The position numbers and the translations under genes are program-made. 64,000 nt of DNA from Marinobacter sp. (GTDB lineage: Bacteria; Pseudomonadota; Gammaproteobacteria; Pseudomonadales; Oleiphilaceae), in NCBI RefSeq assembly GCF_041690615.1, contig NZ_JAWLGY010000004.1, forward strand, positions 117,650 through 181,649, given 5' to 3'. Shown here piece by piece: positions 1 through 64,000 of this stretch. Numbering within the stretch: position 1 is the stretch's first letter; each line of letters begins with the position of its first letter. Below the pieces are notes generated by a model. That model saw only the letters and a program-made list of their open reading frames with translations. It ran no database searches and was not told where the DNA came from.

Positions 1-322
1 TGACTGTTTATGTATCAGGCGTCCGGAATGCGTTATCTGCATGGCTCCGGGGGCACCATTTCGACGCGTATTATGCGCACCTCTTCACAGCAGCATCAAC
101 GTGTCGCCATGGTTGATACATAGCAATAAATGACGCGTAATCCACTGTATTATCAGGATTTTCAAGAATACCGAAAGAACATGACAGTGAGGTTATGAGA
201 TCGTCATAACGGCTGCGGGGCCGTCGTGATCCCTGCCCGCAAAAGTCGCCATCTGGAGCAGACAGGGTTTTACAGAACAATTCAGAATGGAGAGGCTATT
301 ACCGGGCAACGAGGGGCACGGA

Positions 323-346
323 CCGGGGCGATCACCGATGCCCCGG
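323..346. terminator. GC-rich hairpin downstream of the copper chaperone gene (possible terminator, no U-tract)
   Basis: CCGGGGC (323-329) pairs with GCCCCGG (340-346), 12 nt past the stop at 359. Confidence 0.35.
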
Positions 347-358
347 CCGGAAACGGGG

Positions 359-859
359 TCAGTGGGCAGAGTGGTCCGTTTTCGACGACATGGCGTCCAT
401 TGCCTGAACCTGCAGGACGATCTCCATGGGCTCCATGCCCTGGAACTGCAGAGTCAGGGGTATTTCTTCCCCCTCCTTGAGGGGACGATTCAGCTGTTCC
501 AGCATCAGGTGAAAGCTGTGGGGCTTGAGCACCACGGTTTCTCCGGCGGGAACGGTAAGTCCGTCGGCGAGAGGCTGCATCTTCATCAGGCCATCGCGCA
601 TGACGGTTTCATGGATGGAAACCTGCTCTGCCGCCGGCGTTTCACCGGCCACCAGGGTAACAGGCTCGCCACCATGGTTGTGAATGGTCATATAGCCAAC
701 ACCAACCGGCGTCCCCGGCGGCGTTGGCCGGGACCACGGATGTTCAATGGCGATATCGCCCTGTCGGTAATCCTCAGCCAGAACCGGCAGGGAGAGGGTC
801 GCCAGCGTAGAAAAAGCCGTCAGGCCGAGTGCAGGAAGAGAGACTTTTCTCAGCGTCAT
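359..859 (-). CDS. Periplasmic copper chaperone PCu(A)C family
   Basis: Signal peptide; HPWSRPT; H-x10-M-x22-HxM Cu motif (HETVMRDGLMKM...HLM); Met/His tail; start refined to MTLRKV. Confidence 0.9.
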   Translation of the reverse strand: MTLRKVSLPALGLTAFSTLATLSLPVLAEDYRQGDIAIEHPWSRPTPPGTPVGVGYMTIHNHGGEPVTLVAGETPAAEQVSIHETVMRDGLMKMQPLADGLTVPAGETVVLKPHSFHLMLEQLNRPLKEGEEIPLTLQFQGMEPMEIVLQVQAMDAMSSKTDHSAH

Positions 860-1000
860 GGGTATCGGTTTCCGGTGGTTGAAAATGCCATAAAGCTGAC
901 AGTCTTTCCGTAACCTCCACCAAATACAACCCCGGTGCATGCGATATATTGCCGCGCCCCTGTTCAGGCCACGCGCACCAGGGCAGTGCGCTGCTCCGGC

Positions 1001-1768
1001 TCAGGAGCGGATATGGCGGTACCTGGCTTCCAGGCAGCTGTAAATACCAAACGCCACCAGGCCAGCAGCAACGATTCCGAGCAACCACTGCCCGTAGGGC
1101 GACCCTGCCAGCCAGTCCAGTGCTTCACCAGTGCCCTGAACCTCACGGGAATCCAGCCGTATCGCCGAATGGATCAGCATGCCCCCCACAATGCACCAGA
1201 CTAGGCCCCGCGCCACCAGGCCAAAGCGACACAGATGCCGGGCCCAGGTTTCATGGTTGGCCGGGAAAGTCATGTAACGCTCGAACCTTGCGGTCCACCC
1301 CTTGAACATATGGGCCACACCAATACCCGCCAACAGCGCACCCGCTGCCACCATCGCCAGCGTGGCAGGGCCTTCGTCGATTTCCGAAAGCGGACCACCG
1401 CTGCCACCGTTTCCAGCGGCCATCATCAGTGTGACGGCCCAGTAAGCAAGAAAGCCATGGGTCACGGCGCTGAGCAGATGTCCGCCCCGAATCACCAGTG
1501 CCTTGGTGTCCCGGCCATGGTGGTCGGCGTCGGTGAGACCCTGGATTGCCCTCCAGAGGGAGAATCCGACAAGGCCAGCGACCATCAACAATAGCAGGAT
1601 CCGCCCGAAGGGCTGCTCCAGAATCTCTACGAGTGCCCCTCGCGCACTGGTTGTCTGCCCTCCGCCCATGCCCGCTGCAGACATCAGGGCCAGCAGGCCA
1701 ACAACCAGGTAGAGAATTCCACGGGATGCGTAGCCTGCCCGGGCGACAATCTGAATGCTGTTTTCCAT
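1001..1768 (-). CDS. DUF1206-type multi-pass membrane protein
   Basis: Repeated ARxGY..RG / RFG..ARG units with TM helices; start refined to MENSIQ. Confidence 0.8.
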   Translation of the reverse strand: MENSIQIVARAGYASRGILYLVVGLLALMSAAGMGGGQTTSARGALVEILEQPFGRILLLLMVAGLVGFSLWRAIQGLTDADHHGRDTKALVIRGGHLLSAVTHGFLAYWAVTLMMAAGNGGSGGPLSEIDEGPATLAMVAAGALLAGIGVAHMFKGWTARFERYMTFPANHETWARHLCRFGLVARGLVWCIVGGMLIHSAIRLDSREVQGTGEALDWLAGSPYGQWLLGIVAAGLVAFGIYSCLEARYRHIRS

Positions 1769-2003
1769 GGTGTTTCTGCTTCCCTGTACTAGCGGTTCCG
1801 AACCAGGCAAGGGAATGACACTCGCCTGCCTATCCTCACTGTAGCGGTTCAGTGTGGCCGCACCCCAGCGCAGAACATGAAATTCCCGTTACACCAGCAG
1901 ATTTGCGGAACCGGTTATGACAAGGGAAAATACCCTGCTTGTTATTATTAGCAGCCAAACAACAGCAGGCAGCCACCAGCTGCCCCCCGAACAGGATTGC
2001 CCC

Positions 2004-3143
2004 ATGTCCAGACAGGTTCCCCAGGTCGACCCCGAAGGGTTGCTGGAATACTCCGTTGTGTTCAATGACCGCTCCCTCAACCACATGTCTGCTGTATTCC
2101 AACAGGTGATGCAGGATATTTCGGGCACACTCAAACGAGCCTATAACGCCGAGGGCGCGGTCGTCGTGCCTGGCGGGGGCAGTTTTGGTATGGAGGCCGT
2201 CGCCCGTCAGTTCGCCCACGACCGCCGGTGCCTGGTCATCCGTAACGGCTGGTTCAGCTATCGCTGGTCCCAGATTTTCGAGATGGGACGAATCCCGTCG
2301 TCCGCATCGGTGCTCAGGGCCAGCCCCGTAACCTCGGATCACCAGGCGGCCTGGTCTCCCGCCCCCGTGGACGAGGTCGTTCGCCAGATTCGGCAGGAAA
2401 AGCCTGAGGTGGTCTTCGCCCCCCACGTGGAAACTGCATCAGGGATGGTTTTGCCGGACGACTACCTGAAGGCGGTGGGCGAGGCGGTATCCAGCGTGGG
2501 CGGCCTGTTTGTACTGGACTGCGTGGCCTCCGGCGCGCTCTGGGTCGACATGAAGGCCTGTGGCGTGGATGTGCTGATTACTGCGCCCCAGAAAGGCTGG
2601 AGCGCATCACCCTGCGCTGCCCTGATCGCCCTGAGCGGCCGGGCACTCGAGAAGCTGGAAGCGACCACCAGCAGCAGTTTTGCCGCGGACCTCAAGAAAT
2701 GGCGCAATATCATGCAGGCCTATGAGGACGGCGGCCACGCTTACCACGCCACCATGCCCACGGATACCCTGGCAATCCTGCGGGACGCCATGGCCGAAAC
2801 TGAGAATACCGGCTTTGGCGCATTGAAAGAGCGACAATGGCAGCTTGGCCAACAGGTGCGGGCACTCTTCGCCGACGCCGGGTTCCGCAGTGTTGCGGCG
2901 GATGGGTTCGAAGCACCGGGGGTGGTGGTGTTACACACCGAGAACCCGGATATCCACAACACCCGCCTGTTCCGGGAGCAGGGTCTGCAAACGGCTGCCG
3001 GCGTGCCCCTGATGTGTGACGAACCGGAAAACTTCCTGACCTTCCGGGTCGGCCTGTTTGGCCTGGAAAAGCTCAACAATATCGATCGAACGGTGAATAA
3101 CCTGCGCCAGGCCCTGGCTGCCATTGGAGAAGAGGCCTGCTGA
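2004..3143 (+). CDS. Class V PLP aminotransferase (alanine-glyoxylate/serine-pyruvate family)
   Basis: HVETASG, VLDCVAS and ITAPQKGWS (PLP lysine) motifs; start refined to MSRQVP. Confidence 0.88.
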   Translation: MSRQVPQVDPEGLLEYSVVFNDRSLNHMSAVFQQVMQDISGTLKRAYNAEGAVVVPGGGSFGMEAVARQFAHDRRCLVIRNGWFSYRWSQIFEMGRIPSSASVLRASPVTSDHQAAWSPAPVDEVVRQIRQEKPEVVFAPHVETASGMVLPDDYLKAVGEAVSSVGGLFVLDCVASGALWVDMKACGVDVLITAPQKGWSASPCAALIALSGRALEKLEATTSSSFAADLKKWRNIMQAYEDGGHAYHATMPTDTLAILRDAMAETENTGFGALKERQWQLGQQVRALFADAGFRSVAADGFEAPGVVVLHTENPDIHNTRLFREQGLQTAAGVPLMCDEPENFLTFRVGLFGLEKLNNIDRTVNNLRQALAAIGEEAC

Positions 3144-3174
3144 ACCTGACCCAGCGCGGGCGGCGCCCGGGGCG

Positions 3175-3555
3175 CTATTTACCGGGCATACGCCCGGTTC
3201 GCTCCAGGCGCCGGGTGACCATGGCGTGGTACGTCCTCGCCAGTACTGGCCGGATCAGGGGCAATCCGATCAGCCACGCCAGGGGTTTGAGCACCGGCGC
3301 CCGGGACATCAACAGGATATAGGCGTCCAGCTCCCGGTGAATGTTACCCCTGCTGTCCTGGACATGCAGTTCCTGCAGCGCGTCATCCGGGTGAATACCC
3401 AGGGATTGCAGCTCCTCGTCCCGGCCGGTGATATCCACCCATTCCACGTTCCCGGCAGCTCGCCCTGCCAACTTCTCGTATTGCCGGCGATCACGGATAC
3501 AACTTGGACATGAGCCATCATAGAAGACCCGGAGTGTTTCTGATGTAGCTGCCAT
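3175..3555 (-). CDS. DCC1-like thiol-disulfide oxidoreductase (DUF393)
   Basis: N-terminal VFYDGSCPSC (DxxCxxC) motif. Confidence 0.85.
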   Translation of the reverse strand: MAATSETLRVFYDGSCPSCIRDRRQYEKLAGRAAGNVEWVDITGRDEELQSLGIHPDDALQELHVQDSRGNIHRELDAYILLMSRAPVLKPLAWLIGLPLIRPVLARTYHAMVTRRLERTGRMPGK

Positions 3556-3569
3556 AACGCCTCCTCTGA

Positions 3570-4145
3570 TTATTGGGGGCCTGTCAGAGCATGTGGGGCA
3601 TCCAGGCCCTGTTTCAATGGAAACCTTGCCAACACCTGGTAACGGGAACCCTCCGGGCTGGTGTTACTCAGGAAAAGGCTCACATGTTGCACTAGCAACT
3701 CCGGGGCGGAACGGCCCCTGTACTGCGCCAGGAAGTCGCGGGCAGACCCTGCCTGATGGCGCCCAAACCTGGCCAGCGTGATATGGGGCCGGAAATGACG
3801 CCCCTCCACCCCGAAACCCTGCTCGACCAGGCGAAGGGATACCCATTCATGCAACCCGATAACCGGCGCTTCCGGCTCCACGCCCACCCACAGGTTCCGG
3901 GGCCGGTCCGGATCTCCGAAACACCCCACCCCGGTCGGAGTGATACAAAAGTCTTCTGGTTCAGGGCCCTCCATCGCCCGGAACAGCGCCGGGACCTGTT
4001 CCGGCTGAACCTGCCCCAGAAAGCACAGGGTCAGGTGCATCTGATCCTGCCTTTGCCAGCGTGCTCCCTCGACATCTGCACGCCAGCCCAGCAGGACTTC
4101 GCTCGTTTGCTGCGGCAACTCGAGCCCGACGAAGAGTCGTGGCAT
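3570..4145 (-). CDS. thpR: RNA 2',3'-cyclic phosphodiesterase (2H family)
   Basis: MPRLFVGL start; two HxT motifs (HLTL, HITL). Confidence 0.9.
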   Translation of the reverse strand: MPRLFVGLELPQQTSEVLLGWRADVEGARWQRQDQMHLTLCFLGQVQPEQVPALFRAMEGPEPEDFCITPTGVGCFGDPDRPRNLWVGVEPEAPVIGLHEWVSLRLVEQGFGVEGRHFRPHITLARFGRHQAGSARDFLAQYRGRSAPELLVQHVSLFLSNTSPEGSRYQVLARFPLKQGLDAPHALTGPQ

Positions 4146-4178
4146 GCCTCACTCCTGTTCGGGGTTGGCCCGTGGGTA

Positions 4179-4571
4179 TCAGCGATGCCGGCGCCGGGGT
4201 GGAAAGCGCCACCAACTGGCGGCGACCAGCAAGCCAAACCCGGTGTATAACGCGATAAACACCCAGGCCGGGGCATCGTAATAGAGCACCTGCTGCAGCC
4301 AGTACTCAATAAAACTGCCTTCAAAGCCAGACTGTCCGGCCTGGCGGCGTAACCAGACCTCGAGGGTGGTGAGCGGGCAGATGACGCCCAGCCAAGCCTG
4401 GGCGACCACCACGGCAATCGCTGCCACGTGCGCCAGCCGGAACCATAGGTGATTCACCCAGGGCCAGCCACGCCGGTTGCCGACCAGCACAAGGACCAGC
4501 CCCAGCACAACGAAAAGCACCACACCCACATGCACCGTTAGCACGGCAACCGCCAGCCACTGCCAGATCAT
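4179..4571 (-). CDS. DUF2784-type membrane protein
   Basis: H...F TM segments, CPLTTLE.WLR motif; ATGA overlap with the upstream stop at 4568-4571. Confidence 0.8.
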   Translation of the reverse strand: MIWQWLAVAVLTVHVGVVLFVVLGLVLVLVGNRRGWPWVNHLWFRLAHVAAIAVVVAQAWLGVICPLTTLEVWLRRQAGQSGFEGSFIEYWLQQVLYYDAPAWVFIALYTGFGLLVAASWWRFPPRRRHR

Positions 4572-5542
4572 CCGCGAACCTCGCACTGACTGACCTGATC
4601 GAGGTCGAGATTGCCGCCGGTAATAACCAGAAGGTCACCGCCCGGCGACCCCGGCTCAACGGCACTCTCAAGTAAGGCAGCGAGGCCGACAGCGGCGCCC
4701 GGCTCCACAAACAGCCGGGCCTCGGTCAGCAACATCCGGGTGGCTTCCCGGATGGCGGCCTCGCTGACAGTCACCATCCGGTCTACCACCTGCCGGGATG
4801 CCCGCCAGGTATGCTCGCCAACCACAGCTGGCGCCAAGCTCGCCGCCCATGTGGAGACGTTATCCAGGCTGGCAGCAGGATCATTGCATTGCCACGCATG
4901 CCCCATGGTGGCGGCCCCCGCCGGTTCCACCCCGACAAGGTCCACGTCCGGCCGACAGGCCTTCACGGCCAGCCCCAGACCGGAAATCAGGCCGCCACCA
5001 CCCACCGGACAGAGAATGCGCCGCATATCCGGGCACTGATCCAGCAGTTCAAGTCCCAAGGTGCCCTGGCCGGCCATCACTCGCAGGTCGTTGTAGGGGT
5101 GAACGAGAGTCAGCCCGCGGCTTGCCACAAGCTGATGACAAAGCTCCACCGCCTGCTGGATGCAGCCATGGACAATCACCTTGGCACCCAGGGCCCGGGT
5201 CCGGCGAATCTTCAGTTCGCTGGAACCCTCCGGCATGACCACGGTCAACGGTGTTGAGGTCCGGGCAGCCGCCCAGGCCAGGGCGATGGCGTGGTTTCCC
5301 GCTGAGACGGTCACCAGCCCACCGGCGAGCTCCCGCTCCGATGCGGTCAACATCCAGTTGAGGGCACCCCTGGGCTTGAAACTTCCGGTGCGTTGCAGGT
5401 TCTCGCACTTCAGGCTAACAGTGTGCCCTGCTGCCTCGTCCAGATCTTCGGACTGCCAGACCGGCGTCCGGGTCACTTTGCCCTGCAGTCGCTCAGCGGC
5501 CTGGCGAATGGTATGGAGGTCCGGGAGTTCTGACGCTTCCAT
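4568..5542 (-). CDS. Threonine/serine dehydratase family PLP enzyme (no regulatory domain)
   Basis: LKCENLQRTGSFKPRGA, SAGNHA and PVGGGGLISG motifs; GAGGTG RBS before ATG 5542. Confidence 0.88.
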   Translation of the reverse strand: MEASELPDLHTIRQAAERLQGKVTRTPVWQSEDLDEAAGHTVSLKCENLQRTGSFKPRGALNWMLTASERELAGGLVTVSAGNHAIALAWAAARTSTPLTVVMPEGSSELKIRRTRALGAKVIVHGCIQQAVELCHQLVASRGLTLVHPYNDLRVMAGQGTLGLELLDQCPDMRRILCPVGGGGLISGLGLAVKACRPDVDLVGVEPAGAATMGHAWQCNDPAASLDNVSTWAASLAPAVVGEHTWRASRQVVDRMVTVSEAAIREATRMLLTEARLFVEPGAAVGLAALLESAVEPGSPGGDLLVITGGNLDLDQVSQCEVRG

Positions 5543-5556
5543 ATGCACCTCTGGTT

Positions 5557-6216
5557 CTACTTCCTGAAAAACCTCGGATTACGTTCGACAAAATCCCCGA
5601 TCCAGCGTTCCAGGAACGAGGCCTTTTCAGGGTTCCGGAGATAACGCCAGCCCAGAAGGGAAATGACCAGTGCACCCAGCGCATCCACCACCAGGTCCCA
5701 CATGGTATCCGTCAGGCCGGAAGGATCCCCCAGCATCGGCTTTTGCATGTTCGTGCCGAACAGCGAATCCATGGTGAACTCGAAAATTTCCCACAGGGCG
5801 CCAATACCCAGGGCAAAGAGGAACGCAAAGAGCGCCACAAAGCCGGGCTTCATGTGCACCTCGATCCGTTCCAGCTCGTTCATGATATGAACCAGCAGGA
5901 ATCCCAGGATGCCCAGCAACACACCGGAACTGGTGTGCAGGGCAATATCCCACCACCAGAACCGGGTGTAATAGTCTCTGACCTCTCCAAGAAACAGCGA
6001 GGCGAATACGAAGCCGATGGCCAGTAACTGCAATTCCGGGGGAATATGTATACGAAACCGTCTTTCCAGCAGCACCGGCAGGAAGGTCACCACAATAATC
6101 AGGGCGGTGAAGAAACCGGTAAACCAGCGCCCTGCCCAGAGTGCGACCACCACCTCCAGAAGAAGGACAAACTGCAGGAAAAACGTGATTCTCTGATGGG
6201 TTATGCGAATACGCAC
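5557..6216 (-). CDS. Integral membrane protein (DUF2238/YjdF-like)
   Basis: Multiple TM helices; WWWDxxxH, WEIFEF and DTMWDL motifs. Confidence 0.7.
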   Translation of the reverse strand: MRIRITHQRITFFLQFVLLLEVVVALWAGRWFTGFFTALIIVVTFLPVLLERRFRIHIPPELQLLAIGFVFASLFLGEVRDYYTRFWWWDIALHTSSGVLLGILGFLLVHIMNELERIEVHMKPGFVALFAFLFALGIGALWEIFEFTMDSLFGTNMQKPMLGDPSGLTDTMWDLVVDALGALVISLLGWRYLRNPEKASFLERWIGDFVERNPRFFRK

Positions 6217-6219
6217 TGC

Positions 6220-6417
6220 CTAGCGAAGCTCCGGTTCTGTCAGATCATAGGGTTCATGGAGGGGTGGACGCCGTTCCCGGCACTCCATGCGTTCGTACAG
6301 AGGCAGGCTATCACATTCGCGGGCATCACCCGGGTAACGGCCATCCACGGGCATCCCGGTGCCGCAACCACTCACCCCCAGTAACCATAGAGCCACCAAG
6401 CCGGGCCGGGCCATCAC
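6220..6417 (-). CDS. Small putative lipoprotein
   Basis: Hydrophobic N-terminus ending in lipobox VSGC; GTGA overlap with the upstream gene; 3-bp gap to the downstream gene. Confidence 0.6.
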   Translation of the reverse strand: MMARPGLVALWLLGVSGCGTGMPVDGRYPGDARECDSLPLYERMECRERRPPLHEPYDLTEPELR

Positions 6418-6737
6418 AGGGTCAGTACGAACCCAACCGCGACCGCCAGCAGGAGCAGCAGAAACCAGCGGGCATAGAATTCACCAGCGTCGTTCAGCGG
6501 CGGAATCCGCCGACCATCCTCCAGGGAGGCACCTTCGTACTCCGCGATGAGGCGCCGGGCCTCCAGGTAATCGTCGTCATCCACCTGCACATTGGTAAAG
6601 CCGGCGGCACCGATTTCTCCAAGGCCGCCCTGGAGGTAGTGGCCGCCAACATGGGCACTGATACCGTGGGCCCCCAGCAGACCGGCGATGATATGAGCCT
6701 CGGTGAGGTCTCGTGCATTGTAGGCTATCTGCATCAT
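6414..6737 (-). CDS. DUF2007 (PII-like signal transducing) protein with C-terminal TM
   Basis: EAHIIAGLLGAHGI and VQVDDDDYLEARRLI pattern; C-terminal hydrophobic helix. Confidence 0.8.
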   Translation of the reverse strand: MMQIAYNARDLTEAHIIAGLLGAHGISAHVGGHYLQGGLGEIGAAGFTNVQVDDDDYLEARRLIAEYEGASLEDGRRIPPLNDAGEFYARWFLLLLLAVAVGFVLTL

Positions 6738-6943
6738 CCGTCTCCCCTGGTGGGTGCGGGAAAGCCCGGAGCGAAAAACCGGCTCCGGGTATCTTTCAGT
6801 GTAGTCACTCCCGTGAGTGCCTGCCGTTGTATTTACGGATTCATCATCCGGAGGGATCTTCTTTTACCCGGTTCGCGAATCCTTGCCATAGGGAACTATA
6901 CTGCGGGACAACTTCCTCCATACGATTCAAAGGACCTCCTGCC

Positions 6944-7513
6944 ATGGGAATACTCGTACTCGGACTGATTGTTTTTCTCGGCATCCACTCCCTGTCTATC
7001 GTGAATGAGCCCCTGCGTAACCGGATGGTGCAGTCGATGGGTGAAGGGGCGTTCAAGGGTATCTATTCCCTGATCGCCGTTGCTGGCCTGGTACTGATCG
7101 TTTGGGGATACGGCGCTGCACGACTGGAACCGGTGATGCTTTACAACCCGCCTGCCTGGCTTCGGCACCTGGCAATGCTGTTGCTGGTACCGGTCTTTCC
7201 ATTGCTGTTCGCTGCCTATTTTCCGGGCCGGATCAGCCGCACCCTGAAGCATCCCATGCTGGTCGCGGTAAAGCTCTGGGCAGTCGCTCACCTGCTGGCC
7301 AATGGCATGGTCCACGACGTTCTCCTGTTCGGCGCCTTCCTGGCCTGGGCAGTGGTCGACCGGATCTCCCTCAAGCGTCGCGCTCCACGGGACATCCCCA
7401 CCCTGCCGGCAAAGCCCTTCAATGACCTGATTGCCGTGGTGGGTGGCCTGGCGGTGTATGTGGTATTCGTTCTCTGGGCGCACCAGTGGTTGTTCGGTGT
7501 TGCCCCGGTGTAG
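6944..7513 (+). CDS. nnrU: NnrU family membrane protein
   Basis: LxLGLIVFLGIHS, KHPMLVAVKLWAVAHLLANG motifs. Confidence 0.85.
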   Translation: MGILVLGLIVFLGIHSLSIVNEPLRNRMVQSMGEGAFKGIYSLIAVAGLVLIVWGYGAARLEPVMLYNPPAWLRHLAMLLLVPVFPLLFAAYFPGRISRTLKHPMLVAVKLWAVAHLLANGMVHDVLLFGAFLAWAVVDRISLKRRAPRDIPTLPAKPFNDLIAVVGGLAVYVVFVLWAHQWLFGVAPV

Positions 7514-7652
7514 CCGGCACACGACGGGCTGCCAGTCACCTGCGACTTTCTGTCACGTGCCCGCCAGCGGCAAAAGATGACGACGAAGGGATTCCGGGCT
7601 TAACTGTAGTCACAGGCACCAATAAAAAGTGTCAGACGGCAGGAGTAATACC

Positions 7653-9227
7653 ATGAAAATCGGAATCCCCCGGGAGGTGTATCCCGACGAACGGCGGGTG
7701 GCGGCAACGCCGCCATCAGTACAAAAACTCATCAAACTCGGATACGAGGTGGTCATAGAGGCTGGCGCCGGTGAGGCAGCGGACTACAGTGACGAGAGCT
7801 ACCAGGACGCCGGCGCAGCGATTGCGGTGGACACCCTGTCCCTGTGGCGGGAATCAGACTTCATTCTCAAGGTCCGGGCGCCCACCGACCACCCCGGCAC
7901 CCACAAACACGAACTGGACATGATGCGCGAGGGTGCACACCTGGCCGGCTATATCTGGCCAGCCCAGAATCCCCAGCTACTGGAAAAACTGGCCGAAAAA
8001 CAGGTCAACGCCTTCGCCATCGATGCCCTGCCCCGGATCAGCCGCGCCCAGAAGATGGACGCCCTCAGTGCCATGGCCAATATTGCCGGCTACCGCGCGG
8101 TGATCGAGGCTGCCAATCAGTTCGGTCGTTTTTTTACTGGCCAGGTCACCGCCGCAGGCAAGGTGCCACCGGCGAAGGTCATGGTGATCGGCGCCGGCGT
8201 GGCGGGCCTGGCGGCCATCGGCACGGCAAACAGCATGGGGGCGGTGGTACGGGCCTTCGACACACGGCTGGAAGTGAAGGAACAGGTGGAGAGCATGGGT
8301 GCCGAGTTCCTGGAACTGGACTTCGGCGATGAAGAAGGCAGCGGCACCGGCGGCTACGCCAAGCAGATGAGTGATGAGTTCATAAAGGCGGAAATGGCCC
8401 TGTTCGCAGAACAGGCCAGGGAGGTGGATATCATCATTACTACCGCCCTGATTCCCGGCAAACCAGCGCCGAAGCTGATTACAGCCGAAATGGTGAAGTC
8501 CATGAAACCCGGCAGTGTGATTGTGGACCTCGCCTCCGAACGGGGCGGTAACTGTGAGCTGACCGAACCCGGCAAGGTGGTGGAAAAGCACGGCGTACGC
8601 CTGATCGGTTACACCGACCTGCCCAGCCGCATGGCCAAGGTGGCCAGCGACCTCTACGCCACCAACCTGGTTCACCTGATGACCGAGCTGACTCCGGAAA
8701 AGGATGGGCAGCCCCTGGTCAATATGGAGGACGCGGTGATTCGCGGAGTGACCGTGGTCCATCAGGGAGACGTCACCTGGCCACCGCCCCAGCCGGAAGC
8801 GCCCACCAGCACGGCACCGCCTCCCGGAACGGAAGAGCCCTCGCCAGCCTCGGCCACCACAAGAGGCCCTTCACCAGCGAAACGACTCACTGGAAAAGTG
8901 GTACTGCTGGCAGTAACAGCCCTGGCGCTATATGGCGTGGGGGCCTATGCCCCGGAAAGCTTCCTGCGGCATTTCACCGTGTTTGTGCTGGCCTGCTTTA
9001 TTGGCTGGCAGGTGATCTGGAACGTTACCCCGTCACTGCACACTCCCCTGATGAGCGTCACCAACGCCATCAGCGGCATCATTGTGATCGGTGCCCTGCT
9101 GCACCTGGCCCAGGCCGAGCATGCGGCTGTGGGCATTCTGTCCTTTGTGGCGGTGCTGATCGCCATGATTAATGTGTCCGGTGGGTTCCGGGTGACCCAC
9201 CGCATGCTCAAGATGTTCCATCGATAG
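7653..9227 (+). CDS. pntA: NAD(P) transhydrogenase alpha subunit
   Basis: [23 protein letters not shown] and [13 protein letters not shown] motifs; AGGAG RBS. Confidence 0.97.
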
Positions 9228-9239
9228 GAGACGCAAATC

Positions 9240-10631
<1,392 letters not shown>

Positions 10632-10648
10632 GACCAGAACCTGACGAG

Positions 10649-10675
10649 CCGCCCCGGCATTCCCCGTCGGGGCGG
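10649..10675. terminator. GC-rich hairpin after pntB
   Basis: CCGCCCCG / CGGGGCGG stem; no U-tract. Confidence 0.4.
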
Positions 10676-10784
10676 GTCCAGGTCACCTGAGTGTAAAGAC
10701 TCCGCAAAACCGGCAATACGCGCCTGACAGCAGCAGCCAGTGCAGGTACAGTTTCAGGGACAGCTAGTGAGCAGGACTGCAGCC

Positions 10785-11318
10785 ATGCCCAAGCCCCACC
10801 AGATCCCGGTCAGACCAACCCCCTGCGTGACCCGGAACATCCTTTTACTGGTACTGGCGCTAGTGCTGACCGGCTGTGCCTCCTCGCCGCAGGTGGCAGA
10901 TCGCCAACAGTCCCCTGTCCCGGTCTACGGCGCACCGGTGGAAAGCGATAATGAACGGGTCAGCAAGCTTCAGGACGTGCTCGACCGATACGAGGGTACC
11001 CCCTATCGCTACGGTGGAACCACGCCCCGGGGGTTCGACTGCTCCGGTTTTATCGGCCAGGCCTACCAGGAAGCGTTCGGCATGGAGGTGCCCCGAACCA
11101 CTTCCGCCATGCTCTCCCACGGTACACCTGTATCGCCGCAGGAGCTGGAACCCGGAGATGTGGTGTTCTTCAACATACGCGGCAAGGAACAGCACGCGGG
11201 TATCTTCATCGGTGGCGATGACTTCATCCATGCGTCCACCTCGGTAGGCGTCACCCGGTCCTCCCTTAATGGCTATTACTGGCGGGACCGCTTCACCCAG
11301 GCCCGGCGGTTCGACTGA
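10785..11318 (+). CDS. NlpC/P60 family lipoprotein (cell-wall endopeptidase)
   Basis: Lipobox LTGC; PYRYGG, GFDCSGF, HAGIFIG and FIHAS catalytic motifs; start uncertain (10740/10785/10827). Confidence 0.9.
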   Translation: MPKPHQIPVRPTPCVTRNILLLVLALVLTGCASSPQVADRQQSPVPVYGAPVESDNERVSKLQDVLDRYEGTPYRYGGTTPRGFDCSGFIGQAYQEAFGMEVPRTTSAMLSHGTPVSPQELEPGDVVFFNIRGKEQHAGIFIGGDDFIHASTSVGVTRSSLNGYYWRDRFTQARRFD

Positions 11319-11892
11319 GCCCAAACAGCTGCGGGTAGCGACGCAGCACCAGGATCACCACCAGGTCATACACTGCGTGCCACACCATCACCAGCTGGAT
11401 ACTGTCGGTAACAGCATAGGCAACCCCGAACACGGCCCCCAATGCCGTCGCCACCAGGAAATAGGCCCGAGACAGGGCATGGGCCAGCCCGAACACGACG
11501 GCCCCCGCCAGAATGCCTGATGCAGTGCCCAGATGCTCCCCGATCCAACCCTGGATCACAGCCCGGAACAACAACTCTTCCCCCACCCCGGCCAGCACGG
11601 CCAGCCCAATCAGAACGGGCCACGACTGGGAACGCACAAAGCGATGCAGGTCGCGGATATGTGTCTGCAAGCTATCTGATGACAACACATCCGTGACCGA
11701 GAGGAGCAACAGCAGCCCATAGGTCAGCAGGCCACCGGCGACGCCCCAGGCAAGATAGCCGGAAACCGGCAAACCGCCAGTAGCAACCGGGATATCAAAC
11801 AGCCAGAGGGGAATCAGCCCCAATAGCACAATGCCGGCCTGGAACAGCAGCCCCACCGCCGGAGTGAATCCACGTCTTCGCTTTGCTGCCAT
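11293..11892 (-). CDS. CPBP/Abi family intramembrane metalloprotease
   Basis: GEELLFRA, FGLAH and HAVYD motifs. Confidence 0.88.
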   Translation of the reverse strand: MAAKRRRGFTPAVGLLFQAGIVLLGLIPLWLFDIPVATGGLPVSGYLAWGVAGGLLTYGLLLLLSVTDVLSSDSLQTHIRDLHRFVRSQSWPVLIGLAVLAGVGEELLFRAVIQGWIGEHLGTASGILAGAVVFGLAHALSRAYFLVATALGAVFGVAYAVTDSIQLVMVWHAVYDLVVILVLRRYPQLFGLSRTAGPG

Positions 11893-12069
11893 CGGTTACT
11901 GCCTTATTCATATATCGTATAAAAACGCTTGCGGGATCGCGATCATGCATTACCGGAAAGACCTGCTCCCGGAGAAACCTGGCCATCACGAAACTGATCA
12001 GAAAATAGACACTCCCGCAGTTTCCGCTAGTATTTAGTCAACAGGCACACAACCAGGGGAGCGTGAGCC

Positions 12070-12678
12070 ATGAACTTGCCAATATCCATCCGCCAACTTT
12101 GCCTGCTACTGATGCTGGGACTGACCTGGCTGCCAACTTCAGCCGTCGGGCAATCGGCAGAGGAGCTACTCAGGGAAATCAACGAGCGCAAGGAACGGAT
12201 CAATCAGTTCCGGGCGCTGCTCAATGACCCGGACCAGACCACCCGGCTGGCGGCACTGGACGTGATGCTCAAATCGGAGGATCCCGCCATGAAGGAGATC
12301 GCCTACGGCGCCGGCTTCAGCAGTGCCGATGATGCCATGCGGGCCCTGGCGCTTAAAGGTAAGTTTCGTGAGCTCACCGTTCTGCCGCTCACTCTGAGCC
12401 CCGAAGATGACCCAACTGAGAACGAGAAGAAAATTCTTCAGCAGTGGGCTGACATCTACCGTTTCCAGTTGAGCGATTTTGATGACTCTACCGGTAGCTT
12501 CACCTTCAGGGGGGGGGACTCCTCAGGCAGGGGGCAGGTGAGCGGCACAGGTATGGAATTCGAAAGCGGGTATTGTCGAGGCCAGTTCACTCTCGGCGAT
12601 GGTGCGTCACTGGTTGGGGAACTGCGGTGCCAGTCCGGCTACCAGGGGCGTTACATCGCAACGGCACGGTTACAATAG
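12070..12678 (+). CDS. Hypothetical secreted protein with a HEAT-like helical segment
   Basis: Signal peptide; LLNDPDQTTRLAAL HEAT-like stretch; beta-rich C-terminus; GGGGAG RBS. Confidence 0.7.
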   Translation: MNLPISIRQLCLLLMLGLTWLPTSAVGQSAEELLREINERKERINQFRALLNDPDQTTRLAALDVMLKSEDPAMKEIAYGAGFSSADDAMRALALKGKFRELTVLPLTLSPEDDPTENEKKILQQWADIYRFQLSDFDDSTGSFTFRGGDSSGRGQVSGTGMEFESGYCRGQFTLGDGASLVGELRCQSGYQGRYIATARLQ

Positions 12679-12682
12679 CGGC

Positions 12683-13780
12683 TCACAGGGGAGGCACCCG
12701 TAAAGCCCCCAGCCCGACAGCGTTTTCGTCGCCCCAATGGGAATGAATTCGCAACATCACCTGCTGGGCCCGCACCGGCGCAAACCGGACAGTACGGGTT
12801 GGTTCGTTCTGAAAGTAGGTACCCGTATACACGGGCATCCAGCCGCCGTCGGCGGTTGTCCTGATCAGCACCTCGAAATCCCTTGGCAAACGTTCTGACG
12901 GCGCCACTCCTTCGCCCACCAGTTCAACCCGGTCAATGGCTACGGCCCGGTCGCCCGCCAGGTCCACAATAACTTCCAGGGGAAACTCTCCTGCCCGCGC
13001 CAGCCAGGGTGCCTTGCCACTCCCCAACAGGTTTGTCGCCCGATGATCGCCGTCCAGCGGTGCGCTGGACCAGCTCAGAACTTCAGTAACAAGGTTGCCT
13101 GACCCGGCCGGGCCAGCCTCCTGAGGTTGCTCGCTGGCAGGCCCACGCTTCGCAGCGGCCAGTCCGAAGAACGGTCTGAGGGTTTCCAGGGTACGGTCAA
13201 ACCGCAAAGCACGCCCATCACCGGTGTCCGGGTCTACGGACATCAGGAGCCCGACAGGCAGGCTCCCCAGCGTTACCAGGCTACCACTCAGCCCCTTGAA
13301 CAACTGATCCTGTTCGCCAACAGGACTGACGCGGATATAGAGGATCCCAACATCGGAAATCAGCACATGTCTCCGGCTGACACTACCATCGGGGTTTACA
13401 GAAACCACCTGAGCGGAACCGGCCGAGGCAAGATGGCTGTCAAGGCTCACCACCTGGTCAATGGCGGTGCCACACTCCGACGTAATCCCTCCGGTAACCC
13501 GCAGAACAGCCAGGTCATAGCCGAACACCTGCAGAAGGTCTCCGTCGCCCCGGGATCGCCCATCGCCGGTACCGACCAACGTCGAGAAAAGACTGTCTCC
13601 AACAACGTGGGCCGGCGTAACGGCGTAGCACTCCCCCAGCCGCCCCATCAGCACCGCCTGGCCCTGCTCTCCGGCATCGATAAAGGCCTGGTCGGGGCCG
13701 GCCGCGGCGGCCGAGGTGGCCAGGGCCAGCCACAACAGCAGGGCAGAAACCGGGGCCGCAGGCAACCTGTTCTCAGCCAT
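12683..13780 (-). CDS. Secreted trypsin-like serine protease fused to an F5/8 type C (discoidin-like) domain
   Basis: Signal peptide; TPAH(58)VV, YD(89)LAVL and KGLS(165)GS in catalytic-triad order; C-terminal VIVDL..PRDFEV..W..F.P..A..V.LRI pattern. Confidence 0.7.
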   Translation of the reverse strand: MAENRLPAAPVSALLLWLALATSAAAAGPDQAFIDAGEQGQAVLMGRLGECYAVTPAHVVGDSLFSTLVGTGDGRSRGDGDLLQVFGYDLAVLRVTGGITSECGTAIDQVVSLDSHLASAGSAQVVSVNPDGSVSRRHVLISDVGILYIRVSPVGEQDQLFKGLSGSLVTLGSLPVGLLMSVDPDTGDGRALRFDRTLETLRPFFGLAAAKRGPASEQPQEAGPAGSGNLVTEVLSWSSAPLDGDHRATNLLGSGKAPWLARAGEFPLEVIVDLAGDRAVAIDRVELVGEGVAPSERLPRDFEVLIRTTADGGWMPVYTGTYFQNEPTRTVRFAPVRAQQVMLRIHSHWGDENAVGLGALRVPPL

Positions 13781-14753
13781 TCTGCCCCTCCCGATTGTGC
13801 GTTCCGATATCACGGCATTTCGTGTAGATTTCGAGGGCGGCAAACAGAAGTGCCCCCGCGGCTGCAAGAAATGCAAGCAGCGGATCGTACAGGAAGCGGG
13901 CCCAGCGATGGGCATGGACCTGGTACCCCGTGCTCCCCAGGCGTTGAACCTGGACATAGCTGGCCGCCCCGTGGGCGATCAATTGCATGGCGTTGACGGC
14001 TTCGGTAAACCGCTCCTGATTGGCGGGCTCTACCCTGATAAACCCTTCCACGACTGCCTGCTCGGGCTCATTTCCGCCAGCATCGTTCCAGAACCGGATG
14101 CGGTCACCCGGGTCCAGCGTTGTATTCCCGGCAACGTAGCGGGTATTCCTGATCCACTGTTGCTCCAGCACGTTGATGCTGCCGGACAATAAAATGCTGT
14201 CGACCCGGGAGGTGACGTCATCACCCACTGTCAGCAAGCCTCGGAAGGGCAGGATCAGGGGGGTAAGCTCCGGCTCAAAGATCACCACGGCCCAATTGCC
14301 AAGTTGTGCCTGTACCGGTTCCGGGGCATCGAGTGTGCCAACCGGACCTTCCGGATTCTGAAGTTTGATACGCAGGGCCTGGATGCCGTGTCGCTGGACC
14401 GTCACTTCGGTGCCCCTGCCGATATTCAGGAACGTGTCCTCCGGCATCAGTATGGCCTCATCCCCGGAAGCCAGCGGATCCGACATCAACCGGCCGCCAC
14501 CCACGAGCCACTGCGAGAAAACCTCATCGGATGTCACCAGTGACAGGGTTTCCGTGACAGCCTGCACCGTGAAAATATTGTCCCGCTTTTCGATCAGGGC
14601 CCCCAGTGCCGCAAGAAGTAAAACGGTCGCCAACAAGGCAGGTATCAAAGGGATATCCCGCCAGAAAGCACTCAAAACCTCCCTCAGCCTGCGAAATGCC
14701 TCACCAGGCGCGCTTCGGGCATCCGAGACCGCAGGGGCATCATCCTTCGCCAT
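13773..14753 (-). CDS. Hypothetical membrane protein: N- and C-terminal TM helices flanking a beta-rich domain
   Basis: 326-aa ORF overlapping both neighbours; two hydrophobic helices. Confidence 0.72.
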   Translation of the reverse strand: MAKDDAPAVSDARSAPGEAFRRLREVLSAFWRDIPLIPALLATVLLLAALGALIEKRDNIFTVQAVTETLSLVTSDEVFSQWLVGGGRLMSDPLASGDEAILMPEDTFLNIGRGTEVTVQRHGIQALRIKLQNPEGPVGTLDAPEPVQAQLGNWAVVIFEPELTPLILPFRGLLTVGDDVTSRVDSILLSGSINVLEQQWIRNTRYVAGNTTLDPGDRIRFWNDAGGNEPEQAVVEGFIRVEPANQERFTEAVNAMQLIAHGAASYVQVQRLGSTGYQVHAHRWARFLYDPLLAFLAAAGALLFAALEIYTKCRDIGTHNREGQNG

Positions 14754-15472
14754 TACAAGGTTCCGTTTCCGGGCAGGTGAACCACCAGGGTGGTCGCCGG
14801 CATCATGCGATCAAACCGACGCCTCATGATCCGGACTTCGAGTAAGCCGTCCTCCGACGTTTCCATCAGCGGCACCGTACAAACCGTGTCATAGCCGGTT
14901 CGGCGGCCCGCTGTGATGGCCTGGCAGGCAATTGTTTGCGGACCCGCAACAAGATTGGTCAATACAGCGAACGTATCGGAACGACCCGAATTGACCAGGA
15001 TATCCAGGGTAGATGGCCTGTCAGCGTCAGTGCCTCTCGCTGCCACCAGTAACGGCCCGTCCGGTACTTGCTGACAATCTCCCTCGTAGCCCAGTATCGC
15101 CAGGTCCCGCGCATCGTAACGGGCAAGCTGCTCCCGATAACGGCTCTGGTACTGCAGGGGCACCAGTGAGGCATCAGCCCCTTTGGGCCAGGTGAAGGTA
15201 TTTTCGGACCAGTAAAGGCCATCCCGGGAAATAACCCGGACGCAGATATCATTGCTGGACCGGGCAGCCGAGGCGTAAAGTGCCAGTGCGTCACTGGCCG
15301 TCGCCGATCCCGCGAGCACCCCCGCCACAACCCGACCACTGACCGAGGCCTCCTCAGTAAAACTTTCCTCAAGCCCATTACCCTTGAGCCGGGCCACTAC
15401 ATCCTGCGCTGCCGTCAGGGAAGGCAACAAAACCAAGGCCACCAAAACCGGCAACCCGTAGCGAATGGTCAT
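14753..15472 (-). CDS. Hypothetical secreted protein with four cysteines
   Basis: Signal peptide MTIRYGLPVLVALVLLPSLTAA; AAGGA RBS; 1-bp overlap with the next gene. Confidence 0.72.
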   Translation of the reverse strand: MTIRYGLPVLVALVLLPSLTAAQDVVARLKGNGLEESFTEEASVSGRVVAGVLAGSATASDALALYASAARSSNDICVRVISRDGLYWSENTFTWPKGADASLVPLQYQSRYREQLARYDARDLAILGYEGDCQQVPDGPLLVAARGTDADRPSTLDILVNSGRSDTFAVLTNLVAGPQTIACQAITAGRRTGYDTVCTVPLMETSEDGLLEVRIMRRRFDRMMPATTLVVHLPGNGTL

Positions 15473-15682
15473 AGCATCAATCCTTTTACCCAGGATTATG
15501 CGGCCTGCCTGTACAACCCGGCCCAGCATCAAACCACGGTCATGTCCATAAATATAGCAGGTCAATGAATGTAGTAGTCCGTTAATACCCCCGGCTCAGA
15601 CAGCCCTGCTAGCCTGACCAGGTTGGTGCTGCATGCACGACAACCATCAGTCAGGGTCCTGAATAATCACAAGGAGAAGACC

Positions 15683-16252
15683 ATGAGCGGGAAAAAGATT
15701 CTGATGATTACCGGTGATTTCACCGAGGACTACGAAACCATGGTGCCTTTCCAGGCACTGCAGGCAGTTGGCCATAGGGTAGAGGCGGTCTGCCCTGACA
15801 AGAAGGCCGGTGACACCGTAGCGACCGCTATCCATGACTTCGAGGGCGACCAGACCTATACCGAGAAGCCGGGCCACCGCTTCGCGCTGACCGCAGATTT
15901 CGATTCCGTTGACCCTGCCAGCTACGATGCCCTGGTGATTCCGGGGGGCCGGGCGCCGGAATACCTGCGCCTGAATGACCGGGTCCTGCAAATGGTGCGG
16001 CACTTCTTTGATGCGGAAAAACCGGTGGCGGCCATATGCCATGGTGCCCAGATACTGGCGGCCGCAGGCGTACTCAAGGGCCGCAAGTGCTCAGCCTACC
16101 CGGCCTGCCAGCCGGAGGTGGAACTTGCAGGCGGCCATTTTGCCGGCCTCGAGGTGAACGAGGCGGTCACCGATGCTAATCTGGTTACAGCACCGGCATG
16201 GCCCGCACACCCGGCCTGGCTGGCCCAGTTCTTCAGACTGCTGGACCGCTGA
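15683..16252 (+). CDS. DJ-1/PfpI family protein
   Basis: [19 protein letters not shown] and AAICHG (nucleophile Cys) motifs. Confidence 0.92.
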
Positions 16253-16310
16253 ACGCCACGCAGATTGAGGGCCGGCCACCGGCCCTCAATCGCTTCCGGG
16301 AGACAGACCC

Positions 16311-16691
16311 ATGTGCAAACTGTTTATCAATGCCGATCCGGATCTCTGGGTCAGCCGCACCCATTCCCTGCGCATTGATGGCATGGCCACCAGCATTCGT
16401 ATGGAAAACACTTTCTGGACAGTGCTGGCGGAACTGGCCGAGCGGGATGGCATGAACGTTCCGCAGCTGATCACCCGCCTGTACCATGAATCCATTGATG
16501 CGGGGCATGATCTGGGCAACTTCACCTCGTTCCTCAGGGTCTGCGCCATGCGCTACCTGGCCCTGCAGCTCAGTGGCGACGTGCCGGCTGACAAGCGGGT
16601 ACCCATTGCGTCCCTGGATGCGAAGCGGATTCTCGACCGGGAGCCAAAGCCGCCCACTCTCGAGGCCGCTGGTGGAACGGCGACACACTGA
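16311..16691 (+). CDS. Ribbon-helix-helix domain protein
   Basis: SLRIDGMATSIRMENTFW..L and NFTSFLRVC pattern. Confidence 0.8.
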   Translation: MCKLFINADPDLWVSRTHSLRIDGMATSIRMENTFWTVLAELAERDGMNVPQLITRLYHESIDAGHDLGNFTSFLRVCAMRYLALQLSGDVPADKRVPIASLDAKRILDREPKPPTLEAAGGTATH

Positions 16692-16703
16692 GAGCCCGAG
16701 AGA

Positions 16704-17312
16704 TCAACCCAGCCCGCTGATGGCCAGGTGCAGCGCGATACCCGCCATCATCAACCCGATGAGGCCATCGATGACGCGCCAGGCCATCGGCCTGGACAGC
16801 AGCGGGGCAAGCGCCGAACCACCCCAGGCCAGGCCCCCGAACCAGAGGATAGACGCGCTGCTGGCACCAGCGACAAACGTTGTGGCACTTTCCTGCTGGG
16901 CGCCGATAGCCGGGATCAGCAGCAGCGTATCCAGGTACACCTGGGGATTGAGCAAGGTGACCGCCAGGGTGGTGAGCAACACGCCTTTCAGGCTTCGCGC
17001 CCCGGCCATGCCGGCTTCGAGCCGTTCCCGGCCCCGGGTGGCCCGAACGAACGCCTGCACCGCCAGCCATCCCAGGAAAGCCACGCCGAGCCAGCGCAGC
17101 ACCTCCAGTGCCTCGGGCACCGCCATCAGCGCTGCGCTGACCCCGAGCATCCCGGCACTGAACAGCATCACATCCGATATCATGCAAACCCCGGCGGACC
17201 ACCAGTGGTGCTCGCGCCGGATCGCCTGGCTCAGCACATAGGCATTCTGGGCACCAATGGCGATGATGATGCCGCCGCAGACCAGTAATCCAGTGAGGTA
17301 ACTTTCCAGCAC
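16704..17312 (-). CDS. LysE/ArgO family amino acid exporter
   Basis: IIAIGAQNAYVL and TLLNPQVYLDT motifs; GTG start inferred. Confidence 0.9.
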   Translation of the reverse strand: MLESYLTGLLVCGGIIIAIGAQNAYVLSQAIRREHHWWSAGVCMISDVMLFSAGMLGVSAALMAVPEALEVLRWLGVAFLGWLAVQAFVRATRGRERLEAGMAGARSLKGVLLTTLAVTLLNPQVYLDTLLLIPAIGAQQESATTFVAGASSASILWFGGLAWGGSALAPLLSRPMAWRVIDGLIGLMMAGIALHLAISGLG

Positions 17313-17417
17313 GTTTGCCCCGATGAGTCTCTGTAAAGGCCGACAGGATACCCCGTCGGACCGGCAGGGCAAGCCCGCGTTTGTTACACTCGACCCTCAA
17401 TTCTGATGAGGGTTACC

Positions 17418-17837
17418 ATGGCAACGTTGCTACGCCTGTCCAATGCAGTGGAGCTGGCCGACTGGGAAGTGGAGATCACCCAGATCCGTGCCCAGGGTGC
17501 TGGTGGCCAGAACGTCAACAAGGTGGCCAGCGCGGTTCACCTGCGTTTCGATATCAACCGCTCCACCCTGCCGCCCTTCTACAAGGAGCGACTGCTGGCA
17601 CTGTCTGATCACCACATCACCAAGGACGGGGTGATCATTATCAAGGCCCAGTCCTTCCGCACCTATGAACTGAACCGGCAGGACGCCCTGGACCGGCTGC
17701 AGGTGCTGATCAGGGATGCGGTGAAAGTTCAGAAAAAACGCCGGCCCACGCGCCCTACCCGCTCATCACAACGAAAGCGGGTGGACAAGAAGACCCAGCG
17801 GGGAAAGACCAAGGCCCTTCGGGGCAAGGTATTGTGA
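17418..17837 (+). CDS. arfB: Alternative ribosome rescue factor B (peptidyl-tRNA hydrolase)
   Basis: GAGGQNVNKV (GGQ motif); basic C-terminal tail KRRPTRPTRSSQRKR. Confidence 0.93.
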   Translation: MATLLRLSNAVELADWEVEITQIRAQGAGGQNVNKVASAVHLRFDINRSTLPPFYKERLLALSDHHITKDGVIIIKAQSFRTYELNRQDALDRLQVLIRDAVKVQKKRRPTRPTRSSQRKRVDKKTQRGKTKALRGKVL

Positions 17838-17929
17838 TCATGGCAGAACCTGTTCGGTTGCCGGCATCCAGCCAGACGACAATGAGTCAGCTCCCTGAAA
17901 CAATGCTTAATCAAACCGGAGGACAAGTC

Positions 17930-18658
17930 ATGTCCAGCAACGAAGTTGCCGTGGTGATCGGCGCAGGCGATGCCACGGGGGGCGCCATAGCCCGCCGCTT
18001 CGCCCGTGAGGGTTACACGGTCTGCGTCACGCGGCGTAAAGCCGAAGCCCTCGCTCCCCTGACCGGGTCCATCCAGGCAGAGGGTGGCACCGCCCATGCT
18101 TTCGGCTGTGATGCCCGGGAAGAGGACGCCATGGTCCGCCTGTTCGATGACGTAGAGAACAATATCGGACCGGTGGCGGTCACCGTGTTTAATATCGGTG
18201 CCAATGTGCGCTTTCCCATTACCGAAACTACCGCCCGGGTCTACCGGAAAGTTTGGGAGATGGCCGCCTTTGCCGGCTTTCTCACAGGCCGGGAAGCGGC
18301 CCGGGTCATGCTGCCCCGCCAGCGTGGCACCATCATTTTTACCGGCGCTACCGCCTCGCTGCGGGGCAGCAGCGGCTTTTCTGCCTTTGCCGGCGCAAAA
18401 TTCGCATTGCGGGCACTCGCCCAAAGCATGGCCCGGGAACTGGGCCCCCAGGGCATCCACGTAGCCCACAGCATTATTGACGGCGCCATCGATACCGACT
18501 TTATCCGCAGCAATTTTCCCGACCGATACGCCCTCAAGGAAAGGGATGGCATCCTGAATCCTGACCACATCGCCGAGCAGTATGTACAGCTCCATCGCCA
18601 GCCCCGGGACGCCTGGACCCACGAACTGGACCTCCGCCCCTGGATGGAAACCTTCTGA
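17930..18658 (+). CDS. SDR family oxidoreductase
   Basis: GAGDATGGAIARRFA, TGATASLRG and FAGAK motifs. Confidence 0.9.
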   Translation: MSSNEVAVVIGAGDATGGAIARRFAREGYTVCVTRRKAEALAPLTGSIQAEGGTAHAFGCDAREEDAMVRLFDDVENNIGPVAVTVFNIGANVRFPITETTARVYRKVWEMAAFAGFLTGREAARVMLPRQRGTIIFTGATASLRGSSGFSAFAGAKFALRALAQSMARELGPQGIHVAHSIIDGAIDTDFIRSNFPDRYALKERDGILNPDHIAEQYVQLHRQPRDAWTHELDLRPWMETF

Positions 18659-18683
18659 ACGATTCAAAGAACGGAGAGGAACC

Positions 18684-19268
18684 ATGCGCAAGACTGTAGA
18701 GTTTTACTTTGACGTAGGCAGCCCCGCCAGCTACCTGGCCTGGAGCCAACTGCCTGACCTGGTTAGCCGCCACGACGCCGAGCTGGTGTGGAAGCCCATG
18801 CTGCTCGGTGGTGTGTTTCAGGCCACAGGCAACCAGTCTCCGGCGACCATTGAGGCCAAGGGGCGCTATTCCCGCATGGATATGCAACGCTTCGCCCGCC
18901 GTTATGGTGTGACCCTCAACCAGAACCCGTACTTCCCGGTCAATACGCTTCAATTGATGCGTGGCGCCGTGGCTTACCTTGATACACCGCGATTCAGTGA
19001 CTATCTGACTGCCGTCTTCAAGGGCATGTGGGTCGATGAACAGAATATGGGCGAGCCAGAGGTTGTGGCACGGGTGCTTTCCGCCGCCGGGTTCAACCCC
19101 GACGACGTCATGGCCCGGATCGGCGATCCGGCGGTGAAGGACCGTCTCAAGGCGATAACCACCGAAGCGGTGGAACGGGGCGTGTTCGGGGCGCCAACCC
19201 TTTTCGTGGGCGGCGACATGTATTTCGGGCAAGACAGGCTCTGGATGGTGGAAGAAACCCTCTCCTGA
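18684..19268 (+). CDS. 2-hydroxychromene-2-carboxylate isomerase / DsbA-like protein
   Basis: FYFDVGSPASYLA, RGVFGAPT and YFGQDRL motifs. Confidence 0.88.
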   Translation: MRKTVEFYFDVGSPASYLAWSQLPDLVSRHDAELVWKPMLLGGVFQATGNQSPATIEAKGRYSRMDMQRFARRYGVTLNQNPYFPVNTLQLMRGAVAYLDTPRFSDYLTAVFKGMWVDEQNMGEPEVVARVLSAAGFNPDDVMARIGDPAVKDRLKAITTEAVERGVFGAPTLFVGGDMYFGQDRLWMVEETLS

Positions 19269-19310
19269 GCAGGAATCCGCCCCCGGGCTGCGCGGGATTG
19301 TGAATGGCGC

Positions 19311-19577
19311 TCAGCGCAACTGCGAGTCCTTGCTGCCCCGCCGGTTGAACAGACTCACTTCCGCCTGCTCCTTATCACGCTCACCCTGGCACCGAACGCA
19401 CAGGCGAACGCCGGGCAGCGCCTGGCGACGGGCTTCGGGTATGGGCTCGCCGCACTCGTCACAATGGGTCAGGCTTTCGCCTTGCGGGAGGTTAGCGCGA
19501 GCCCGTTCGAGGGCATCGTCAACGGTGCTGTCGATTTGGTCCTGCACGGCACCGTCCTTTGACCAGCCACCTGCCAT
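19311..19577 (-). CDS. DksA/TraR family C4 zinc-finger protein (YbiI-like)
   Basis: MAGGW start; CDECGEPIPEARRQALPGVRLCVRC. Confidence 0.9.
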   Translation of the reverse strand: MAGGWSKDGAVQDQIDSTVDDALERARANLPQGESLTHCDECGEPIPEARRQALPGVRLCVRCQGERDKEQAEVSLFNRRGSKDSQLR

Positions 19578-19578
19578 A

Positions 19579-19902
19579 TCAGTCCTCCTTCCGGCCGGGC
19601 GGCATCACCACCCATTCCGGGTCTTCAAACTCGCCGATGGGCGTAATGTCCACGAAAGGCGCCGCGCTACGGATAATCTCTGCGATTTCCGGGTTATGCT
19701 GCCCTTCCATGGCATCCCGCTGGGCCTTGCTTTCCCAGCTGGCAATGGCGATCAGGGTGTCCGGATCACCGATCTTGCGATGCAGCTCAGTACCCCGGGC
19801 ACCCGGAGCCTGCTGAATGAGCTCACTGGCCCGTACCCAGGCATCTGCGTATTCCTCGGCGGTGTGACCTTCCCTGATGCGAACCTCGAAAATAAATTTC
19901 AC
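19579..19902 (-). CDS. Antibiotic biosynthesis monooxygenase-like protein
   Basis: PGARGTELHR..W ferredoxin-like pattern; tightly packed in an operon. Confidence 0.7.
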   Translation of the reverse strand: MKFIFEVRIREGHTAEEYADAWVRASELIQQAPGARGTELHRKIGDPDTLIAIASWESKAQRDAMEGQHNPEIAEIIRSAAPFVDITPIGEFEDPEWVVMPPGRKED

Positions 19903-19914
19903 ACGTCCTCCCGG

Positions 19915-20682
19915 TCAGTCCTCATAGATCATCTTGCGGGTCATGCCGCCATCTACCACGATGTTCTGGCCGGTGACAAACCCCGCCTTGTCGGAAATGA
20001 GGAAGGCCACGGTAGCCGCGACATCGTCGGCCGTGCCAACCCGGCCCACGGGGTGCTGTTCGTGATCACGCTCCGACAGCGGCTCCGGAATTTCGTTAGC
20101 GCCGGCCTGTTCTGCCCGCACGTCGATCCAGCCGGGGCTGATACAGTTCACCCGGATCTCCGGCCCCAGGCTGACGGCGAGCGCATGGGTCAGCGCTACA
20201 AGGCCTCCCTTGGTGGCGGCGTAGGCCTCAGTGTCAGGTTCGGACTGGAGGGCCCTGGTAGAAGCAATATTGACGATGGTTCCCCTGGTGTCCCGGAGAG
20301 GCCTCGTACCATACTTCGCCATGAGAAATGGCCCGGTGAGATTGACATCCAGTCTTCTTTGCCAGACCGTCAGATCTAGATCTTCCACCGGCCCGGTCTC
20401 CGGCTCGGCAAGACCAGCATTATTGATCAGAGCATCGAGGCGGCCACCCCAGGACAGGGTCTGGGTTACCGCACGCGCCACCTGCGCCTCCACCGAGACG
20501 TCTGCCTCAACGAAGTACAGATTCTCACTGTCAGGCTGCTGCGCCAGGAAATCGCGGGCTGCGCCACTGTCCACATCGCATATGACGACGCGCCAGCCCT
20601 TCCCCAGCAGGTGCCGGGTGATACCTCGGCCGATGCCCCGGGCCCCGCCCGTGACCAGAGCGACCTTTTTATCCTGACTCAA
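19915..20682 (-). CDS. SDR family oxidoreductase
   Basis: [12 protein letters not shown] and YAATKGG motifs. Confidence 0.92.
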
Positions 20683-20803
20683 TATTCCCCCTTACCGGAT
20701 TGCCGATCCGCCATGATCGTTAACCGTAACGCCTGACAGCCCACCCCGCCAGATCACACGGAGAGGCGGGCAATCATCTACACGGAGACCACCGGCGGGT
20801 GTG

Positions 20804-20998
20804 TCAGTAGGTAATACCATGACGGTCAAAGATCTCGTGGACCTCGCGGGCTTCTTCCGGCGGCATCATGACCCGGATAACCTGTGCTTCCTCGTCGATA
20901 TAGATCAGGTCCTGGGGAATGTCACTTCCGATCAGGTCTTCCCGTGTATTGCGGGCCTGTTCAATGCTCTGGTACTTTCCGTTAACAGCTTTGCTCAT
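20804..20998 (-). CDS. Small hypothetical protein (64 aa)
   Basis: AAAGGAG RBS; protein-like composition; occupies an otherwise empty gap. Confidence 0.6.
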   Translation of the reverse strand: MSKAVNGKYQSIEQARNTREDLIGSDIPQDLIYIDEEAQVIRVMMPPEEAREVHEIFDRHGITY

Positions 20999-21080
20999 AA
21001 CCCATTCTCCTTTTGCGTGGGGGTACCCCCTGAGAATAGTTGGCTCTGAGATACCTGTAAAACGGCGACAGGATCAACGC

Positions 21081-22667
21081 TCACGGCTGAACGGGAATGG
21101 CCCGCTCCACGCGGCCCCTGGCACTGTCGGTCAGCAGATAAACCGCGCCGTCGGGTCCGGTCCGGACATCGCGGATACGTTCGTTCAGTTCGGTAAAGAG
21201 CCTTTCTTTCTCTGTGGCGCCATTGTCGTTCAGTTCAACCCGGTGAACCGCCCGTGACACCAGGCCGCCCACCAGTATGTCTCCCCGCCAGTCAGGAAAC
21301 CGGTCCCCGTTATAAATTGTCATGCCGGAGGGTGCGATGGACGGCGTCCAGTGCAGCAAGGGAGGCTCTGTGCCGGGGTAATCGGTAAAGGGCGTCACCC
21401 GTGCCCAGGTGTAATCCAGGCCATGGGTTGCGACCGGCCAGCCGTAATTGGTACCCGCCTGGACATGATTGATCTCATCGCCCCCGCGGGGCCCATGCTC
21501 GTGGGCAATTACCTGCCCCCCGTCCGGGTCGACCACCAGCCCCTGAATATTGCGATGGCCATAACTGAAAATTTCCGGAAGTGCCTCCGGTTCGTTCACA
21601 TAGGGATTATCGGCGGGCACCGAGCCGTCGGGGTTCAGGCGTACTATGGTGCCGATATGGCTGGTCAGCCTCTGGGCCTCCTCCCGGTAATCAAAGCCGT
21701 CACCCAGGGCCAGCAACAGGGTGCCATCCTCCAGCCAGGCCATTCGCCCGCCATAATGCGCGGCCCCGACCTTGGCGGGGCTGACGCGAAACAGTTCGTC
21801 GACGTCCCCCAGCCTACCTGTCTCCAGCCGCCCACGGGCCAGACAGGTATGGTTGGCCTGCTCGGTGCCGCAGGCATAGCTCAGGTAAACAAGGCGGCTC
21901 TCGGCGAAATCCCGGGCCGGCAGTACGTCAAAGAGCCCGGCCTGGGCCTGGTTGAATACCTCTGGCAAACCGGCGACGGGCTCTGGAAGCAGCTCACCGT
22001 CCCGGGTAATGATCCGCAACCGTCCCGGACGCTCGGTAACCAGCATCCGGCCATCTGGCAGGAATGCCAGGGACCAGGGGTGTTCAAGCCCGGAAACCAC
22101 CGTCTCCAGCTGATAGCCGGGCCCCGACTGAGCCCGGGCCTGGTCAAACGGCAGCCCCGCCAGAGTAGCGAGCAGGACCGCAGCGACAGCGCCTGCCCCC
22201 CCGTTGCGACGGGCATCGGTGGGCGCTGCCATAACAGCGAACAGCCAGCCGGCAATGGCCGCAGTCACCAGCATGGCCAGCATTCCCTCCGAAGCACGGG
22301 TCGCGGCGATCAGCGTGGGGGGCGGTGCCAGTGCATCCACTATTGTAAAGGTGGCCCAGAGCCCGACCGCCGCCGCCAGTGCGCAAACCAGTCTGCGCCA
22401 GGACTCCAGCACATGGCGGGTCAGGGCCATGGCCACCACCTGGGAGACCAGAAAGCCAACACCAAACATGGCCAGGTAGACCGGCCCAAACATGGCCAGG
22501 TCCTCCAGCGTGGTAACAAACCAGGCGCCGGCACCAATTTCAACACCCAGCCCACGCAGGGCCATGAGGTTGATCTGCGTCTGCACGACCGAGCCCAGCA
22601 GGGCGCCGATCACCAGGGCGATGGCAAAGGCCAGAACCACTTTCGACCAGGGTCGCCGGTTGCTCAT
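21081..22667 (-). CDS. PQQ-dependent sugar dehydrogenase (GSDH beta-propeller) with N-terminal multi-TM domain
   Basis: LEHPWSLAFLPDG, HYGGR, YGHRNIQG and EHGPRGGDEIN motifs; ~180-aa hydrophobic N-terminus. Confidence 0.88.
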   Translation of the reverse strand: MSNRRPWSKVVLAFAIALVIGALLGSVVQTQINLMALRGLGVEIGAGAWFVTTLEDLAMFGPVYLAMFGVGFLVSQVVAMALTRHVLESWRRLVCALAAAVGLWATFTIVDALAPPPTLIAATRASEGMLAMLVTAAIAGWLFAVMAAPTDARRNGGAGAVAAVLLATLAGLPFDQARAQSGPGYQLETVVSGLEHPWSLAFLPDGRMLVTERPGRLRIITRDGELLPEPVAGLPEVFNQAQAGLFDVLPARDFAESRLVYLSYACGTEQANHTCLARGRLETGRLGDVDELFRVSPAKVGAAHYGGRMAWLEDGTLLLALGDGFDYREEAQRLTSHIGTIVRLNPDGSVPADNPYVNEPEALPEIFSYGHRNIQGLVVDPDGGQVIAHEHGPRGGDEINHVQAGTNYGWPVATHGLDYTWARVTPFTDYPGTEPPLLHWTPSIAPSGMTIYNGDRFPDWRGDILVGGLVSRAVHRVELNDNGATEKERLFTELNERIRDVRTGPDGAVYLLTDSARGRVERAIPVQP

Positions 22668-22781
22668 AGATCCTCGCTGTCAGGTATTTTGGTATGCTCA
22701 GGTTGCTGGCCGGGGTCTGCACGACACAACGTCGCGAAGGCGCCCGGGTTGTCGATTCCAGTGTAGTTTAAGGATGCAACA

Positions 22782-23750
22782 GTGGAGCTCACTTTCCTCG
22801 GCACCTCTGCCGGCACACCCACACGGGCCCGCAACGTTACTGGCCTGGCACTGCAACATGGCGGCCCCAGGCATTGGTACCTGGTTGACTGCGGCGAGGG
22901 TACCCAGCATCAGTTGCTGAGAACCCGCCTGTCCGTTATGCAACTGCAGGCGATCTTTATCACCCACGTCCATGGCGATCACACATTCGGCCTGCCCGGG
23001 CTCCTCTCCAGTGCGTCCATGAATGGGCGAACGACACCGCTGCCGATCATCGGTCCACCCCAGCTGCGGGACTTCCTCGAAATTACCCTGGCCAGTACCG
23101 ATTCCAGGCTGGGTTTTGAACTGCAGTTTATCGACGCCGAGGCCGACAACTTCCAGTGGCATGACGAAGCTATAGGGGTGACCAGCATTCCCCTGTCTCA
23201 TCGTGTTCCCTGCCGCGCCTTCCGCTTCGAGGAGCTGAGGGTTGAGCGCAAGTTGCTGACCAGCAAACTGGAGGCTGATGGCGTGCCCGCCGGCCCGGAA
23301 TGGGGGCGCATCCAGAAGGGAGAGGACGTCACCCTGCCCGATGGCCGTTTCATTCTCAGCGATGACTATACTGAAATCCCGCGTCCGCCGAGACGAGTGG
23401 TGATCGCCGGTGACAACGATTCCCCCGAACTGCTGGCCGGGGCCTGCAGGGATGCCCACCTGCTGGTCCACGAAGCCACCTACACCCGGAACGTCGCGGA
23501 GCGGGTCGGCCCCTGGCCCCAGCACAGCTCCGCCGAACAGGTGGCACGGTTTGCCCAGGCAATCAGGCTACCCCACCTGGTACTGACCCACTTCAGTTCC
23601 CGATACCAGCTTCAGGCCGGTCGGGGACCGGTAATCGACGAAGTGGCCGACGAGGCCCGTGCGTTCTTTGATGGTAACCTGGTGCTGGCCCGGGATTTCA
23701 TGGGACTTCGCCTGAACCGGGATCTCTCCCTGGAGGCACTGGATGCGTAA
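22782..23750 (+). CDS. rnz: Ribonuclease Z / BN
   Basis: FLGTSAG, DCGEGTQ, THVHGDH, HEATY and LTHFSSRY motifs. Confidence 0.92.
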   Translation: MELTFLGTSAGTPTRARNVTGLALQHGGPRHWYLVDCGEGTQHQLLRTRLSVMQLQAIFITHVHGDHTFGLPGLLSSASMNGRTTPLPIIGPPQLRDFLEITLASTDSRLGFELQFIDAEADNFQWHDEAIGVTSIPLSHRVPCRAFRFEELRVERKLLTSKLEADGVPAGPEWGRIQKGEDVTLPDGRFILSDDYTEIPRPPRRVVIAGDNDSPELLAGACRDAHLLVHEATYTRNVAERVGPWPQHSSAEQVARFAQAIRLPHLVLTHFSSRYQLQAGRGPVIDEVADEARAFFDGNLVLARDFMGLRLNRDLSLEALDA

Positions 23751-23977
23751 ATATACCCACAAATGAAAATAACAGTAGCTTTTCCCGGGGAAGGTGCGTA
23801 GATTGGGCAACGTAGGAAAGAGTTAGCAAAGCAGTTCATCAATAAGACGCCCTGTCAGTAATTGTAGTGTACGTCCTGTTTTTGATCCAGCGCGTTTCTT
23901 TTCCGCACAATGCTGACCAGCCCAACAATGGTCCCTGGCGGCGCATTAATCAGATTGATTTCAGGATATTAAAAGAT

Positions 23978-24184
23978 ATGTCTACAGTTACCGGTACCGT
24001 CAAGTTCTTCAACGAATCCAAGGGCTTCGGCTTTATCACTCGTGAAGGCGGCCCCGACGTATTCGTTCACTTCAGCGCTATTCAGAGCAGCGGTTTCAAG
24101 ACCCTGGCAGAAGGCCAGCAGGTTGAGTTCACCGTTACTCAGGGCCAGAAAGGCCCGCAGGCGGAAAACGTTGTTGCCCTGTAA
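23978..24184 (+). CDS. Cold-shock protein (CspA family)
   Basis: KGFGFI (RNP1) and VFVHF (RNP2); long AT-rich leader. Confidence 0.97.
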
Positions 24185-24203
24185 ATAACAGGCCACAACA
24201 CGC

Positions 24204-24231
24204 AAAAAAGGCAGCTTCGGCTGCCTTTTTT
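24204..24231. terminator. Bidirectional Rho-independent terminator
   Basis: AAAAAAGGCAGC-TTCG-GCTGCCTTTTTT between convergent genes. Confidence 0.92.
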
Positions 24232-24290
24232 AATGCCCGGAATTTATTCCTGACAGCTTGTCGGGGCAGGCCTCGCAGGCTCCGCTTGCC

Positions 24291-24470
24291 CTACCCGAAG
24301 TAATGCCGCAATATCCCCAAAACCAGTACCGCCGCCATCAACGGAATGATCCACCGGGAAATCCGGCTTTCATTGATCGCATCCCCCTTCGACGCATGCT
24401 TTTCAAGCAGCGGCACCAGAAGGAACAGGGCGGCGAACAGTACCACCAGTATGATAAATAATGTCGTCAT
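24291..24470 (-). CDS. Small two-TM membrane protein (59 aa)
   Basis: MTTLFIILVVLFAALFLLVPLLEK...RWIIPLMAAVLVLGILRHYFG. Confidence 0.6.
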   Translation of the reverse strand: MTTLFIILVVLFAALFLLVPLLEKHASKGDAINESRISRWIIPLMAAVLVLGILRHYFG

Positions 24471-24524
24471 GTCGTCTACTATGGTGGGTCCGCCAGCAGG
24501 TTTCAACTTCCGGTAGCGGTCCGG

Positions 24525-25652
24525 TTACCCGCTCGAATCAGCACCAAGGGCGTCCACCAGTGCCGCCATGAACCTTGCCGCCTCGCCGCCGGTGGCTGCC
24601 CGGTGATCAAAGGTCACTGACAGCGGCATGATACGGCGCACCGCGGGTTTGCCTCTGTGTGGCACCACCTTCTCCCGGATCTTGCCCGCCCCCACGATAG
24701 CCACCTGTGGCGGACTGACAACAGGGTTGGCATATTGCCCTGTCATGGTGCCGAAGTTGGACAGGGTAATGGTGGCGCCCTGCATCTCCCGGGGCGGAAT
24801 CTTGCGGGTTGCCACCGCCTCCCGGAGGTTTTCCAGCCCCTGGCGCAGGTCTTCCATGGAGCGGTGATTGACATCCCGCAGCACCGGCACAAAAAGTCCG
24901 TCGGGTGTATCGACGGCAATGCCGATATGCACCTCGTCCAGCAGGCGTCGGCTCAGGTTATCCCCATCGAACCAGCAATTAAGTGCCGGTGAGGCCTCGC
25001 AGGCCCGGGCGACGCCCTGTACCAGGCGCATGGTTATGTCGGAGCCCTTTTCCCAGTCGTGAACGTCCGCATCCTCAAAGATCGAGACCGCCACTACCTG
25101 GGCATGGGAAAGGGCCATGTTCTTCGCCATGGTGCGCCTTGGACCTCGCAGCGCCTCCGCCTCTCCCAGCTGCTTCTGGTGGCTGGCCTGGCGGTGTACG
25201 TCGTCGTTGGTGATGAGGCCACCGGGGCCGCTGCCCTTGATATTTTCCAGGCTGATACCCAGCCTCTCGGCCAGTGCCCGCACCCCCGGGGTAGCGCGGT
25301 TGGCCCGGGCGCGTTTGCTGGAAGGCGCAGCGCCTATGATGAACGAGTCCGGCTCGCCCTCATTATCTTTCGAGCCTGAGGATTTGAGCTCGCCTACTAC
25401 CGTGCCGCTGTCTTCCCCTTCGCCTTCGAAGGCCAACAGCGGCTCACCGGTGTGGATGATATCCCCGGCTTCGCCAAACAGCTTGGCGATGGTGCCAGCG
25501 TCCGGCGAAGGGACTTCCACGATGGCCTTGGCGGTCTCGACACTTACCAGCACCTGATCCACTGCAACAGTGTCGCCAACCTTCACATGCCACTCGACGA
25601 TCTCGGCCTCCGGCAGGCCCTCACCCAGATCGGGCAATCTGAAATACTTCAT
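24525..25652 (-). CDS. 2-oxoacid dehydrogenase E2 (dihydrolipoamide acyltransferase)
   Basis: Single lipoyl domain (VETAKA), subunit-binding domain (ATPGVRALA), catalytic TFDHR. Confidence 0.93.
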   Translation of the reverse strand: MKYFRLPDLGEGLPEAEIVEWHVKVGDTVAVDQVLVSVETAKAIVEVPSPDAGTIAKLFGEAGDIIHTGEPLLAFEGEGEDSGTVVGELKSSGSKDNEGEPDSFIIGAAPSSKRARANRATPGVRALAERLGISLENIKGSGPGGLITNDDVHRQASHQKQLGEAEALRGPRRTMAKNMALSHAQVVAVSIFEDADVHDWEKGSDITMRLVQGVARACEASPALNCWFDGDNLSRRLLDEVHIGIAVDTPDGLFVPVLRDVNHRSMEDLRQGLENLREAVATRKIPPREMQGATITLSNFGTMTGQYANPVVSPPQVAIVGAGKIREKVVPHRGKPAVRRIMPLSVTFDHRAATGGEAARFMAALVDALGADSSG

Positions 25653-25667
25653 GATGACTCTCCCTGA

Positions 25668-26696
25668 TCAGAGCGCAATGATCTGCTCTACCGCTGCCAC
25701 GATGTCATCCACCTGCGGCAGGTAGTGCTGCTCGTTGCGGTAATAGGGCATTACCGTGTCATATCCGGTTACCCTTACCACCGGGGCCTGAAGGTCCAGG
25801 AAGGCGCCTTCGGCAATGGATGCGGCCACCTCGGCACCTACACCACCATTACGACAGGCCTCGTGGACGATCACCGCCCGGCCGGTCTTGGCAACAGAGC
25901 ACAGCAGGGTCTCCCGGTCCAGGGGACTGATGGTGGCCACATCGATCACCTCTGCCAAGACGCCCTGCTCCGCCAGCCGGTCTGCGGCGTGAAGGGTTTC
26001 CATGATCGATGCCCCCCAACTGATCAGGGTAACGTCGTCGCCTTCCCGAAGGGTGAAACAGGTATCCAGGGGCAGCGCCTGACCATTGTCCATTACCGTC
26101 TGGGTCACGGCCCGATAGATGCGCTTTGGTTCCAGGAAGATCACCGGGTCCGGGTTACGGATGGCAGCCAGCAACAGGCCATAGGCACGCTGGGGCGAGC
26201 TGGGGATCACTACCCGCAGACCCGGAATATGGGCAAAAAGCGCCTCGGTGCTTTCGCTGTGGTGCTCCGGGGCATGGATGCCACCGCCAAACGGAGCCCG
26301 GTATACCAACGGACAATGGAGCCGTCCACGGGTGCGGTTACGCATACGGGCCGCGTGACTGATGATCTGCTCACAGCCGGCGTAGATAAACCCCATGAAC
26401 TGGAATTCCGCCACCGGCTTTAGCCCCTGGGTAGCCATGCCCACCGCAGTGCCGGCAATCAGGTTCTCGGCCAGCGGAGTGTCCATCACCCGCTTGTAGC
26501 CAAAGCGCTCCTTCAGGCCTACCGTGGCCCGGAACACCCCACCATTGGTGGCGATATCCTCTCCGAGAACCACCACCGAATCATCATTGGCCATTTCCCG
26601 GGCGAGGGCCAGGTTGACTGCTTCCACCAGGGTGACCTTGTGGGCAACCGGCGCCCCCTCCCCGTGCCGGATGGCATTCTCTGCAGACGCATTCAT
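25668..26696 (-). CDS. 2-oxoacid dehydrogenase E1 beta subunit
   Basis: GEDIATNGGVFRAT, DTPLAE and EHHSES motifs. Confidence 0.95.
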   Translation of the reverse strand: MNASAENAIRHGEGAPVAHKVTLVEAVNLALAREMANDDSVVVLGEDIATNGGVFRATVGLKERFGYKRVMDTPLAENLIAGTAVGMATQGLKPVAEFQFMGFIYAGCEQIISHAARMRNRTRGRLHCPLVYRAPFGGGIHAPEHHSESTEALFAHIPGLRVVIPSSPQRAYGLLLAAIRNPDPVIFLEPKRIYRAVTQTVMDNGQALPLDTCFTLREGDDVTLISWGASIMETLHAADRLAEQGVLAEVIDVATISPLDRETLLCSVAKTGRAVIVHEACRNGGVGAEVAASIAEGAFLDLQAPVVRVTGYDTVMPYYRNEQHYLPQVDDIVAAVEQIIAL

Positions 26697-27775
26697 GACC
26701 TTACTCCTTCTGCCTTGCGGGCAAGCCGCTCGCGCTGGCCGGCGAGGGCAGCAGGCAATGTCTCGAACAGGTAATCCACCATGGCAACAGGCGGCTCCGG
26801 CGCTTTTTCAAGGTAGACATGAACAGCCTTATCCACCTTGTCCCGGCAGCGAGCCTGGAGCTCTTTCTCCTTGTCTGCGTCCCAGTGTCCGGCCTGGTGA
26901 AGGTAACTCTGCAGGCGCTTGATACCATCCTTGTCCCAGGCACTGCGCAACTCGTCCGCACTGCGGTAGCGGGTGGCGTCATCGGCGGTGGTATGGTCTC
27001 CCAGGCGATAGGTGACGGCTTCGATGACGGTAGCACCCTTGCCGCCATGGGCCCGCTCCAGGGCGTTATCCACGGCCTCAGTGACCGCCAGGTAGTCGTT
27101 ACCGTCCACGATATGGCCGGGTAATCCACCGCTGATGGCCTTCTGGGCAATGGTTTCGCTGCCGGTCTGAAGGCCACGGGGCGTGGAAATGGCCCACTGA
27201 TTGTTGGCCACCACAAAAACCACCGGAAGGTGCCAGGCCCCTGCAAGGTTGACGCTCTCCAGGAAGCCCCCCTTGGAGGTGGCGCCGTCACCCAGGGTGA
27301 CGACCACCGCACGCTTCTCATCGCGAATGCGCATGGCCGCCGCTACGCCGACGGCGTGGCAGCACTGGGTGGCAATGGGCACCGAGATGGGCAGGTCCTG
27401 GGGACAGAGTTCCCAGCCTGCACTGCCACGCTCGTCCCCGCCCCAGTACAGCAGCATATTCACCATGGGCACCCCCCTCAGCAGCTGCGTTGCCTGGTCC
27501 CTGTAATAGGGTACGAATACATCGCGCCGGTGCATGCTCTGACCGATGGCGGTGCCGATAACTTCGTGGCCAAGTACCGACGGGTAGGTGCCACATTTAC
27601 CGGTTCGTTGCAGGGCGATGATTTTCTGGTCCAGGGTGCGTGCGAGCACCATATTGCGGTAGGCATCCAGCAGACGATCCTTATCGGCGGCCAGGGCTGG
27701 CAGCTCGCCCAGCGGCTCACCGTTATCGTCCAGGTAGCGGACATAGTCCACCGTAAATTCATAACGGTCTCTCAT
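26693..27775 (-). CDS. 2-oxoacid dehydrogenase E1 alpha subunit (heterotetrameric type)
   Basis: GDGATS...NNQWAIS TPP motif; YRLGDHTTADD loop. Confidence 0.95.
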   Translation of the reverse strand: MRDRYEFTVDYVRYLDDNGEPLGELPALAADKDRLLDAYRNMVLARTLDQKIIALQRTGKCGTYPSVLGHEVIGTAIGQSMHRRDVFVPYYRDQATQLLRGVPMVNMLLYWGGDERGSAGWELCPQDLPISVPIATQCCHAVGVAAAMRIRDEKRAVVVTLGDGATSKGGFLESVNLAGAWHLPVVFVVANNQWAISTPRGLQTGSETIAQKAISGGLPGHIVDGNDYLAVTEAVDNALERAHGGKGATVIEAVTYRLGDHTTADDATRYRSADELRSAWDKDGIKRLQSYLHQAGHWDADKEKELQARCRDKVDKAVHVYLEKAPEPPVAMVDYLFETLPAALAGQRERLARKAEGVRS

Positions 27776-28117
27776 TCCCTTCTCCTCACACCGCGACATC
27801 CACGTTCCGGCCGGCATCTTCATCGCCCTTCCGGAACACCAGGCTTGTGGCCTGTTCGGTCACGCTGACTGTTGGTGGGTCCCCGTGGATCTCACGGGCC
27901 TGTTCCTATTTTTCTAGTCGATGGTCAGGGATTGTTCAATGGAAACGAGACACAGTTCTCGCTACCGGACAGAAGATGAGACGTTATACCCTATCGTCTT
28001 GTTAATGGCAGGGAATGGCTCCAGAATTCATGGCAGTAGCAAACTACCTGTCGTCTGTCCGTCGCTCCTGCACCGACACGACGGGCCATGTTCAACAGGA
28101 CACAAGGACTGAATCCT

Positions 28118-28930
28118 ATGATCCGAAGATTCCCAACCTGCTTTCTTCTGATAGCCCTTGCGCTTTTGTCTCTGTCAGCCCGTGCCCTGGAGCCCGGCGA
28201 CGATGCCGAGGTCTTCACCAGTGACGGCGGTGTCTCGGTAACCCTGCTGCCGATGGCGGATGGCAACCAGGCACTGGTCAGACTGAACGGTGTTGACCAC
28301 GCCCTCGATGGCGTCGTCATGCTGGCCAGGATCGAACAGCGTCCGAACGACGAACGCGCCTACCGGGCGGAGATTGATGGCAAGATGCGTTCACTGGTCG
28401 TGTTTGCGCGGTCTTACTGGGCGCCCACAGATTACACAGCCTATATTCCCGGCCGTGAGGAGCCCTACGCCCTTATGGCCGATGAAGAGGGCAGCGCCAG
28501 GGTGGACAAGGTGGCGCTGATGGCGGAATACGAGCAACAGACGGAGCAGGGAGTTCAGGCAGCGCTGGCCCGGTTTGATCGTGATAAGGCTCTTGAACGC
28601 CACAAGGACGCCCTCAGGGCGGTCGATGCATCCGCCAGCAAGGTGTGTGGCACCGAGGTAACCACCCGGGTGAACTGGAAGGGGCTGGACAACGAACAGC
28701 TCAACAGTCTCAGCATCTCCGGCTACTGCGGCCAGGTGGCTGCGGAGATGGAACACCTCTGTCGCAAGGAGGCCGATTTCAAGCAGAAGGTAGCCGAGGT
28801 ATCGGGAATTGATTGCGGGTTCGGTGACACCCTGGACCTGAGACGGGAGGCCGGCAAGCTGGTCTTCCGAACCCGCGAAGACGCCCGGAACCAGCGTGAG
28901 GCCATTACGGGTTTCCTGCGAAACCTCTGA
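28118..28930 (+). CDS. Hypothetical secreted protein with a Cys-containing C-terminal domain
   Basis: Signal peptide ..LSLSARA; four C-terminal Cys; followed by a terminator. Confidence 0.75.
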   Translation: MIRRFPTCFLLIALALLSLSARALEPGDDAEVFTSDGGVSVTLLPMADGNQALVRLNGVDHALDGVVMLARIEQRPNDERAYRAEIDGKMRSLVVFARSYWAPTDYTAYIPGREEPYALMADEEGSARVDKVALMAEYEQQTEQGVQAALARFDRDKALERHKDALRAVDASASKVCGTEVTTRVNWKGLDNEQLNSLSISGYCGQVAAEMEHLCRKEADFKQKVAEVSGIDCGFGDTLDLRREAGKLVFRTREDARNQREAITGFLRNL

Positions 28931-28945
28931 TCCGCAGTGATAGCC

Positions 28946-28982
28946 GGGCTGCAGGTGTCTTCACCTGCAACCCTGATTTTTT
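28946..28982 (+). terminator. Rho-independent terminator
   Basis: TGCAGGTG-TCTT-CACCTGCA stem followed by a T-run. Confidence 0.7.
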
Positions 28983-28983
28983 G

Positions 28984-29553
28984 TCACGGTGCGACCGTTG
29001 CCAGTACGGTGGGGTTGTCCGACAGGGGCAAGGCAACAATCACTCCTTCACCGGATGACGGATACACGCCGGTCAGCCGGGTGATATTCACCTGATGCGA
29101 CACCAGGACCGCAGGCAGCCCCGGCTCCAGGGTATTGACCAGGGCAATGGTCTGTCGTGTCTGCATGGCGCCGTCCCCCCGCCCCGCGAAAAAGGAATTC
29201 AGGGCCGGCCACTCGGTGACGTCACCCACATCCATTTCCGTCGCCGTATCCATGCTTCGACACCACTGACTGGAATAAACCCTTGCCTCATTGATGCCAT
29301 GCCTTGCCAGCAGGCCTTTCCAGCTTCGTGCCTGCTCAAGCCCGCGGTTATTGAGGTTGCGCTGGGTTGAGCAGTCATCAAGGTCGAAATTTTCCGGGTC
29401 GCCCGTACCCGGTGCCAGTGCATGGCGCAGGATCAGGAAAGCCCTGCCCTCACGCAGGGCCTTCCATGCCTCTTCGTCCGCGGAACTGGCAGGGGCCAGC
29501 AACGACAGACACAACGACAGGAAAAAGCCAGCGGCCAGGCGGCTCGGTTTCAT
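28984..29553 (-). CDS. Exported histidine phosphatase family protein
   Basis: Signal peptide; LRHALAPG, SSQWCR and LVSHQVNI motifs. Confidence 0.87.
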   Translation of the reverse strand: MKPSRLAAGFFLSLCLSLLAPASSADEEAWKALREGRAFLILRHALAPGTGDPENFDLDDCSTQRNLNNRGLEQARSWKGLLARHGINEARVYSSQWCRSMDTATEMDVGDVTEWPALNSFFAGRGDGAMQTRQTIALVNTLEPGLPAVLVSHQVNITRLTGVYPSSGEGVIVALPLSDNPTVLATVAP

Positions 29554-29680
29554 GGTGTGGACCTCCAGGATGGACCATTGTTGTTATCTACCCTCACCGA
29601 AACCCAACGGACCACCGGCTACCATTGCCTGACTCAGGGGGTTACACTCCCGCCAGAATCCCAACCGGAACCGTTGCCAT

Positions 29681-30136
29681 ATGCCTATCTGGGTCGATGC
29701 CGATGCCTGCCCCGTCCCCATCCGTGAGATTCTGTGCCGGGCGGCCACCCGTTGGCAGATCAATACCACGTTCATCGCCAATCATGTTATCAGGTTGCCC
29801 CCGAGCCCGTGGATTCACGCCCGGCAGGTCGCCCATGGCTTTGATGTCGCTGACCAGGAAATTGTCGATCAACTGAGCACCGGCGACCTGGTCATCACCC
29901 AGGATATACCGCTCGCCGCCGAGGCCATCGACAAGGGGGCTGACGTGTTCAACCCCAGGGGGCAGGCCTTCACCCGGGAGAACATCCGCCAGCGGCTGGC
30001 TATGCGGAATTTCATGGAAGAGATGCGCAGCGCGGGCCAGGTCACTGGAGGACCGGCGGCATTCGGCCAGCAGGATCGCAAGGGATTTGCCGATCAGCTT
30101 GACCGCTGGCTCCAGAAGAACCACCGCAGGCCCTGA
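29681..30136 (+). CDS. YaiI/YqxD family (UPF0178) protein
   Basis: IWVDADACP, DLVITQDIPLA and NPRGQ motifs. Confidence 0.92.
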   Translation: MPIWVDADACPVPIREILCRAATRWQINTTFIANHVIRLPPSPWIHARQVAHGFDVADQEIVDQLSTGDLVITQDIPLAAEAIDKGADVFNPRGQAFTRENIRQRLAMRNFMEEMRSAGQVTGGPAAFGQQDRKGFADQLDRWLQKNHRRP

Positions 30137-30276
30137 CCACATACGTATGGCAAGCTAATGGCGGGGCGGTTACGGGGCAGAGAGGGCAAGGCGTACCCGA
30201 CAAGAACGGGAGGCCAGCACCCGGTCAGAATTGAACGAGGTGTCCGGCGCTGACCCCAGTTCGATGATCGGTCAGA

Positions 30277-30492
30277 TCAACTGTTTTCAATCCGGAAACC
30301 GACCACAAGGCTCACCTGGTAGTGACCGACCTTGCCGTTCTCTATGTGACCGCGGGTTTCCGTCACTTCGAACCACTCCATATTACGGATACTCTTGGCG
30401 CACTCCGCCAGGGCGTTGTCGATGGCTTCCTCAATACTGGTTCTTGAAGAACCCACCACTTCGGTCTTCTTGTACACGTGATGATCTGACAT
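30277..30492 (-). CDS. Dodecin (flavin-binding)
   Basis: HVYKKTEVVGSS..IEEAI and WFEVTETRG..YQV motifs; AGGAGG RBS. Confidence 0.93.
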   Translation of the reverse strand: MSDHHVYKKTEVVGSSRTSIEEAIDNALAECAKSIRNMEWFEVTETRGHIENGKVGHYQVSLVVGFRIENS

Positions 30493-30630
30493 GGAATAAA
30501 CCTCCTGTCGGCTTCCGCGTGATTAATGCCCGTACCGGGGCATTGCGAGTGTGACTCACTCTGTCAGTGTAGTCGGGACCGCAGAACTTCAACGGCGCAG
30601 AAGGGTTACGTATACTTAAGCCCTGCTGGT

Positions 30631-30732
30631 TCACCCCCACCAACCCGATGCGGCAATCAGGGTTACCGCCAGAATAAGGACCAGAGCCGTCCCGGCAAGC
30701 TTGATGCCTTCTTTCACTTCCTGTTCAAACAT
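30631..30732 (-). CDS. Putative 33-aa single-TM microprotein (not in the ORF track)
   Basis: Hand translation MFEQEVKEGIKLAGTALVLILAVTLIAASGWWG*; GGGGG purine run upstream of ATG; upstream promoter. Confidence 0.55.
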   Translation of the reverse strand: MFEQEVKEGIKLAGTALVLILAVTLIAASGWWG

Positions 30733-30801
30733 AGGCTGTACCCCCGAACCTGGTGGCTGACGTCATGGCCCGTGGCTGAGAAGCAGCCTGAACCAGGCAC
30801 C

Positions 30802-30830
30802 ACTTTAATAGCACTGATTCTCATTTGCAA
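30802..30830 (-). promoter_or_regulatory. sigma70-like promoter overlapped by a Fur-box-like site
   Basis: TTGCAA-17 bp-TAAAGT; GCAAATGAGAATCAGTGCT matches GATAATGATAATCATTATC at 12/19. Confidence 0.5.
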
Positions 30831-30977
30831 AATAATCCGTCGTTTTGCAGGTTTCGTATACTTTGACTCGGGGGGCACCAACCTGAACAAAACGTAATAC
30901 TGGAACCCTGGTGAGGCCCCGTACCGTTGATAAGATCATGAATGAACAGCGAAGCCGCATGCCAAAAGGAGGCTCCC

Positions 30978-32102
30978 ATGCCAAGCATCAAATCCCTGGC
31001 CGCAACCCTTGCAACTGCGATTGTGCCCTTCGCTTTGGCAGCGGAAACCATCCACGAGTCGGAACAGGCGAGCTTCAGCGTTGAGACCGTCGCCTCTGGC
31101 CTTGAGCATCCCTGGGCCATTGCTTTCCTGCCGGACGGCAGCCAGTTGGTCACCGAGCGGGCCGGTCGGCTCCGGGTGATCCGTGATGGCAAACTGGAGA
31201 AAGACCCGGTCGCTGGCGTGCCCGAAGTCGCGGCCCGGGGCCAGGGCGGACTTCTGGACATACTGTTGCACCCTGAATTTGAACAGAACCGGCTCCTTTT
31301 CCTCAGCTACGCCCACGCCAACGATGCGGGCATGACAACCCGGGTGGCACGAGCCGAGCTGAACGACAATAACCTTGAGAATCTTGAGGTCATATTCGAG
31401 GCCGAACCCCGCTCAGACACAACCCGGCATTTTGCCGGGCGAATGGTGATTCCCGACGATGGCTACCTCTATGTAACTGTGGGAGACCGCGGCGAAATGG
31501 ACCGCGCGCAGGAATTCGGCGACGATGCCGGTGCCGTTCACCGGATCACCATTGATGGGAATACGCCGGACGACAACCCGTTTGCCGACCGCGACGATGC
31601 CAGGAAAACCCTGTTCACCAAGGGCAATCGCAATATCCAGGGAATGACGCTGCATCCGGAGACCGGGGAAATCTGGAGCCACGAGCACGGCCCCAGGGGT
31701 GGAGACGAAGTCAACGTCATTGAAGCCGGCACCAACTATGGCTGGCCCGAGATCACCTACGGCATCAACTACAGCGGCACCCCTATTACCGACCAGACCC
31801 ACAAGGAGGGCATGGCCCAGCCACTGCATTACTGGGACCCTTCCATCGCACCCTCCGGCATGGCCTTCTATACCGGGGAGGATTTTCCAGACTGGCAGGG
31901 GGATCTATTCGTAGGCGCGCTCAAGATGCAGAAGCTGGTACGCCTGGAACTGGATGGCCGGGAGGTTACCGGAGAAGAGGACCTGCTCACTGACCTGAAC
32001 AAACGCATCAGGGCAGTCACCATGGGCGCAGACGGGCACCTCTGGCTATTGACTGACGCCGGCAACGGAGAAGTACTGAAGCTGGTGCCAACAGAGCGCT
32101 GA
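30978..32102 (+). CDS. Secreted PQQ-dependent sugar dehydrogenase (GSDH/YliI-like)
   Basis: Signal peptide; LEHPWAIAFLPDG, GQGGLLD, HFAGR, GNRNIQG and EHGPRGGDE motifs. Confidence 0.92.
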   Translation: MPSIKSLAATLATAIVPFALAAETIHESEQASFSVETVASGLEHPWAIAFLPDGSQLVTERAGRLRVIRDGKLEKDPVAGVPEVAARGQGGLLDILLHPEFEQNRLLFLSYAHANDAGMTTRVARAELNDNNLENLEVIFEAEPRSDTTRHFAGRMVIPDDGYLYVTVGDRGEMDRAQEFGDDAGAVHRITIDGNTPDDNPFADRDDARKTLFTKGNRNIQGMTLHPETGEIWSHEHGPRGGDEVNVIEAGTNYGWPEITYGINYSGTPITDQTHKEGMAQPLHYWDPSIAPSGMAFYTGEDFPDWQGDLFVGALKMQKLVRLELDGREVTGEEDLLTDLNKRIRAVTMGADGHLWLLTDAGNGEVLKLVPTER

Positions 32103-32146
32103 GCTGCCCCTGCCGACACCGCCGGGACAACCCGACCCGGCCGGGA

Positions 32147-32560
32147 TCAGTGGGGGTCGTTGGTTCTTTCCGTCTTCTCGTACTGCGGCAACTCATCGGT
32201 AATCGCAAACCAGTCCGCCTTGGAGCCAGTAAATACGTGTGCCGCGGGACCTTTGCCCAAGGGCTCATTAATGACACCAACCCTGAGTCGCAGAATGCCG
32301 GGAATGGCGTCTACCCGGCTGTACAGCTGACTGCCACACCGACTGCAGAAGGCCCGGTACTTTCCCGGCCGGGACTCAAACTCGGTGATACGCTCCTCTC
32401 CCCCGGTAAAGCGGAAACGCACCCGCTGCACTGGAGCGCTGGCTGAAAACGCGCTGCCATGGGCCCGACGGCACTGGCTGCAGTGGCAAAGGGCGATGGG
32501 CCCCAGGGGACCGTTGTACTCGAAGGTTACATCGCCACACAGGCAGTGCCCAGTCAGCAT
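32147..32560 (-). CDS. GFA/CENP-V family Zn-binding protein
   Basis: GHCLCG, CHCSQCRR and FCSRCGS motifs. Confidence 0.92.
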   Translation of the reverse strand: MLTGHCLCGDVTFEYNGPLGPIALCHCSQCRRAHGSAFSASAPVQRVRFRFTGGEERITEFESRPGKYRAFCSRCGSQLYSRVDAIPGILRLRVGVINEPLGKGPAAHVFTGSKADWFAITDELPQYEKTERTNDPH

Positions 32561-32818
32561 ACTTTCCAGCTCCTTGATTGAACGCCATGAAATACGCCTT
32601 GACCGACGCATTCTAGCAACCTCTGCCAGCCAAGGCAGCCCGGCATCAGTCGCCAATTTTCCCGGTCGCGTAACCCGGGACCCACACTCTGTAACGGTCG
32701 GTCACAAAAGTGCTTTAATTCCGATACCCTGCTGTCATTTTTTAACGTTATGTATAGGGCGAGAACATAGTCGCCGCACAGAAATTAAGCTAAGGTTAGA
32801 TAATCGATACCCACCACC

Positions 32819-34360
32819 ATGACGGACCTTCCTGCCATGCGGCTTCAGAAACTGACAAAAACCGGACTGAGCTCCCTGGCCCGCGCACTGGGAGCAAGCC
32901 TTGTCGCAACCATGCTGCTGGCGGGCACCGTAACAGCAGCCCCGGCTGACGGACTGGACAGGCGCGTCTGGGGCAGCGAAATACGGGGTTTCGCGGAAGA
33001 GTCACTGAACGACCTCAACGGCCTGAGCGTCGCGGCGATCCCCATGGATGGCCCGGGCATCGAACAGTACATCAATGCTGACGCGGTCATGAGCCCCGGC
33101 TCCATCATGAAAGTGCTGACCACCTACGCCGCCCTGGAAATTCTCGGCCCCAACTACCGCTGGACCACCAGTTTTCTCACTGATGGCACCTTCGAGGGAG
33201 ATACCCTCAAGGGCAACCTCTACGTCCGCTTTGGCGGCGACCCGAAGCTGACCATCGAGCGGCTCTGGACCGTGATCCATGAGATCCGATCCCTCGGGGT
33301 CACGACCATCGAGGGGGACATCGTGCTGGATGACGACGTCTTCCTGCTGCCAGACGGCCTGCCCCGTTTCAACGACAATGGTAACAATCCCCATCGTCCC
33401 TTCCTGGTGGAGCCGTCGCCGGTACTGCTCAACATGAACCTGGTGCATTTCCAGGTACGGGCCGACGAGCGGGGCACCCGCGCCTGGGCCACCCCCGCCC
33501 TGCCCTCAATCAACATAGACAACCGCATTACCTCCGTTGAGGGCGGCTCCTGCCCCGGCCGCCGACAGGTTGACTGGAAACCGGTATTCGGCCAGGCCGG
33601 CCAGGTCACGGTCAGGGTAGAAGGCGAGTTGCCCGAGGGATGTCGAACCACCACCTACCTGTCGCTGCTTCCCCACGACCATTACAGCGGCGAAATACTC
33701 ATGTCACTGTGGCGTGAGCTTGGCGGTACCATTACCGGCAACTGGCGCACTGGTGCTGTCCCGGCTGATACCCGGCTGGTCACCAGCACCACCTCCCCGG
33801 ACCTGGTGACCATGGTCCGCGATATCAACAAATGGAGCAGCAACGTCATGGCCCGCCAGCTGTTGCTGACTATCGGCGCCAACAATCGCCATGTGGCAGA
33901 CAACGATGACCGGGTTTCCGGGATCCGGGCCATTTATGACTGGCTGGAAGACAAGGGCATTGATACCCAGGGCATGGTGATTGACAACGGCAGCGGTTTG
34001 TCCCGGCATGCCCGTATGAGCGCGAGGCAGATGTCCGGCATCCTTGCCCGAGCATGGGCAAGCCCCTATGGCCCGGACCTGATGACATCCATGCCACTAA
34101 CCGCGATGGATGGTACCATGGCCAGACGTCTGCGCAACCTTGGCATGGAAGGCATGGGGCGGATCAAGACCGGTCTGCTGCAGGATGTCCGGTCCGTGGC
34201 CGGCTTTACCCGGGACGACAACAACACCACCTGGGCCGTGGTCGGTATCGTCAATCACTCGCCGGCCTGGAACGGCCAGACGCTGCTGGACAAGGTACTG
34301 TACTCACTGCACCGAAATCCGCCCACAGGCACTGCCCTGTCCCAGGCAGAAACGCGGTAG
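32819..34360 (+). CDS. dacB: D-Ala-D-Ala carboxypeptidase/endopeptidase PBP4
   Basis: PGSIMK (SxxK), SSN (SxN), DNGSGLSR and KTG motifs. Confidence 0.92.
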   Translation: MTDLPAMRLQKLTKTGLSSLARALGASLVATMLLAGTVTAAPADGLDRRVWGSEIRGFAEESLNDLNGLSVAAIPMDGPGIEQYINADAVMSPGSIMKVLTTYAALEILGPNYRWTTSFLTDGTFEGDTLKGNLYVRFGGDPKLTIERLWTVIHEIRSLGVTTIEGDIVLDDDVFLLPDGLPRFNDNGNNPHRPFLVEPSPVLLNMNLVHFQVRADERGTRAWATPALPSINIDNRITSVEGGSCPGRRQVDWKPVFGQAGQVTVRVEGELPEGCRTTTYLSLLPHDHYSGEILMSLWRELGGTITGNWRTGAVPADTRLVTSTTSPDLVTMVRDINKWSSNVMARQLLLTIGANNRHVADNDDRVSGIRAIYDWLEDKGIDTQGMVIDNGSGLSRHARMSARQMSGILARAWASPYGPDLMTSMPLTAMDGTMARRLRNLGMEGMGRIKTGLLQDVRSVAGFTRDDNNTTWAVVGIVNHSPAWNGQTLLDKVLYSLHRNPPTGTALSQAETR

Positions 34361-34373
34361 CTCTGACACTCTC

Positions 34374-34413
34374 AAAAAAGCCCCGGTCTGATTATCAGTA
34401 CCGGGGCTTTTTT
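34374..34413. terminator. Bidirectional Rho-independent terminator
   Basis: AAAAAAGCCCCGGT...ACCGGGGCTTTTTT between convergent genes. Confidence 0.9.
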
Positions 34414-34443
34414 GTGGGCAAGTGTCATGTTTCGCCAGGCGGA

Positions 34444-35217
34444 TCAGACCGTCAGGTAGCCACCATCGACATTGACGCAGGTGCCTGTGGTGTAGCTGGA
34501 TGCCTCGGAGACCAGATAGAGAACGGTGCCGGCCATCTCGTCCGGGTGGGCCATACGATGCATGGGAATATGCTCCATGGCCCGCTCACGAATACTGTCA
34601 TTGGTGGTCAGTGCGCTGGCAAACCTGGTGTCGGTCAGCCCCGGCAACAGTGCATTGACCCGAATATTATCCGGCCCCAGTTCGCGTGCGTAGGCCCGGG
34701 TCATGGCGATCACCGCCGACTTGGTGATGGAATAGATACCCTGCATGAAGCCCGGGGTGACGCCGTTGACCGACGCCACATTCACAATGGCTCCCGGCTG
34801 TCCCTTTTCCTTCATCAGCCTGGCCGCTTCGGCGCACATGAAGAAATAACCGCGGATATTCACATCCACCGTCTTCTGGAAGGCGCCCAGATCCGTCTCT
34901 TCAATCTTGCCAAAGTAGGGATTGGTGGCCGCATTGTTTACCAGGATATCCAGCTTGCCGTGGGTATCACGGATATGCTGCCAGATGGCTTCCACCTGTT
35001 TCATCTCGCCGATATGGCAAGCGACCGCTTCAGCGCTGCCGCCGTTATCACGGATACTGCTGGCCACAGCCTCACAGCCATCAATCTTGCGGCTGCTGAC
35101 AATAACATGGGCGCCGTTCTCCGCCAGCAGGCGGGCAACGCTCTCGCCGATACCCCGACTGGCACCGGTAACCAGGGCAACCTTGCCATCAAGGTCAAAC
35201 AGGTTGTTCTTGCTCAT
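34444..35217 (-). CDS. SDR family oxidoreductase
   Basis: TGASRGIG, NNAATNP and YSITK motifs. Confidence 0.92.
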   Translation of the reverse strand: MSKNNLFDLDGKVALVTGASRGIGESVARLLAENGAHVIVSSRKIDGCEAVASSIRDNGGSAEAVACHIGEMKQVEAIWQHIRDTHGKLDILVNNAATNPYFGKIEETDLGAFQKTVDVNIRGYFFMCAEAARLMKEKGQPGAIVNVASVNGVTPGFMQGIYSITKSAVIAMTRAYARELGPDNIRVNALLPGLTDTRFASALTTNDSIRERAMEHIPMHRMAHPDEMAGTVLYLVSEASSYTTGTCVNVDGGYLTV

Positions 35218-35250
35218 GGTTTACTCTCCTTTCAGTCAATCGTTCTTCCA

Positions 35251-35940
35251 TCAACGGAAGGTCACCAGCTGCTGCCCTTCCGCCTCCAGGTGACTGTAGT
35301 TATTGAACACCGCCAGACTGCGTCTGGACCCGGAGTACAGCACCCGGGTAACACTGGTATTGGCAATGACCTCGTTCAGGGCCAGCGCCTTGCTGTCGCT
35401 GAGCCCCAGCAGGTTCTGCATGATCACGGCGATGGGGCCACCGGAAGTGGACACGAAAACGTCACCACCATCGGCCCAGCCAATCAGCTCATCCAGCGCC
35501 TCATTGACCCGCGCCTTGAACTGCAGCCAGGTTTCCGGGTACTCCTCGTCGTGGTCACGGCTCACCCACCGTTGCACCGCTTGGGTGAACGTCTGCTGGA
35601 AGGCCCTGGCGGGGTGTCCGGTGGCAGCCAGGTCCGCCTGCATCCGCGCCCGATCCGCCCATTCAGGCCGAAAGCTGAATACCACTGAGGTATGATCAAA
35701 CTCGTTAAAGCCGGTCGCCACCTGCATGTCAGGAAACGGTGCCCGGTAGCCGCTGGCAATGGCCTCCACGGTCTCCCGGTGACGTTGCATATCGCCGCCA
35801 ATCACCACGTCCGGATGGACCCGCCCCGCCAGCCAGCGCCCGAGCACCCGGGCCTGCTCCCAGCCGGTCTCTGACAACTGGTCATAATTGTCATCCCCGA
35901 AACTCGCCTGGCCATGCCGGATCAGATAGAGGGTAGCCAT
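35251..35940 (-). CDS. Histidine phosphatase (phosphoglycerate mutase-like)
   Basis: LIRHGQASFG, TSGGPI and FNNYSHL motifs. Confidence 0.9.
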   Translation of the reverse strand: MATLYLIRHGQASFGDDNYDQLSETGWEQARVLGRWLAGRVHPDVVIGGDMQRHRETVEAIASGYRAPFPDMQVATGFNEFDHTSVVFSFRPEWADRARMQADLAATGHPARAFQQTFTQAVQRWVSRDHDEEYPETWLQFKARVNEALDELIGWADGGDVFVSTSGGPIAVIMQNLLGLSDSKALALNEVIANTSVTRVLYSGSRRSLAVFNNYSHLEAEGQQLVTFR

Positions 35941-35943
35941 AGC

Positions 35944-36756
35944 TCAGGCCCCTGCCATTCGTTTGATCCAGCGCCGGCTTTCCCGGTGCATGATGTAGTC
36001 GAACGCCCAGGGCGCGTGCCGCTTGAGAATCCAGAGTCGCTTTTCCTTCTGGTGGGGCAGTACCCAGAAATCGCCCTGCCGGACAGCCCGGGCGATGTCT
36101 TCCGCTACATCTTCGGCACTCACAGTGGAGCGTTTCATCAAACCGTTGATGTTCTGCTGGATACCAGGCAGGTCCGAGCGCATGCCGCTGGCCAGGTTGG
36201 TGCGGAAAAACGACGGGCACACGCAACAGATCCTGATGCCGGCGTCCCGCAGTTCCAGGCTGAGGGTTTCAGACAGGGCAATCACTCCCGCCTTGGACAC
36301 ATTGTAACTACCCATCATGGGTGCCAGCATGAGTCCCGCCATGGACGCCACATTGACGAAGGTCCCGCTGCCCTGTTTTTTGAACAGCGGTGTGAACACC
36401 TTGCAGCCACGCACCACGCCGAGCAGGTTGATATCCAGAATCCACTCCCAGTCGGCGATGGTGGAGTCCTCGATGGACCCGGCGGTGGCAACCCCCGCAT
36501 TGTTAACCACCACATCGACACCGCCCCAGCGTTGCTCAAGTTCTGCCCGTGCCTTTTCAAGGTCGGTAAGCCGGCGTACATCACAGGGCAGGAACAGTCC
36601 CTCGCCACCAGCGGCGCGGATCTCGTCCTCGGTGACCATGCCGTCTTCGGGATTGACGTCGCTTATGCATACCTTCGCCCCCTGACGGGCGTAATGCAGC
36701 GCCAGGGCCCTGCCCAGGCCGCTTGCACCACCGGTAATAAAGATTCTCTGGGACAT
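35944..36756 (-). CDS. SDR family oxidoreductase
   Basis: TGGASGLG, NNAG and YNVSK motifs. Confidence 0.92.
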   Translation of the reverse strand: MSQRIFITGGASGLGRALALHYARQGAKVCISDVNPEDGMVTEDEIRAAGGEGLFLPCDVRRLTDLEKARAELEQRWGGVDVVVNNAGVATAGSIEDSTIADWEWILDINLLGVVRGCKVFTPLFKKQGSGTFVNVASMAGLMLAPMMGSYNVSKAGVIALSETLSLELRDAGIRICCVCPSFFRTNLASGMRSDLPGIQQNINGLMKRSTVSAEDVAEDIARAVRQGDFWVLPHQKEKRLWILKRHAPWAFDYIMHRESRRWIKRMAGA

Positions 36757-36880
36757 TGTTCGAAATCCACTCAAATTTATCGTAACGGGCCAGTCTAGGA
36801 GCAAGCACAGTATTACGCGACTGAATTGTTCTAATCCGTTACCATTACCGCCGTTAATTCATTAACGAGATAATGCTCCC

Positions 36881-37792
36881 ATGGCCTCAAACCGGCTAGA
36901 TCTTAACCTGCTTCATGTGTTCGATACCATTTACCGGGAGGGCAGCCTGACCCGGGCGGCCCGGGCCCTGAACCTGACCCAGCCGGCGGTCAGCCATTCC
37001 CTCGCGCGCCTGCGGGAACACTTCGACGATCCGCTGTTCTCCCGACAGGGCAACCGGATGGTGCCGACGCCCCTGGCACGGCGTTTCGTTGAATCCATGC
37101 GCCCGGGACTGAACCAGATTCACAGTGCCGTGAACCAGTTCCACGCCTTCGACCCGTCCAGCCATCGCAAGACCTTTGCCCTGGCCCTGCGGGACGTACT
37201 GGAATCGACGTTCCTGCCGCAACTGGTCACCCGTCTGAACGACTACCCGGAGATCGAAATCAACAGCCAGCGGGTGGCTCGCCGTGACATGGAAAGCCTT
37301 CTGGCAGCGGGCCGGCTCGATTTCGCGGTGGATGTGCTGCTACCGATCAGCGACCAGACGGCCCATGAACAGCTACGCAAGGATCGGCGGGTGGTTATTG
37401 CCAGGAAGGGGCACCCTCTGGAAGGCCAGGACCTGACCATGGAAAGCTACCTGTCAGCACAGCACATCCTGGTGTCATCGCGAAACGAAGGACCGGGCAT
37501 TGAGGATTTCGAGCTTTCCCGCATGGGACTGCAGCGGCAGATCCGGCTGCGCTGCCAGCATTACTACGCCGCCTGCCAAGTGGTGGAAAGCTCGGACCTG
37601 CTGCTGACCATGCCTGAAGGCTATGCCCGCCAGATGGCAGCCCGCTCGGACACCTGCATTCTTAACCCGCCACCCGGGCTACCGGACGTCGACATCCACC
37701 TGTACTGGCACCGGGCTTATGAAAAGGAACCCGCCCTGCTCTGGCTCAGGGAACGGTTCCATGCCGTGGCGGATGATCAGGCGGGCACCTGA
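36881..37792 (+). CDS. LysR family transcriptional regulator
   Basis: DLNLL..LTQPAVSHSLARLR HTH; divergent from the SDR operon. Confidence 0.94.
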   Translation: MASNRLDLNLLHVFDTIYREGSLTRAARALNLTQPAVSHSLARLREHFDDPLFSRQGNRMVPTPLARRFVESMRPGLNQIHSAVNQFHAFDPSSHRKTFALALRDVLESTFLPQLVTRLNDYPEIEINSQRVARRDMESLLAAGRLDFAVDVLLPISDQTAHEQLRKDRRVVIARKGHPLEGQDLTMESYLSAQHILVSSRNEGPGIEDFELSRMGLQRQIRLRCQHYYAACQVVESSDLLLTMPEGYARQMAARSDTCILNPPPGLPDVDIHLYWHRAYEKEPALLWLRERFHAVADDQAGT

Positions 37793-37810
37793 AGCAGGCC
37801 GGGGCCGGCT

Positions 37811-38167
37811 TCAGAACACACCGACCACCCACAGGAAACCGGCGAACCCGGCCCCGGTGAGCGCCAGGGCCAAGGTAACCACTCCAAACCCCCACCATAC
37901 GGCCGCACCATCGGACACCGCGACGTCATGGGCCCTGACCGTCCGGTAAAACGCCCACGGCCCCAGCAAAAACGCACCAAAAACGGCAAATACCAGCCCC
38001 AGGCAAACGCCGGTAAAGGTCCACGTGGCCAATGCCGAGGCGCGGTCGTTAAGGTTGTCAGTGACCTGGTGACCTTGCAGGAACTTCCGGCAGAAGAGCC
38101 AGATCAGGCCGTAGAGCACACCAACAAAGACGATGCCGCCAACCAGGGTGATCACACGATAGAGCAT
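37811..38167 (-). CDS. Hypothetical membrane protein (3 TM)
   Basis: Three hydrophobic segments; 5 bp downstream of the EAL gene. Confidence 0.68.
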   Translation of the reverse strand: MLYRVITLVGGIVFVGVLYGLIWLFCRKFLQGHQVTDNLNDRASALATWTFTGVCLGLVFAVFGAFLLGPWAFYRTVRAHDVAVSDGAAVWWGFGVVTLALALTGAGFAGFLWVVGVF

Positions 38168-38172
38168 GGAGG

Positions 38173-38952
38173 TCAGCCCTCCGGGCCGATAGCCGGAAAA
38201 ACCGGCTCTGGCAGGGTTTCAAAACCGGGCCTGGCGAACAGGTAGCCCTGGAACAGGTGGATTCCCCGGCCACGGAGCCAGGCGTACTCCTCAACGGTTT
38301 CAACGCCTTCCGCAACGATCCGTCCGCCAAGCTGAGTCATCATGGTCACGATACCATTGACAACCGCCTGCTTGTTTGGCTCCCGGTCGATATCGCGGAT
38401 CAGGCCCATATCCAGCTTGAGGAGGTCGGGCGGGCTCGCTGTCATCAGGTTGTAGCGGGAGAAACCCGCACCAAAATCGTCGATCGCTGTGCTGAAACCC
38501 ATACCCTGGTATGCCTTGATGATGGAAACCAGGTGGTCCACCGATGACAGGTCTTCGCCCTCGGTCAGTTCGAAAATGATTTTGCGGGTGTCGAAATTGT
38601 AAGTCCGGGCGGCCGCCAGGGTGGTCCGGATGCAATATTCTGCCTGGTACACGGCATTGGGCATGAAGTTGATGCTCAGCATCGAATCCATTCCCAGGCG
38701 GGAGGCCAGCTTGACGGCCTTGACCCGGCAGATCTGGTCAAAGGAATAGCGGTTCTGGTCATTTACCTGGGACAGAACGCTCCAGGCGCTTTCACCGGAG
38801 GTGCCCCGCACCAGGGCCTCATAGGCATAGACACTCTCGTTGGACACATCAACAATGGGCTGAAAGGCGAACGAAAACTGGAAATCCAGGCCCTCACCGC
38901 AGGCGCACTGGCCGCAATGGGACTCATCAAATAAAACTTCTGGCCGCTCCAC
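38173..38952 (-). CDS. Stand-alone EAL-domain c-di-GMP phosphodiesterase
   Basis: FQPIVD, YEALVR, IDDFGAGFS, KLD, AEGVE and QGYLF motifs; GTG start after GGAG inferred. Confidence 0.9.
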   Translation of the reverse strand: MERPEVLFDESHCGQCACGEGLDFQFSFAFQPIVDVSNESVYAYEALVRGTSGESAWSVLSQVNDQNRYSFDQICRVKAVKLASRLGMDSMLSINFMPNAVYQAEYCIRTTLAAARTYNFDTRKIIFELTEGEDLSSVDHLVSIIKAYQGMGFSTAIDDFGAGFSRYNLMTASPPDLLKLDMGLIRDIDREPNKQAVVNGIVTMMTQLGGRIVAEGVETVEEYAWLRGRGIHLFQGYLFARPGFETLPEPVFPAIGPEG

Positions 38953-39213
38953 GCATGCTCCTTCCAGGCTGTTGAGTTGGGAAACCCGGCTCTTGTATGA
39001 CCGCTTTCCGCACAGACACACCGATTCACTATAGACACCCTTTGAGGGTCCGTAAATGCATTAAAAGACTGACGAATCCCGCCCGCATGACTACACTGGT
39101 CCAGAGGCAAACAGTACGGGCCGGAGCCATGGTCCGTGCTACTCAAGCGTACCTGTAACCTGGTGCTGCTTCTGCAAACACTTGTAAATTCGCAGCCCTT
39201 GGAGTGTTTATCT

Positions 39214-40365
39214 ATGCCCCAGCCCCTGCGCATCGCCGTAACGCCCGGCGACGGAATTGGCCCGGAAGTCGTGACCGAGGCGGTTCACTGCCTGGAACGA
39301 CTGAGGGAGAAACACCAGCTCCCCCTGGAGTGGACTCGGTTCCCCTGGCCCTCCCACGCCTGGCACGAGCAAAACAATGAGGTAATGCCGGCCGATGCGC
39401 TGGAACAGCTGGCGCACTACGACGCCATATTGCTGGGCGCCCTGGGCGACCCGGGCCCGGTGGATGACCCGGACCGGTACCTGCTTTCAGACAGCGTCTC
39501 TCTCGCCCCCCTGCTGGAAATGCGCAAGGGCTTTGACCAGTGGGTGTGTGAGCGGCCAGCGCGACTGTTACCCGGGGCCAGGCAGTATCTGGCCGACGAT
39601 CGGGCCCGGGACATCGACATGCTGGTCATCCGCGAGAACAGTGAAGGGGAGTACGTCGGCCAGGGTGGCCGGCTGCGCCAGGGCACCGAGCACGAAGTGG
39701 CCACCCAGTTGGAGGTCTTCACCCGCCGGGGCACGGAACGCATCATCCGCTACGGTTTCGAGCAGGCCCGCCTTCGGGCTGAAACGAGAAGGGCTGAGGG
39801 CCGGGCCCGGGAGTTCCACGGTCACCATGGTCAGACCAGCGAGAGCCAGGTCTGTGTAATCACCAAGCGAAACGCCCTGCGCTACTGGGGTGACATGTAC
39901 ACCGAGGTCTTTGAGGAGGTTGCCCGGGATTACCCGGATGTGGCCACCCACCACGAACTGATTGATGCCGCCTGCATGAAGTTTGTCCAGGCGCCCTGGG
40001 CGTTTGATGTGGTCGTGGCCAGCAACCTTCAGGGCGATATTCTCACCGACCTGGCGGCAGTACTCTCCGGCGGTATGGGTGTCGCGCCGTCCTGTAACCT
40101 GAACCCTGACAATCCGGCCATGCCTTCGATGTTCGAGCCTACCCACGGCAGCGCACCGGATATTGCCGGCCAGGGCCTGGCCGACCCCACCGCCATGCTG
40201 TTCACTACCGCCCGCATGCTGGAATGGCTGGGGCGTCGTGAACCGGCACTGGCCAGAGCCGGCCAGGAGCTGTTTGACGCCGTCGCCGCAGACCTGGCCG
40301 AGAACGGAGGCAGTCAACGGGATACCCGGGCCATTGGCGATTCAGTGCTGGCCAGGCTGAGGTAA
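39214..40365 (+). CDS. Isocitrate/isopropylmalate/tartrate dehydrogenase family protein
   Basis: PGDGIGPEV, IRENSEGEY, NLQGDILTDL and FEPTHGSAPDIAG motifs. Confidence 0.9.
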   Translation: MPQPLRIAVTPGDGIGPEVVTEAVHCLERLREKHQLPLEWTRFPWPSHAWHEQNNEVMPADALEQLAHYDAILLGALGDPGPVDDPDRYLLSDSVSLAPLLEMRKGFDQWVCERPARLLPGARQYLADDRARDIDMLVIRENSEGEYVGQGGRLRQGTEHEVATQLEVFTRRGTERIIRYGFEQARLRAETRRAEGRAREFHGHHGQTSESQVCVITKRNALRYWGDMYTEVFEEVARDYPDVATHHELIDAACMKFVQAPWAFDVVVASNLQGDILTDLAAVLSGGMGVAPSCNLNPDNPAMPSMFEPTHGSAPDIAGQGLADPTAMLFTTARMLEWLGRREPALARAGQELFDAVAADLAENGGSQRDTRAIGDSVLARLR

Positions 40366-40490
40366 CCAAAGGGTGCAACTTGCTGCGGGTCCGTGGCAGA
40401 ATCCCCACCCATTGATCCGCCGGGCCGTGTGGATGTCCTCCGGGACATCACCGGTGCCGGTCCCACGGCGAACAGGAACTTGAGGTTTTG

Positions 40491-41102
40491 ATGGGCAACC
40501 CTGCAGTTATTGGCCTGACCGGCGGCATAGGAAGCGGAAAATCGACAGTGGCAAAGATGTTCGGCGCACTGGGTGTGCACTGGGTCGACGCCGATATCGT
40601 GGCCCGGGAAGTAGTGGAGCCGGGCACCCCGGCACTGGAGCAGATCGCCAAGCACTTTGGCGACGAGATTCTTCAAGCTGATGGCCGGCTCGACAGGGCC
40701 GCCCTGCGCACTATCGTATTCAGGGACCCGAACGAACGGGAGTGGCTGGAAGCCCTGCTTCATCCGACCATCCGGGATGAGCTGGCCCGCCAGCTGCAGC
40801 CTGACAATTACGAGCTGCCTTACGTGTTACTGGTATCTCCACTGCTGCTCGAGACGGATCAGCATACGCTGGCGAAGCAAGCAATCGTCGTGGACGTGCC
40901 GGAGGAGACCCAGATCGAGCGCACCATGAGCCGCGACAGTAACGACCGCGACCAGGTGGAGCGGATTATCGCTGCCCAGATGCCCCGGGAACACCGGCTG
41001 GCGCGGGCTGATTACATTATCCATAACGACCGCCCGCTCGCCGAGGTGGAGCAGCAGGTGCAGGAACTGCACCGTCAACTCCTGGATAGCTGTCGGGGTT
41101 AG
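40491..41102 (+). CDS. coaE: Dephospho-CoA kinase
   Basis: GLTGGIGSGKS, DADIVAR and LHP motifs. Confidence 0.95.
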   Translation: MGNPAVIGLTGGIGSGKSTVAKMFGALGVHWVDADIVAREVVEPGTPALEQIAKHFGDEILQADGRLDRAALRTIVFRDPNEREWLEALLHPTIRDELARQLQPDNYELPYVLLVSPLLLETDQHTLAKQAIVVDVPEETQIERTMSRDSNDRDQVERIIAAQMPREHRLARADYIIHNDRPLAEVEQQVQELHRQLLDSCRG

Positions 41103-41108
41103 ACACAG

Positions 41109-42170
41109 GTGCACCTTCGATCCATCTGCTTGCAATACCTGCTGCCGGTACTGGCCTTTACCCTGGCTATTGGCCCGGGCACGGCACCGGCCCAGACCGC
41201 CGCCGATATCCTTTCACCAGAGACACTGCCGGCCGATTTCTACACTTTTACTCCGGATGAGTTCTGGCGGGAGCCCCGGGACTCCTACTGGATGAGCTTC
41301 TCCAACTGGGTTATCCGCCAGGAACACGCTCAATCCGAACGCATTCAGGCGCTGGGCGCCTGGGCGGACCGTACACTCTCCGGTAACCCCCGCGCCCTGC
41401 CCGGCAACGAAAGTTACCTGAGGCTGGGACTGGCAGCCGAATCCGAAACCGGCAAACTGGCAAGCATTGAGCCGGAAGCCCGGTTCCGGCTTGACCTGCC
41501 CACCGCCGAGGAACAGCTCAGGGTGGTCCTGGAGAGCGAGAGTGACGAGCTGATCCCCCTCGGCGAGCGCCGGCGCAGCCGCCAGCTTACCGACGACCAG
41601 CGCTCCGACAGCGATGCCACCGGGGCCCTGCGCTATCTGTCGGTAATCTCGGACACCATCAATCTGAGCAACGACATCGGCGCCCGTCTGCGATTTCCAC
41701 CGGATGCTTTCTGGCGGGCCACGGCAAGGGGCGACTGGCAACTTTCCGACTGGCGCCTGGGTGCCCGTCAGCGGGTCTACTATTTCCATCAGGACGGGTG
41801 GGGCGCATCCACCTGGCTGGGATTCGGCAAGGACATCGGTGGCGGCTGGACCTTTCTGGCCAGCTCAGAGGCTGTCTGGGTGCACGATGAACGCCAGTTC
41901 GACCTGGCCCAGATCCTGGATTTTCACAAGCGGATCAATAATCGTTCAGAACTGAACCCCCGGCTGGGCGTACTCGGTGAAAACCAGCCAAACTGGCGAC
42001 ATACCGGCTACTTCGCCGACCTTACCTGGCGCTACCGCCTCTACCAGGACTGGTTGTACGGTGAAGTTATCCCGTCAGTGGAGTTTCAGCGGGATAACGA
42101 CTTCAAGGAACATACCGCCCTCCTTGTGAGGCTGGAGATGTTCTTTTCCGGCAGTATTCTGTCTCGCTGA
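41109..42170 (+). CDS. Hypothetical exported protein, probable outer-membrane beta-barrel
   Basis: Signal peptide; C-terminal alternating aromatic/hydrophobic strands. Confidence 0.65.
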   Translation: MHLRSICLQYLLPVLAFTLAIGPGTAPAQTAADILSPETLPADFYTFTPDEFWREPRDSYWMSFSNWVIRQEHAQSERIQALGAWADRTLSGNPRALPGNESYLRLGLAAESETGKLASIEPEARFRLDLPTAEEQLRVVLESESDELIPLGERRRSRQLTDDQRSDSDATGALRYLSVISDTINLSNDIGARLRFPPDAFWRATARGDWQLSDWRLGARQRVYYFHQDGWGASTWLGFGKDIGGGWTFLASSEAVWVHDERQFDLAQILDFHKRINNRSELNPRLGVLGENQPNWRHTGYFADLTWRYRLYQDWLYGEVIPSVEFQRDNDFKEHTALLVRLEMFFSGSILSR

Positions 42171-42196
42171 CGATTTGCACAAACCCGGGAGCAACC

Positions 42197-42931
42197 GTGC
42201 CACGCCACCCCACCCGACCCGCCGACGAGGCACTCACACTGACTCCGGTCGCCATTACCCGATCCTGTTTCCGGGACAAGTTCGGTGTTCCCCGCCAGCC
42301 CGGCCTGACCCGACACGCCTGGGCAGAACTGGTGATCTGTCAGCCCTACAACCGGGAAGACGCTTTTCGTGGCCTGGAAACCTGCAGTCACCTTTGGCTG
42401 ACCTTCCAGTTTCACGAGGCCGTGCGTGCAGAGTGGCGCCCCGTCGTACGTCCGCCAAGGCTGGGTGGTAACCGCAAGATCGGCGTCTTCGCCAGTCGTT
42501 CGCCCTTTCGTCCCAACAGCCTGGGGCTGTCAGTGGTTCGCAACGAAGGTCTGACCCGGCGGGACGGCGAGCTGATCCTACGGATCCGCGACCACGACCT
42601 GATTGACGGCACCCCTGTCCTCGACATCAAGCCCTATCTTCCCTTTGCCGATGCCATACCCGATGCCCGCGTTGGCTGGGCGGGTGAAACCGCGCCAGAT
42701 CGCCTTCCGGTCCACTTCTCCGACGAAGCCGTGGCACAACTTGCTGCCCTTCCGGTGGAGCGCTACCCTGATCTGAAAGGGTTGATCGAAGATGTGACCT
42801 GCTACGACCCCAGGCCCTCGTTCCGCCGGGGCCGGCAGGACGAAGACCGGATTTACGGAGCACATCTATATGACCTGAATGTCCGATTCAGGTTTGACGC
42901 GGTCGGTGTTGTTATATTGACAGTCTGTTAG
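42197..42931 (+). CDS. tsaA: tRNA t6A37 N6-methyltransferase TrmO
   Basis: KFGVPRQPGL, VRPPRLGGN..GVFASRSPFRPN and GTPVLDIKPY motifs. Confidence 0.93.
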   Translation: MPRHPTRPADEALTLTPVAITRSCFRDKFGVPRQPGLTRHAWAELVICQPYNREDAFRGLETCSHLWLTFQFHEAVRAEWRPVVRPPRLGGNRKIGVFASRSPFRPNSLGLSVVRNEGLTRRDGELILRIRDHDLIDGTPVLDIKPYLPFADAIPDARVGWAGETAPDRLPVHFSDEAVAQLAALPVERYPDLKGLIEDVTCYDPRPSFRRGRQDEDRIYGAHLYDLNVRFRFDAVGVVILTVC

Positions 42932-42970
42932 ACTGCCCAACGGAATTCTGTATCACAGGGAACATGCGCC

Positions 42971-45352
42971 TTGTCTGCATCCAGAGTGATTGCTGCCCTG
43001 ACCCGAACGCTCGGTGTCCGGCCGCTGGCCGCACGCCTGCTGGTCTATGTATTGCTTTTCAGCCTGGTGGTCTCGCTGGTGGCCACCGGATTGCAGCTGG
43101 CCGGTGAAACCAGCCGCCGCGTTGACGAGATTCGTAACCTCCAGCAGAAAACCGCCGAGATCATCGAAGGTAACCTCAGCCAGCAGCTATGGCTGATGAA
43201 CTTCAACGAGGTGGAAAAAACCCTGAACGACCTTCTGGCCTTCGAGGTTATCCAGCACGCCGAGATCACCACTACCAACGGCCAGCAGTTCAGCATCGGC
43301 GACTACCCGGAAGGGGACATCATCAGCTACGAACATCCCTTGCGCATCACTGGCTCCCAAATAATGGGTACACCCGCCCTCGGCCGCCTGATCCTGAACT
43401 CCTCCGCTGACCAGGTCCAGGCTGCAGTACGGGACCGTGCACTCATCCTGCTGCTGTTCCAGTCCATCGTGGTCATGCTGGGTACTCTGGGCCTGTTGCT
43501 GATCGTTCGATTCATGCTCTCCCGCCATCTGGAGACTATGGCCGCCTATACCACGCGGCTCAACCTGGACGCACTGATCGAGCCACTTCGCCTTCAGCGC
43601 AAACCACCGGCGCGCCCGGACGAACTCAGCGAGATGGAACAGGCCCTGAACCAGATGCGGGAACGCCTGCTGGAGGAAACCCGGGATCTGCGCCAGACCA
43701 GCCGGCAATCCATGGACGAACGGGACGAGGCTGTTCGCGCCAACCATGCCAAGAACCTGTTCCTGGCCAACCTCAGCCACGAGTTGCGGATTCCCCTGCA
43801 GTCGGTGCTGGGCTATGCCAGCCTGCTCCAGGATACCCGCCTCGATCAGGAACAGCGTGACTATGTGGGCACGCTGCTCAATGCAGCCGAGGGGCTGTCG
43901 GCTATCATCAACGACCTGCTGGACATTTCCAGCATTGAGGCCGGCAAGCTGGAGCTGGATGAAATCCCGTTTGACCTGCGCGAAACCCTCAACGACCTGG
44001 TCAGCATGCTCGGTCCACGGGCCCGCGAGAAGGGCCTGGCGCTGGAACTCAGGGTGGATGACAACCTGCCAGGCCAGGTAATGGGTGACCCCATCCGCAT
44101 CCGGCAAATCCTGCTGAACCTGACCTCCAATGCTATCCTGTACACCGACTCCGGCCATGTGCTGATCAGCGCCGAGCTTCTCGGCCGCAAGGGAAGCCGT
44201 GCCCAGCTGCGCCTATCGGTGGAAGATACCGGCACCGGCATCAGTGCCGACAACCTGCCACTGATCTTCGAGCCCTACGTACAGTTTGACGCCCGTGCCC
44301 GACGCCAGCTTCCGGGCGCCGGCCTCGGACTGACCATCTGCCGTCAGCTGGTGAGCCTGATGGACGGCCACCTGGACGTGGAAAGCGCCCCCGGTGAGGG
44401 CTCCACCTTCTGGGTAGAGCTCTCTCTGGCGGAAACCCGCCAGGGCCAGCCCAGAAGCCGCACCAGTCTCGGGCACGTCCGCGACCGGCACATTCTGGTG
44501 GTGGATTCCTATGCCCTGTCCCGCAAGATTACGCTGGAAATGCTGTCACGGCTGGAGGTGGACATCGAGGCGGTCCGGTCAGGGGCCGAAGTTCTCACCG
44601 CCCTGGTCACTGCCGAAGAAGCAGGAACCCCCTTCGACGCCATAATCCTCGACGGTTTCGTGCCGGATATGGAGAGTGATCTGCTATGCCGCAAGATCCG
44701 GGAGAATCCGGCCTGGCGGGAAACCCGGGTTTTCATCCTGTCCGCCAACCCCCAGCGCGGTGATGGCGAGCATTTCCGTGACGCCGGTGCCGACGCCTTC
44801 CTCAGCAAGGCCCTGCGGGAATCCCGCCTGGCCCCCATGCTCAACCAGCTGTTTGAGGACAAGGACCGGGGCCAGCGGCGATTCCTGACCCGCTTCTCGC
44901 TGCAGGCACCCATGGCGCCCCTGCCCGTTCCGGCCCCGCTGCCCTGTGGCCCGATGCGGGTGTTGCTGGCGGAGGACAACCCGGTGAACCGCGCCCTGAC
45001 CCAACGGCTGCTGGAAAAACTGGGGTGCCGGGTGACCACCGCGACCGACGGCCAGGAAGCCCTCCAGACCTGGCAGAGCGGAACATTTGACCTCCTGTTG
45101 ATGGACTGTGTAATGCCCCATATGGACGGCTATGAAGCCACCAGGCAACTGCGGGAGCAGGAGGCCAGCACCGGGGCCGGCCACACCCCCGTAATTGCCC
45201 TGACTGCCAGTGCCATGGAACAGGACGAGGAACGCAGCCGCCAGGCAGGCATGGATATGTTCGTTGCCAAGCCGGTGAACATCGACATGCTGAGGGCAGT
45301 TCTGGAACAATACTGTACGGAATACCAACCTGAAACTGCGCGAGAAACCTGA
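42971..45352 (+). CDS. Hybrid sensor histidine kinase (2 TM, HAMP, HisKA, HATPase, two REC)
   Basis: SHELRIPL H-box, DTGTGI, GAGLGL; REC domains ILDG and LMDCVMP; no Hpt seen. Confidence 0.92.
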
Positions 45353-45555
45353 TGTATGTAGATTGCCCCACCTGCAAAACACCCGTCGAATGGAGTGACA
45401 GTAACCCGCACCGCCCTTTCTGCTCTGACCGCTGCCGCCTCATTGACCTGGGCGCCTGGGCCAGCGAGGACTACCGTATCCCCTCCCAGCAGCCTGTTTC
45501 AGAAGACGACCTGCTCGAGTCACTGCACCAGCAGGATGCCGACAAGCCACACTGA
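45352..45555 (+). CDS. yacG: DNA gyrase inhibitor YacG
   Basis: CPTC...[15 protein letters not shown]. Confidence 0.93.
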
Positions 45556-45672
45556 ACTCCTTATTGCTGAACGGACTTTAAGTTGAGCAGCACTGGCAGC
45601 GCCGGTAGTATGCTGGGGCGTTACCGAGATTCCGATAAAAATGCTCCAACCAACTTTCAGAGGTATCCCATC

Positions 45673-46242
45673 ATGCTGTTCAGGACTTCTGCCATTGCCC
45701 TGCCTGTCATGCTTTCACTGGCAGCTGCACCGGCCCTTGCTGCGGACGCGGACTTCAGCCTGACCAATGAATCCGTCAAAGGCCAGATGAACTTCTTCGA
45801 CTCCCGCTCGGACATCCAGGCAGGCGCAGGCTACACCTATCACGAAGGCAGCCGTCACCTGATCAATGGCGACTTCCATGCCCAGGGCCGCACGGCACTC
45901 GGCAACCTGCCCACCACGGCCGGTATCGGTTTCCGTGGCGTCGCCTGGGACGACGATGACGACCTGGACGGAGGCGCAGTTGGCATTGGCGGTTTCGCTA
46001 CCGTGAACATTCCCGATGTGCCCGGCCTGTCATTTACCGGCAGCGCTCACTATGCCCCCAGCATCCTGTCGTTCGGTGACTCGGATGACCTGACCAACCT
46101 GGAATTGCGAGCCAGCTATCGCGTCATCCGCAACGCGGATGTATTTGCCGGTTACCGGTACATCAACACTGATCTGGATGACAGCAACGGCGATATCAAC
46201 CTGGATGAAGGTGTACTCGCCGGCATCAAGATCTTCTTCTGA
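45673..46242 (+). CDS. YfaZ family outer-membrane protein
   Basis: Signal peptide; YAPSILSFGD; C-terminal Phe. Confidence 0.8.
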   Translation: MLFRTSAIALPVMLSLAAAPALAADADFSLTNESVKGQMNFFDSRSDIQAGAGYTYHEGSRHLINGDFHAQGRTALGNLPTTAGIGFRGVAWDDDDDLDGGAVGIGGFATVNIPDVPGLSFTGSAHYAPSILSFGDSDDLTNLELRASYRVIRNADVFAGYRYINTDLDDSNGDINLDEGVLAGIKIFF

Positions 46243-46316
46243 TACAAACCTGAACAGAATTGTCTTCGTAGTCACTGGTACACTCCCGAGGACCGGAACC
46301 AGCTACGAGGATTCGA

Positions 46317-47240
46317 ATGTCTGCAGGTTTAAGAAGTCTGATGTTGTTTGTGCCCCTGTTGGCGACCGCGCTCTGGGGCACACTTTACTCTCCTCCCCCC
46401 CTGGAATTGCCCGGGCCGGACGATGATATCGAGCTGGTCACCCTGCCCGGCCTCCCGGACTGGGTTCTGGACCCGCTGCCCAATTTCGACCTGTACCAGG
46501 ACGTGACCGAGAAAAAGGCCGCCTTTTTTTCGTACCTGTACAGCCGTACTGTACTGGTAAACAGTCGTATCCTGCTGGAGCGACAGCACCTGCGTCATCT
46601 GCAGGCCAAAGCGTCCCTTGATGACAGTGACAAGGAATGGCTTGCTGCCCAGGCGGAGCGTCTGAGAGTGGATGAAGATAACGGCAGCGACGAAATGTTC
46701 CGGTTGCTGCTCCGGCGGCTGGATACCGTGCCGCCGTCGCTGGTACTGGCCCAGGCCGCCAACGAATCGGCCTGGGGCACCTCGCGGTTTGCCCGAGAAG
46801 GCAACAACCTGTTTGGTCAGTGGTGTTTTTCCCCCGGCTGCGGGCTGGTTCCCCTCAACCGCCCGGAGGGGGCCAGCCACGAAGTGGCCCGCTTTCGCTC
46901 GGCGTACCATTCGGTCCGCGCCTATGTCCAGAATCTCAATCGCCATCCCAGTTACAAGGCTCTGCGGGACCTTCGGGCAAGCGCCCGCGAGCAGGGCAAA
47001 CACCCTACCGGAGTGCAGCTGGCAGCTGGACTGGGGCACTATTCAGAACGGGGAGAAGCGTATATCCAGGAAATCCGTGGCATGATCCGTCAAAACAACC
47101 TGACATGGTACGACCAGAAGTACCGGGACACCATCGGCAAACGGGACAACATCGAAGGGTTACTGGAGCTGGCCAGGGCACCAGAGGCGCAACTGCAGCC
47201 AGACTATGAGCCGGAACCGGACACGGCATCGGCGGATTGA
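46317..47240 (+). CDS. Glucosaminidase domain protein (Bax-like)
   Basis: LAQAANESAWGTSRFAREGNNLFG, NLNRHPSY and YSERG motifs. Confidence 0.9.
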   Translation: MSAGLRSLMLFVPLLATALWGTLYSPPPLELPGPDDDIELVTLPGLPDWVLDPLPNFDLYQDVTEKKAAFFSYLYSRTVLVNSRILLERQHLRHLQAKASLDDSDKEWLAAQAERLRVDEDNGSDEMFRLLLRRLDTVPPSLVLAQAANESAWGTSRFAREGNNLFGQWCFSPGCGLVPLNRPEGASHEVARFRSAYHSVRAYVQNLNRHPSYKALRDLRASAREQGKHPTGVQLAAGLGHYSERGEAYIQEIRGMIRQNNLTWYDQKYRDTIGKRDNIEGLLELARAPEAQLQPDYEPEPDTASAD

Positions 47241-47243
47241 GCA

Positions 47244-47265
47244 GGCGCCCCGTCACCGGGGCGCC
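47244..47265. terminator. Hairpin between convergent genes
   Basis: GGCGCCCCG-TCAC-CGGGGCGCC. Confidence 0.55.
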
Positions 47266-47271
47266 GTGATG

Positions 47272-48369
47272 TCAGGCCTTGTGAGGGGCCCCCAGGTATT
47301 CCCGGGACTGCATTTCCAGCAGGCGGGACTCGGTCCGCTCGAATTCGAATCCAAGGCGCCCCCCGGCATAGAGCTCGGTGATCGGCGCCTCGGCCGAGAT
47401 GATCACCTTCACATTGCGGTCGTAGAACTCGTCAATCATATTGATGAAACGACGAGCCTGGTCGTCCTTGTCACGTCCCAGCACAGGCACATTCGAGACA
47501 ATAATGGTCTGGAATTCCCGCGCCAACTCAATGTAATCGTTCTGGCTGCGGGGCCCGTCGCAGAGCTCCCGGAACTCGAACCACACCACATCATCAGCAT
47601 GGGCCCGTGCCTGCAATTTGCGGCCATTCACTTCCAGGTTCAGGGAGTGACTGCCGGCTTCCACTGCCAGGCCGTCAAAGCTCCTTTTCAGGCTGATGTC
47701 CGCCTGTTCATCCAGGGGTGAGTGATAGAGCTCCGCCTGTTCCAGGGTCCGCAAACGGTAATCCACGCCGCCGTCCACGTTGACCACATCCGTGTACTTC
47801 TTCACCAGATCAATGGCAGGCAGGAAGCGGGCCCGTTGCAGGCCATCGCGGTAAAGTCCGTCAGGCTGGATATTGGAGGTGCAGACCAGGGTCACACCCC
47901 GACCGAACAGACCATCCATCAGGGTGGCCAGGATCATGGCATCACCAATGTCAGAAACAAAAAACTCGTCAAAGCAGATCACCCGGGCCTCTTCGGCAAA
48001 CCGGGACGCCACCTTCTCAAGGGGATTCTTTTCCCCCTTCAGCTGCTTGAGTTCGTTATGAACCCGCTGCATGAACCGGTGAAAATGCACCCGCATCTTT
48101 CGCTCGAAAGGCAGCGACTCGTAGAAGGTATCCATCAGGTAGGTCTTGCCACGCCCCACGCCACCCCAGAAGTAGAGCCCCTTGACCGGCTCCTCGCGCT
48201 TCTTTCGCACTTTCAGGGTGAACTTCTTCAATGGCCGCGCGCGCTCATTTTCCGCCTGCACCAGACGCTCGTACAGAGACTGCAGCCGTCTTACGGCATC
48301 TTCCTGTGCCGGGTCTCTTTCGAAATCCGGTCGCTCAAGGTCTTGCTGGTATCGTTCCCAGGGTGTCAT
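47272..48369 (-). CDS. zapE: Cell division AFG1-family ATPase ZapE
   Basis: GLYFWGGVGRGKTYLMD, CFDEF and ARRFI motifs. Confidence 0.95.
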   Translation of the reverse strand: MTPWERYQQDLERPDFERDPAQEDAVRRLQSLYERLVQAENERARPLKKFTLKVRKKREEPVKGLYFWGGVGRGKTYLMDTFYESLPFERKMRVHFHRFMQRVHNELKQLKGEKNPLEKVASRFAEEARVICFDEFFVSDIGDAMILATLMDGLFGRGVTLVCTSNIQPDGLYRDGLQRARFLPAIDLVKKYTDVVNVDGGVDYRLRTLEQAELYHSPLDEQADISLKRSFDGLAVEAGSHSLNLEVNGRKLQARAHADDVVWFEFRELCDGPRSQNDYIELAREFQTIIVSNVPVLGRDKDDQARRFINMIDEFYDRNVKVIISAEAPITELYAGGRLGFEFERTESRLLEMQSREYLGAPHKA

Positions 48370-48554
48370 TCAGGGCCTTCCCCTTTCAGGATCAGGTGTC
48401 GGGATGAAAAAATCGGCGCGATATTGTCGCAGATTTACGGAGTTGTCGCCATTTTACGGGGGCCAGCCCCATTAAGACTTCCAGCCCATGGGCAGGCCCG
48501 GGGCTAAACGGGTATACTTCTTTTTATAAGGACTTCCAACAGGACGAGCACTCT

Positions 48555-49001
48555 ATGACTAACCTGATTCTGGCCGCCGTTGCCGCTCTCGCCGTAGGAC
48601 TGATCGTTGGCCTTCTGATTGGCCGTTCCAACCAGGGTTCCACCCTGCGCCAGCGCCGTGCCGAGCAACAGATAGAGGAACTGCGTAACGAGTACACCCG
48701 CTATCAGGCCCAGGTAAACGAACACTTCATGGAGTCGGCCCACCTGCTCCGACGCTTCAACGATGCCTTCCGCGACGTAAACCACCACATGGCACGTGGC
48801 GCCAACCGACTGGCCAACGATGATGAATGGCTGGAAGAACTGGAGCAGGAAAAGCGCCGTGCCCGCCTCACAGGTAACAGTTCAGAATCGGGAGACATGG
48901 CCGAGCCGCCGCGGGACTACGCCCCGAAAAAAGACCCGGAAGAAAAAGGCACCCTCGCGGAGGGGTACGGCCTCACCGACGAAGAAAAAGCCAAAGCCTG
49001 A
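48555..49001 (+). CDS. zapG: YhcB/ZapG (DUF1043) membrane protein
   Basis: N-terminal TM, coiled coil, HF..SA.LL and PPRDYAPK motifs; divergent from zapE. Confidence 0.88.
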   Translation: MTNLILAAVAALAVGLIVGLLIGRSNQGSTLRQRRAEQQIEELRNEYTRYQAQVNEHFMESAHLLRRFNDAFRDVNHHMARGANRLANDDEWLEELEQEKRRARLTGNSSESGDMAEPPRDYAPKKDPEEKGTLAEGYGLTDEEKAKA

Positions 49002-49010
49002 TACCGTGAC

Positions 49011-49038
49011 GCCCCGTCCGGGCTGGCCGGGACGGGGC
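49011..49038. terminator. Hairpin between convergent genes
   Basis: GCCCCGTCC / GGACGGGGC stem. Confidence 0.5.
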
Positions 49039-49103
49039 ATCGCTAGCGGTGGCCTTGTACTAACGAAAGACCACTGCCCTTGGCTGTCGGCCCCTGCCCC
49101 GGC

Positions 49104-49847
49104 CTACACCGGATTGTCGCAATCGATAAAACGGTGCTCGACTCCGAACTCCCTGGCCAGCGCCTCTCCCAGTGCCTGCACACCATAGCGTTCGGTCGCA
49201 TGATGGCCAGCGCCGAAATAATGGATACCGCACTCCCGCGCCGTATGGGTGGTTGGCTCCGAGGCCTCCCCACTGATGTAGACATCAACGCCCGCCTCAA
49301 CGGCCACCGGCAGGAAACCCTGGGCCGCGCCAGTGCACCAGGCCACACGACGGATCGTGTCAGGACCCGCGCCCACATGCAGTGGCTGGCGACCCAGGCG
49401 CTCGGCGAGGTAACCGGCAAACCGGTCAGGTGACATGGCCTCTGCCAGCTCGCCCTCCCAAAGCAGTCCCGACAACGGTCTGGGATTGGCAATGCCCAGC
49501 ACTTCCGCCAGCTGTCGGTTATTGCCATAGTCCGGGTGGTCATCCAGCGGCAGATGATAGGCCACCAGGCTGATATCGTGGGTCAGCAGCGTCTTGATAC
49601 GGGTTTTCTTCATGCCGGTGACTGGCTGGGCCTCCCCTTTCCAGAAGTAGCCGTGATGTACCAGTATCATATCGGCACCGGCCTCAACTGCCTCATCAAT
49701 CAGGGCCTGGGAGGCGGTGACCCCGGTGATGATCCGGTGCACCCGATCCCTGCCCTCCACCTGTAGCCCGTTGGGGCAGTAATCCTGGAAATTCTCCGGC
49801 GTCAGCCAGTTTTCGAGGGTTTTCAGGATGTCGCTTCGCGCGGCCAT
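49104..49847 (-). CDS. Nif3-like dinuclear metal centre protein (YbgI family)
   Basis: DYCPNGLQVEG, HHGYFW, YHLPLD and GHHATE motifs. Confidence 0.93.
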   Translation of the reverse strand: MAARSDILKTLENWLTPENFQDYCPNGLQVEGRDRVHRIITGVTASQALIDEAVEAGADMILVHHGYFWKGEAQPVTGMKKTRIKTLLTHDISLVAYHLPLDDHPDYGNNRQLAEVLGIANPRPLSGLLWEGELAEAMSPDRFAGYLAERLGRQPLHVGAGPDTIRRVAWCTGAAQGFLPVAVEAGVDVYISGEASEPTTHTARECGIHYFGAGHHATERYGVQALGEALAREFGVEHRFIDCDNPV

Positions 49848-49899
49848 GAGATCCTCCTGTCCGTCACCTGTGAATGGCCAACAAACACCTGCCGGCCGA

Positions 49900-50958
49900 T
49901 CAGCCCACCAGGGATTCGAGGGCCTGCAACAGCTCGTCGTTCTGATCGACCGTGCCGATGGTGATCCGCAGAAAATTGTCGATGCGTGGCTTGTCGAAAT
50001 GGCGGACGATAATGCCCCGCTCCCGCAGACGGAGTGCCAGTTCAGCGCCCGACAGGGTACCGTGCCGGGCAAAGATGAAGTTGGCGGACGAAGGCAGTAC
50101 CTCGAAGCCCATGGGTTTCATGGCTGTCGTCACGCGCTCCCGCTCATCCATGACCCGTTGCCGGGTTTCGTTGAACCAGGCCTCGTCTTCAAACGCAGCA
50201 ATGGCGCCCGCTTGCGCCAGGCGGTCCAGGGGATAGGAGTTGAAACTGTTTTTCACCCGGTTAAGGGCTTCTATCAGATCCCGGTGGCCAATGGCCAGGC
50301 CAATCCGCAAACCAGCCAGCGAACGGGCCTTGGACAATGTCTGGCTCACCAGCAGGTTGGGGTACCGGTTCACCAACGTAATGGCTGACTCGGCCCCGAA
50401 GTCCACATAGGCTTCATCAACGACGACCACACTGTCGGGATTGCCCGACACGACCCGTTCGATGTCTGCCAGTGGCAGGGCCCGACCGGTGGGGGCGTTG
50501 GGGTTGGGGAAAATTATACCGCCATTGGGCACCTGGTAATCGCGGGGGTCAATCCCGAAATCTTCCGTCAACGGCACCAACCGGCTTTCGACGCCGTACA
50601 ATCCGCAATAGACCGGGTAAAAACTGTAGGTAATGTCCGGGAAGAGAATCGGCCGGTCCTGTTTCAGCAGGGCCTGGAAAATATGGGCCAGCACCTCATC
50701 GGAGCCATTGCCCACAAACACCTGCTCGGGGGATACCCCGTGGTAGCCGGCAATCACCGAACGCAACTGCTCGCTCTCCGGGTCGGGATACAGACGCAGG
50801 CGCTCATCCAACTGCGCCCGGATCGCTTCCAGTACCCTGGGTGACGGGCCGTAGGGGTTCTCGTTGGTGTTCAGCTTGACCAGCCGTTGCATCTTCGGCT
50901 GCTCGCCAGGCACATAGGGTTTGAGCTGGCTGACCAGCGGGCTCCAGAACTTGCTCAT
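49900..50958 (-). CDS. hisC: Histidinol-phosphate aminotransferase
   Basis: [14 protein letters not shown] and [14 protein letters not shown] motifs. Confidence 0.96.
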
Positions 50959-50967
50959 GGGCGCTCC

Positions 50968-52281
50968 TCAGCTGTCGCTCTTGATGCGGTATTCTGCGGA
51001 GCGGGCGTGGGCGGTAAGGCCCTCACCCCTTGCCAGAACCGAAGCCACCCGTCCCATACGGTCCGCGCCAGCGGCGGAAAACCCGATCAGGGACGACCGC
51101 TTCTGGAAGTCATAGACCCCCAGCGGCGATGAGAACCGCGCTGTGCCGGAGGTCGGCAACACGTGGTTCGGGCCGGCACAGTAATCCCCGAGAGCTTCAG
51201 CGGTATAGCGCCCCATAAAGATGGCTCCGGCATGGCGGATCTTGTCAACCAGCGCCCCGGGGTCTTCAACAGACAATTCCAGGTGCTCCGGCGCAATCCG
51301 GTTGGAAACCTTCGCCGCCTCATCCAGGTCTTTCACCTGGATAAGAGCGCCGCGATCCGACAACGACCGGGCAACGATATCCGCCCGTTCCATGGTGGGT
51401 ACCAGCTTGCGGATACTCGCTTCCACCGCATCCAGGAAGGCCCCGTCGGGACTGACCAGGATCGACTGGGCCTGTTCGTCGTGCTCAGCCTGTGAGAACA
51501 GGTCCATGGCAATCCAGTCCGGGTCGGTGTTGCCATCGCAGATCACCAGAATCTCGGACGGACCGGCAATCATGTCGATTCCCACGGTACCAAATACCTC
51601 GCGCTTGGCGGTCGCGACAAAGATATTTCCCGGCCCCACAATCTTGTCAACGGCCGGTACTGTCTCGGTGCCATAAGCCAGTGCACCGACAGCCTGCGCC
51701 CCACCCAGGGTAAACACCCGGTCCACGCCGGCAATGACCGCAGCCGCCAACACCATATCGTTGACCACACCTGCCGGCGTGGGCACCACCATAATCACTT
51801 CGGACACCCCGGCCACCTTGGCGGGAATGGCGTTCATCAACACCGAAGAGGGATAGGCCGCCTTGCCGCCGGGCACATAGATGCCAACCCGGTCCAGCGG
51901 CGTCACCTTCTGCCCCAGCACCGTGCCGTCCGCATCCTCATACTGCCAGGAATCCTGCTTCTGGCGCTGGTGGTAATCCCGGATCCGGGCAGCCGCAGCC
52001 TCCAGGGCTTCCCTCTGCTCCGCCGGAATACGTTCCAGGGCCTGCTCCATGCGAGTGATGGACATCTCCAGCTCGGCCATGGACGCCACCTCGAGCTGAT
52101 CAAACTTCGCGGTAAACTCCAGCACCGCCTGGTCGCCCCGCAGTTTCACCTCGGCGAGAATATGACGGACCGACTCATTCACCTGATGGTCGACGCTGTC
52201 ATCCCACGCCAGCAGGCGGGACAGCGCATCATCAAAACCTGCATCGGAAGCAGACAATCGGGTCATCGAAATGTCGGTCAT
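50968..52281 (-). CDS. hisD: Histidinol dehydrogenase
   Basis: [25 protein letters not shown] and APEHLEL motifs. Confidence 0.97.
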
Positions 52282-52325
52282 AACAGTCACCTGGGAGAAA
52301 CACAAAGTGTCAGTAAACGAGAACG

Positions 52326-52979
52326 TCAGGCCTCAACAGCCCGACGGGCCTCAACAGCCTGCCCCATCTTGTCGATAATCGGCTGCAACAGGGCATGCTT
52401 CATCTTCATGGATGCCCGGTTAGCCACCAGCCGTGTGCTGATATTCTCGATCAGGTCCCGCGCCTCCAGCCCGTTGGCCTTGAGCGTGTTACCGGTATCC
52501 ACAATATCCACGATTTCATCGGCCAGTCCCAGAATCGGCGCCAACTCCATCGCCCCATAGAGCTTGATGATATCCGCCTGGCGCCCCTGGGCCGCGTAGT
52601 AACGGCGGGCCAGGTTCACGAACTTGGTGGCCACCCGCAAGCGCCCCTGGGGCGCGGGCTGCCCCTTGACCCCGGCCGTCATCAGCCGGCAGCGGGAAAT
52701 ATTCAGGTCTAGCGGCTCGTAGAGCCCCTCTCCCCCGTGCTCCATCAGCACGTCCTTTCCGGTTACGCCCAGGTCGGCACCACCGTATTGCACGTAGGTA
52801 GGAACGTCAGTCGCACGGATAATCAACAAGCGTACGTTTGGGTCCGTTGACGGAAACACAAGCTTGCGGGATTTGCTGATATCGTCCACGAACTCAATTC
52901 CGGCTTCCCGCAGCAACGGAATGGTCTCGTCGAGGATGCGCCCCTTCGAGAGCGCAATGGTAATCGATGTTTCGGTCAT
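52326..52979 (-). CDS. hisG: ATP phosphoribosyltransferase, short (HisZ-dependent) form
   Basis: [16 protein letters not shown] and DIVDTGNTL motifs; no C-terminal regulatory domain. Confidence 0.95.
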
Positions 52980-53017
52980 CGGTGATCCGTCCGGTTCGAA
53001 TGTCTTGGCCATCCGCC

Positions 53018-54551
<1,534 letters not shown>

Positions 54552-54601
54552 ACGCGGTTTAACCTCAAAGTTGTACGAAACGAAAGCGGAATTGTACCGG
54601 A

Positions 54602-54907
54602 TTATGGGGAGCCGGTCAGCCAGCTGGCAACACCGTTCAGGCGGGAGAGCTCAAGCAGGTCGGGGGAGGCGCCCTCATAGGTGAGAGACTGGGATCTACC
54701 CTCCGCGGCCCGGCGCCAACACAGCAATAGCGACAGCAACAGACTGCTGGCAGTGGACACGGATGTAAGGTCAATGGTAACAGCAACCTGCCCTGGCTGC
54801 CTCGAAAGCCAGTCTTCACCCTGCCGCCGCAGATCAACCACGTTGTCCGCGGTCACCTGGCCGGCAAGCTCGAGGCGCTCACCGGCTACACGGACACTGG
54901 CAGTCAT
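54602..54907 (-). CDS. mlaB: STAS-domain protein of the Mla system
   Basis: STAS-like pattern; synteny. Confidence 0.8.
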   Translation of the reverse strand: MTASVRVAGERLELAGQVTADNVVDLRRQGEDWLSRQPGQVAVTIDLTSVSTASSLLLSLLLCWRRAAEGRSQSLTYEGASPDLLELSRLNGVASWLTGSP

Positions 54908-55599
54908 TGATCATTTGCGCCCTGGTCCATTTCCTCGTCCAGGTTGAGAGAAGCCACGGCATCACCCCAGTTGTCGATGACAGCCTCCACATCACCACGA
55001 CGGGCTTCCATTTCCTGGGCAAAACGGTCGCGGAATGCGAGGCCAATATTGACCCCTTCGACTATCACGTTTTCCATCAGCCAGTCGCTGCCACTGTCCT
55101 TGCGGTACATGGAGTAGGTCACCTGGTAACGATCACCGGATTCGGTGGTCACCAGCAGATTTACCGAGGCGCGATCTTCATTGCGGGGATTGATCTCGGC
55201 CTGCTCCACCTGGATTTCGAAGCCGTCAGAATTGTTGACAAGGGCCTGGGCATAGCTGTCAAACAGGCTGCGCTTGAAGCGTGTTACAAACTCATCCCGC
55301 TGTTCGGGCGTGGTCTGACGGGCATAGCGCCCCATCACCCGGGCGGCGATTCGGCGGAAATCCACAAAGCCGGTAAGTGCCTGCTCCATCTCGCCGTAAA
55401 AGGACTCCGGATCCTGTTCGTACAGATCCTTTTCTTCGTTGAGTCGTTCCACCAGCTTCTGGGTGTTCTCATCCACGTAACTGGCCAGGTCCTGGTTATT
55501 GGCGACAGCCGGACGAACCAGCAAAGCAGACACCAGGGCCATGGCAAACAGCGCCAGGGAAAAGGGTGTGAGGCGAGTTGTGTGACGAACCGCGGTCAT
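54904..55599 (-). CDS. mlaC: Periplasmic phospholipid shuttle
   Basis: VDF..IAARVMG and W..ENV.VEGV motifs. Confidence 0.9.
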   Translation of the reverse strand: MTAVRHTTRLTPFSLALFAMALVSALLVRPAVANNQDLASYVDENTQKLVERLNEEKDLYEQDPESFYGEMEQALTGFVDFRRIAARVMGRYARQTTPEQRDEFVTRFKRSLFDSYAQALVNNSDGFEIQVEQAEINPRNEDRASVNLLVTTESGDRYQVTYSMYRKDSGSDWLMENVIVEGVNIGLAFRDRFAQEMEARRGDVEAVIDNWGDAVASLNLDEEMDQGANDQ

Positions 55600-55627
55600 G
55601 GGTTTCTCCTGTTATTGCGTTCCTGAC

Positions 55628-56086
55628 TTAGTCGCCACCCTGACCGGAGGCGAAATTGCTGATCATGCGCTCAATGTTGAGCGCCGACTGGGTTTCGTAG
55701 AAGGTATCCCCGTCTGCCAGGGATTCCATTTCAGCGCCTGGCGATATATCAATATACTGCTCCCCCAGCAAGCCGGATGTACGTATGATCGCTGAGCTGT
55801 CGGCAGGGATCGAGTCGATGGCTGCAGAGATGTCCATCACCACCCTTGCCTGGAATGTGTCCTGGTCGAGGGTCACTTCACGGATCTGCCCCACCTGGAC
55901 ACCGGCCATGGAAACCCGCCCCCTGGGCCCCAGCCCTCCGGCATCGTTGAAATAGGCGTGAACCGTGTAGGTATCCCCGGCCGGCTTGAAGGTCAGCCCG
56001 CTGACCTGCAGTGCCAAAAACAACAGCGCAGCACCACCCGCCAGGATAAACAGGCCAACAATAACTTCTGTCGTTTTCTGAGCCAT
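55628..56086 (-). CDS. mlaD: MCE-domain lipid asymmetry protein
   Basis: VGLFILAG, GGL..R..V..AGV and TSGLLGEQY motifs. Confidence 0.93.
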   Translation of the reverse strand: MAQKTTEVIVGLFILAGGAALLFLALQVSGLTFKPAGDTYTVHAYFNDAGGLGPRGRVSMAGVQVGQIREVTLDQDTFQARVVMDISAAIDSIPADSSAIIRTSGLLGEQYIDISPGAEMESLADGDTFYETQSALNIERMISNFASGQGGD

Positions 56087-56880
56087 CAGAAACTCCCGAA
56101 CATGACGGCGGTCAGGACGAAGTCGAGACCCAGCACCGTCAAGGATGAAAACACAACCGTTCTGGTGGTGGCGGCGCTGATACCCTCGGATGTGGGCACA
56201 CAGTCGTAACCCTGGTAAACCGCAATCCACGTACAGGCAACACCGAATACCAGACTCTTGATAATGCCATTGACGACATCATCCGCGAACGCGACAGACG
56301 CCTGCATGTTGCCCCAGTAGGAGCCCTCGAACACACCCAGCCATTCCACACCAACCAGCATACCGCCCCAGATACCCACCACTGAAAAAATCAGCGCCAG
56401 CAGCGGCATGGAAATGAATCCGGCCCACAACCGGGGCGCCATAACCCTGCGCAGGGGATCGACCCCCATCATTTCCATACTGGACAGCTGTTCCGTTGCC
56501 TTCATCAAGCCGATCTCCGCCGTCAGCGCCGATCCGGCCCGGCCTGCGAACAGCAAGGCGGTGACCACCGGCCCCAGCTCCCGCAGGAGCGTTAGAGCGA
56601 TCATCTGGCCGATGGCGCTCTCCGAACCGAAATCGCTGAGAATGGTGTAACCCTGGAGCGCCAGCACCATGCCAATAAACAGCCCGGACACAATGACGAT
56701 GGCCAGGGACAGCACGCCGATCCTGTAGATCTGCTGCACCAGCAAACGCCCACCCACTGAGGGGCGCGGCACGCCGGCCAGCGATCCCCACAGGAAAACG
56801 CCGGCCCGGCCCAGGGAAGCCAGGGTATCCAGGCCACGACGCCCCAGGCGCGCCACCCGATCCACCAGTGAACTAGCCAC
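56086..56880 (-). CDS. mlaE: Mla ABC transporter permease
   Basis: [28 protein letters not shown]; GGAGG RBS before GTG. Confidence 0.95.
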
Positions 56881-57697
56881 GACCGGAACCTCCCGCAGGG
56901 GTGCCACCCCAGTCTGCCTGAGCATCCGGCGCCGGGTAGTGGAAGGGTACCGGCCCGTCCGGGCTGCCATGGAGGAACTGCTGGACCTTGGGCGAGGCGT
57001 GGTTTCTCAGCTCATCCGGTGTCCCCTCCCCGATTACCCTGCCGTCGGAAACGATACAGGCATAGTCGGCGATACTGAGAGACTCCGGCACATCATGGGA
57101 TACAAGCACACTGGTCAGGCCCATGGTAGCGTTCAGCTCACGGATCAGCTTGACCAGGACCCCCATGGCAATGGGGTCCTGCCCGGCGAAGGGCTCATCA
57201 TACAGAATCAGCTCAGGGTCCAGGGCAATACTCCTGGCCAGGGCCACCCTGCGCGTCATGCCCCCCGACAGCTCAGCAGGCATCAGGTTCCGGGCGCCTC
57301 GCAAACCCACGGCTTCCAGTTTCATCAGTACGATGTCGCGAATCATGTCCTCCGGCAGGCGGGTGTGCACCCGAAGAGGGAAAGCCACATTCTCGAAGAC
57401 GCTCAGATCGGTGAACAGGGCGCCGCTCTGAAACAGCATGCCCATGCCCTCGCGCAGCCGATAAAGCGCCTTGCGCTTCAGTGAGGGCACATCAAGCCCG
57501 TTGACGCGGATACTGCCGCTGTCCGGGCGCAGCTGGCCCCCGATCAGCTTGAGCAACGTGGTCTTGCCAGTGCCGCTGGGGCCCATGATGGCGGTGATCC
57601 GGCCACGGGGAATGGCCAGGGAGACCCCATCGAAGATGCGGCGACTGCCCCGGGTGAAAACAACGTCGTCCAGAAGGATGCAGGAACTGTCCGCCAT
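56873..57697 (-). CDS. mlaF: Mla ABC transporter ATPase
   Basis: [13 protein letters not shown] and [10 protein letters not shown] motifs. Confidence 0.95.
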
Positions 57698-57911
57698 GAC
57701 CGTAACCACCGGAAATTTGGCGTTACAGTATGCCAACTGGCCGGGCAGCTCAATGACTACGGGCGTTAAACTTTGTGAATACTGGACCGGTCAGGCCAGC
57801 GTAGCGGGCAACGGCAGCCCCGCAGCACCGGTTGATGATATACTTCCGCCCATACTTTAGGCTTTTACAGGGCAGGTTTCCCCTGCACCCCTGCGTCTGA
57901 CCAGGAGATCC

Positions 57912-58880
57912 ATGAACAAACCGTTTGTTACCGCCGCACTCAACGCCATCGATATCGAACGCCAGGCGGTCGAAGCCCTTTCCGGCCGAATCGACGACGA
58001 CTTCATCCGCGCCTGCGAGGTCATCATGGCCTGCAAGGGCCGGGTTGTGGTTACCGGCATGGGCAAGTCCGGTCACATCGGCAACAAGATCGCCGCGACC
58101 CTGGCCAGTACCGGTACCCCCTCGTTCTTCGTGCATCCCGGGGAAGCCAGCCACGGCGACCTGGGCATGATCACCAGCCAGGATGTGGTGCTGGCCATTT
58201 CCAACTCCGGTAACACCGGCGAGGTGCTGACCATCCTGCCGCTGCTCAAACGCATGGGCGCACCGCTGATCAGCATGACCGGAAACCGGGACTCCACCCT
58301 GGCCCGGGAAGCCGTGGCGAATCTCGACGTCAGCGTGGCCAAGGAGGCTTGCCCGCTGGGGCTGGCCCCCACTTCCAGCACCACTGCCACCCTGGTGATG
58401 GGCGATGCCCTGGCAGTAGCACTGCTGGAGGCGCGGGGCTTCAGCGCCGAAGACTTTGCTTTCTCCCATCCCGGTGGCGCCCTCGGTCGACGCCTGTTGC
58501 TGCGGGTGTCGGATATCATGCATACGGATGACCGTATCCCCAGGGTCCGCGAGACTACGCCGCTGGCCGGGGCCTTGCTGGAAATCTCCCTCAAGGGACT
58601 GGGGATGACCACCGTTGTCAACGAGGACGGTCGGCTGGTGGGCATCTTCACTGATGGCGACCTGCGCCGTACCCTGGACCGCTCCATCGATATCCAGAAG
58701 ACCCTGATCCGGGACGTCATGACCCGTCACGGCCGTGTCATCCATGAAGACCAGCTCGCTGCCGAAGCCCTGCACATCATGGAAGAACTGAAAATCAACG
58801 CCCTGCCGGTTCTGAACCGTGACGAGGAGCTGGTCGGCGCCATCAATATGCACGACCTGCTGCGGGCGGGGGTGATCTGA
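57912..58880 (+). CDS. kdsD: Arabinose-5-phosphate isomerase (KpsF/GutQ)
   Basis: GMGKSGHIG, HGDLG, APTSST motifs; CBS pair. Confidence 0.95.
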   Translation: MNKPFVTAALNAIDIERQAVEALSGRIDDDFIRACEVIMACKGRVVVTGMGKSGHIGNKIAATLASTGTPSFFVHPGEASHGDLGMITSQDVVLAISNSGNTGEVLTILPLLKRMGAPLISMTGNRDSTLAREAVANLDVSVAKEACPLGLAPTSSTTATLVMGDALAVALLEARGFSAEDFAFSHPGGALGRRLLLRVSDIMHTDDRIPRVRETTPLAGALLEISLKGLGMTTVVNEDGRLVGIFTDGDLRRTLDRSIDIQKTLIRDVMTRHGRVIHEDQLAAEALHIMEELKINALPVLNRDEELVGAINMHDLLRAGVI

Positions 58881-58881
58881 G

Positions 58882-59454
58882 ATGCCCCCGGCTGTTAACC
58901 CGCATTCGGCCCCGATGTGGCCGCAGGACATTCTGGAAAAAGCGGCCGGCATTGCCCTGCTGGCCCTGGATGTAGACGGCATCATGACCGATGGTTCGTT
59001 GCTGTTCTCTGCCAGTGGCGACGAGCTCAAGGCATTCAATATCCTCGACGGCCTGGGCATGAAGCAGGCCATGGCCGCCGGTATCGAAGTCGCGGTGATT
59101 ACCGGCCGCAACTCCCCCCTGACCGAACGTCGCATGAGCAGCCTGGGCGTCGGAACCCTTCTTCAAGGGAGGGAAGACAAGGTGACCGCACTGCGCGAGA
59201 TCGCCGACCGGCGCCAGCTGTCGCCCGGTCACATCGCCTACATGGGGGATGACCTGCCGGACCTGGCCGCGATCCGCTATGCAGGTCTGGGCGTGACAGT
59301 GCCCAACGGCCACTGGTTCGTTCGCCGGCACGCGGATTATTGCACGCAGGCAGCCGGCGGTTCCGGCGCGGTCCGTGAACTGACCGACCTCCTGCTGTCT
59401 GCCCGGGGCACACTGGATGAAGAGCTGGAGCGCTGGCTGGGAGCCTCTGGATGA
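58882..59454 (+). CDS. kdsC: KDO-8-phosphate phosphatase
   Basis: LDVDGIMTDG and GDDLPD motifs. Confidence 0.93.
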   Translation: MPPAVNPHSAPMWPQDILEKAAGIALLALDVDGIMTDGSLLFSASGDELKAFNILDGLGMKQAMAAGIEVAVITGRNSPLTERRMSSLGVGTLLQGREDKVTALREIADRRQLSPGHIAYMGDDLPDLAAIRYAGLGVTVPNGHWFVRRHADYCTQAAGGSGAVRELTDLLLSARGTLDEELERWLGASG

Positions 59455-60071
59455 GTGATCAGGACGACCGCAATCTGCTGGTCAGGGCCTTGGACCTTCT
59501 GGCCCGGCCCAGGATCCGTAACCCCGGGCTCGCCATTGCCGCCCTGGTGCTTGGCTATCTTATCTGGCAGAGTGACGACCCTCGTTCCGTGGATACCGAC
59601 GCCATCGCCCTGCGAGGCGAGACCGAACCGGACACCTTCGTGAACCAGGGCGTATTCCGGTCCTTCGACCGCTCAGGACAACCCGAGATCGTCCTCACCA
59701 GCCCCCGTACCGAGCAGTTTGACGACCGCAAAGAAGCCTTGCTGGAAGCCCCGGACGGCACCCTGTACGATCACGACGCGGGCCTGCGCTGGCTGATTAA
59801 CGCCAATAGCGGCCTGTACGACATGGCGGCCGAAATCATGGACCTCGAAGGTGACGTGGAGGTGATAAGACGGGGGGAAGGGGGTGACGCCGTCTTGCTT
59901 ACCGAATACCTTCGCATTGATAATGCCTCCCGAACGGCCACCACCGATCGCCCGGTTACCCTGACATCACCCGGGCAGGTTACCCATGCCCGCGGCCTCA
60001 CCGGCTGGCTTGACGATCGGGTGCTGGAACTGGAGAACTCCGTTGAGGGAACCTATGAAACCCGTCAGTAA
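59451..60071 (+). CDS. lptC: LPS export protein LptC
   Basis: N-terminal TM, OstA-like strands; synteny. Confidence 0.85.
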   Translation: MSDQDDRNLLVRALDLLARPRIRNPGLAIAALVLGYLIWQSDDPRSVDTDAIALRGETEPDTFVNQGVFRSFDRSGQPEIVLTSPRTEQFDDRKEALLEAPDGTLYDHDAGLRWLINANSGLYDMAAEIMDLEGDVEVIRRGEGGDAVLLTEYLRIDNASRTATTDRPVTLTSPGQVTHARGLTGWLDDRVLELENSVEGTYETRQ

Positions 60072-60588
60072 CCCGTTACGTTGCCTGCTGTTGCTGGTGG
60101 CGCTGGCACCCGCACTACCGGCTGCAGCCTTCGATATGAACTCGGACGAGCCCATCCGGATCACAGCGGATTCGGCCCGGCTGGACGACAATCGCGGCAC
60201 AGCCATCTACCGGGGCAATGTGGACGTTCGCCAGGGCGAAGTGCTGCTCACCGCTGACCGGGTAGATGTCTACAGAGGTGCCGAGGGCCTGGATCGCATC
60301 CATGCCACCGGTCAGCCCGCCACCTATGATCGCCCGGCCACCGCCAACGAGGGTGCTGTCCACGCCGAAGCCCTCGAGATTCACTACTCCGCCGGCGAGA
60401 ACCTGCTGCGCTTCGAGCGAAAGGCCGTGGTTCAGCAGGGCCAGGACGAGTTCAGAGGCGCCGTCATCACCTACGATACCACCAACCGTATCGTGACCGG
60501 CGAGGGCCAGGACGACGGCGGCGAAGGCTCCGGCAGGGTCGAGATGGTCATCCAGCCCCGGGGCAACAGTTCATCCAGCGGTAACTGA
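60055..60588 (+). CDS. lptA: LPS transport periplasmic protein LptA
   Basis: Signal peptide; PIRITAD, GNV..QG and RVEMVIQP motifs. Confidence 0.9.
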
Positions 60589-60599
60589 CGGCGCACTCT

Positions 60600-61325
60600 A
60601 TGGCATTGTTACAGGCGAACCACCTCGCCAAGAGCTACAAGCAGAAAAAGGTCGTTATTGACGTGTCCCTCAGCATCGAGAGCGGACAGATCGTCGGACT
60701 GCTCGGCCCCAACGGGGCTGGCAAGACCACCTGTTTCTATATGATCGTCGGTCTGGTGCCGGCGGATCACGGCCATATCAGCATCGACGGCAAGGACATC
60801 ACGCCGCTACCCATGCATGGCCGTGCGCGCCAGGGTATCGGCTACCTGCCCCAGGAAGCCTCGGTCTTCCGCAAGCTCTCCGTCAGCGACAACCTCATGG
60901 CGATCCTGGAAACCCGCAAGGACCTGAACCGGCGCCAGCGGGAAGAGAAAATGGAAGAACTGCTCCAGGAATTCCACATAACCCATATCCGTGACAGCGC
61001 CGGCATGGCCCTCTCCGGCGGGGAGCGCCGGCGGGTGGAAATAGCCCGCGCCCTGGCCATGGAGCCGGCCTTTATCCTGTTGGACGAACCCTTTGCCGGC
61101 GTGGATCCGATCTCTGTGAGCGATATCAAACAGATTATCCGCCATCTGCGCGACAAGGGGATTGGCGTGTTGATTACCGACCACAACGTGCGGGAAACCC
61201 TCGATATCTGCGAGAAGGCCTACATTGTCAGCAGCGGGCATATCATTGCCTCAGGCTCTGCAGAGGAAGTACTCGCCAACCAGCAGGTGAAGGAAGTCTA
61301 CCTCGGAGAGGAGTTCCGCCTCTGA
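60600..61325 (+). CDS. lptB: LPS export ABC ATPase
   Basis: [24 protein letters not shown] and TDHNVRETL motifs. Confidence 0.97.
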
Positions 61326-61403
61326 CCCCAGGCTGGCGCGTAGGGGAATCTGCCGAGTGGGTCCCGTCGCGGCAATTGTGTTCGCGACAGCAAGGGGGTA
61401 CAC

Positions 61404-61420
61404 TCGGCAAAGAACTTGCT
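61404..61420 (+). promoter_or_regulatory. sigma54 (-24/-12)-like site upstream of rpoN
   Basis: TCGGCAAAGAACTTGCT: GG-N10-GC with TTGC. Confidence 0.5.
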
Positions 61421-61546
61421 TGTTATTTCCAAGTATCCGGTAACACTGATATTTTTCCTGATTCAGGCAGTTTGTTGAGCTGGATCAGGCAGTTTGAAGT
61501 ACACAGGTGTTATTGATGATGTCAGAAGGGTGATGGATGTGAACTC

Positions 61547-63070
61547 ATGGTGATGAAAGCCTCCTTACAGTTAAAGATGGGTCAGAGTCTGACGATGACC
61601 CCGCAACTGCAACAGGCAATCCGTCTGCTCCAGCTTTCCACCCTGGACCTGCAACAGGAAATCCAGCAGGCGCTGGATTCCAACCCCATGCTGGAAACCT
61701 CGGAAGAGGATGACCAGGAGAGCACCGATGCCGATCGCGACAAGGAACGGGACGAGCGTAACAACGAGTCGGTCACTGCTTCAGAGGGCGACAATACAGC
61801 AGACAACAGCTGGGAAGAGTCCGACTGGTCGTCAGAGAACAACAGTGCCGACACCATTCCCGATGACCTGCCGGTAGACACGGCCTGGGATGATATCTAC
61901 CAGTCCGCCCCTGCCCCCGCATCCCGCGGTGATGACGACAATGACATGGACTTCGACAGCCGTAACCCCGCCACTGAAACCCTGCGGGACCACCTGGAAT
62001 GGCAGCTCAACCTGACTCCCATGAGCGAGCGTGACAGCGCCATTGCCCACGCCCTGCTGGATGCCGTGGACGAACGGGGCTACCTGACAACCACCCCGGA
62101 GGACATTCACTCCGGGCTGGAGGACGACACCGACGAGGACCCGGTGGAGCTGGATGAGGTAGCGGCTGTACTGCGTCGCCTGCAGCACTTTGATCCGCCC
62201 GGTGTGTTCGCCCGCGATTTGCAGGAATGCCTTCTAATCCAGCTGGACCAGCTGCCCCCGGACACCCCCTGGCTGGACAAGGCGCGACTGGTCATCACTC
62301 ACTACATCAACCTGCTGGGCAACCGGGACTACGCCCAGCTTCTGCGCCGCAGCCGCCTGAAAGAGGACCAGTTACGGGACGTACTGGCAGTCATCACGTC
62401 CCTGAACCCGCACCCAGGTAACGCCCTGGACCGGTCCGAGCCGGATTATGTAATTCCGGATGTGATCGTGCGCAAGGATAACGGCCGCTGGCGGGTGGAG
62501 CTGAACCCGGAAATTGCACCGCGCATTCGCGTGAATGCGAGCTATGCTTCGCTTATACGCCGGGCGGACAGCAGCGCCGATAACACCTACCTGCGCGACC
62601 AGCTGCAGGAAGCCAAGTGGTTTATCAAGAGCCTGCAGAGCCGCAACGAAACCCTGCTGAAAGTAGCGACACGAATTGTTGAACATCAGCAGGGTTTTCT
62701 GGACCATGGTGAAGAGGCGATGAAACCGCTGATTCTGTCGGATATCGCCCAGGCCGTGGAAATGCACGAATCGACCATTTCCAGGGTGACAACACAGAAG
62801 TACATGCACACCCCCCGCGGCATCTTCGAGCTGAAATATTTCTTCTCGAGTCATGTCAGCACGGAGGAAGGCGGCGAATGTTCCTCAACGGCCATTCGTG
62901 CCATGATCCGCAAACTGATCGCGGCAGAAACCCCGAAAAAGCCGCTCAGTGACAGCAAGATTGCCACCATGCTGGGAGAGCAGGGCATAAAGGTGGCCAG
63001 GCGCACGGTAGCAAAGTATCGTGAAGCCATGCACATTCCGCCCTCCAATGAGCGGAAACGACTGGTCTGA
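61547..63070 (+). CDS. rpoN: RNA polymerase sigma-54 factor
   Basis: [23 protein letters not shown] and RpoN box ARRTVAKYR. Confidence 0.98.
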
Positions 63071-63099
63071 ACAAAGGGTCTGACAAACAGGAGAAGCCC

Positions 63100-63408
63100 A
63101 TGCAACTGAACATTTCCGGTCATCACGTTGAACTGACTCCCTCCCTGAAGGATTACATCAACGAAAAATTCCAGAAGCTCGAGCGCCACTTTGATCACAT
63201 CAGTAACTGCCAGGTCACTCTGGAAGTGGAAAAGGTACGTCAGATTGCAGAGGCCACCCTGCATGTCGTCGGTGGTGAAATTCATGCCAAGGCCGAGAAT
63301 GACGACATGTACGCTGCGATTGATGCCCTGGTGGACAAGCTTGACCGGCAGATCCTCAAACACAAGGAAAAGAACGTTGACCGGGCCCACGGAGCGACAG
63401 CCCGCTAA
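63100..63408 (+). CDS. hpf: Ribosome hibernation promoting factor
   Basis: MQLNISGHHVELT and DMYAAID.L.DKL.RQ motifs. Confidence 0.95.
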   Translation: MQLNISGHHVELTPSLKDYINEKFQKLERHFDHISNCQVTLEVEKVRQIAEATLHVVGGEIHAKAENDDMYAAIDALVDKLDRQILKHKEKNVDRAHGATAR

Positions 63409-63447
63409 CCATTGTGACACCGGAACGGGTATAATCTGAATCATAGC

Positions 63448-63480
63448 GCTGCGGTACGGTCTCGTTCCGCAGCATTTTTT
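63448..63480 (+). terminator. Rho-independent terminator after hpf
   Basis: GCTGCGG...CCGCAGC stem followed by ATTTTTT. Confidence 0.65.
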
Positions 63481-63501
63481 TATCGGGACCGATGAGAATC
63501 C

Positions 63502-63969
63502 ATGACCGATTCGACCTTGACCATCAACAATATCCTGGCACCGGAGCTGACCCTTTGCCGGGTCAACGGCACCAGCAAGAAGCGTATCCTGGAATTCATT
63601 TCCGAAAAGGTCGCCGGCCAGTACCCGGAACTGGATGAAACCCAGATCTTCAATAACCTGATTGCCCGGGAGCGCCTCGGCAGCACCGGCATAGGCCAGG
63701 GTATCGCCATCCCCCACTGTCGCCTGGACGGTTGTACCCGGGTGGTGGGCGCACTGGTAACCCTGGAAGAGGGTGTGGCCTTTGACGCCATCGACAACCA
63801 GCCGGTGGACCTGCTGTTTACCCTGATTGTGCCGCGGGAGGCCACCTCGGAACACCTCGAACTGCTAAGCCAGCTGGCGGAACAGTTCAACGACCGTAGT
63901 TTCTGTGACGCACTGCGGGCCTGCACCAGCTCCGACGGGCTTTACCAGAAGATGACCGGAAATCACTGA
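63502..63969 (+). CDS. ptsN: PTS IIA nitrogen-regulatory protein
   Basis: RERLGSTGIG.GIAIPHCR and DAIDNQPVDL motifs; synteny with rpoN-hpf. Confidence 0.96.
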   Translation: MTDSTLTINNILAPELTLCRVNGTSKKRILEFISEKVAGQYPELDETQIFNNLIARERLGSTGIGQGIAIPHCRLDGCTRVVGALVTLEEGVAFDAIDNQPVDLLFTLIVPREATSEHLELLSQLAEQFNDRSFCDALRACTSSDGLYQKMTGNH

Positions 63970-64000
63970 TCCGGTCCGGATGTCGCACGATGCCTCGGCT

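Follow-up and report, generated by a model that had tools for sequence, protein, structure and literature searches.

Gene organization

Four neighbouring genes for exported or membrane proteins, here called A to D, raise the question of whether they form a single system and, if so, what that system does in the cell envelope. They lie in a window of 64,000 nucleotides (the whole stretch of Marinobacter DNA that was analysed). Genes A, B, and C follow one another on the minus strand and D converges on them (Table 1). The A stop and the B start have 1 bp in common (TAATG), an 8-bp overlap (13773-13780) joins B to C, and the stops of C (12683-12685) and D (12676-12678) leave 4 bp between them, confirming from the sequence the layout given in the original prediction. 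Across loci, the A/B and B/C junctions are kept as an overlap or as a gap of at most 37 bp. The overlaps and the retention of these junctions show an arrangement by which A-B-C is predicted to be translationally coupled. Hydropathy profiles contain an N-terminal signal-like segment, read as a Sec-type signal peptide, in A, C, and D and two transmembrane (TM) segments in B, in agreement with the claim that every product carries a signal peptide or TM helices.

Table 1 Coordinates of genes, domains, catalytic codons, and candidate promoter elements in the window
Feature	Positions	Strand	Description and basis
Gene A	14753-15472	-	239 aa; ORF call and AAGGA ribosome-binding site
Gene B	13773-14753	-	326 aa; ORF call
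Gene C	12683-13780	-	365 aa; start ATG with GGGAGGGG before it
C protease domain (aa 30-205)	13166-13693	-	Two six-stranded beta-barrels; Foldseek, invariant columns
C His58 codon	13607-13609	-	Motif TPAHV; read from sequence
C Asp89 codon	13514-13516	-	Motif DLAVLRV; read from sequence
C Ser165 codon	13286-13288	-	Motif GLSGS; read from sequence
C jelly-roll domain (aa 230-365)	12686-13093	-	F5/8 type C / CBM32 / SUN-like
Gene D	12070-12678	+	202 aa; ORF call
D promoter, sigma-70-like (predicted)	12006-12033	+	TAGACA-N16-TAGTAT; promoter scan and alignment
Element CCTGCTATATTTA	15549-15561	-	~80 nt upstream of A start

Conservation of the four-gene arrangement

Searches seeded with C recovered A-B-C with a convergent D, in the same order, in all 14 distinct loci (13 genome loci and one metagenome contig). 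For a D-seeded scan of metagenomes we used a narrower D alignment, the full one being too divergent; C was present in 29/29 loci with room for it, and all four genes in 18/18 with full room. A and a C-type protease also adjoin B in each of the six distant B relatives looked up. The four genes keep their order and orientation even where protein identity falls to ~30% and where the genomic context differs, and A to D are the only genes common to the loci. Homologues of all four genes thus occur together, as the check proposed with the original prediction had anticipated, and since the arrangement recurs in every sufficiently long related locus examined, it is more than chance. At the level of gene order, this survey shows joint inheritance of the four genes as a single unit.

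Natural fusions of B with C were found in two unrelated clusters, P0108 and P0147. The P0147 fusion is present in two sequencing runs, and in the P0108 fusion a third TM segment is predicted to keep C in the periplasm. A Saprospiraceae (Bacteroidota) variant consists of A, B, and the protease domain only, without D and without the discoidin domain. Judged by gene content, the core of the family is A-B-C with the protease domain of C; the Saprospiraceae variant can dispense with both D and the discoidin domain. One further fusion, of A with B (P0199), is topologically awkward because no TM segment lies between A and TM1 of B; given this inconsistent topology, which may reflect an assembly or frameshift artefact, it was down-weighted as support for a complex.

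Domains of C

The AF2 model of C (pLDDT 83.5) contains 6+6 strands followed by a helix (194-205), and Foldseek matches its N-terminal domain to DegS-deltaPDZ, DegQ, HhoA, and MamO (Foldseek probability 1.0, TMt 0.6-0.68), with the DegS-deltaPDZ structures as the best matches. H58, D89, and S165 stand in the order His-Asp-Ser within HtrA-type motifs and are invariant in 20 sequences, the motifs being readable in distant relatives as well; Cys51 and Cys103 are likewise invariant in the alignment. None of the 20 family members matches a Pfam trypsin-family model (Trypsin or Trypsin_2) at E <= 10, and a PDB profile search returned no protease. The C-terminus has no PDZ domain; a discoidin/CBM32 jelly roll occupies that place. 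From the fold and the catalytic residues, we predict that C is an active, PDZ-less serine protease of the HtrA/DegS-like chymotrypsin fold.

The jelly roll matches the CBM32 of chitobiase in a PDB profile search (E 2.8e-5), and its Foldseek matches include CBM32 modules (TMt 0.73-0.83) and SUN2 (E 1e-8). The C protein of the window scores 16.9 bits against PF22633, for which the cutoff is 27.8; across the family (n=20), PF22633 matches 12 members and PF00754 matches 4 (best E 1e-7). By its Foldseek and PDB profile matches, the C-terminal domain has a galactose-binding-domain-like beta-sandwich fold. The earlier description of C as trypsin-like plus discoidin is borne out at the level of fold and by the invariant triad.

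Features of A and B

A carries, besides its predicted signal peptide, four invariant Cys (C77, C133, C183, and C198) that alignments also place in distant relatives, and so answers to its description as a secreted 4-Cys protein. Profile searches of Pfam, NCBIfam, and PDB gave no match for A, and profile-profile comparisons of A vs D and A vs B detected no relation.

B is predicted to be an N-in/C-in inner-membrane protein with a large periplasmic domain between TM1 (~36-54; hydropathy segment 32-57) and TM2 (~291-313; hydropathy segment 287-311), hydropathy and the AF2 model (pLDDT 90.6, pTM 0.83) agreeing with each other and with the proposal of a two-TM protein with a large extracytoplasmic domain. 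Exactly two hydrophobic segments are found in 106 of 128 full-length relatives, and the cytoplasmic parts of B are short, domain-free tails of ~35 and ~15 residues. In the model, residues 59-279 make up an all-beta periplasmic domain of 18 strands. Foldseek gave a best E of 7e-3 with TM <= 0.14 against PDB and no match against BFVD; because a confident model matches nothing solved, this domain possibly represents a new fold. PDB profile searches with B and with D returned nothing significant. Conserved polar residues are few in B, a scarcity that fits a scaffold role but does not prove it.

Gene D and candidate promoters

The N-terminal half of D is HEAT-like helical, and no stretch of the module is more conserved than its ALLNDPDQ..RLAALD.MLKS.D; its matches to Pfam HEAT models are sub-threshold and occur in 3-5 of 14 members (best E 0.008-0.03). 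The C-terminal half is rich in beta structure and contains two invariant Cys, C169 and C187. The Cys pairs of A, C, and D are as would be expected for proteins folding in an oxidizing periplasm.

The predicted promoter element of D is kept upstream of D in five Marinobacter loci representing two genomic contexts. Upstream of A, CCTGCTATATTTA has the form of an extended -10 (TGnTATATT) and does not vary among five Marinobacter loci, although their neighbouring genes differ; we infer that it is probably the promoter of the A-B-C operon. When the C/D junction was folded, the z-scores were -0.75 and -0.22, with no significant hairpin and thus no terminator-like structure, a promoter/terminator scan found no terminator there, and an Rfam scan of 11700-15900 returned nothing. 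The 3' end of D would necessarily overlap the A-B-C transcript, and with a promoter of its own and this 3' overlap, the ratio of D to the protease could be set independently.

Distribution and genomic context

The module is sparse, being present in 8 of 191 Marinobacter species genomes and in none of 400 other genomes of the phylum, and protein word-index searches for the most part returned almost only close Marinobacter relatives. The B profile gathers 573 clusters at 50% identity, and the named members of the B family come from Gammaproteobacteria, one Desulfuromonadales MAG, and Saprospiraceae (Bacteroidota). Flanking genes vary by lineage and are ordinary metabolic genes at most loci. This sparse distribution and changing context point to gain and loss of the module. 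With the DJ-1 and CPBP neighbours as anchors, we found no clean empty site, the region being rearranged among Marinobacter species. Horizontal acquisition had also been suspected from low GC, and the 60-mer at 12421 does have the 26/60 counted by hand. However, the suspicion fails at gene level: A to D have GC of 0.58-0.63 and GC3 of 0.66-0.70, the other 57 ORF calls of the window have a GC3 of 0.708 +/- 0.052, and with both values within 1.3 SD of the other ORFs there is no compositional anomaly. Horizontal transfer on grounds of composition was therefore rejected.

Several neighbours were recorded beside individual copies. D has a CPBP/Rce1-like gene beside it both in the window and in locus L005, and one distant contig carries an Rce1-like gene three genes upstream of A. 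A TraI/TrwC relaxase gene adjoins one copy of the module, HipA and Fic genes adjoin one copy, and an integrase core domain (rve) and a C-5 DNA methylase are among the flanking genes of some loci. In 3 of 13 independent contexts a GGDEF or GGDEF-EAL gene is found no more than three genes away from the module, and GGDEF and EAL are the only domains that recur in flanking genes, each in few proteins. A LytTR two-component pair is found beside one distant copy and an ECF-type sigma gene near the Saprospiraceae copy (locus L042), the only copy with a sigma-related gene nearby.

Proposed function and alternative explanations

None of the four proteins matches PADLOC-DB 2.0 (anti-phage defence) at E <= 1 or PHROGs at E <= 0.1, and searches of Pfam, NCBIfam, PADLOC, and PHROGs with the proteins and of Pfam with whole alignments returned only the discoidin domain and a weak HEAT match. 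No profile library assigns A to D to a described system, in keeping with the original view that none belongs to a named one, and a full-text search of the published literature found no description of the module. The co-occurrence of the genes in distant bacteria, together with the lack of a match to a described system, indicates that this is probably an unstudied inner-membrane protease machine.

We consider it an even call that A, B, and C form a protease complex at the periplasmic face of the inner membrane, joined by D as a fourth periplasmic component under separate transcriptional control. Physical contacts among the four proteins are suggested by gene linkage and fusion. B would serve as the membrane scaffold that holds C, and probably also A, at the membrane. 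The jelly roll of C would stand in for the PDZ of DegS, binding an envelope ligand (glycan or peptide) and gating or aiming proteolysis. A might be a disulfide-stabilized accessory or substrate-recruiting subunit, and D might dock by way of the HEAT-like hairpin, whose conservation is very high, and serve as inhibitor, adaptor, or possibly substrate; these roles for A and D are guesses. Because cytoplasmic output domains are absent from all components, the module most likely acts inside the envelope. The B+C fusions and the DegS-like fold of C lend support to the membrane-anchored proteolysis complex first envisaged, which stands together with the co-occurrence of the genes and their lack of a described system, whereas the GC hint does not; a ligand-targeted or sensing role, and D as a partner or inhibitor, are still what we infer. 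With somewhat less confidence, we propose an undescribed, multi-phylum family of inner-membrane-anchored periplasmic protease machines, in which the scaffold B has a beta-rich periplasmic fold unlike any solved one, a SUN/discoidin jelly roll swapped for the PDZ sensor could, by analogy with DegS-PDZ and SUN-KASH, read glycans or C-terminal peptides of outer-envelope components, and D is a dedicated, independently transcribed inhibitor or adaptor.

That A to D are chance neighbours forming no system has next to no probability: the synteny survey, with order and orientation kept at low identity in different contexts, refutes it, and translational coupling and gene fusions also argue against it. 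It is improbable, too, that they constitute a bacteriocin-like toxin and its immunity protein, with C an exported protease weapon that its discoidin domain aims at foreign cell surfaces, D the periplasmic immunity protein or inhibitor of the producer, and A and B assisting release or maturation. Pore-forming colicin operons have their immunity gene on the opposite strand with its own promoter, and D is encoded convergently, behind a conserved promoter of its own, and always adjoins C; the patchy distribution in changing contexts, the relaxase, HipA, Fic, and rve genes near some copies, and the CPBP/Rce1-like genes near D or A would suit such a weapon as well. However, the B+C fusions anchor the protease in the inner membrane of the producing cell, a misfit for a toxin that diffuses; conserved genes for a secretion system, lysis, or release are absent from the surroundings of the module; and the Saprospiraceae variant has the protease without D. 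The empty PADLOC and PHROGs searches speak against a toxin and equally against defence at the envelope, in which the periplasmic protease would cut phage ejection proteins or foreign surface structures and D would act as a decoy or safety catch. Such defence would account for the accessory-genome behaviour of the module, with its low genome counts and varied insertion contexts, and for the HipA, Fic, C-5 DNA methylase, and relaxase genes, neighbours of defence- or mobile-island type, at some loci; yet ordinary metabolic genes surround most loci and we know of no defence system that is wholly periplasmic with this make-up, leaving it very improbable.

C could instead be a site-1 protease like DegS that cuts a membrane partner or B and so passes an envelope signal to enzymes encoded elsewhere (c-di-GMP cyclases/phosphodiesterases, two-component systems). 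The DegS-like fold of C with its sensor-type C-terminal domain, the nearby GGDEF genes, the LytTR pair, and the ECF-type sigma gene are consistent with this idea, and PdeC offers a precedent, as HtrA proteases are reported to process a two-TM periplasmic domain of this c-di-GMP enzyme (PMC5897775). We nevertheless judge a signalling input unlikely: no regulator is conserved with the module, the short cytoplasmic tails of B contain no domain, and chance alone should place about one GGDEF neighbour in 13 contexts (a rough estimate, not a computed test), so that three is only weakly above expectation.

We favour the inner-membrane protease complex. What is known of regulated proteolysis in the envelope comes from a few systems, DegS/RseA, Prc/NlpI, CtpA/LbcA, and LapG/LapD, and the pairing of an HtrA-type catalytic domain with three annotation-free partner families would give a well-known protease type a new set of partners. 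The module is small and self-contained, with a core defined by the fusions and the domain-loss variant, and transfer of the four genes to a laboratory host would allow a direct test of what a non-PDZ sensor does on an HtrA protease.

Comparison with known systems

Like DegS (HtrA, S1C) of the sigma-E pathway (DegS-RseA-RseB-RseP), C is predicted to be a periplasmic chymotrypsin-fold protease held at the inner membrane, with a C-terminal non-catalytic domain that could gate its activity. In contrast to DegS, this domain is a discoidin/CBM32 jelly roll in place of PDZ, the sequence of C falls outside the Pfam trypsin models, and membrane attachment would be provided by a second protein with two TM segments, or by fusion to that protein, where DegS uses an N-terminal helix. 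Genes for an anti-sigma factor, a sigma factor, or RseP (site-2 protease) are not conserved near the module, and the DegS system has no sequence counterparts of A and D, RseB being a loose functional analogy for D only. The magnetosome HtrA-like proteins MamO and MamE are also divergent, membrane-associated HtrA-fold proteins, and the MamO protease domain is among the Foldseek matches of C; however, the module has no magnetosome context, its accessory domains differ, and C retains the His/Asp/Ser residues, whereas MamO is catalytically degenerate.

The HEAT-like half of D recalls the idea of a periplasmic serine protease with a helical-repeat partner, as in Prc-NlpI and CtpA-LbcA. Prc and CtpA are S41 tail-specific proteases with TPR lipoproteins, NlpI and LbcA, as adaptors; we found no sequence or fold relation to them, and D is not a lipoprotein. 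For the C-terminal half of D, a functional analogue may be ecotin, a periplasmic protein that is small, rich in beta structure, and disulfide-containing, although D shows no similarity to it in a PDB profile search and ecotin is encoded alone and aimed at foreign proteases. Finally, the C-terminal fold of C is that of SUN domains and of CBM32 or F5/8 type C modules; CBM32 is usually carried on glycoside hydrolases and SUN on inner-nuclear-membrane proteins, rather than on an HtrA-type protease as predicted for C.

Gene organization and composition

We examined the layout of four adjacent genes, referred to as A to D, that had been noted as an exported protease module. A, B and C lie on the minus strand, and D is convergent on C from the plus strand. 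The start of C is an ATG preceded by GGGAGGGG, and a 424-aa entry in the ORF table is an upstream extension of this gene. One base is common to the stop of A and the start of B (TAATG), the overlap between B and C measures 8 bp, and 4 bp lie between the stops of C and D, so that the ORF table and the sequence bear out the overlaps and stop spacing given in the original prediction. By hydropathy, the N-terminal segments of A, C and D are signal-like and B has two TM segments, in agreement with the claim that every product carries a signal peptide or TM helices. Low-GC 60-mers had also been pointed out within the module. This 60-mer count is correct, but the composition at gene level is ordinary (GC 0.58-0.63 and GC3 0.66-0.70 for A-D versus GC3 0.708 ± 0.052 for 57 other ORF calls in the window).

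Features of the module and its predicted promoters
Feature	Position	Strand	Product	Basis
Gene A	14753-15472	-	239 aa	ORF table and sequence
Gene B	13773-14753	-	326 aa	ORF table and sequence
Gene C	12683-13780	-	365 aa	ORF table and sequence
Gene D	12070-12678	+	202 aa	ORF table and sequence
Predicted extended -10 element upstream of A	15549-15561	-		Invariance in 5 Marinobacter loci
Predicted D promoter, TAGACA-N16-TAGTAT	12006-12033	+		Conserved upstream of D

The four genes form a system

A to D form a system, and three independent starting points (C, B and D) agree on this. A search with C yielded 55 homologues. All 13 genome loci reached from C, which come from Marinobacter species, Thiohalobacter, a Desulfuromonadales MAG, Alkalimonas, Idiomarina and Pseudidiomarina, contain A-B-C followed by convergent D at identities down to ~30%, as does one metagenome contig. 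The B profile retrieved 573 clusters (50% identity) at E ≤ 1e-3 and 272 at E ≤ 1e-10; in the six distant members that we looked up, B always adjoins a homologue of A and a protease of the C type, and five of the six also have either a homologue of D or a convergent gene of about its size. A metagenome scan seeded with D gave 32 loci, with a convergent C in 29/29 that have sequence past the D stop and all four genes in 18/18 with enough room. Overlaps or small gaps at the A/B and B/C junctions persist across loci, and when all flanking ORFs were clustered, the only genes common to the loci were A-D. Chance adjacency of A-D is refuted. In searches of Pfam, NCBIfam, PADLOC and PHROGs, A, B, C and D all fall below every threshold. 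Thus, both the co-occurrence of the four genes and their separateness from systems described in these databases, as originally predicted, hold.

Among 57 flanking proteins, drawn from 13 contexts and tallied by Pfam family, GGDEF/EAL genes are the only recurrent neighbours (3 contexts). GGDEF-EAL or CHASE4-GGDEF genes directly adjoin the module in related loci L014-L016 (7824-10640, minus strand), L017 (71-4133, plus strand) and L004 (1605-3185, plus strand). The GGDEF-bearing neighbours span three unrelated lineages, namely Pseudidiomarina, a Thiohalobacter MAG and one metagenome contig, and a rough estimate places them only weakly above chance. A CPBP/Rce1-like intramembrane protease gene adjoins D in the window (11293-11892, minus strand) and in M. 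segnicrescens (locus L005, 7901-8497), and in one distant metagenome copy (the contig of protein P0120) an Rce1-like gene is found three genes upstream of A; this recurrence may be coincidental. In the window, an NlpC/P60 gene (10740-11318, plus strand) converges on the CPBP gene, their 3' ends overlapping by 26 bp as called.

Distribution and mobility

Of the 191 Marinobacter species genomes, 8 contain C, and a sample of 400 other genomes from across the phylum contains no B. Within Marinobacter, the module occupies at least two different contexts. DJ-1/PfpI and RHH_4 genes stand between module and LysE gene in the window; in M. segnicrescens, the module lies between the LysE and CPBP genes without them (window 15623-16691 versus L005 3500-4309). 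Other Marinobacter genomes hold DJ-1-RHH-LysE in other arrangements, indicating that this region is locally rearranged in the genus. Elsewhere, a TraI/TrwC relaxase gene adjoins one module copy (L041, 4527-6712), which suggests that this copy is on a plasmid or ICE, and the copy in Marinomonas sp. ef1 (L043, 1-1279 and 7783-9977) adjoins HipA and Fic genes. Two 69-aa DNA_pol_A fragments flank the Fic gene of this copy, with a full polA close by. The lower GC had been taken as a hint of horizontal acquisition; there is no compositional trace of such an event, but the sparse distribution and varied contexts are those of gain and loss.

C is predicted to be a divergent HtrA-fold protease

In an alignment of 20 homologues, His58, Asp89 and Ser165 of C are invariant, within the motifs TPAHV, DLAVLRV and GLSGS, and so are Cys51 and Cys103. 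Pfam trypsin models match 0/20 members of the family. The AF2 model of C (pLDDT 83.5) contains two barrels of six strands each plus a C-terminal helix, and Foldseek relates its N-terminal domain to DegS-deltaPDZ, DegQ, HhoA and MamO (probability 1.0, TMt 0.6-0.68). In fold, the C-terminal 135 residues resemble SUN domains as well as CBM32 / F5/8 type C, and the CBM32 / F5/8 type C assignment has support from a PDB profile (E 2.8e-5) and from Pfam matches in relatives. Motif conservation, modelled fold and jelly-roll matches together lead us to predict that C is a divergent HtrA-fold protease in which a discoidin-type jelly roll stands in place of PDZ domains, in keeping with the trypsin-like protease plus discoidin domain that had been proposed.

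Proteins A, B and D

The AF2 model of B (pLDDT 90.6, pTM 0.83) consists of an N-terminal cytoplasmic helix, a TM segment (36-54), eighteen beta strands (59-279) and a second TM segment (291-313). Comparison with PDB and BFVD returned no resembling structure (best E 7e-3, TM ≤ 0.14), and the modelled fold is apparently new. Conserved positions among 55 diverse relatives are mostly glycines, a pattern in keeping with a scaffold and not with an enzyme. Distant relatives of A keep four Cys, a VSG motif and one Asp and otherwise little, and profile searches with A gave no match. D has a very conserved, HEAT-like N-terminal half, with sub-threshold HEAT matches in 5 of 14 members, and a beta-rich C-terminal half with two invariant Cys; it has no match in the PDB. 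By profile comparison, A, B and D show no relation to one another.

Fusions and variants

B and C are fused in P0108 (719 aa) and P0147 (758 aa), two proteins from unrelated clusters. In P0108, a third TM segment follows the second TM of B, leaving the C part periplasmic; P0147 is present in two sequencing runs, where A lies upstream of it and D converges on it. An A+B fusion of 578 aa (P0199, on metagenome contig L040) may be an artefact, since it has no TM between the A and B parts and its topology is inconsistent. On this contig (3872-5849), D is apparently split in two, one product (123 aa) matching the HEAT-like region and the other (196 aa) the beta region, with two additional small genes between C and the D pieces.

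A Saprospiraceae variant (Bacteroidota; metagenome contig L042, 6028-8546) contains A, B and a protease-domain-only C with readable triad motifs and a helical tail in place of the discoidin domain; D is absent from this locus. Thus, the core of the module is A, B and the protease domain, with the discoidin domain and D as accessory parts. A DUF5666 plus M48 metallopeptidase gene comes after the variant module, which also has a sigma gene of ECF type in its vicinity.

Candidate regulatory elements

Upstream of A, CCTGCTATA(T/G)TTA / CCTGCTATATTTA is invariant in the 5 Marinobacter loci, which represent 2 contexts and differing neighbours. The ~75-nt leader of A (to 15473) holds further conserved blocks (GG.T.G..CTG and T.CAGGC...CCGC). 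The upstream element and leader blocks could be an operator or RNA element; Rfam returned no match for them. The C/D junction has no terminator or significant hairpin, and by our start and stop calls the C and D stops are 0-78 bp apart across loci, so the A-B-C and D transcripts probably overlap at their 3' ends.

Proposed function and relation to known systems

We consider it an even chance that A-B-C constitute an inner-membrane-anchored periplasmic protease complex. B would serve as its scaffold and C as the catalytic subunit, with the jelly roll taking the place of a PDZ sensor; A would be an accessory subunit, and D, expressed independently, an inhibitor or adaptor. It is unlikely that A-D represent a toxin-immunity pair, as the B+C fusions speak against a diffusible toxin, and an input to c-di-GMP or two-component signalling is just as doubtful; a dedicated pathway of this sort is disfavoured by the lack of any regulator conserved with the module. 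That the module serves in envelope defence seems very improbable.

Returning to the protease complex, we found no described system that includes proteins related to A, B or D, and literature searches gave no description of the module. In outline, C would work like DegS, but it misses two defining features of the HtrA family, its sequence models and its PDZ domains. By kind, we rate the module among the membrane-associated periplasmic serine-protease systems.
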